Assembly: GCA_048885865.1 (NCBI GenBank)
Contig: JBHLLF010000019.1
Location: 14,299 to 40,076 of the forward strand
Length of the DNA: 25,778 bases
Source: Candidatus Hermodarchaeota archaeon
GTDB lineage: Archaea; Asgardarchaeota; Thorarchaeia; Thorarchaeales; Thorarchaeaceae
Reading direction: 5' to 3'
The notes under the pieces were generated by a model that saw only the letters and a list, made by a program, of their open reading frames with translations, was not told where the DNA came from and made no database searches. Positions 1 through 25,778 of the stretch are shown piece by piece. Each line of letters starts with the position of its first letter. The first letter of the stretch is position 1. The position numbers and the translations under genes are program-made.

Positions 1-1508
1 ACTGTGGCCTCAATCTCCACTTCTCCACGAGCCATCAGACCTACTGCCTTTGCAGCTGCTCCACTTGCGTCAGTTATCGCCTCGGCGGCACTCTTTGCAG
101 CTTGGGCACCACCAGCTATCATTACGCCGGCGGTGTGAGTAGTGAGTGGAGCCAGTTTCACATGCTCAGGATTGAAGAAGCCATCGGGACTTCTAGTGAG
201 ACTAAAGACCTTTGAAATATCTTCAGCTCCCTCTGGCGGAATCAACGCCGAGGCCAGCACCAGCAGGTCAGGCTTCAGTACCAAGTCATCGTCCGAGAAT
301 ACATCATGCCAGTGTAGGATAAGCTCCCCATCGACGACCTCTGGCCGTGGCTTTTGCTCAGGTGGGAACTTGCTGTAAATGACATGCTTAGCCCTGGCTT
401 CTCTGTGAATCTCTTCGTGCCCCTTTCCGTAGGTTCGAAGGTCTTCATAGAGAATGAGTATCTCATCGACCTCATCCTTAAGCTCACTTGCAGACTTCGC
501 GATTGCTGTGCAGCACACTCGTGAGCAATGCTCGTGTCCCTTGATGCCAGCTTCACGTGAACCCACGCAGCCAATGAACGCTACAGTCTTTGGTGCTTTT
601 CCATCGCTTGGTTTCAACACCTCGCCCTTGAGTCGCATCTCCTCTAGCTCTGATAATGTCACAATATCAGGATGCTGCCCATAGGCATAGTATCCATCTG
701 GCTTGAAGGGCTGGATTCCTGTGGCTACAATTATAGTTCCTATTCTGTAGGTTGCATCTTTCCCGTTTGTGTTTACTGTAATGTCAAAGTTGCCGATATA
801 CCCATCAAGATCAGTGACAGTTGAGTCTGTCAACACCTTGATATTGTCATGTTTCTGGATTCGCTTAATCAGCTGGTCCGCCAGAACGTCTCCCTTCTCA
901 TTAGTTGGGTAGACACTCGCTAGCTTTGCTACCTGTCCCCCGAGCTTCGATTCACGCTCGACAAGTATTGCATCAAAGCCTCGATCGGCGATATCAAGAG
1001 CGGCACGCATTCCTGTGACTCCGCCTCCCACAATCAGGGTAATTGGTGCCACCTCAACGCTCTTGACTGGCAATGCCTCAAGTAGCGCAGCACGTGCAAC
1101 TGACATTCTCACAAGATCCTTGGCCTTCTCTGTCGCCTCCTCCGGTTGCCGCATATGGCACCAAGACACATGTTCTCGGAGATTGACCTGATCGAATAGG
1201 TATCGATTTACATCTGCTTCCTCGACCACTCTCCTGAACGTAGGCTCGTGCATTCTCGGGCTACAGCTCGCTACAACCACACGGTTCAGATTATACTCCT
1301 TGATACTGTCCTTGATGAGCTGCTGTCCTGAGTCTGCACACATGAACATCGTTGATGTAGAGAACGCTACATGAGGCAAACTCTCGGCGCTCTTGGCTAC
1401 AGCCTCCACATCGACTGTACCTGCAATATTGTGTCCACACATGCAGACGAATACACCAATTCTTGGCACATCGGCTGCAGCATCTATTCCAGCTTCTGCT
1501 TCAGTCAC
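1..1508 (-). CDS. hdrA: Heterodisulfide reductase subunit A-like protein (HdrA''/QmoB-like; has the N-terminal domain, lacks the inserted ferredoxin domain); truncated by the window edge
   Basis: Not in the ORF track because it has no stop inside the window. Manual translation from GTG at 1508 (GTGA overlap with the upstream stop) is open for 502 codons: RIGVFVCMCGHNIAGTVD, VVASCSPRMHEPTF, NLREHVSWCH, IVGGGVTGMRAALD, GTIIVATG, FIGCVGSRE...HCSRVCC, DGFFNPEHVKLAP. Confidence 0.93.
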   Translation of the reverse strand, partial: MTEAEAGIDAAADVPRIGVFVCMCGHNIAGTVDVEAVAKSAESLPHVAFSTSTMFMCADSGQQLIKDSIKEYNLNRVVVASCSPRMHEPTFRRVVEEADVNRYLFDQVNLREHVSWCHMRQPEEATEKAKDLVRMSVARAALLEALPVKSVEVAPITLIVGGGVTGMRAALDIADRGFDAILVERESKLGGQVAKLASVYPTNEKGDVLADQLIKRIQKHDNIKVLTDSTVTDLDGYIGNFDITVNTNGKDATYRIGTIIVATGIQPFKPDGYYAYGQHPDIVTLSELEEMRLKGEVLKPSDGKAPKTVAFIGCVGSREAGIKGHEHCSRVCCTAIAKSASELKDEVDEILILYEDLRTYGKGHEEIHREARAKHVIYSKFPPEQKPRPEVVDGELILHWHDVFSDDDLVLKPDLLVLASALIPPEGAEDISKVFSLTRSPDGFFNPEHVKLAPLTTHTAGVMIAGGAQAAKSAAEAITDASGAAAKAVGLMARGEVEIEAT

Positions 1509-4243
1509 TTTACTTCACCTCCCCTCGAGAGGACAATAGTTGCCCTCATCGCTGCTGCACTCCCAGCTGCAACTGAGTCTGGAATGTCTTTCGGTCCATC
1601 AGAGCATCCGCATGTGTAGATGCCATCTACATCTGCATCAACTGGGTACAGCAACGGGTGTTCAACCTTCACGTATCCATCATTATCAAGTTCAATTCCA
1701 ATGTCATCTGCGAGAATTTGCATGCCTTGTGAAGGTTGGATTCCTCCACTCAAAACGATTAGATCATGCTTGTTCTGCAGGAACTTCAAATCCTCTGTGT
1801 CCTCAACACGAACAATGGCTTTCTCATCCTCGGTCTCCACTACTTCAGCGACTCTGCCTCTGATGAATTTGACTCCAAATCGTGTCTTAGCCATCTCTAG
1901 GAACTCCTCGAAGCCTTTCCCAAATGCTCTAATGTCAGCATAGTAGACGGTGACATCCACATCAGGATCATGCTCCTTGGCCATTACCGCGTTTTTGATA
2001 GAATACATACAACATACTCTTGAACAATTAGGTACTCCTTTGTTCAAATCTCTCGCGCCAACACAGTTGATGAACCCTATTGACTCAGGCGCTTTGCCAT
2101 CACTCAGACGAACTAGATGGCCCGCTGTCGGTCCAGCTGCATTGATCAGGCGCTCGTATTCCATTGCAGTGATCACATTGGGATGTGTCTCATAGCCTAA
2201 ACGCGGATACTCTTTGACATCAAATAGCTTGTAGCCAGTTGACATCACGATTGCGCCCACTTCAAGTTCAATTATTTCATCTTTCTGACTGTGATCAATA
2301 GCTTCACGTTGACATGCTTCAACGCATTCCATACACTCAGAGCACACGGTACAGTTCAGACAACGCCCGGCTTCGAAAATTGCAGTTTCAGCATCAAAGC
2401 CAGTTTCTACCTCCTTGAAGGTTGTCCTTCTGTTGTAGATTGAAATCTTTGGCATTGGTGCTCGTGGATGAACTCCAAACCGTGCTTTTCTGACATCGTC
2501 TGAAGCAAATTCAAGAAAGGTCTCGGGGCGACCTGATTTCAAATCCTCACCTTGGAGGAATCGATGAATTGACTCAGCAGCGGCATTGCCTTGACCTACA
2601 GCCTCGACTACAAGTCCAGGACCAGTAGCTAAATCGCCACCAGCAAAGACATTTTCCATGCTTGTTTGGAGAGTGACGGGGTCGACCACTGGAGTTCCCC
2701 ACTCTGTCACTTCCAATTCAGCATGAGGGCCTTTTGGATCAGCACGCTGACCAATTGCAATGACCATGTTCTCGAATGGAATCGAGAACTCTGATCCAGG
2801 AATTGGTATTGGTCGTCTTCTCCCTGAGTCATCAGGCTCCCCGAGTTTCATCTCAATGCAAGTAACTCCCACGAGTCTCCCCTTGGATTCAATGCATTCT
2901 ACTGGGTTGGTCAGAACTTTCAGTTCGATGCCTTCCTCGAGTGCATCATCGATTTCCGAGTGAATTGCAGGCATCTCTGCTCTCGACCTACGGTAGATGA
3001 TAGTCACATTCTTAACGCCCAGTCGCTTCGCCACTCGAGCTGCATCGATGGCTGCGTTGCCTCCACCAATAACAGCTACATTATAGCCAAGGCGGACTTT
3101 TTCTCCACGGTTGACTCTATCAAGGAAATCAATTGCATGATATACTCCATTTGAATCCTCATTCTTTATTCTTAGTTTGGAGCTAATTGGAGCACCAGTG
3201 CCGAGAAACACAGCTTTGAAGCCTTTGTTGAGAAGACTCTTGATTGAAGTAATTTCCTTTCCGTACAGAATCTTGACACCCATGTCCTCAACTATCTTGA
3301 TTTCATTGGCGAGTACATCTCTTGGGAGTCGATGCGCAGGAATTCCATACCGAAGCAAGCCCCCGGCCTCTTCCCGCTTCTCGAAAATAGTGACTGGGTA
3401 GCCGAGTCTAGCCAGCTTCTCAGCGCATGCAATACCCGCAGGGCCAGCTCCAATGACAGCAACTCTGTCTTTTTTGTCTATGACAGGAGCATCTACCTTG
3501 TAGACACCTTGTTCGCGCTCGTTGTCATAGAGCCATCGGTGTAGATTCCGTATACTGACAGGATCATCAACGGAGCTTCGCTCACACTTCTCTTCACAGA
3601 GCGCGGGGCATACGCGGCCAAGAGAGCCTGGAAATGGGATTGCATCCCTGACCAGCCTCAGTGCCTTTTCATTCTCTCCTCTTCGCATCAGAGCTGTGAA
3701 ACCTTGAGGATTCACATGTGCTGGGCAATTGGTATAACAAGGCGCATGGCCACGCTTGTCGATAGTGTGCGTGTTCGGGGTTGCTTGCGGAAAGGGGATA
3801 TAGATTGCTTTCCTGAATCCGATTCCTTGGTCGAACTCGTTGGGAACCTCTATTGGACAATCAGATACGCAGTCTCCGCAACCATTGCACTTCTCCTCGT
3901 CTACATACCGAGCCTTTCTAAGCACCTTCACCTTGAAGGCCCCTGCACTTCCTTTTACTTCCTGGACCTCACTATAGGTTAGCAAGTCGATGTTTGGATG
4001 GTGCTGCACTTCACTAAGTCGAGGTGTTAAGATGCATGCTGAGCAGTCTAAGGTAGGGAATGTCTTGTCGATCATGGCCATTCGCCCGCCGATACTGCTT
4101 GACTTCTCTAGCAAATACACCTTGTAGTTTTGGTCGGCAATGTCCAGAGCGGCTTGCATTCCTGCAACACCACCGCCCACTACAAGGGCATTTTCAGACC
4201 ACTTGCCTTTCACAGCTCTAGTCCTTGATTTGGACAGGGTCAC
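1505..4243 (-). CDS. hdrA: HdrA'-type FAD/Fe-S subunit with an inserted GltD/NfnB-like NAD(P)H-binding module (HdrL-like); lacks the HdrA N-terminal domain and C-terminal ferredoxin
   Basis: GGGVAGMQAALD, DKTFPTLDCSACIL, CxxCxxCxxxCP, CVGARD...CSRVCC, PKDIPDSV. Insert at about 2350-3760 has PCYTNCP, LGRVCPALCEEKC, GAGPAG, GGLLRYGIP, GGGNAAIDAAR, YRRS, VFAGGD, EAGRCLNC. Confidence 0.93.
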   Translation of the reverse strand: MTLSKSRTRAVKGKWSENALVVGGGVAGMQAALDIADQNYKVYLLEKSSSIGGRMAMIDKTFPTLDCSACILTPRLSEVQHHPNIDLLTYSEVQEVKGSAGAFKVKVLRKARYVDEEKCNGCGDCVSDCPIEVPNEFDQGIGFRKAIYIPFPQATPNTHTIDKRGHAPCYTNCPAHVNPQGFTALMRRGENEKALRLVRDAIPFPGSLGRVCPALCEEKCERSSVDDPVSIRNLHRWLYDNEREQGVYKVDAPVIDKKDRVAVIGAGPAGIACAEKLARLGYPVTIFEKREEAGGLLRYGIPAHRLPRDVLANEIKIVEDMGVKILYGKEITSIKSLLNKGFKAVFLGTGAPISSKLRIKNEDSNGVYHAIDFLDRVNRGEKVRLGYNVAVIGGGNAAIDAARVAKRLGVKNVTIIYRRSRAEMPAIHSEIDDALEEGIELKVLTNPVECIESKGRLVGVTCIEMKLGEPDDSGRRRPIPIPGSEFSIPFENMVIAIGQRADPKGPHAELEVTEWGTPVVDPVTLQTSMENVFAGGDLATGPGLVVEAVGQGNAAAESIHRFLQGEDLKSGRPETFLEFASDDVRKARFGVHPRAPMPKISIYNRRTTFKEVETGFDAETAIFEAGRCLNCTVCSECMECVEACQREAIDHSQKDEIIELEVGAIVMSTGYKLFDVKEYPRLGYETHPNVITAMEYERLINAAGPTAGHLVRLSDGKAPESIGFINCVGARDLNKGVPNCSRVCCMYSIKNAVMAKEHDPDVDVTVYYADIRAFGKGFEEFLEMAKTRFGVKFIRGRVAEVVETEDEKAIVRVEDTEDLKFLQNKHDLIVLSGGIQPSQGMQILADDIGIELDNDGYVKVEHPLLYPVDADVDGIYTCGCSDGPKDIPDSVAAGSAAAMRATIVLSRGGEVK

Positions 4244-5154
4244 TTCTTTGCCTCCTGCTCTCGGCGGATGACCTTGGACTCGATTCTATGAGCGAACTCG
4301 AGCAAGACATCAGGGCTAATCTTGTTCAGGGGCATACCAAGGGTTTCTTCGTCGATGCCCATTGCAGCTCCCATGAACTGAGGTAGCGTGATAATAGGGA
4401 TGCGATCTTTTGGCTCTCCACCTTCGCCAAATTGAACCTGAGTCAACTGAATGTTACAGAAGACACAGGCGGTCACAACTCCCTTGGCTCCGGCAGCTTT
4501 GACATTTCTTATTTTTTCAGCTCCAATCTTAGTGGCTACCTCCTCATCCATAGCAAGCATTGGACCCCCGCAGCATCGAACCTTTCCAGCATAATCAACG
4601 GCATCAGCACCGCAAGCTTCAATGATGTCGTCAATGATTCTCGGTACTTCAGGATCATCAACTTTCACTATTTCAGCTGGACGAGTCACATGGCAACCAT
4701 AATGAGCAGCCAAAGCAACTCCGTGATAAGGTTGGACTACAGCGCTCTTTATTGCATCATAGCCCACGTCATCTCGAAGTATCTGAAGAATGTGCTTAAC
4801 CTCAACTTTTCCGGTGTATTCTAGACCTTCTTCAGCGAGGAGATCATTGACTTCTTCTTTGAGTTCCGGTTCGGTGTCAAGCATGTGCTTCACATGCTTC
4901 AAAGAACCAGAACAAGCTCCACAGACTGCGATAATATCTTTGTCGAATCGCTCTGCAACTGCCAAAATGCGACCACTCATGGCTGCGAACGCAGGTCTAC
5001 TCAATGATTCAATATATTGAGCTCCACAGCAGTTGACATCCTTCATATGGTGCGCATTTATGTCTAGATGCTTCAATATCGCCATGGTAGCAGCCTCATA
5101 GGCAGGAAGTCTGACAGGTGTGGTACAGGCGACATACACAAAATAATCGCTCAT
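4240..5154 (-). CDS. hdrB: Heterodisulfide reductase subunit B (two CCG domains)
   Basis: C...NCCG...CGAC and HYGCH...RCCGG...ACVFC; lies between hdrC and hdrA with 4-bp overlaps. Confidence 0.93.
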   Translation of the reverse strand: MSDYFVYVACTTPVRLPAYEAATMAILKHLDINAHHMKDVNCCGAQYIESLSRPAFAAMSGRILAVAERFDKDIIAVCGACSGSLKHVKHMLDTEPELKEEVNDLLAEEGLEYTGKVEVKHILQILRDDVGYDAIKSAVVQPYHGVALAAHYGCHVTRPAEIVKVDDPEVPRIIDDIIEACGADAVDYAGKVRCCGGPMLAMDEEVATKIGAEKIRNVKAAGAKGVVTACVFCNIQLTQVQFGEGGEPKDRIPIITLPQFMGAAMGIDEETLGMPLNKISPDVLLEFAHRIESKVIRREQEAKK

Positions 5155-5678
5155 TCGAACACACCTCCAGAGAAATACCTCTTCCTCACTCTATGTGCAA
5201 ATTCTTTATCCCAACCCAAGTCGGTGTCAAGTCCCAGATCTTGTCTGTCGTCCTCAATAAAGTCGGAATATGAGTCACCCAACATCCAACCGTCACTGAG
5301 AACTTTATCCACGATATTCTTGAATACCTCTGGGATATGTCCTTCCCGAGCAGCTATATGCCGGACAGCCTTGAATATCTCAGCCGGGCTCACACCTTCC
5401 TGACATCTCTCTTCACACATTCTACAGGTCATGCAGAGCCATTGAAGTTCGCTCTGCAAGACTTCATCCCTCTTTCCAATAATGATCTTCTGAATCAGCT
5501 GACGAGGGCGATATCTTTCTGAATAGGAAGCTACTGCACAAGAGGCAGTACAGATACCGCACTGAATGCATTTGTTAATGCCTTCGCCGCCAGGTTCAGC
5601 TGCAACTTCTTTAGCGAAATCAGAAGAAGGGGTATGTTCATTTTCAGTTCCTTTATTGGACTCTGTTCGAGCACCCAT
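5151..5678 (-). CDS. hdrC: Heterodisulfide reductase subunit C (2x[4Fe-4S])
   Basis: CIQCGICTASC and WLCMTCRMCEERC; GAGGT ribosome-binding site upstream of the ATG; directly upstream of hdrB. Confidence 0.93.
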   Translation of the reverse strand: MGARTESNKGTENEHTPSSDFAKEVAAEPGGEGINKCIQCGICTASCAVASYSERYRPRQLIQKIIIGKRDEVLQSELQWLCMTCRMCEERCQEGVSPAEIFKAVRHIAAREGHIPEVFKNIVDKVLSDGWMLGDSYSDFIEDDRQDLGLDTDLGWDKEFAHRVRKRYFSGGVFE

Positions 5679-5885
5679 GTTTGGTCGACCTCTTCCAGAC
5701 AGATTCTTCGGTTCATTCCACCTGTAATCTCGGGGAACTTCCCCTTATCCGTCTGTAATTTGTGGTGGAATTCCAGTTACAGGATGTGCCGACTCTCCTC
5801 CAGAGTGATTATATGTTTACTGTCTTCGAGGAGTAAGTATCTCGTTCATCTTGGTTTTGTATAATGAACATCAGGACTTCACTTT

Positions 5886-5902
5886 ATGTTCGATATCGAC
5901 AT
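5886..5902. promoter_or_regulatory. Palindromic putative operator ATGTTCGATATCGACAT upstream of the second hdr operon
   Basis: Perfect 10-bp core TCGATATCGA. The 13-mer ATGTTCGATATCG is identical to the one upstream of the other hdr operon (13126-13138). Confidence 0.6.
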
Positions 5903-5984
5903 TATCGCCTAAATTCATGAAATCGATGCTTTTTGGAACATTTTTGTCCTATTTTTCCTCCCAATCCTATGAGTGGACAGCCGG

Positions 5985-8900
5985 CTACATACCTCTAGAC
6001 GCAGTTTCGATCATTGGCATGAGTTGAAATGTCCTATAGTGTTTCATATCTATGGCGTTCTGTGGACAAGCGGCGCTGCAAGTACCACAGCCTTGACACT
6101 GCTCACGTGCAATCATCATGATCCCATCTTCAAGCCTTGGAGCTCCATATGGACAGACATCAGCACACAGCTCACATTTAATGCAGCTATCAGTGTCAAT
6201 CTCTGCGTAGATGGGCTCTATATCGAATTTTCCAGGACCCATCAATGCCTGTGCCTTAGCTGCAGCGGCCTCTCCCATAGCCACAGCCTTTGCTATGTCC
6301 ATCGGACCAAGGCAAGCTCCAGCAACAAAAACACCATCTTGGAATGACTCCACCGGCCTTAGTTTCGGATGAGCACAGAGAAAGTATCCGTACTGATCAG
6401 TTGTCATCTTCAACATGCGTGCCATTTCGGGATTCTCAGGTTGTGGATGCAATGCTGTCGCCAAAACCACTAGGTCATAAGTGAGTCCGATGTTCATTCC
6501 AGTGTAGAGATCTTCAGCATAGACCTGAATCTTGTCCTCTCTCTGGTCATGCTCCAACTCAGATGCCCTACCCTTAACAATATTGACGCCCATCTCACGT
6601 GCTCTTTGGTAGAGTTCTTCATATCCAATTCCATGAGTCCGAATATCCATTGTGTATATCGTTACATCGGTATCAGGATACTTCTCCTTGACCTGAGTTG
6701 CCTGCTTCAAAGAGTTTTCACACCCAACATAGCAGCAATAGTCCCTATCGAATCTCGCATCACGCGACCCCACACACTGAAGGAATGCAATACTGGTTGG
6801 GATTCTTTCATCAGAAGGTCGCTTTATCTTACCATGAGTCGGACCAGCTGCATTTGTCAATCGTTCGAACTGTGCATTAGTAATTACATGAGGCAGAATT
6901 CCATAACCATACTCACGAGTGTCCACTGGTTCATATGATTGGGACCCAGTAGTAACGATAATGGTTCCTACATTTCGATTCAGAAGTTGATCAGTCATTT
7001 TGTGGTCTATAGCATTCGGCTTGCATACGTCGACACATTGATTGCATTCACAACATACTGCACAACTCATACATCTTTCAGCCTCAGCTAGCGCTCTCTT
7101 CTCTTCAAATCCGAGTTCGACTTCAGCAAAGCTATTCTTCCGCTTTCCTACGCTTAGCACTGGCATAGCATTTCTGGGGTATACCTGAATCCCATCCTTA
7201 ATGATGAGATCCTCAGGCACAGGAGATGGTTCTTCTCCCCTTCCCAGAGCAAGATCCTCTCCAGTTAGGAATCTATCAATGGAGATGGCTGCCTCTTTGC
7301 CCGCTCCTATCGCTTCAACGACAGTAGCAGGTCCCGTAACCACATCGCCACCCGCAAAGACACCTTTCTTACTTGTCTGATAAGTGAGCTCGTCAACAAC
7401 AACAGTGCCCCACTTGCTAAGCTCTAGTCCCTTCAAAGGACCTTTTGGATCGACTAGCTGACCAATCGCAATGATGATGTCGTCAACCTTCAAATCAAAT
7501 TCCGAGTCTGGGATTGGAATAGGACGCCTTCTCCCTGAAGCATCAGGTGCACCCAACCGCATCTGAATACATTGGATCCCTGTCACTCTGCCTCCGGTTT
7601 CGAGTATCTCCACAGGAGAGGATAGAATCTTTATCTTAATGCCTTCTCGTTCAGCTTCATCTATCTCGCTGCGGATTGCAGGCATCTCATCCCTTGACCG
7701 ACGATAAACGATAGTGACTTGATTTACACCTAAGCGCTTTGCACTTCTAGCCGCATCGATAGCGGCATTCCCCCCGCCAATAATAACAACATTTTCACCA
7801 AGAGTGACCTTCTTTCCTTGATTGATTCGATTCAAGAAGTCAAGAGCATGATGGACGCCTTTCGCGTCTTCTCCGTTCACTCTCAACCTGCTACTCAATG
7901 ATGCACCAGTCGCCAGAAACACAGCCTTAAAGCCCTCTTTCTTTAGATCAGCAAGAGATTCCACATTCACTCCAGTCTTTATTTCGACACCTAGAGATTC
8001 AACCGCTGCAATCTCCTCTCTAAGAATATCTCTTGGAAGACGGTACTCCGGGATCCCAAATCGTAGCAAGCCGCCTGGCTCAGTTTTTGCTTCGAAGACC
8101 GTGACAGGATAGCCTAATCTAACCAAATCGTACGCACAAGCTATGCCAGCAGGGCCCGCACCAACTATCGCCACCTTCTTCTTTTTGGTTGGCACGATTG
8201 GTGCCAATGGCGCCTCACCCTTATCGCGAGCGTTGTCAGCCAAGAAGCGATGAAGGTTCCGAATGGACAATGGCTCGTCGATTGACGCTCGTTCGCAGTT
8301 CTCTTCACAAGGACTGGTGCAGACTCTACCTAGAGAACCCGGGAATGGATTTGACTCTTGAAAGATTTCTAATGCCTTGTCGAGGTTCTTTTCACGCATC
8401 AGTGTGATGAACGCATGGCCATTGACTCCTGCTGGACATGCTATCCGGCAAGAAGCAGTGCCTCTCTTATCAATGGTGAACGTGTTGGGTACTGCCTGCG
8501 GAAATGGTCGATAGATTGCCTTCCTATCAGCCAGACCATATTCGTATTCATTCTTCACCCGAACGGGGCATACTGGTTCACACTCGCCGCATCCATTGCA
8601 AGTATTAGCATCAACATAGCCTGCTTTCTTTCTAATTGAGAGTTTGAAATCACCCACATGTCCATCAACCTTCTCCAGCTCACTATACGCAAGGAGGTCT
8701 ATCTCAGGATGCCGCTCTACTGACGCCATGATGGGTCCAAGAATACAGATTGCACAGTCATTTTGCGGAAATACCTTATCTAAGAGAGCCATCTGTCCAC
8801 CTATAGTCGGACGCTTCTCAATGAGAGTGACCGGATAGCCAGCGTTAGCCAGGTCTAAAGACGCTGATATTCCAGCAACTCCTCCACCCAATACAGCCAC

Positions 8901-9359
8901 TCGAGGTATGATTACTACTGATTCCATTTCCAGTGACTCAAGTTCACGAGCACGTGCAATAGCCATCTCTACAAGGTGCTTTGCTTTTTCAGTCGCCTTT
9001 TCTTTTTCATCCATATGACACCATGAAACATGTTCCCGAATGTTCACCATCTCAAAGAGGAATCGATTTAGCCCAACCTCTTCAATTGTCTTTCGAAACA
9101 CAGGTTCATGTGTCCTAGGTGTACATGATGCAACTATGACTCGATTGATATTATGCTCCTCAATGCTCTCCTTTATTGACTTGAGACCGTCTGAAGAGCA
9201 AGTAAACATGAGGTCACCGCTGAAGACTACGTTTGGAAGATCTTTGATATGATCACGAACAGCTTCTACGTCAACAGTCCCTGCAATGTTTAGGCCACAA
9301 TGGCAAGTCCAAATGCCAATTCGTACATCATCGCTTTTGTCAACCGTCATCTTATTCAT
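5985..9359 (-). CDS. hdrA: Full-length HdrA with an inserted GltD/NfnB-like NAD(P)H-binding module (HdrL-type), about 1124 aa
   Basis: N-domain RIGIWTCHCGLNIAG / VASCTPRTHEP, FAD motif GGGVAGIS, NDCAICIL, insert at about 7060-8470 (CRIACP, LGRVCTSPCEENC, GAGPAG, GGGNAAID, YRRS, EAERCMSC), C-terminal CIKCELCADVCP...CQGCGTCSAACP. Start moved from 9416 to ATG 9359 (9350 also possible) to avoid a 53-bp overlap with the upstream gene. Confidence 0.93.
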   Translation of the reverse strand: MNKMTVDKSDDVRIGIWTCHCGLNIAGTVDVEAVRDHIKDLPNVVFSGDLMFTCSSDGLKSIKESIEEHNINRVIVASCTPRTHEPVFRKTIEEVGLNRFLFEMVNIREHVSWCHMDEKEKATEKAKHLVEMAIARARELESLEMESVVIIPRVAVLGGGVAGISASLDLANAGYPVTLIEKRPTIGGQMALLDKVFPQNDCAICILGPIMASVERHPEIDLLAYSELEKVDGHVGDFKLSIRKKAGYVDANTCNGCGECEPVCPVRVKNEYEYGLADRKAIYRPFPQAVPNTFTIDKRGTASCRIACPAGVNGHAFITLMREKNLDKALEIFQESNPFPGSLGRVCTSPCEENCERASIDEPLSIRNLHRFLADNARDKGEAPLAPIVPTKKKKVAIVGAGPAGIACAYDLVRLGYPVTVFEAKTEPGGLLRFGIPEYRLPRDILREEIAAVESLGVEIKTGVNVESLADLKKEGFKAVFLATGASLSSRLRVNGEDAKGVHHALDFLNRINQGKKVTLGENVVIIGGGNAAIDAARSAKRLGVNQVTIVYRRSRDEMPAIRSEIDEAEREGIKIKILSSPVEILETGGRVTGIQCIQMRLGAPDASGRRRPIPIPDSEFDLKVDDIIIAIGQLVDPKGPLKGLELSKWGTVVVDELTYQTSKKGVFAGGDVVTGPATVVEAIGAGKEAAISIDRFLTGEDLALGRGEEPSPVPEDLIIKDGIQVYPRNAMPVLSVGKRKNSFAEVELGFEEKRALAEAERCMSCAVCCECNQCVDVCKPNAIDHKMTDQLLNRNVGTIIVTTGSQSYEPVDTREYGYGILPHVITNAQFERLTNAAGPTHGKIKRPSDERIPTSIAFLQCVGSRDARFDRDYCCYVGCENSLKQATQVKEKYPDTDVTIYTMDIRTHGIGYEELYQRAREMGVNIVKGRASELEHDQREDKIQVYAEDLYTGMNIGLTYDLVVLATALHPQPENPEMARMLKMTTDQYGYFLCAHPKLRPVESFQDGVFVAGACLGPMDIAKAVAMGEAAAAKAQALMGPGKFDIEPIYAEIDTDSCIKCELCADVCPYGAPRLEDGIMMIAREQCQGCGTCSAACPQNAIDMKHYRTFQLMPMIETASRGM

Positions 9360-9363
9360 CTCT

Positions 9364-9717
9364 TTAAGTCTGCATGAAGCTCTTGGAATACAGGTACTCC
9401 CGTTTTTCTTCGCCAATGATCTCTACCTTGTTCCACTTCATCAAGGCTAGAATATTCCAAAGAACTCGGTGCGGCTCAAGTCCTGTCGCTTTAGCAATCT
9501 GTGAAACTGTCACTGGACTATCATTCAAGTGCTTCATTATATAGTGCCTTTCATACTCTTCTTGGATGGTCCTTTCCACTAACTCCTTGAATTTCTCTTG
9601 AGTCAACTCTCCATTTTGGACAAGGACATCGCCTTTTCCTATGAGCCATCTGAGACGCTCATCAGCAAAAGCATCGGCCATCGCTTGTATACGATCGCTG
9701 TCTACAGTTTCTTTCAT
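9364..9717 (-). CDS. Small hdr-operon protein with a C-terminal winged-helix-like region; resembles the C-terminal extension of long MvhD-family proteins
   Basis: Coupled to hdrA' by a TAATG overlap at 9717. RLRWLIGKG...EEYERHYIMKHL, then an HTH-like SPVTVSQIAKATGLEPHRVLWNILAL. The family resemblance is from memory, not from a search. Confidence 0.7.
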   Translation of the reverse strand: MKETVDSDRIQAMADAFADERLRWLIGKGDVLVQNGELTQEKFKELVERTIQEEYERHYIMKHLNDSPVTVSQIAKATGLEPHRVLWNILALMKWNKVEIIGEEKREYLYSKSFMQT

Positions 9718-11057
9718 TACTTGGCACCTCCCTTTGCGAGGGTGATACTAGCACGCATCGCGGCCGCACTCCCTGCTGCGACACTGTCTGGTATGTCCTT
9801 TGGAGATTCAGCACAACCGCATACGTAGATGCCAGGGACTGTTGTGTCTACAGGAGTAATAGTTGCATTCTCAACAGTAAGGAATCCATCGCTATCCAGC
9901 TCTAGCCCCATGTGAATTGAGAGGTCTTTCAGAGTCTTTGGTGGCAGAATTCCTGGGCAGATTACAACCAGCTCGTGTTCGTTCTGCAAGAACTTTCCAG
10001 TTTCAGTGTCTTCCACACGTACAATGAGATTCCTGTTCTTTAGATTCTCATTAACTTCGCCGACACGTCCCCGAACGAACTTGACGCCAAATCTTTCCTT
10101 CGCCATCTCCTTGAACTCTTCAAAGCCCTTTCCGAAGGCTCGAAGGTCTGCATAATAGAGAGTGACATCTTTCACATGGTCGTGGGCAAGCTCAAATGCC
10201 ATCACTCCGTTCTTGATTGAATACATACAACATATACGTGAGCAGTTGGGAACGCCCTTCTCAACGTCCCTGGCACCAACGCACTGGATAAATCCAATCG
10301 ACTTTGGAATCGTACCATCGCTCAGCCGCATGAGGTGTCCGCCAGTAGGACCTGCGGCATTGATGATTCGTTCATATTCCAGCGCGTGTATGACATTCTT
10401 GTATTTACCATAGCCAAGCCGTGGATACTTAGTTACATCGTAGAGTTCATACCCTGTAGCGATCACTATAGCTCCAACCGGGATTTCGACTTCCTCATCT
10501 ACGGCATCAAGCATCACTGCATCCCTTTGACAGGATTTCTCACACATACCACATTTGATGCAGTTTTCTTCATCAATAGTATACACAAGCGGTGTACTCT
10601 GTGGAAATCCAATGTAGACCGCCTTTCGAAATCCAAGATTTTGATCGAACTCATTGGGTACTTCAATGGGACAATGAGGCACGCAGTCTGCACAGCCTGA
10701 GCAAAGCTCCTCGCTAATTTTACGAGCCTTCCTCAAGACCTTGACTCGGAAATCTCCAGCCTTGCCAGTCACGCCAATGACTTCGGAATATGTCAGGAGT
10801 TCGATATTTGGATGCCTTGCGACTTCCGACAGTCTTGGTGTCAGGATACACGCCGAGCAGTCAAGAGTTGGGAAAGTCTTGTCCAGCATTGCCATAACGC
10901 CGCCTATAGATGGCGATTTTTCTACCAACACAACTTTGTAATTCTGGTCAGCGATGTCAAGCGCGGCTTGCATCCCAGCGACGCCTCCACCAATTACCAT
11001 GGCGGTTTCAGAAGGAAGCAGATGGTCATAGGTCACCTTGTCACCCGCAATAGTCAT
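9717..11057 (-). CDS. hdrA: Short HdrA' subunit (FAD/thioredoxin-reductase-like core plus inserted 2x[4Fe-4S]; no N-terminal domain, no C-terminal ferredoxin)
   Basis: GGGVAGMQAALD, DKTFPTLDCSACILTP, CSGCADCVPHCP, CIKCGMCEKSC, CVGARD...CSRICC, PKDIPDSV. Confidence 0.93.
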   Translation of the reverse strand: MTIAGDKVTYDHLLPSETAMVIGGGVAGMQAALDIADQNYKVVLVEKSPSIGGVMAMLDKTFPTLDCSACILTPRLSEVARHPNIELLTYSEVIGVTGKAGDFRVKVLRKARKISEELCSGCADCVPHCPIEVPNEFDQNLGFRKAVYIGFPQSTPLVYTIDEENCIKCGMCEKSCQRDAVMLDAVDEEVEIPVGAIVIATGYELYDVTKYPRLGYGKYKNVIHALEYERIINAAGPTGGHLMRLSDGTIPKSIGFIQCVGARDVEKGVPNCSRICCMYSIKNGVMAFELAHDHVKDVTLYYADLRAFGKGFEEFKEMAKERFGVKFVRGRVGEVNENLKNRNLIVRVEDTETGKFLQNEHELVVICPGILPPKTLKDLSIHMGLELDSDGFLTVENATITPVDTTVPGIYVCGCAESPKDIPDSVAAGSAAAMRASITLAKGGAK

Positions 11058-11521
11058 GTTCCAGCACCTCCTGATATCGCGGCGTTCCTCCTTTTCGCCT
11101 TCGCTATTGATCTAGCAAGTGGACTTGGGCCCAACTTCTTGATATTTTGAGTCATCTCAGTTATGCCTTCAGCCCATTGCTGCCCCTCCGATGCACTTGC
11201 CCACAAAAGCTTCAGTCTATTAGGATGCAAGCCCATCAGACTCATTGCTGATGATAGAGCTTCATATCGGACAATCGTACGATAATTGCCGGTAGAATAG
11301 TGACAATCTCCAAGGTGACATCCGCTAATCATAACGCCGTCAGCTCCATTCTTGAAGGCTTGGAGAACCATGCACGGATCCACACGGCCGGAGCACATCA
11401 GGCGGATGACCTTCGCATTTGTGGGATACTGGATTCGAGATATTCCAGCTAGATCAGCTCCTCCGTATGAACACCAATTACAGGTGAAAGCTACAATATT
11501 CGGCTCAAAATGCTTACTCAT
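11054..11521 (-). CDS. mvhD: MvhD/FlpD-family [2Fe-2S] protein
   Basis: FTCNWCSYGGADLAG, RLMCSGRVD, GADGV..SGCHLGDCHY, WASASEG. Confidence 0.95.
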   Translation of the reverse strand: MSKHFEPNIVAFTCNWCSYGGADLAGISRIQYPTNAKVIRLMCSGRVDPCMVLQAFKNGADGVMISGCHLGDCHYSTGNYRTIVRYEALSSAMSLMGLHPNRLKLLWASASEGQQWAEGITEMTQNIKKLGPSPLARSIAKAKRRNAAISGGAGT

Positions 11522-12432
11522 GTTGCTGCACCTCCTTTTCCAGCTGCCTCTCCTTTGAGTTTAGCAACAAAAGAAGCAGTACTAGCAGTATGCTGTTGAA
11601 GCCCTATTTCTTTGGGACTAAAACCGAAAGCTAAGGCAAGAATTTGGGGGTAATGAAGGACAGGGATGTCAAGGCCATCGATATCGTACTTATGCTTGAT
11701 AATCCTCTGGCCCATATCATGCTGAATGTGGCATAAAGAACAGACGGTGACTAACCCATCGACGTCAGCTTCTTTTGCGTCAAGAAGACGTTCCTTAAGC
11801 ACCTCATCCGCGAGATCATCAGCTGTTCCTCTGAGAAGTCCTCCGCAGCACCTATGTCTGCCAGCATAGTTCTTGCTAGTTGCTCCAATACCCTCCAAGA
11901 TTTCATCAGCGAAGGTGGGTCGCTCAGAGTACTCTATGTTGAGGATCTCATGTGGCTTTAGCATATGGCATCCATAGCGAAGTCCAAGCTCAACACCTTC
12001 GAAATCCTTCACCATCTTGCTCTTTATGACATCAATACCAATTTCATGGTATAGAAAGTCGATGAGGTGAAACGCCTCAACAGTTCCATCGTATTTCAAG
12101 CCAGCAGGCCGCAGAATGTTTTTGATTTGTTCATGGACCCCTGGATACTTCCTGATAGTGTGATTCACCCTCTTGTATGAGTGAAAGCAGCCACTGCAAG
12201 GCGTAAGCATGTCTAAACCCATCTCCTCCGCCTTGGCTAGATTCCTAGCAGCAAAAGCTAAGCTCGTCGTGAGGTCCAGCGACTGCATCCAAAATGGAGC
12301 GCAGCAAGTTTCGTTTGGAACATCAACTATCTCAACATCGAGATGGTCAAGGACCTTTCGAGTGGCCGCCTCATAACCAAGGAGTGAGCGTCGTGAAGGG
12401 ACCAGACATCCCCAAGCAATTGCCATCTTCAT
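11518..12432 (-). CDS. hdrB: Heterodisulfide reductase subunit B
   Basis: WGC...TCCAP...PCSGC and YGCH...RCCGG...VCSLCHIQHDMGQ, IPVLHYPQILALA. Confidence 0.93.
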   Translation of the reverse strand: MKMAIAWGCLVPSRRSLLGYEAATRKVLDHLDVEIVDVPNETCCAPFWMQSLDLTTSLAFAARNLAKAEEMGLDMLTPCSGCFHSYKRVNHTIRKYPGVHEQIKNILRPAGLKYDGTVEAFHLIDFLYHEIGIDVIKSKMVKDFEGVELGLRYGCHMLKPHEILNIEYSERPTFADEILEGIGATSKNYAGRHRCCGGLLRGTADDLADEVLKERLLDAKEADVDGLVTVCSLCHIQHDMGQRIIKHKYDIDGLDIPVLHYPQILALAFGFSPKEIGLQQHTASTASFVAKLKGEAAGKGGAAT

Positions 12433-12995
12433 TTCGACGTATCCCTCCCTTTGTAAAGCGCCAAGATCTTGTCAAATCCAGATGCCTGAATGATCTTGCT
12501 AATCTCCTCCATTGCAGGTTCCTGTAGGGGAGGAAGATCCAACGTTTCACGCATTCTGTCTACCGCGAATGTCTTCGGAACAACTCGACCGTGTGCTACT
12601 ACAGTCCTAGCCATCTCCAAGTAGCCATCAGCGGCATAGCCTTCTTTAACTGCCATATTCCGGAGGATTGTTACGATGTCAGTGAAGTTGACTTCCTGAA
12701 CGCACCGCTCCTCACAAGTAAAGCAAGCGGCACACATCCAGATGTCGTCGCTGGTCAGCACCAGATCCTTTAGACCCAGCAGTACATTACCAAGCACTTT
12801 CCTGGGTCGATAATCAGTCACTGCTCCAACCGGACAGCCTCCACTGCAGGCTCCACATTTTAGGCAGCGTAAGAGCCCCTCTCCCCCAACGTGACTAGCC
12901 ACCTCATACTTGAATCCCCTATTTACATCCTCATCACGTATTGGAGCATCATCTCGTTGGGTCCTGACTTCATCAGTCTGTCCCATGTTCGTCAC
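12429..12995 (-). CDS. hdrC: Heterodisulfide reductase subunit C
   Basis: CLKCGACSGGCP and IWMCAACFTCEERC. The true start may be ATG 12986, which has GGTGA 5 nt upstream. Confidence 0.93.
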   Translation of the reverse strand: MTNMGQTDEVRTQRDDAPIRDEDVNRGFKYEVASHVGGEGLLRCLKCGACSGGCPVGAVTDYRPRKVLGNVLLGLKDLVLTSDDIWMCAACFTCEERCVQEVNFTDIVTILRNMAVKEGYAADGYLEMARTVVAHGRVVPKTFAVDRMRETLDLPPLQEPAMEEISKIIQASGFDKILALYKGRDTSK

Positions 12996-13110
12996 CCAGT
13001 ACCCCTGTCTGATCCCTGATATGCATTCGATGGTATCGGGGTTCAGTCGAATACTAGTCTCGATGTCCCGAGACGAGTAAGAGCCAATGCCACGCTTTCG
13101 ATGTCCCTAC

Positions 13111-13116
13111 TTTAAA
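13111..13116 (-). promoter_or_regulatory. Candidate TATA box (TTTAAA) of the first hdr operon
   Basis: TTTAAA about 115 bp upstream of hdrC, preceded on the minus strand by GAAACCTGA (BRE-like position). Confidence 0.5.
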
Positions 13117-13125
13117 TCAGGTTTC

Positions 13126-13142
13126 ATGTTCGATATCGTACA
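13126..13142. promoter_or_regulatory. Palindromic putative operator ATGTTCGATATCGTACA upstream of the first hdr operon
   Basis: TGTTCGATATCGTACA is a 16-bp palindrome with one mismatch. The motif ends 9 bp upstream of the candidate TATA box and is shared with 5886-5902. Confidence 0.65.
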
Positions 13143-13460
13143 AAGTAGTATGAGCAAATCGAAGTATTATATCTCTGACGATTCTGAATTCCATTCAACT
13201 ATGAACAATCACTAATGTTATGCTAAGTAATTCGTGAATATTGTGGTCGAAAACGTACATTTCCAGACATATCATGTCGAGGGGACATTTTCGTTGTCCA
13301 ACTGACACTAATCACTCATCACAGCAAATTTGGCTGATGTCAACTGCACAGAAGCCGCGAGATTTGCGATTTCGCCCTCGTTCTTCATTATTAGTGATTT
13401 GCGAATCCATTCAATACGCCATTTAATGAGTAACAGAAACGAGCAAATGATGTTTGACAT

Positions 13461-14600
13461 CTAAAGCGTCTGAATCAGTTCATTAAATCTAGACAAGCCT
13501 GCTTCCAGCTTCTCTGAGTCATAGCCAAATCCAATTCTGAGATACTTCTCCATGCCAAAGTGCTCTCCAGGTATGATTAACAGACTCTTCTCACGCAGCA
13601 ATCGGTCAACTAGCTCAAGTGAACTGATGGGAAGGTTATGTTTGGGAAAGCATATTGCCGCCGCTTGAGGAGGAATGTACTCGAAGATTCCTGACCGCTC
13701 ATCCAGCCACTCCTTAAGTATGTTCCAATTCTTCTTCACTATGCTTGCGGTTCTCCCTAGTATCTTCTCACGCATCTTCGGTTGTAGGGCAATTGTAGCG
13801 AGCATATCACTAAGCTTACCTGGACAGATTGTAGTATAGTCAGAGTAAGACCACAACTCCTTTGCGTGTGGCTCCATAGAGGTCAGAAGCCACCCTAGTC
13901 TAAGTCCAGGCAGACCGTATGCCTTGGAGAGGCTATTTGTGACAATGACCTTATCATATACCCCATAAATACTCGGAGTCATTTTAGACTCGAGCTCAGC
14001 ACCCTGATAGATTTCGTCTGAGATAACCCAAGCATCTACATCTGCGGCAATATCAGAGATCGCCTTCAAGTGATTCAGATCGAAGATAGCGCCTGTGGGA
14101 TTATTCGGATTGCATACTAGAATAGCCGCAGTCTTGCTTGATACTGCGTTCTTCAGTCCTTCCAGATCAGGAAGCCACCGGTCTCCCTCCATTTGAAGGT
14201 AATATGGAACTACTGCACCCCCCAAGCCTCGTGTGAGGCCATGCATCTGCATGTAATTGGGAAGCATCATGACAATCTCGTTGCGGTTCTTATGCTCATA
14301 CAACAGATTCCAGATTGCGATGAAGTTAGCTTCCGCCCCTCCATTAGTCACAAGAACATTGTCTGCTGTTGCGCCCTCATACATTCCAGCAATAGTTTCT
14401 CGAAGCTTAACGGTCCCATTTGTCTGCGAATATCCTATGCTTGTTTTAATCAATGCATCAAGCTGCTCATCGTCATGTATCAAGTCGGCGATCGATAGAG
14501 GACTCACTCCACTCTCAGTGAGATTGATCTCGACGATATTCTCCCATTCGGACTGCATCCGCTCCATCTCAAAAGCGTCAAGCTTCAATATGCACACCAT
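13461..14600 (-). CDS. PLP-dependent aminotransferase, class I/II
   Basis: VLVTNGGAEAN, CNPNNPTG, SDEIY, SLSKAYGLPGLRLGW (PLP lysine), YLRIGFG. Confidence 0.92.
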   Translation of the reverse strand: MVCILKLDAFEMERMQSEWENIVEINLTESGVSPLSIADLIHDDEQLDALIKTSIGYSQTNGTVKLRETIAGMYEGATADNVLVTNGGAEANFIAIWNLLYEHKNRNEIVMMLPNYMQMHGLTRGLGGAVVPYYLQMEGDRWLPDLEGLKNAVSSKTAAILVCNPNNPTGAIFDLNHLKAISDIAADVDAWVISDEIYQGAELESKMTPSIYGVYDKVIVTNSLSKAYGLPGLRLGWLLTSMEPHAKELWSYSDYTTICPGKLSDMLATIALQPKMREKILGRTASIVKKNWNILKEWLDERSGIFEYIPPQAAAICFPKHNLPISSLELVDRLLREKSLLIIPGEHFGMEKYLRIGFGYDSEKLEAGLSRFNELIQTL

Positions 14601-14640
14601 CCAGCTGCAAAGTTCGGTAGAGTTTTGGCCCTATCCGAGC

Positions 14641-14647
14641 TATATAA
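14641..14647. promoter_or_regulatory. Candidate TATA element in the 93-bp divergent intergenic region
   Basis: TATATAA is the only strong TATA-like element, about 40 bp from the aminotransferase start and about 46 bp from the transporter start. Confidence 0.45.
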
Positions 14648-14693
14648 GAAGTCCGAAGCAGCCTGCGTGGTTCATCAGGGAGAATGAAAAGTA

Positions 14694-15596
14694 TTGGATG
14701 AATTTGCCTTTGGTGTCATCTTGGGAGTGTTTGGTGCATTATTCTTTGCCGTTCAAAATGTCGTCATAAAGTGGGTAGGAGAAGATGTTCGCCCTGTTGC
14801 TGCAAATTCGATTCGAGTTTGGATCGCGCTCCCCATTATATTCTTCGTAGCAGTCAATCCTTTTCGTCAAGCCAACCTTGCACTACCGCTAGAGACCTAC
14901 GTAGCTCTTGCTTTGTCTGTATTCTTCGCCGCAGGTTTTGGTGATGTGGTCTATTACCAGAGTCAGGATAGAATCGGAGTTTCTTCTGCTTTTGCCATAA
15001 CGAACACCTATCCAATAGTGACCTATTTCCTAGCAATTCTATTTCTTGGTGACTTGTGGATTCCAGTCCGTTTCCTTGGAGTGGTCCTCGCCATTTCTGG
15101 AATCATTCTGATTTCGCGGGAACAGGATGTTCAATACCCGGATGAACCCGAAGTGAATACGAGGGGATTGGACAAGATTGGATACGCTCTAGCGGCTATC
15201 ACAGCCATAATGTTTGCATTGGCGACCATCATGGTGGATATTGGTACCACTGGTGTCGATCCATTGGATGCCAATGTGATAAGATTAGCATGTGGGTCAC
15301 TGATGCTTATGCCGACATTCTATTTCTCTAGACGAATGGGTATGCGAATGCCATCTAGACGGGGAATCAAAGTTGTAGCCGTTGCTGCAATTCTTGGGAT
15401 GGCACTGGCTTCCACTTTCTGGGTTGCATCAGTGAAATTCGTTGGTGCCACAATAAGTGCTGTTTTGGGCTCAACATCACCACTTTTTGCATTGCCCCTC
15501 TCCATGAGATATCTCGATGAAACAGTCAATTGGAAAGTAGGAGTTGGCACTTTTGCAACGATAATTGGGATATGGATAACTCTGATTGCCGGGTGA
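14694..15596 (+). CDS. EamA/DMT-family transporter
   Basis: About 10 hydrophobic segments in two repeats; RIGVSSA..ITNTYP..LAILFLGD and VGATISAVLGSTSPLFALPLS..YLDE. Confidence 0.92.
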   Translation: MDEFAFGVILGVFGALFFAVQNVVIKWVGEDVRPVAANSIRVWIALPIIFFVAVNPFRQANLALPLETYVALALSVFFAAGFGDVVYYQSQDRIGVSSAFAITNTYPIVTYFLAILFLGDLWIPVRFLGVVLAISGIILISREQDVQYPDEPEVNTRGLDKIGYALAAITAIMFALATIMVDIGTTGVDPLDANVIRLACGSLMLMPTFYFSRRMGMRMPSRRGIKVVAVAAILGMALASTFWVASVKFVGATISAVLGSTSPLFALPLSMRYLDETVNWKVGVGTFATIIGIWITLIAG

Positions 15597-15617
15597 GAGA
15601 GATTTCTCTATTGGATT

Positions 15618-17501
15618 CTATGCAACTATTTCGAATAGTGAGGGCGAGATATATTCGCCATGTGCTTGCTTTGCTTCCAACAATCTTTCTCTTTGCTCAT
15701 TCAAAAGAGTGTATAGGATATCTGGGGCATCAGACACGCATTCGCTGTATTCTTGTTCAACTCTATCGATTTTCGCCAGCAATTCAGGGATACATATCAT
15801 GAATTGCTTCTCATATTGCTCCTCTGTGTATTCCTTTTCCAAATGCTCCTTGAAGAGCCGCTTCAAGTCTTCGAATAATGGTATGTATCCTGTGGGTGTT
15901 CTTCTCGCCTTTGCCTCTCCGTGAACCCGTAGATCCATCCATTGGAGCCAAACTCGTTTATCCGCTTTGTCAGTAATGAAGTTTCCATTATCATCTCTCT
16001 GGAAGTAGTTCACACTGAATATCTTTGGGATCTTTTCAAGTGATTCAGCAAAGACCAGATGGTTATTGATATATTTGCCCAACGGAATTGAAATGAAGTC
16101 CATGTTGGAGAATGCCTGAAACTTTCGGACTCCACTTGGACCAAGAGTTGCGGCAGTAGATTCTGACTCCAAACTGGCACCCATTGTGATTACTCCATGA
16201 GCCCAATCAAACGATTCCTGCACAGGTACCCATGTATCAGCATCCCTTCCTCCATAGATAACTGCACCAACTTCTACCCCATTTGGATCTTCGAGAGTCT
16301 TGTCGACATTGGATAGGCCCTCTAAGCCTATTGTATATCTTGCGTTCTTGTGAGCATAGGGAATATCTTCATCGTTTACATCCTTCTTCCCCTCAAACCA
16401 GTCTCCTGAGAAATTGATACCCCTCTTCGGCGGATTTCGGCCATCCTCTAGCCAATATGGAATTCCGTCATAACTTACGAGGACATTGGAGAAGATGGCT
16501 GGCTCATGCGAATTCAACACCTCCCATATCACAGGATCGCCCTTTGCACTCACAGAACGGATTATTCCAAAGATTCCCCGTTCAACATTTACTGCGGTTG
16601 CGACACCATCAATATTCTTGATATACGCTAAATCATCACCCACTATTGTGCAGCCAGGAATCATTGATGTACTTGTCTTTCCACAGCCTGATGGAAATGC
16701 ACCAGTCATGTATGTCTTCCTTCCATTTTGACCAAACACTGACATCAGAAACATATGCTCAGCTAGCCAGCCTTCTCTGTCAGCCTTTCGTATTGCCAGA
16801 CGGAGAGATAGTTTCTTCAGCCCTATGGAATTCCCGGCATACTGGGTGTTGAAGCTATACACAGTATTCTCTTTGTAGTCAATGGCAACTCCTCTGTTCT
16901 GCCAATCAATACTAACGGAATGCATCAGCTTGCCAGAACTGTGAAGCATCTGAAAGATCTCTGCATCTTCTGGTAGTCTGCGGAAGTAATCATACCCTCG
17001 CCTATATAGCAGGTCCTCACTATGTGCTACGTAAAATGAGTCGGTGATTTGAATAACTGGAATCGAGAACACTGAATCTCTTGGTCCAAGGCAGAAGAAC
17101 CGCACAACCATCTTTTTGTGTTCCATGCTCCCCGTGAGTCTATCCTGCACCATTTCGAGACCTTTCCTCCTATCCATCTGGTTAAGCTGCTCCCCCAGAG
17201 TTTCACCTTCAGGAACAAGATAGGTGGTCTGCTCTCTATCCCGCGCTTGGTCATGCAATCCGTCAAAGTGAACGGTATGCGTTGGAATTGCTAGGGGAGT
17301 CTCCTCACCCCTTGCAATAGCTGTCCTTCTGATATACTCTACATCCATCCTACTATCATCACAGATGAATACCTTCATTGGATCACATAGCTCAATAGCG
17401 TCAGCGATGAACTTGTGCACTCTCTTGTTGGGAATAGTCAGCAACTTGCGTAAATTGGCATCAGTCAGGCGCGACTCGAGGACAGTCATATAGTCATTCA
17501 C
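15618..17501 (-). CDS. pckG: Phosphoenolpyruvate carboxykinase (GTP), archaeal type
   Basis: QITDSFYV, YAGNSIGLKKL, GWLAEHM, GAFPSGCGKTS, VGDDLAY, NVERGIFG, HKNARY, IYGGRD; GAGGTG ribosome-binding site before the GTG. Confidence 0.96.
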   Translation of the reverse strand: MNDYMTVLESRLTDANLRKLLTIPNKRVHKFIADAIELCDPMKVFICDDSRMDVEYIRRTAIARGEETPLAIPTHTVHFDGLHDQARDREQTTYLVPEGETLGEQLNQMDRRKGLEMVQDRLTGSMEHKKMVVRFFCLGPRDSVFSIPVIQITDSFYVAHSEDLLYRRGYDYFRRLPEDAEIFQMLHSSGKLMHSVSIDWQNRGVAIDYKENTVYSFNTQYAGNSIGLKKLSLRLAIRKADREGWLAEHMFLMSVFGQNGRKTYMTGAFPSGCGKTSTSMIPGCTIVGDDLAYIKNIDGVATAVNVERGIFGIIRSVSAKGDPVIWEVLNSHEPAIFSNVLVSYDGIPYWLEDGRNPPKRGINFSGDWFEGKKDVNDEDIPYAHKNARYTIGLEGLSNVDKTLEDPNGVEVGAVIYGGRDADTWVPVQESFDWAHGVITMGASLESESTAATLGPSGVRKFQAFSNMDFISIPLGKYINNHLVFAESLEKIPKIFSVNYFQRDDNGNFITDKADKRVWLQWMDLRVHGEAKARRTPTGYIPLFEDLKRLFKEHLEKEYTEEQYEKQFMICIPELLAKIDRVEQEYSECVSDAPDILYTLLNEQRERLLEAKQAHGEYISPSLFEIVA

Positions 17502-17766
17502 GTGAACACCTCAAATGCTCAGTTCCCAACAAGCGCGCATGAAGTAATTGGAATATAACATCCGCGCCAGCTGCAATGTCGCGAATTTGTCTTCGCTATA
17601 ATTCTTTCTGCTTTCAATCCAACAACAGAAGAAATGAATAGTATTGATTCCTCTGAGAACATGGTCTAAATTTCCTCAATGGTTGAACCATGTGTATGAA
17701 TAAAGCAGTAGCTGGGTCCCTTAATAGAAAGATGCTGGAGCTTTGCTCTGATATGTATAACTTGAG

Positions 17767-18129
17767 CTAAAGCACCTGTTCTATAGCATCAACAGCCTTA
17801 TCCATCTCAAAGTCTATCAAGCCTATTTTCGCAGAAGTTGGGGCTGTGGCAATTAAAGAAACCTTGTCAAGTTTTCTCACTATGACCATTTTATTGCTGC
17901 CCTCTATTACGACGTTCTTAGGATTTCCCGACCTTAGTGCAGATCCGACTCGATTGCCGATCGACATCAACGCAGCTGCCATAGCTGAGATTGCCTTGTC
18001 ATCTACATCTTTATGCAGAGCCGCCACCATTAGTTGACCTCTATCAGTAACTAGGGCACTACCATCAACTTCACTATCAGCCTCAAGCTGTTTTAGGATC
18101 TCAGACAGTTCTTTAGTTTTAGCACTCAT
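17767..18129 (-). CDS. Roadblock/LC7 (MglB-like) protein
   Basis: VDGSALVTDRGQLM, AISAMAAALMSIG.RV, VVIEG, AKIGLI; GGAGG ribosome-binding site; close paralog of 24842-25204. Confidence 0.92.
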   Translation of the reverse strand: MSAKTKELSEILKQLEADSEVDGSALVTDRGQLMVAALHKDVDDKAISAMAAALMSIGNRVGSALRSGNPKNVVIEGSNKMVIVRKLDKVSLIATAPTSAKIGLIDFEMDKAVDAIEQVL

Positions 18130-18147
18130 TGTTTCTACGAGCCTCCT

Positions 18148-18708
18148 TTAGACCTCATCAGGATGCAAAACCACTGCAGCTTCTTCATTTAGGACCTTAT
18201 TGTAGAAGGCACAAGTAACACAGTTTGCGAATTTCAAAGCGAATTCTGCTTGAATTTTGCCGCCACATAAAGTGCCTGCAATTGCCCAGCAGATTCTGCC
18301 TGCATTGTGGCCATTATTCAATTTGTTGGCACTTCCATCAGTGGCAGCAGGACAAACACCTAGTTCGCCCATTTTGGGTCCACCAGGTTCCCTGCCACAC
18401 TGCATATATTCCCAGCAGTTGACTCTAGCCATAGAATCAGGGTACATGACAAAGTCGCTTTCCTCTTTAGCAACCTTGTGATAGAAATCGCATTTCACAC
18501 AATTATCCATTTTAGATGCATATTCTCCTTGCACCTCACCGCCACACAGTGTTCCTGCTACGGCCCAGCAAATTCTGCCTCCGTTGGTACCACCATTTTG
18601 TCCATTCACAGTGGTATCAGTAGATGCTAGGCATACACCAAGCTCTTCAGCCTTTGGACCACCGGGTGTTCGTCCGCAATTCATTACTTCCCAACAGTTC
18701 TTTGCCAT
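18148..18708 (-). CDS. Tandem two-CW-domain Cys-rich protein (two repeats, 7 Cys each)
   Basis: Two copies of NCWExMxCGRxPGG...GVCxA...GRICWAxAGTLCGG...NCxxCxFY. Start placed at ATG 18708 (GGAG upstream) rather than TTG 18759. Confidence 0.85.
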   Translation of the reverse strand: MAKNCWEVMNCGRTPGGPKAEELGVCLASTDTTVNGQNGGTNGGRICWAVAGTLCGGEVQGEYASKMDNCVKCDFYHKVAKEESDFVMYPDSMARVNCWEYMQCGREPGGPKMGELGVCPAATDGSANKLNNGHNAGRICWAIAGTLCGGKIQAEFALKFANCVTCAFYNKVLNEEAAVVLHPDEV

Positions 18709-18811
18709 TTCTGCATGGCTCCATTGATGAGTTATTTTGTCCTTGACAAGCCCCGTCAAAGAGGCTAAATTGTCCGTTCAACTAACTCATTATTACTTTT
18801 ATTTGTTTTGG

Positions 18812-18823
18812 TTATATATTAAA
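18812..18823 (-). promoter_or_regulatory. Candidate TATA box for the two-CW/roadblock gene pair
   Basis: TTTAATATATAA on the minus strand in the AT-rich gap downstream of the 424-aa gene. Confidence 0.4.
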
Positions 18824-18835
18824 TATTCAAATATT

Positions 18836-20110
18836 CTAACCCAAATAGCGTATTTGCTTACTCTGAGTTTGCTTAGCTGTCACTCTTGCTCTAAACAAAG
18901 CCGCATTTGCCTTTGTCTTGCCAACTCGGGCAGTGATCTCAGCCGTTACTTGATTGATGAGGTATTGCAGCGCATCAAACATGGCTTCAAAATCGAATTG
19001 AGTCATTGTCGAATCAATTCTACATTGCACCAAACCGTCAGTCTTCAGATCAATTCTCGAAAGCCATGGATGAATACGCAAACCTTCCCTTTTCCTCCTT
19101 AGAAGCTCCATGACTGAGAATGAATCTGGAACTAATACTCGGCTTTCAATCAAATAGCGATTTACAATACGTTCTTGATCAATTACAAGCTGATGGCCTG
19201 GAGTAACACCTTGGATGTAGCCCATTCGGATTAAACGGCCAAGTTCTGCAAATATTCTCTGTTTCAAATTGTCGTTAAATTGACCAACCAATTCATAGAC
19301 ACTGCATCGCCCATCAAGGGACCCAATCACTTCAAGTGTCATAGGTGAGATTTCAAAGCTATCCACATTTGAGAAAACTACACCAATCGACCTCTCAGAT
19401 GGGATCAAAATGTCATCATCAGAAGGAATGTGATCTATGTGGATTACTCCATCCCAACTCGCGATATACGCCATCTCCTTAACATCTCGAAATGGTCTAC
19501 GCATAGCATCAGATATGCGCGCGAGGCATTTTCCATCTTCAATTGCTGACAGAAATTGACTCATCTCACTCAATCCGTTAGTGCCCTCTAGATCCGCCAA
19601 AATACGAGCCCAACCTGGAATTGCCCTTATAAAAGAGGTTGAAGATATTCTGTCATCAGAAAAGATTCTCATTGCAAAATCATCAAACCCATCAAGAATG
19701 CTCCTATCATATCCGAAAGATTCTTTGAGCGCTCCGTATGTAGCTTCAAACTCAGAAAGGATAATACGTAGTTGAGTTCGGAGTCCGCTAGTTTCTCTGC
19801 AAACAGCCAGTACGGCAACAGCCCATTCTCCAGATTCAACAATAAGAGTTGTATCAGTTCCATAGATGGTTTTCCATTGAGACCTCTCAAATCCCACGAA
19901 CTCTGAAAGAAAACTAGCCATCGCACCAACAAATCCTGCAAGAAGTTGGGGATCGATTGCATTTGGAATGAAATAATGGGAGTACATCGACACTCCAGAA
20001 CCTTTGTGCAAGATGAAAAGTGCCTTTTCGTTTAGCTGGCGATTGGGATCCGTGTCTAAAGAGCTTCCGTGTCTTTGCAATGCATCATCTTGATTGATGT
20101 CAGATTTCAT
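18836..20110 (-). CDS. Longin-like domain protein with tandem winged-helix-like regions
   Basis: N-terminal ALFILHKGSGVSMYSHYF...IDPQLLAGFVGAMASFLSE...LSEFEATY fits the longin beta-beta-alpha-beta-beta-beta-alpha pattern. Later IEDGKCLARIS...WDGVI and LDGRCSVYELV...LGRLIRMGYI fit wHTH patterns. Confidence 0.7.
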   Translation of the reverse strand: MKSDINQDDALQRHGSSLDTDPNRQLNEKALFILHKGSGVSMYSHYFIPNAIDPQLLAGFVGAMASFLSEFVGFERSQWKTIYGTDTTLIVESGEWAVAVLAVCRETSGLRTQLRIILSEFEATYGALKESFGYDRSILDGFDDFAMRIFSDDRISSTSFIRAIPGWARILADLEGTNGLSEMSQFLSAIEDGKCLARISDAMRRPFRDVKEMAYIASWDGVIHIDHIPSDDDILIPSERSIGVVFSNVDSFEISPMTLEVIGSLDGRCSVYELVGQFNDNLKQRIFAELGRLIRMGYIQGVTPGHQLVIDQERIVNRYLIESRVLVPDSFSVMELLRRKREGLRIHPWLSRIDLKTDGLVQCRIDSTMTQFDFEAMFDALQYLINQVTAEITARVGKTKANAALFRARVTAKQTQSKQIRYLG

Positions 20111-20124
20111 TCAATGGCTTCTCC

Positions 20125-20700
20125 TTAGTGTTCTTCAGTTGAATCCAGAAGATTCTGATCAAGCTCGCCACCAACACCTTCATAGCTACCCTCATGTTCT
20201 CCTGTGAGAGTACTATTTCCTTTTTCCTCGGCGAATTTCAAATAGTCAGCAAGAAATTGCTTTGCTTCAGATATTGCCTTTGTACGAACTATCTTCTCTT
20301 CAGTTGAAATCTTTAATCTTGAATTTGCCTGCTTCATCTCGTTGTATATTCGATCAATCTCTTTCAGATGCTTCCTAAATGAGTGGGAGAGAAAGGAATT
20401 TAGACCCATTCGCATTGAAAAGAGTATTTTTCTGCGACCCCTTCCTGTGCTTCCAAAATGTGATTGTCGGTCTAAGACTCCCAAGGATTCCAGTATCGTA
20501 CAAAGAGATGATACAGTTGTCACTGAAAGGCCAGTCAACTCGCTTATGGCTTTCATAGATAAAGGAACTTCGTTATTACATCTTTGCTTGTAAAGAGCAG
20601 CCAAGACACTAGAAGCTGTTGATGGAATATTTAGCAATTCTACTCCTAGTCTCATTAGTTGCTCGATATGATGATTTCCATTCTCAATTGATTTGGTCAA
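20125..20700 (-). CDS. Winged-helix protein, GbsR/MarR-like transcriptional regulator
   Basis: SVLAALY...PLSMKAISELTGLSVTTVSSLCTILESLGVL...GRGRRKILF followed by a helical tail. Start placed at TTG 20700 (TTGA overlap with the kinase stop, GGAGG upstream). Confidence 0.8.
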   Translation of the reverse strand: MTKSIENGNHHIEQLMRLGVELLNIPSTASSVLAALYKQRCNNEVPLSMKAISELTGLSVTTVSSLCTILESLGVLDRQSHFGSTGRGRRKILFSMRMGLNSFLSHSFRKHLKEIDRIYNEMKQANSRLKISTEEKIVRTKAISEAKQFLADYLKFAEEKGNSTLTGEHEGSYEGVGGELDQNLLDSTEEH

Positions 20701-22934
20701 TAGTATGATCCTCCTGGCTTTGGCAGCCAAATCACGAAATTTGCACCCTCCTCGAAATTCCCAGGCACACGGTCCCTAATGCGAATTGATCCACCGTATT
20801 TTTGAACTATTTCGAATGAGAAGTGCAGTCCAACTCCACCTAATCTTTGAAATGGATCAAATAGATACTGCTTGAGATTATCTGCTATTCCGGGGCCATT
20901 ATCTGCCACTGAAATCTCAAATCCATCAGAGGTATCGTGCAATGATATCCAAACTCTTCGGCAAGCTGACTTATTGTGTTCAACAGCATTCTGGATAATA
21001 TTGCTGAATAGATCCTCCAAGAATTTGTCAGCTAATACAACATCGCTATTGCACGAATTCTTAACAGTAATTTCCACATCTTCATAAGTTTCAAGTTGAA
21101 CGTCAATACATTGGGATATGACTCTAGACAAAGATCTATCCACCAGAGGCGCAATTGCTAGCTTCTCGGTAGCACGCGCACTCATAATCATCCTGTTACA
21201 TCTTTGGACTGAATCAATGATTTGATCAAGAAAACGCTCAGAGGGAATACAGTCTATTTCCTTTTGATTAATTTCTTTAAGAAGTTCAACGCTTCCTTGG
21301 ATCACTTGAAGCTCGTTTGCCATGTCATGACCTAAGAGGTCCAAATAGAGGCGAGCCCTTCTTGTTTCCAAAGCTAGCTGCTTTTCGGCCAACTTCTGGT
21401 CTGTCACATCAAGGGCATACTCAATCATTTGAACAACTTCTCCATTTGCATCAAAGACTGGATATGCGTGTACCTCAACATATCGAATATCACCATTCAA
21501 GTCATAATGACAATGTTCAACGACAGTAGGTTGCTTGGACTTCTTGATGATATCCAGGGGACAAGGATGATCTTCTCCCGAGCAAGGTAGATCCCTCTTG
21601 TGTGACATCTTGTAGCATTTCGTCAATGAATCAGGATGACCCAAATTAGCAGCTTGATTAGCCATCTTTATTGCATAATCATTCGCATCAATGACATAGA
21701 AAGGATGTGTCATTGATTCAATGACACGTTCAAGAAAATCTCGCTGCTCAAGAAGACGTGCTTCGGCCATCTTTCCTTGCGTTATATCCCTCACAACCGC
21801 TACAATACTCTGCCCGTCTTCATGGAGAGTCAAAGTCTTTGAATACCATCGAATTGTATCCCCGAAAGGAAGAGGATACTCAATGGTGACCGGAGAACCA
21901 TCTCTTCTAACCTCTACAGATGCCATCAAGTATTTGGTAGCCGCTTCAATAGGGAGGATGTCATTGACATGCTTTCCAATGAATTCCTTTGGTGACTTGT
22001 AGAAGATATTCTCACTTGAAGCATAGTATTCAGAATATCTATTCTGCGAATCATAAACAAAGACAAGGTCATGCATCGACTCCATAATGGTGCGATGCCT
22101 CCGCTCACTGCGTCTGAGTTCTTCATCAGCTTGCTTCCTTAGTGTAATATCTATGAATGCTGCTATCATTCTTCTTGGAGAAGTTTGAATAGCATGGACT
22201 TCAAATGCGCCAGAGATATCACCAGCATCATATTCGATTTGCTCTGTACTCCATGTAGTCCCAAATAGTGCGACTTCCAAGTATCTTTGAGGAACTTCAG
22301 TTTCTGTAAGAGCTGGGAATGCGTCTTGGATGCTTTTCCCAATGAATTGGCTATTATCTATGCCAAGAATCTGATCAGCCGCTGGATTAGCCCCTAGAAA
22401 AATGAGATTGTCATCTTCTGTAGCTTCATACATATGAATGCCAATTTTAGAACTTATGTCGCTATTATTGATGGCACTTACAGAGTCATCATATTCGTCG
22501 GGGCTTCCCCAAACTTCAATAACATATGCAATCCTTCCTCGAGAATCAGGGATGGGAATTCCCCTTATTTGATGCCTACACGAGCCACCTCCTTTTGGAG
22601 TGTGAGCATGTTGAAAAGCCATGGATTTCCTATTCCTTAGAACTTGGTTAACAACTGGGGAGGAATCTTTTGGTGACCGATGACCATCTAGGCCATGCGC
22701 GGAGAGATAACAGCAAGGATTAGCTGTGACTATTTCCTTTTCTGCCAATGCATTCATTGAAATAATTGTGAAGTCAGTAACATCTACCACAAAAGCTGGT
22801 CTGTCTATCAATTCTAGGAGCGCACTTAGAATAATCTGAGAACTTGAGCTTCCTAACTCAAACCTATCGTGGAATAATAAATCAGTCTTTGCACAACTGG
22901 TTTTTGATTTGCTGCTTTCTTCGTTAGAACCCAT
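20697..22934 (-). CDS. Soluble multi-PAS sensor histidine kinase
   Basis: H-box LLGHDMANELQ, N-box NIIQNAVEH, G1 DNGPGI, F LFDPF, G2 GGVGL; four PAS/PAC-like repeats (three end in DIT/DVT); no transmembrane segment or receiver domain seen. Confidence 0.93.
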   Translation of the reverse strand: MGSNEESSKSKTSCAKTDLLFHDRFELGSSSSQIILSALLELIDRPAFVVDVTDFTIISMNALAEKEIVTANPCCYLSAHGLDGHRSPKDSSPVVNQVLRNRKSMAFQHAHTPKGGGSCRHQIRGIPIPDSRGRIAYVIEVWGSPDEYDDSVSAINNSDISSKIGIHMYEATEDDNLIFLGANPAADQILGIDNSQFIGKSIQDAFPALTETEVPQRYLEVALFGTTWSTEQIEYDAGDISGAFEVHAIQTSPRRMIAAFIDITLRKQADEELRRSERRHRTIMESMHDLVFVYDSQNRYSEYYASSENIFYKSPKEFIGKHVNDILPIEAATKYLMASVEVRRDGSPVTIEYPLPFGDTIRWYSKTLTLHEDGQSIVAVVRDITQGKMAEARLLEQRDFLERVIESMTHPFYVIDANDYAIKMANQAANLGHPDSLTKCYKMSHKRDLPCSGEDHPCPLDIIKKSKQPTVVEHCHYDLNGDIRYVEVHAYPVFDANGEVVQMIEYALDVTDQKLAEKQLALETRRARLYLDLLGHDMANELQVIQGSVELLKEINQKEIDCIPSERFLDQIIDSVQRCNRMIMSARATEKLAIAPLVDRSLSRVISQCIDVQLETYEDVEITVKNSCNSDVVLADKFLEDLFSNIIQNAVEHNKSACRRVWISLHDTSDGFEISVADNGPGIADNLKQYLFDPFQRLGGVGLHFSFEIVQKYGGSIRIRDRVPGNFEEGANFVIWLPKPGGSYY

Positions 22935-23004
22935 TTCCCAGTTCCTCCCTTAAGCCTAGCTTCCCAGTTTGCCATCTTAGTATGGACTCCCGCTTCAGCA
23001 AATA

Positions 23005-23421
23005 CTATTCCTCTAATACAGAGCGAATTTGATTTGCAATAGCTACAAGTTCGGTTTCAGCGCCGATATGTCTCCACCGACCAAATAGTCCCCTTTTGAG
23101 AATAGTATCCCCTTCAAGAACTCCGCCAATGCGAAACCATTGGTCTTTTACTTTGAATTCATGCAGAGATACTGTCACTCCGAAACCTCTGACTGATGCT
23201 GTCTTAGGATGCCCGTATCCTAGATTATCACTGACTCTAACAGCTGTATCTGAAAGAAGAGACACCATTGCAGCAAGTGTTTGATTTGATGATCCATCAG
23301 ATGACTTCCCAGCAACTACCAAGCCTCGTTCGTTGGTTACTACACAGCTCATGAAGCTGCGACCATTATCAATAAGCTCTCCAACAATATCTTGTAGTCT
23401 TTGATGTTTGCCTGTACTCAT
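23005..23421 (-). CDS. Roadblock/LC7 protein (divergent)
   Basis: SCVVTNERGLVVA...LAAMVSLL...RVSDNLG.G; GGAGG ribosome-binding site. Confidence 0.82.
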   Translation of the reverse strand: MSTGKHQRLQDIVGELIDNGRSFMSCVVTNERGLVVAGKSSDGSSNQTLAAMVSLLSDTAVRVSDNLGYGHPKTASVRGFGVTVSLHEFKVKDQWFRIGGVLEGDTILKRGLFGRWRHIGAETELVAIANQIRSVLEE

Positions 23422-23442
23422 TTTTGTTCCTCCGCGTTTTCT

Positions 23443-24108
23443 TCAGGTCACTGTGTCTTCATGGAGCTTCACATCCCAGAGTCCAACAATTTCATTGATT
23501 GCTTTGGCGAGATTCTCAACTTCGAATGTCAAAAGTCCAAGTTGAACGCTACTTGGAAAAATGACAGTCAACATAACATTCTCAGCAACATGTTTCAACA
23601 AGACTGAGAATTGAACATGACCGTTCTCATCATCAGCATCAACCAGAACTTGTCTAAACATGCAAGAAGCATTCACAAGACGGATAAAATCTTCTGAGAT
23701 TGTTATTAGGCCTGCAGACATACTACTGACCACCATCTCAATATTCTCTGGCATAGAATCGTAGAAGAGTCTATGAGCAAGAATATAGCCGTCCACTGTA
23801 AATACAGTCAACCCCCATACTGGAACCTTCATCTCAAACTCTGATAGAAGATCCCGAATCTGGACTACTGGAGGAATAGCATTGTCATCATCAGTAATTT
23901 CTATGTCTCCTGATTGAATCTCCACTTGAGATGATTCTTCAAGGAGGAGTTCCCCATCAATTTCGTTAGACACAGATTCTTCGGGAGCTGAGGTGACTGG
24001 GTCTTCTACATCATCATGTTGATTACGCTCATCTAATATTGAACCATCTTCATCAAGATGCTCCTCCATTTCACCAGGTTCTTCTATTCCAATTCGTTCA
24101 TAATTCAT
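23443..24108 (-). CDS. Roadblock-like protein with an acidic, probably disordered N-terminal extension
   Basis: Residues 1-80 are about one third Asp/Glu; then GLTVFTVDGYILA...VSSMSAGL...RQVLVD...VQLGLLTFEV. Confidence 0.8.
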   Translation of the reverse strand: MNYERIGIEEPGEMEEHLDEDGSILDERNQHDDVEDPVTSAPEESVSNEIDGELLLEESSQVEIQSGDIEITDDDNAIPPVVQIRDLLSEFEMKVPVWGLTVFTVDGYILAHRLFYDSMPENIEMVVSSMSAGLITISEDFIRLVNASCMFRQVLVDADDENGHVQFSVLLKHVAENVMLTVIFPSSVQLGLLTFEVENLAKAINEIVGLWDVKLHEDTVT

Positions 24109-24118
24109 CTCTTACACC

Positions 24119-24781
24119 TCATGATTGTGAAACTACGCTTAATGTGTCACTAGCTACCTCATTTTGAACACAGATTTCCTCTACCTTCTTCAGAAGGAGA
24201 ATCAAGCCAGTCTTTGATGATTCACGATTATTGGCAGATGTACCCACTGCATCAGGAACACCCACCCAGCTTGCTACTTCATCAGGTGAAACAGCATCCG
24301 GCCGGTCTTGCTTGTTTGCGATGGTCACAATAGGAGTTGGCCCAAATGCGGCCTTAGTTTCCGCCAGGATTGCACAAGCGTCTCCTATCATAGCAGGATC
24401 TGAAGAGTCAACAATCATCAGGACTCCATCAGAGTTAGACCTCATTGTGTCTCTGACAAACTTGAAATGTAGTTGACCAGGGACACCACGCAGTTCTATT
24501 TCCTTTGAAATCCATCCCTCATATTCGGAGATTTCTTCCTCATATTCTGCTTTAGGGACAATTAGACCCATATGGGCCAATTCCTTTCGGACCCAAATAA
24601 CACGCCCAAGATCAAAACCTGTTGTCGTGGTGCTTTTCTCACCACGATATTCCTCCTTCATCTCACGCTCTATAGATATAGTGTTGGGATCGAGTGTATG
24701 AATTAGAGTGGTTTTTCCAGCTTGGAAAGGTCCGGTGACATAGATTTTGAAATCATATGATTTTAAATTCCTCGCAGACAT
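24119..24781 (-). CDS. Small GTPase of the MglA/CvnD type
   Basis: G1 GPFQAGKTT, G2 TTTTGFDLG, G3 GVPGQ (no Asp of DxxG, as in MglA/CvnD), G4 NKQD, G5 TSA. Start placed at ATG 24781 (AGGAG upstream); the ORF track start is 24841. Confidence 0.9.
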   Translation of the reverse strand: MSARNLKSYDFKIYVTGPFQAGKTTLIHTLDPNTISIEREMKEEYRGEKSTTTTGFDLGRVIWVRKELAHMGLIVPKAEYEEEISEYEGWISKEIELRGVPGQLHFKFVRDTMRSNSDGVLMIVDSSDPAMIGDACAILAETKAAFGPTPIVTIANKQDRPDAVSPDEVASWVGVPDAVGTSANNRESSKTGLILLLKKVEEICVQNEVASDTLSVVSQS

Positions 24782-24841
24782 CTCATCATAACTCCTTGAT
24801 TCTCCTCTTCCAAGGACTCCATGCAATTTGCATTGAGTCAT

Positions 24842-25204
24842 CTAGAGGATGGACTCTACCTCACTTGTGGCTTTATCCATCTCGAAGTCGATTAAACCGA
24901 TCTTGGCGTCCCGAGGAGCTGTGGCGATAAGCGCAGCACCATTAAGGCTTCGCACAATCACGGTTTTCACATCGCCTTCAATCACGATGTTCTTCGGATT
25001 TCCAGAATCTAGGGCAGATCCAACACGACTTCCTATTGACACCAATGCGGCTGCCATAGCTGATACCGCTTTTTCATCGACTTCCTTGTGTAGCGCAGCA
25101 GCCATGAGCTGGCCCCTATCGCTTACCAGGGCACATCCGTCGACTTCGCTATCAGCCTCTAGTTTCTTGAGTGTGTCTTCAAGTTTCTTTATTTTTGCAC
25201 TCAT
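24842..25204 (-). CDS. Roadblock/LC7 (MglB-like) protein
   Basis: Roadblock motifs; directly upstream of the GTPase, as in mglBA/cvnB-D. Start ATG 25204 has GAGGTGA upstream and matches the paralog's MSAK start. Confidence 0.92.
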   Translation of the reverse strand: MSAKIKKLEDTLKKLEADSEVDGCALVSDRGQLMAAALHKEVDEKAVSAMAAALVSIGSRVGSALDSGNPKNIVIEGDVKTVIVRSLNGAALIATAPRDAKIGLIDFEMDKATSEVESIL

Positions 25205-25215
25205 TTGCATCACCT

Positions 25216-25341
25216 CTATTTCTTTTCGTAGAACTCACACGAGTCCTTCTCTTTCGCTGATACGTAGATGTTCTTCTTTTCACACCAAACTAGCCCTTGT
25301 GCGTTTGCGCCTCCTGCGTACTTACAGTCAGATATAGCCAC
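25216..25341 (-). CDS. Putative 41-aa Cys-containing microprotein MAISDCKYAGGANAQGLVWCEKKNIYVSAKEKDSCEFYEKK
   Basis: Found by manual translation (shorter than anything in the ORF track). Fills the gap between two genes; GGGGTGA 5 nt before the GTG; CKY...WC...CEFY spacing. An alternative in-frame GTG is at 25350. Confidence 0.72.
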   Translation of the reverse strand: MAISDCKYAGGANAQGLVWCEKKNIYVSAKEKDSCEFYEKK

Positions 25342-25346
25342 AGGAA

Positions 25347-25778
25347 TCACCCCAAGGATAAAGTGAAATCACTGGCATTCAGCTCAGGATGGAAAACGCA
25401 CTTGGTTACTGTGCAATGCTTGCCAGTCTTCTCATTCAGTGCCGCGTAGAGAATTGCCATCATTGGACAGGGGGGAATCATGTTTGCATCCCCACCGCGG
25501 ATTATTGTCGTAGCGGGAGCAAAGATACATTCGCCAATATCCATGACTACCTCGTCATCAGATACGCTCACAATATTACATCTCTGCACGGCGCCAGATT
25601 TCTTGATTTCAGATGCAAAAGATTCCACAACAGATCTTACATCATTGCCTTCGATACTCAGCCCGAGCTGACTTAACAAGTCCTTTGCATCACCTTGGAA
25701 TGCATTTGCCATCTGAGTCCAGATGAGCGGAATATCAAGGCCCATGTTCACCATTGCTTCTGCAACTGCAACCATTAC
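25347..25778 (-). CDS. V4R/MetOD1/Bet3-like fold protein, probably 5'-truncated by the window edge
   Basis: VVMDIGECIF...PPCPMMAILYAAL...VTKC...DFTL matches the V4R-type Cys pattern; the frame is open to the end of the window. Confidence 0.65.
   Translation of the reverse strand, partial: VMVAVAEAMVNMGLDIPLIWTQMANAFQGDAKDLLSQLGLSIEGNDVRSVVESFASEIKKSGAVQRCNIVSVSDDEVVMDIGECIFAPATTIIRGGDANMIPPCPMMAILYAALNEKTGKHCTVTKCVFHPELNASDFTLSLG

Follow-up and report, generated by a model that had tools for sequence, protein, structure and literature searches.

The eleven-gene cluster at one end of the window (the whole 25,778-nt stretch of DNA that was analysed) is best read, in our view and with moderate confidence, as a modular cytoplasmic G-protein signalling locus of a Thorarchaeota (Asgard) archaeon in which a conserved module A (g01–g06) is joined by an optional module B (g07–g09). 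Within module A, the roadblock proteins would assemble, by analogy with MglB dimers, into a heteromeric platform controlling the nucleotide state of the GTPase, and what is encoded at the head of the operon may sense a ligand, a metal or redox conditions and pass the signal to this switch. Module B follows module A in some genomes and encodes a soluble PAS histidine kinase together with a MarR-type winged-helix protein and an NPRL2-like protein. The analysis establishes which genes are present, their folds and motifs, their synteny and their modular arrangement; how the products touch one another, which way the signal flows and what the output is are what we infer. The locus supplies testable candidate partners for an archaeal G-protein switch.

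Table 1. Genes of the cluster, with coordinates in the window
Gene	Product	Coordinates	Strand	Evidence
g01	TRAPPC3/Bet3-V4R-fold protein	25347..25778	-	AF2 model and Foldseek; cut by window end/N-run
g02	Cys microprotein, ~38-44 aa	25216..25350	-	Conserved Cys pattern; overlaps g01 stop by 4 nt
g03	Roadblock A (MglB-like)	24842..25213	-	Pfam Robl_LC7 5e-11
g04	MglA-type small GTPase	24119..24841	-	G1-G5 motifs, PDB profile matches
g05	Roadblock B, variable acidic N-terminal tail	23443..24108	-	Profile match to 7f8m
g06	Roadblock C, basic C-terminal insertion	23005..23421	-	Weak Pfam match, BLAST to g03
g07	Soluble multi-PAS histidine kinase	20697..22934	-	PAS_4 3e-29, HATPase_c 3e-19, HisKA weakly
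g08	MarR-type winged-helix protein, helical C-terminal half	20125..20730	-	MarR_2 1.6e-4; called ORF overlaps g07
g09	NPRL2/NPRL3-like protein	18836..20110	-	AF2 model, Foldseek, VIA-align
g10	Tandem two-CW domain protein, 14 Cys	18148..18759	-	NF045718 3.8e-60, two copies
g11	Second A-type roadblock	17767..18129	-	Pfam Robl_LC7 1e-8

Layout of the cluster

The eleven co-oriented genes described in an earlier note on this DNA were all verified at their coordinates (Table 1), and Pfam, NCBIfam and structure searches upheld its parts list and fold calls (V4R-like, Cys microprotein, roadblocks, GTPase, kinase, winged-helix, longin-winged-helix and two-CW proteins). From g01 to g09 the intergenic gaps range from -34 to 70 nt and carry GGAGG-like sites, both signs of an operon; the window terminates in an N-run that truncates g01. 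All cluster products look soluble because a scan of every one of them found no 19-residue Kyte-Doolittle window above 1.7, in agreement with the cytoplasmic location proposed for them before.

The earlier note treated the eleven genes as one cluster; g10 and g11 probably form a separate unit. An AT-rich, promoter-like gap of 76 nt precedes g10, which probably starts at the ATG at 18708 and scores 200 bits against the NCBIfam two_CW profile (cut-off 35). Two-CW proteins of this type are rare: among 201 genomes from the phylum, 9 carry one. At five loci a roadblock gene comes immediately downstream of the two-CW gene, and a two-CW gene followed by a roadblock gene is seen in another family as well. 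The g11 protein shares 73% identity with g03 and 78% with roadblock A of a cassette elsewhere that is headed by a two-CW protein (locus L017), and the g10–g11 pair may represent the start of a second cassette, its head plus its first gene, under a promoter of its own.

A conserved GTPase-roadblock core with variable heads

The g04 protein, which probably starts at M21 (window position 24781) as in most orthologues, carries the motifs GPFQAGKTT, TTTTGFDLG, GVPGQ, NKQD and SA, with TTTT as G2, GVPGQ as G3 and NKQD as G4, and a conserved insertion of ~40 aa between G2 and G3. Judged by these motifs, g04 is a bacterial-type GTPase of the MglA/CvnD kind that fits MglA groups 2–5 as defined in PMC4316618, on the archaeal branch of those groups; it is not a Rag, Rab or Arf GTPase. 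A PDB profile search returned the Arf-like GTP-binding protein chain 8oun (6e-16) and MglA (1.7e-10), and the closest relatives of g04 are archaeal, first on Asgard and then on methanogen contigs. Its family is patchy even within the genus, with members in 2 of 16 other genomes.

Three types of roadblock protein flank this GTPase. The 73-residue N-terminus of g05 is strongly acidic (26 Asp/Glu versus 2 Lys/Arg), and its tail varies from 0 to ~180 aa among roadblock B orthologues; the conserved C-terminal 148 residues, searched as a profile of 10 orthologues, match the solved Robl_LC7-domain chain 7f8m (9e-9) and MglB (2e-3). The g06 protein matches Robl_LC7 (3e-3) and LAMTOR5 (0.017) in Pfam, both under the cut-off, and finds g03 by BLAST at 5e-5. 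Pairwise identity among the three types is only 22–27%, which argues that they are distinct subunits.

We fetched 34 roadblock-flanked GTPase loci, which come from 25 of the 86 Thorarchaeota family genomes, and the order roadblock A, GTPase, roadblock B, roadblock C is kept in most of them, with roadblock A directly upstream of the GTPase and roadblock C fixed in position after roadblock B. The same core order appears on Hermod- and Helarchaeota contigs and in rearranged form in Promethearchaeota; GTPase-roadblock sets are also present in Baldr- and Atabeyarchaeia, and the core together with a head in Hel-, Loki-type and Baldrarchaeota contigs. Methanogen and Thermoplasmatota relatives pair the GTPase with one roadblock only. 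With gene order repeated in so many genomes, the arrangement is far beyond chance, and the earlier note's view of these genes as a system, which it had staked on synteny in related genomes, gains from this result.

Directly upstream of the core, the head varies between a g01-type protein with its Cys microprotein (16 family loci), a canonical Pfam V4R protein (9 loci, among them L020, where PF02830 matches at 7e-10) and a two-CW protein (L017 and L055). In relatives, full-length g01 comprises 155 aa. By sequence, g01 matched nothing in Pfam, V4R included, and no solved chain, and its family of 31 clusters has named matches in Thorarchaeota only. The AF2 model (pLDDT 81) led by Foldseek to TRAPPC3 (TM 0.62), H-NOX, the V4R domain of PoxR and Thor TRAPPC3 (7yh3), in line with the V4R-like fold first suggested. 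Two Cys residues are invariant in the g01 family and three in g02, whose pattern SDCKYAG..GQ(I/V)WC.KK.(I/V)YV...C is kept at over 20 loci and which nearly always adjoins a g01-type gene. It may also be that the heads regulate independently and only share a transcript with the core.

Possible coupling to kinase and NPRL2-like genes

At 11 loci from several genera a PAS kinase gene directly follows roadblock C. In the window this gene is g07, with the H-box LGHDMANEL and the C-terminus LPKPGGSYY, and the 70-nt gap between g06 and g07 holds no AT-rich element. The winged-helix proteins, which may provide transcriptional output, belong with MarR_2, as two g08 orthologues exceed the Pfam cut-off (34.7 and 28.4 bits); no DUF742 match was found among seven members scanned, with E values as high as 1 admitted for six. 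A further g08-type gene lies past the window end, between the cluster and a divergently transcribed REC-PAS-kinase gene (1980 aa) that lies ~630 bp beyond that end. The earlier observation that the window holds no receiver domain was confirmed for the window itself, but the locus is not receiver-less, since this neighbour opens with a receiver domain, of which the genome has only six. REC-PAS-kinase neighbours recur at four other loci (L019, L032, L055 and L058), and the divergent gene product could partner g07 in a phosphorelay.

The last protein of module B, g09, has no Pfam match; its N-domain is of the longin/roadblock type and is followed by two winged-helix-like domains and then a helical C-domain. 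Its AF2 model has a pLDDT of 68, with the N-terminal longin-like domain at low confidence (pLDDT 29–60). The Foldseek comparison that the earlier note had called for placed chains of GATOR1/SEAC entries, NPRL2/NPRL3 foremost, in the top 13 positions (E 1.5e-6 to 1.4e-3); VIA-align also put NPRL2/3 chains on top (Z 9–10.6), and the g09 family profile matched all 43 family genomes searched. The NPRL2-like family of Thorarchaeota and its link to two-component systems had been described before (Liu et al., bioRxiv 10.1101/2020.10.19.343400). The gene joins the cluster in only ~6 of the 34 core loci, and its paralogues are found beside stand-alone receivers and kinases (L033, L036, L041 and L042) and have no GTPase nearby on contigs C24 and C51 of the same genome and in L031–L042. 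Because the family otherwise sits beside kinase-receiver pairs, we read g09 as a possible adaptor in the phosphorelay branch, or else as the partner that carries its output.

These paralogues without a GTPase, the promoter-like gap before g10 and the occurrence of each module alone in most genomes would also be expected from two or three independent neighbouring systems without cross-talk, namely an MglA/MglB-type switch (g01–g06), a two-component kinase-regulator-NPRL2-like unit (g07–g09 with the REC-PAS-kinase) and the g10–g11 pair. The link between modules A and B may indeed be incidental, since the core often occurs without the kinase (23 of 34 loci, about two thirds) or the NPRL2-like gene (about five sixths). 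We consider full independence rather unlikely in view of the recurrent placement of the kinase directly after roadblock C, the short g06–g07 gap, and g08-type genes that also flank kinase-less cores (L018, L059 and L060). The full g01–g09 order is moreover found in at least four other genomes: it is complete in G020 (L016), G165 (L029) and G158 (L032), and kept in G015 (L014) as far as the contig reaches.

TRAPP is built from Bet3-fold and longin-fold subunits. This composition, the specificity of the fold matches (NPRL2/3 chains top both g09 structure searches and TRAPPC3 comes first in the g01 match list) and the linkage of a TRAPPC3-fold gene to the GTPase-roadblock core in several Asgard classes would suit a proto-GATOR/Ragulator/TRAPP machine, an archaeal precursor of eukaryotic longin- and Bet3-based GTPase regulators, with the NPRL2-like protein as GAP and the TRAPPC3-fold and roadblock (longin-like) subunits as GEF or scaffold. 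Such a machine is improbable here: the GTPase is MglA-type, the beta1-beta2 loop of g09 reads K-x-S-G and lacks the Gly-Pro pair (compared with PMC12290439), no arginine finger could be placed in g09, and the g09 family tracks receivers rather than GTPases. Prokaryotic V4R, H-NOX and Bet3 folds mainly serve to bind small molecules (PMC10933270), which also counts against it. Likeness to GATOR, Ragulator and TRAPP goes no further than an analogy of folds, and the Rag-like link drawn in the earlier note is not supported, given the MglA-type GTPase, the few loci with an NPRL2-like gene and the paralogues beside kinase-receiver pairs that lack a GTPase.

Comparison with known systems

The core of our modular locus resembles MglA/MglB groups 2–5 (Wuichet and Sogaard-Andersen, PMC4316618), above all archaeal group 4 and the systems with MglA and MglB at 1:2, in a G3 without Asp (GxPGQ), in Thr rather than Arg beside the G2 threonine of g04, and in adjacent roadblock (MglB-like) genes, two of which here encode an Asp-Gly pair. 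Unlike those systems, it has three or four divergent roadblocks per GTPase and the conserved G2–G3 insertion, and its conserved accessory genes (TRAPPC3-fold, Cys microprotein, kinase and winged-helix) set it apart from group 4, for which no conserved neighbours were reported (PMC4316618).

The g09 protein shares a longin-type N-domain followed by winged-helix-like domains with GATOR1 NPRL2/NPRL3 and the Thorarchaeota NPRL2-like proteins of Liu et al., and with the latter also an association with two-component signalling. The locus differs in having neither a Rag GTPase nor DEPDC5, and g09 in lacking the Gly-Pro pair of the beta1-beta2 loop; the g09 gene stands behind those for a kinase and a winged-helix protein, downstream of an MglA-type switch. 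Similarly, g01 is predicted to adopt the two-layer alpha/beta Bet3/V4R fold of Thor-TRAPPC3 (PDB 7yh3, 7yh2; PMC10933270) and of the V4R domains of PoxR and DmpR, and its conserved Cys could tether metal as at the Zn site of Thor-TRAPPC3; unlike these, g01 always comes with a Cys microprotein, and its gene is part of a GTPase operon. In MK-D1, GTPase genes are reported to lie, as a rule, outside operons that hold roadblock, longin or TRAPPC3 genes (PMC10933270).

Like the actinobacterial conservon (CvnA-D; mycobacterial Mfp), the locus brings together four kinds of part, a histidine kinase, roadblock, winged-helix-type protein and MglA-family GTPase with an Asp-less G3, in an operon without a stand-alone response regulator gene. 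True orthology to the CvnA-D/Mfp family, by common descent or horizontal transfer, is highly improbable, however, as g04 has NKQD and not the group-2 NxFD at G4, g08 is MarR-like and not DUF742, g07 is soluble, of the PAS type, and has neither HAMP nor an LPxR tail (it ends LPKP), three roadblocks replace one, and the nearest GTPase relatives are archaeal. A receiver domain in the divergent neighbour gene and the additional TRAPPC3-fold, Cys and NPRL2-like parts further distinguish the two. The conservon-like switch of the earlier note thus survives as a linkage of kinase, roadblocks, winged-helix protein and GTPase and fails in its G4, DUF742 and kinase-tail features; the locus is conservon-like in logic only.

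The cluster and its parts

The window (G000:C19:14299-40076, G000 being the organism's own genome and C19 its contig JBHLLF010000019.1) belongs to an assembly of 3.6 Mb, and the named matches to its proteins all come from Candidatus Thorarchaeota. The 11 co-oriented minus-strand ORFs that the earlier note had listed between 17767 and 25778 are all there, and its list of their products was confirmed by sequence models, profile searches and predicted folds; we number these genes g01 to g11 in transcription order, starting at the high-coordinate end. Sequence models identify g04 as a small GTPase and g08 as a MarR-type winged-helix protein, Pfam assigns g03 and g11 to Robl_LC7 at 5e-11 and 1e-8 (with a weaker match for g06) and finds PAS, HisKA and HATPase_c domains in g07, and the NCBIfam two-CW model NF045718 scores g10, in which it occurs in two copies, at 200.2 bits against a curated cut-off of 35. 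Neither Pfam nor NCBIfam returned a match for g01, g02, g05 or g09. The g05 product has a strongly acidic N-terminus, and its conserved C-terminal 148 residues, used as a profile, match the solved Robl_LC7-domain chain 7f8m at 9e-9. We refer to g03, g05 and g06 as roadblocks A, B and C; the Asp-Gly pair is present as VDG in g03 and g05, while g06 has ERG instead. The Cys microprotein gene g02 is real; its motif of ~38 residues with three invariant cysteines is kept in more than 20 orthologues.

The g01 protein, 155 aa long in relatives and cut here by the window end, is modelled (pLDDT 81) with the two-layer alpha/beta fold common to Bet3, V4R and H-NOX. Foldseek supports this placement with a probability of 1.0 and TM scores of 0.62 to TRAPPC3 (6aq3, 7u05, 1wc8), 0.57 to PoxR and 0.55 to the Thor TRAPPC3 7yh3. 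Pfam V4R (PF02830) does not match g01 at E up to 0.1, and a profile of five orthologues gave chance-level matches in the PDB, with no solved chain below E 0.9. In this g01 differs from the gene at the equivalent position of a related locus, L020, which matches PF02830 at 7e-10.

Gaps between consecutive genes from g01 to g09 range from -34 to 70 nt, with GGAGG-like sites, and an AT-rich, promoter-like stretch of 76 nt separates g09 from g10; we infer from sequence that g01-g09 would form one transcription unit and g10 onward another. Because g11 is closer to roadblock A of L017, a cassette headed by a two-CW gene, than to g03 (78% versus 73% identity), the g10-g11 pair resembles the start of a second cassette. 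Two-CW genes are uncommon (9 of the 201 genomes of the phylum), and a roadblock gene directly follows the two-CW gene in five loci, one of them in another family; a literature search for "two-CW domain" found no paper. The GTP-dependent PEP carboxykinase gene that comes after g11 gave no sign of cluster membership and is not kept beside the cluster in relatives.

An MglA-type GTPase in a conserved roadblock core

The g04 GTPase has the motifs GPFQAGKTT, TTTTGFDLG, GVPGQ, NKQD and SA, and a conserved insertion of ~40 residues between G2 and G3. Across 34 orthologues, Thr52 and Thr53 of the G2 region KSTTTTGFDLG, Gly99, Pro101, Gly102 and Gln103 of the G3 motif GVPGQ and the entire G4 motif NKQD are invariant. 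In MglA groups 2-5, G3 reads G(T)PGQ and lacks the Asp of DxxGQ, a threonine rather than the intrinsic arginine of group 1 lies beside the conserved G2 threonine, and one or two MglB (roadblock) genes with an Asp-Gly pair accompany the GTPase gene (PMC4316618). Since g04 combines an Asp-less G3 with a threonine in place of the intrinsic arginine and with coupling to MglB genes, its motifs and neighbourhood place it with MglA groups 2-5 as defined by Wuichet and Sogaard-Andersen (PMC4316618); the roadblock genes that flank it, here three, are a feature shared with those groups. A Rag or Arf identity was rejected on the MglA-type G2 and G3 motifs: in a PDB profile search Arf-type chains were the best matches, but over the G3-G5 half only.

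A census of the g04 subfamily yielded 39 copies from 25 of the 86 genomes of the family Thorarchaeaceae (12 of 23 high-quality genomes and 10 of 16 genera), plus outgroups, with ORFs labelled by profiles built from the window's proteins. Among the loci examined, 34 are roadblock-flanked, the own genome and two outgroup genomes included, and nearly all of them keep the order roadblock A, GTPase, roadblock B, roadblock C, some with a fourth roadblock of the A type. Synteny in related genomes, on which the earlier note had made its reading of a single system depend, is thus borne out for this core. The head, meaning the gene or genes before roadblock A, varies: 16 loci have a g01-type gene with the Cys microprotein there, nine (for example L020) a canonical Pfam V4R/XylR_N protein and two (L017 and L055) a two-CW protein. 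In 11 loci the gene after roadblock C encodes a PAS kinase, g08-type winged-helix genes lie beside many cores, including kinase-less ones, and an NPRL2-like gene follows only in the own genome, L016, L029, L030, L032 and, in part, L014.

A second, diverged Cys microprotein lies 5' of the TRAPPC3-fold gene in several loci, so that the two copies bracket that gene; the readable part of the window holds the downstream copy only.

Beyond the family, the core is also found in Hermodarchaeota, and with the g01/g02 head in Helarchaeota and, in a divergent layout, in Promethearchaeota. Baldrarchaeota keep GTPase, roadblock and g01-type genes together, Atabeyarchaeia have the GTPase with roadblocks, and relatives in Methanosarcinales, Methanoperedens and Thermoplasmatota (27-31% identity) pair the GTPase with a single roadblock. 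In Loki-type genomes (Promethearchaeota; L123, L126, L127, L130, L132) the module falls into two divergent units: the TRAPPC3-fold and Cys microprotein genes share one with roadblocks A and B, and the other combines the GTPase with roadblock B and a second Cys microprotein. The contig L128 (JAUVAE010000024.1) is assigned to the bacterium Candidatus Komeilibacteria; it shares its layout with L129 from Promethearchaeota (a divergent roadblock pair upstream of, in this order, genes for the GTPase, a roadblock, a 300-aa protein and a PAS protein), equals it in identity to the query, and is probably a mis-binned Asgard contig. A paralogous GTPase group (~53-59% identity) in L021, L064, L066, L069, L116, L117, L120 and L124 is free of roadblock neighbours; next to it always come an ORF of 456-498 aa, downstream, and a convergent one of ~570-575 aa, which looks like a different conserved trio.

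Coordinates of neighbouring features in the window, in the own locus extended beyond it (L013) and in related loci
Feature	Coordinates	Strand	Remark
GTP-dependent PEP carboxykinase gene	window 15618-17501	minus	265 nt downstream of g11
Run of ~100 N	L013:6078-6176 (G000:C19, about 40077-40175)		at the window's end
g08-type winged-helix ORF	L013:6034-6495	minus	just beyond the window end
REC-PAS-kinase gene, 1980 aa	L013:6680-12622 (G000:C19:40679-46621)	plus	divergent from the cluster
Second Cys microprotein	L014:1729-1854		
Second Cys microprotein	L016:1868-2110		
Second Cys microprotein	L029:2075-2191		
Second Cys microprotein	L043:3457-3573		
Second Cys microprotein	L053:7126-7278		

The NPRL2-like protein and the receiver next door

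The g09 model (pLDDT 68) consists of a longin/roadblock-type N-domain, modelled at pLDDT 29-60 only, two winged-helix-like domains and a helical C-domain. The top 13 Foldseek places, with E down to 1.5e-6, go to chains of GATOR1/SEAC entries (NPRL2, NPRL3, Npr2 and Npr3), which also head the VIA-align list at Z 9.0-10.6 over 147-234 aligned residues. The low-confidence N-domain (pLDDT 29-60) aligns with the Sec22b longin at Z 7.6 and with MglB at Z 7.0. As modelled, g09 would have the domain order of NPRL2 and NPRL3, an N-terminal longin followed by winged-helix-like domains. The Rag-family GTPase targeted by NPRL2/NPRL3 in GATOR1 has a C-terminal roadblock domain, whereas g04 is of the single-domain MglA type. 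Longin-domain GAPs carry a GP motif in the beta1-beta2 loop and an arginine finger (PMC12290439). The corresponding g09 loop holds no Gly-Pro pair: it reads H-K-x-S-G, lacks Pro and has the Gly as its sole invariant residue. No arginine could be placed at the finger position; only Arg115, within the last helix, is nearly invariant. Complex prediction for g09 (30-row alignment) with the GTPase (34 rows) scored 0.19 against a mark of 0.32, which speaks neither for nor against contact.

That g09 is an invention specific to this cluster was rejected, since its profile has full-length matches in 43 of 43 sampled family genomes, as a rule at several sites per genome; beyond the family, most matches cover the N-domain only, often within open frames of ~700-800 residues. 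No GTPase lies near the two other copies of the own genome or near most of those elsewhere, and in L033, L036, L041 and L042 a copy has a stand-alone receiver and a kinase as immediate neighbours. These neighbours agree with Liu et al., who found the NPRL2-like family in most Thor MAGs and its longin domain fused to two-component domains (bioRxiv 10.1101/2020.10.19.343400).

At the window's end, g01 loses its first 13 codons, and the upstream g08-type winged-helix ORF its 3' end, to the run of N. Beyond that ORF, behind a promoter-sized gap, lies a gene whose product has an N-terminal receiver, a long PAS series and a C-terminal HATPase_c domain. Its receiver starts ~630 bp past the window end and is among just six that the whole assembly has by receiver matches, so the locus is not receiver-less: the earlier note was right that the window itself holds no REC domain, but a REC-PAS-kinase gene stands next door. 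The same divergent neighbour occurs in four related loci (L019, L032, L055 and L058).

A candidate switch and its relation to known systems

The earlier note's observation is confirmed and its interpretation partly supported. In our preferred reading, a roadblock heteromer would, through putative contacts among the products, control the MglA-type switch and an exchangeable sensor-like head would feed it; in some lineages a branch of PAS kinase, regulator and NPRL2-like protein would join, and its kinase might relay with the neighbouring REC-PAS-kinase. Another proposal, which we consider improbable, is that across Asgard the TRAPPC3-fold protein, the Cys microprotein and three roadblock/longin-like subunits form one complex that loads or unloads the MglA-type GTPase in response to a ligand or redox state, with the Thorarchaeota PAS kinase and NPRL2-like protein tuning the switch. 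If true, the Bet3-plus-longin logic of eukaryotic TRAPP, Ragulator and GATOR would have a living prokaryotic version.

Small GTPases number in the dozens in Asgard genomes, as do roadblock, longin and TRAPPC3-like proteins. Pairing regulators with GTPases has been hard because the genes are usually scattered; in MK-D1, Tran et al. found GTPase genes generally not in operons with roadblock, longin or TRAPPC3 genes (PMC10933270). Together with related loci from several Asgard classes, the present locus offers a small, fixed set of candidate partners for a single GTPase (three distinct roadblocks and an exchangeable sensor-like head, with a kinase, a regulator and an NPRL2-like protein in some genomes), and thus makes a defined reconstitution experiment possible. 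No paper describing the cluster turned up in literature searches on Asgard MglA/MglB operons.

Ragulator (LAMTOR1-5) scaffolds Rag GTPases, which themselves have roadblock domains, with five roadblock-fold subunits, whereas the loci considered here have three to four roadblock genes and g04 lacks a roadblock domain; matches to LAMTOR5 and MAPKK1_Int among the cluster roadblocks were below cut-off. Of the Rag/Ragulator/GATOR-like parts suggested from sequence, the predicted NPRL2/3 fold of g09 stands, but the GTPase is MglA-type and g09 offers neither a GP motif nor a placeable arginine finger. Two things temper a eukaryote-centred reading: the GTPase belongs to the prokaryotic MglA kind, and the NPRL2-like family goes with two-component signalling, not with Rag-type GTPases.

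The earlier note also likened the cluster to actinobacterial conservons, which likewise bring together a kinase, a roadblock, a winged-helix protein and a GTPase. CvnC is a DUF742 protein; here DUF742 (PF05331) matches neither g08 at E up to 0.1 nor any of six relatives at E up to 1, and the best matches of the g08 family are MarR_2, HTH_IclR and TrmB. CvnA, a membrane kinase, has HAMP and carries LPxR at its C-terminus, whereas g07 appears to be a soluble PAS kinase, with PAS repeats, no HAMP match in Pfam, no hydrophobic 19-mer above KD 1.6 and a C-terminus that reads LPKPGGSYY, not LPxR. CvnD, a GTPase of MglA group 2, has an NxFD G4 motif (PMC4316618), in contrast to the NKQD of g04, and by this motif the locus GTPase is not of the conservon group. 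Conservons include no response regulator; the window likewise has no REC domain, and the divergent neighbour here and in four related loci is a REC-PAS-kinase gene. With DUF742, a HAMP/LPxR kinase and an NxFD G4, the defining features tested, all absent, the likeness to conservons extends to similar logic and layout, and the locus is a system of the MglA/MglB kind with a conservon-like arrangement of genes.

Follow-up and report, generated by a model that had tools for sequence, protein, structure and literature searches.

A conserved 41-residue three-cysteine microprotein encoded beside a Bet3/V4R-fold protein in an Asgard Roadblock/GTPase operon, with a predicted HiPIP-like fold

Accessory subunits of glycyl radical enzymes (GREs) adopt the HiPIP fold, bind [4Fe-4S] through a CX2CXnCXnC motif and are seated on a larger partner (PMC12358834). 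Asgard small GTPases, like the Roadblock and TRAPPC3-like proteins of these archaea, are of interest as forerunners of the proteins that regulate membrane traffic in eukaryotes. According to the study of Thor-TRAPPC3 and V4R proteins, the GTPase genes of MK-D1 as a rule do not share operons with RB, longin or TRAPPC3 genes and the genome layout is uninformative; a term search of that study finds no mention of a small Cys partner (Tran et al., 2024, PMC10933270). Unlike the MK-D1 layout, the locus described here places a gene for a Bet3/V4R-fold protein of 155 aa (U155), a 41-residue Cys microprotein, a Roadblock gene and a small GTPase gene in one conserved run. The microprotein resembles the GRE subunits in that it is very small, is encoded beside a larger partner and is predicted to dock on it. 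It differs from them in that the partner is U155, in a GTPase/Roadblock operon, and not a glycyl radical enzyme; no match to such an enzyme was found among the neighbours in the microprotein cluster, which do include a PAS histidine kinase.

The window, that is, the whole 25,778-nucleotide stretch of DNA analysed (GCA_048885865.1, contig JBHLLF010000019.1, positions 14,299 to 40,076), carries the microprotein gene on the minus strand at 25216-25341, with a GTG start (25341-25339), 41 codons and a TAG stop (25218-25216). As a preliminary description of this DNA had noted, the ORF fills the gap of 133 nt between the Bet3/V4R-fold gene (25347-25778, minus strand; TGA stop at 25349-25347) and the Roadblock gene (24842-25204, minus strand). 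The ribosome-binding signals it described are also borne out. A Shine-Dalgarno-like GGGGTGA (25353-25347), which includes the upstream gene's TGA stop, is separated from the GTG by 5 nt, and equivalent GGxGTGA sites precede the microprotein orthologues. At the other end, base 25216 is both the last base of the microprotein TAG and the first G of the GAGGTGA ribosome-binding site of the Roadblock gene (25210-25216), which lies 5 nt before ATG 25204. An in-frame alternative GTG at 25350 would yield a 44-aa product with 3 extra residues; most orthologues start at the position equivalent to 25341, but the start is uncertain by three codons because the closest relative carries CTG there.

Downstream, the Roadblock/LC7 gene (PF03259, E 5e-11) starts at ATG 25204, which is conserved in orthologues, where the ORF lister had chosen a GTG. 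It is followed by the small GTPase gene (24119-24841, minus strand), with weak matches to Arf, GPN and EF-Tu P-loop families; its listed ORF has 240 aa, and the N-termini of orthologues, some 20 residues further in at a conserved K-S-Y-D-[YF]-K motif, make an internal ATG near 24781 the probable start. Two more genes at 23005-24108 (minus strand) are co-conserved in Thor-type loci; the product of one, 221 aa long, matches nothing in Pfam, and that of the other, 138 aa long, matches Roadblock below threshold. The same co-oriented run holds a second Roadblock gene at 17767-18129 (minus strand), whose identity of about 70% at the DNA level to part of 24842-25204 suggests a recent paralogue. A scan of 24700-25778 found no terminator-like site, and promoter-like sites in the same interval were at chance level.

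Searching the product by tBLASTn against 60 related genomes returned intact matches, free of stops. One genome of the same genus has a match at 86% identity as well as two paralogues, and the remaining matches come from four other genera of the family and from one genome of the same order. Position and Cys residues, the two features for which such a search had been proposed, are both conserved: in every related locus an intact homologue occupies the same syntenic gap, with neither stops nor frameshifts. A scan with one genome per species added 23 loci, from records all named Thorarchaeota, Promethearchaeota/Promethearchaeia or Helarchaeota; metagenome contigs supplied further loci, and Freyarchaeota is the only other named source. 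The dN/dS ratio, also suggested beforehand as a check, is about 0.04 against the nearest orthologue; over codons 5-40, pN ranges from 0.04 to 0.31 and synonymous sites are saturated. Conservation of the amino-acid sequence extends down to 40-45% identity among homologues. In an alignment of 16 sequences (A1), C6, A9, C20, K22, Y26, V27 and C35 are invariant, with W19, K23 and Y38 nearly so. The microprotein gene is thus genuine, under purifying selection and strictly linked to its partner gene, as the earlier placing of a real gene within the GTPase operon had supposed. Its portrayal as hidden from gene callers was overstated, in that a public protein collection already contains the window's 41-aa product (P0002) and NCBI MAG records label orthologues 'hypothetical protein'.

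The family is restricted to Asgard archaea among named records, and it has neither a Pfam model nor a name. A Pfam search with the ORF and 16 family members returned nothing useful, the only signal being a chance-level weak match in 2 of the 16 (E 0.12), and a PDB search with the family profile gave zero matches at E ≤ 10. The family is not described in any paper found, and term searches of papers on Asgard GTPases and TRAPPC3 gave no Cys microprotein; the terms 'Asgard' and 'HiPIP' came up together in no paper of the literature search. No second copy was found in this genome by tBLASTn. In Thor-type loci, a second free-standing paralogue often lies about 230-400 nt upstream of U155, and the 100-N scaffold gap just upstream of U155 in the present genome could conceal such a copy, as present in several Thor relatives.

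To place the protein structurally, we compared its AF2 model (alignment A1; pLDDT 81), which has three short strands and one helical turn, with 48,161 chains in an exhaustive VIA search. Eleven chains reached a Z of at least 2, and among the ten listed, nine are HiPIP-fold [4Fe-4S] proteins and none is a zinc finger. The best neighbours are the GRE small subunits, with the C-terminal domain of HPAD gamma (2y8n chain B) first (Z 4.6, rmsd 1.8 over 38 residues), together with BSS beta/gamma and MASS beta/gamma (Z 2.8 for BSS beta and 2.8 for an MASS small subunit). Five HiPIPs also superpose on the predicted core (Z 2.0-2.5, rmsd 1.6-3.2 over 36 residues). These Z values (2.0-4.6) are low, as expected for 38 residues, and the query is itself a predicted 41-residue model. 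Foldseek against the PDB found no match at E ≤ 0.001, and its sole whole-length hit was the small subunit of 4-hydroxyphenylacetate decarboxylase (E about 2). The HiPIP-fold matches are therefore a lead rather than proof, although the uniformity of the list is notable; the predicted fold resembles HiPIP-type [4Fe-4S] modules more than a zinc knuckle.

Several differences from these proteins should be set beside the likeness. Relative to the GRE subunits, the microprotein shows no detectable sequence similarity, is shorter (a core of about 38 residues) and, like most of its family, lacks the first Cys ligand. Unlike HiPIPs, it gives no HMM match, has neither the N-terminal half nor a signal peptide, carries three Cys instead of four, and is a cytoplasmic protein encoded in an operon with signalling proteins and confined to Asgard archaea among named records. 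The Pfam HiPIP model PF01355 matched none of the 16 family members in hmmscan (E ≤ 10), and a search with PF01355 found no match anywhere in the window's genome. Queries of the ESM Atlas by features and by shape retrieved unnamed clusters and one low-coverage DUF5787 row.

The Cys residues themselves were correctly identified beforehand as C6, C20 and C35, with the spacing to be amended from x11 to x10 (CKY-x10-WC). The absence of the first Cys of a CxxC, also pointed out there, is a real feature of the protein, with Ser4-Asp5 occupying the place of the first Cys knuckle. An exhaustive profile search of 1.84 billion representatives gave 32 matches at E ≤ 0.001; 30 clusters remain once one low-complexity false match (P0041, a 210-aa repeat protein, rejected as a member) and one truncated or frameshifted copy are set aside. 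P0038, a 44-aa metagenome protein that matches the family over residues 1-23 only and diverges completely thereafter, looks frameshifted or mis-assembled. Three Cys are found in 21 of the clusters, and in the other nine a fourth Cys stands just before C6, in seven of them in the form CxxC-x13-C-x(12-14)-C, the kind of motif by which GRE subunits bind their cluster. Distant relatives thus have CxxC or CxC exactly where the window's protein lacks its first Cys, and these four-Cys clusters mark the missing Cys as derived within part of the family. The residue before C6 is Asp in 18 of the 21 three-Cys clusters versus one of the nine with four Cys, the clusters being kin and not independent; this pattern fits Asp replacing Cys as a ligand, and may be plain shared ancestry.

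The three Cys could instead belong to a structural zinc protein, or to one with no metal at all. Here Cys3 with Asp, Ser or water would hold Zn2+ simply to stabilise the protein, a tiny adaptor that bridges the Bet3/V4R-fold protein to others, with no redox chemistry. Stabilisation by Zn is very common among Cys-rich proteins of about 40 residues, and a structural Zn site would easily tolerate the loss of one Cys, as in most members of the family. Fusions to GNAT-like proteins, described below, would suit a domain that serves purely as a docking tag. Structural Zn bound by Cys is also reported for the V4R and Thor-TRAPPC3 proteins themselves (PMC10933270). Set against this, the motif lacks the CxxC...CxxC pairing of zinc ribbons and knuckles; the window's protein has no CxxC, its relatives have at most one, and the other ligands are single Cys. 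The list of structural neighbours, almost only [4Fe-4S] proteins of the HiPIP fold, also argues against zinc. HiPIP clusters are flanked by aromatic residues, and aromatics flank each microprotein Cys (Y8, W19 and F37/Y38). With three Cys, the window's protein does not have the four-Cys C-x2-C...C...C pattern of HiPIPs either, and its C6, C20 and C35 presumably fall where HiPIP ligands 2-4 lie. A three-Cys site without a canonical four-Cys cluster, be it Zn(Cys3X), a thiol switch or a site with no metal, is possible. We consider the structural-zinc or metal-free account unlikely, though a serious contender. Of the small Zn/Fe knuckle proposed at the outset, the three Cys are borne out as invariant, and the predicted fold points to a HiPIP-type module rather than to a zinc knuckle.

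The reading of the protein as a HiPIP-like metal module acquires a predicted partner in U155, whose gene has lost its first ~12 codons to the 100-N scaffold gap (G000:C19:40077-40176) that begins directly after the last base of the window (25778). Beyond this gap a MarR-like wHTH gene is found, as in a related locus (L006). The preliminary description had named the upstream gene V4R, which stands at the level of predicted fold superfamily and not as a Pfam assignment: four U155 orthologues gave no Pfam match at E ≤ 1, V4R (PF02830) included, and a PDB sequence search gave none. Along its entire length, the AF2 model of U155 (pLDDT 92.7) matches TRAPPC3/Bet3 (Z 10-11; Thor-TRAPPC3 7yh2/7yh3, Z 10.2), MopR, PoxR and DmpR through their V4R sensor domains (Z 8.8-9.6, with MopR/PoxR at 9-9.6), and H-NOX (Z 7.5-8.7). 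In these models the Bet3/V4R/H-NOX fold is clearly shared. In its predicted structure, U155 thus has the same fold as Thor-TRAPPC3 and V4R proteins (Tran et al., 2024, PMC10933270), while lacking a sequence-level match to those structures.

Among the Cys residues of U155, C96 and C116 are nearly invariant and the rest variable. Both are kept beside three-Cys and four-Cys microproteins alike, with one exception, a Helarchaeota locus. This locus (L045, Hel_GB_B, 2506-3111) is the only one in which both are Ser, and its microprotein has the four-Cys CxxC form; it is a single case. The possibility that U155 supplies the fourth metal ligand was rejected, since there is no clean pattern of U155 Cys columns against microprotein Cys count.

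The genomic association of the two genes is strict. In 34 of 34 fetched related loci holding both (from Thor-, Loki/Promethe- and Helarchaeota and unnamed metagenome contigs), U155 is followed by the microprotein, separated by at most about 40 nt. Of 151 sampled genomes of the phylum, 12 contain the microprotein; a close U155 (E ≤ 1e-24) is present in just these 12, and the two are adjacent in every one of these genomes for which both coordinates are listed. Ten further genomes have distant U155-like matches only and no microprotein, and one genome (G024) has a second U155 paralogue without an adjoining microprotein. The distribution is patchy: of 26 genomes sampled from the window's family, 8 have the microprotein, as does 1 of 16 other genomes of the genus, and many of the genomes counted are incomplete (62-92% complete for those 16). 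This suggests that the pair is an accessory module, often lost or transferred.

The other members of the run are less constant. A Roadblock gene lies within about 10-35 nt downstream of the microprotein in most loci, and most also have a small GTPase, either within this run or on a divergent arm. Two loci keep U155 and the microprotein without an adjacent Roadblock or GTPase gene, the microprotein being followed by an aquaporin in one (L008) and by a protein with a sub-threshold MIT-domain match in the other (L009), and one contig has the order Roadblock, U155, microprotein. From these loci, U155 emerges as the constant neighbour.

A predicted complex of the two proteins agrees with this. Modelled with a riding 4Fe-4S cluster, U155 and the microprotein gave a median score of 0.61 (runs 0.37, 0.65 and 0.61), and the best of three controls gave 0.00; the score is a model confidence and not a measurement. 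The pass mark used is reached by 58 of 80 solved complexes and by 2 of 110 mismatched pairs, counts that apply only roughly here, given the use of own alignments and of a riding ligand. Contact agreement between the runs was at least 75% and the partner pLDDT at least 79. The predicted interface comprises microprotein residues 13, 15-17, 19, 23-28, 30-31 and 33-34, which include the most conserved of its non-Cys residues, and U155 residues 3-4, 7, 77, 95-97, 99-100, 103-104 and 143-146, among them the conserved Y3, C96 and N146. A HiPIP-fold protein solved in complex with a Bet3-fold protein is not known to us, which makes it unlikely that the pass reflects a memorised structure. The microprotein is thus predicted to dock on U155, and the upstream Bet3/V4R-fold protein, not the GTPase, is its likeliest partner. 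The proposal that the microprotein is an accessory subunit fits the strict adjacency, the genome-level co-occurrence and the control-passing complex prediction.

A real microprotein that instead works with one of the downstream products, Roadblock or the GTPase, perhaps as a GAP or GEF cofactor, would account for the proximity of the Roadblock gene, for the presence of a GTPase in the same cluster in most loci, and for a microprotein stop embedded in the Roadblock ribosome-binding site. It would not account for the two loci that lack both neighbours, for the contig with the Roadblock gene in front, for the co-occurrence with the close U155 subfamily in 12 of 12 genomes or for the predicted U155 complex, which passed its controls, and we regard it as improbable.

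Further evidence on the domain comes from fusions. In eight representative clusters (P0017, P0024-P0029 and P0032), as well as at L028:216-815 (minus strand), the 38-residue Cys domain forms the C-terminus of longer proteins, of 156-475 aa in the clusters. The part preceding it carries, by eye, the R-R-x-G-L-G signature of GNAT acetyltransferases; the longest, P0024 (475 aa), has a long additional N-terminal region. In Loki-type loci the fused gene stands at the end of a divergent GTPase/Roadblock-like arm, beside U155 and a free-standing microprotein. The exhaustive profile search found no fusion to U155, and a word-index search found no longer forms at all; because the fusions are to GNAT-like proteins and not to U155, they provide no Rosetta-stone link to the proposed partner.

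That there is no gene here at all, only a chance spacer frame, an RNA element or the shadow of the opposite-strand frame of 162 codons (plus strand, 24849-25337, overlapping the microprotein), is scarcely credible and effectively refuted by the comparative sequence data: the window does hold dozens of chance ORFs of at least 30 aa, so that an open frame alone is uninformative and conservation is the evidence, but identity persists to 40-45% despite saturated synonymous sites, all orthologues lack stops, GNAT-like proteins carry the domain as an in-frame fusion, Rfam matched no family in 25000-25600, and the antisense strand of the closest relative has only ORFs of 71 and 81 aa, from which the 162-codon ORF is taken as a shadow frame.

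We propose that the microprotein is a HiPIP-like three-Cys metal protein that forms the small subunit of a U155 sensor feeding the Roadblock/GTPase pair, a reading that we hold as a whole with slightly better than even confidence. As a minimal HiPIP-like module, the 41-residue protein would have three short strands and a single helical turn, and its C6, C20 and C35 would hold a metal centre, most likely [4Fe-4S]. The fourth cluster ligand would no longer be Cys, and Asp5 is the candidate replacement. Through a conserved face formed by W19, K22-K23 and I25-Y26-V27, the module would dock onto the upstream Bet3/V4R-fold protein, and as the small subunit of this two-protein sensor it would feed the Roadblock/small-GTPase switch encoded downstream. 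The metal centre, with Fe-S favoured over Zn, the Asp ligand and a redox or gas-sensing role are what we infer. A more specific form of the proposal, which we regard as doubtful, is that a labile [4Fe-4S] cluster held by three Cys and Asp would make the microprotein and the Bet3/TRAPPC3-like protein a redox, O2 or NO sensor of the Roadblock/small-GTPase switch, and that the copy fused to GNAT would bring an acetyltransferase to this platform.

The family is a clean case of a conserved microprotein without a Pfam model, labelled only 'hypothetical protein'. The locus offers a conserved and testable pair, a Bet3/V4R-fold protein and a 41-aa Cys protein, wired to Roadblock and GTPase genes. Should the microprotein prove to contain an Fe-S cluster, the GTPase module would take its input from redox or gas sensing. 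If the more specific form of the proposal is true, it would provide an iron-sulfur input to an Asgard GTPase module built from the folds of the eukaryotic TRAPP and Ragulator regulators.
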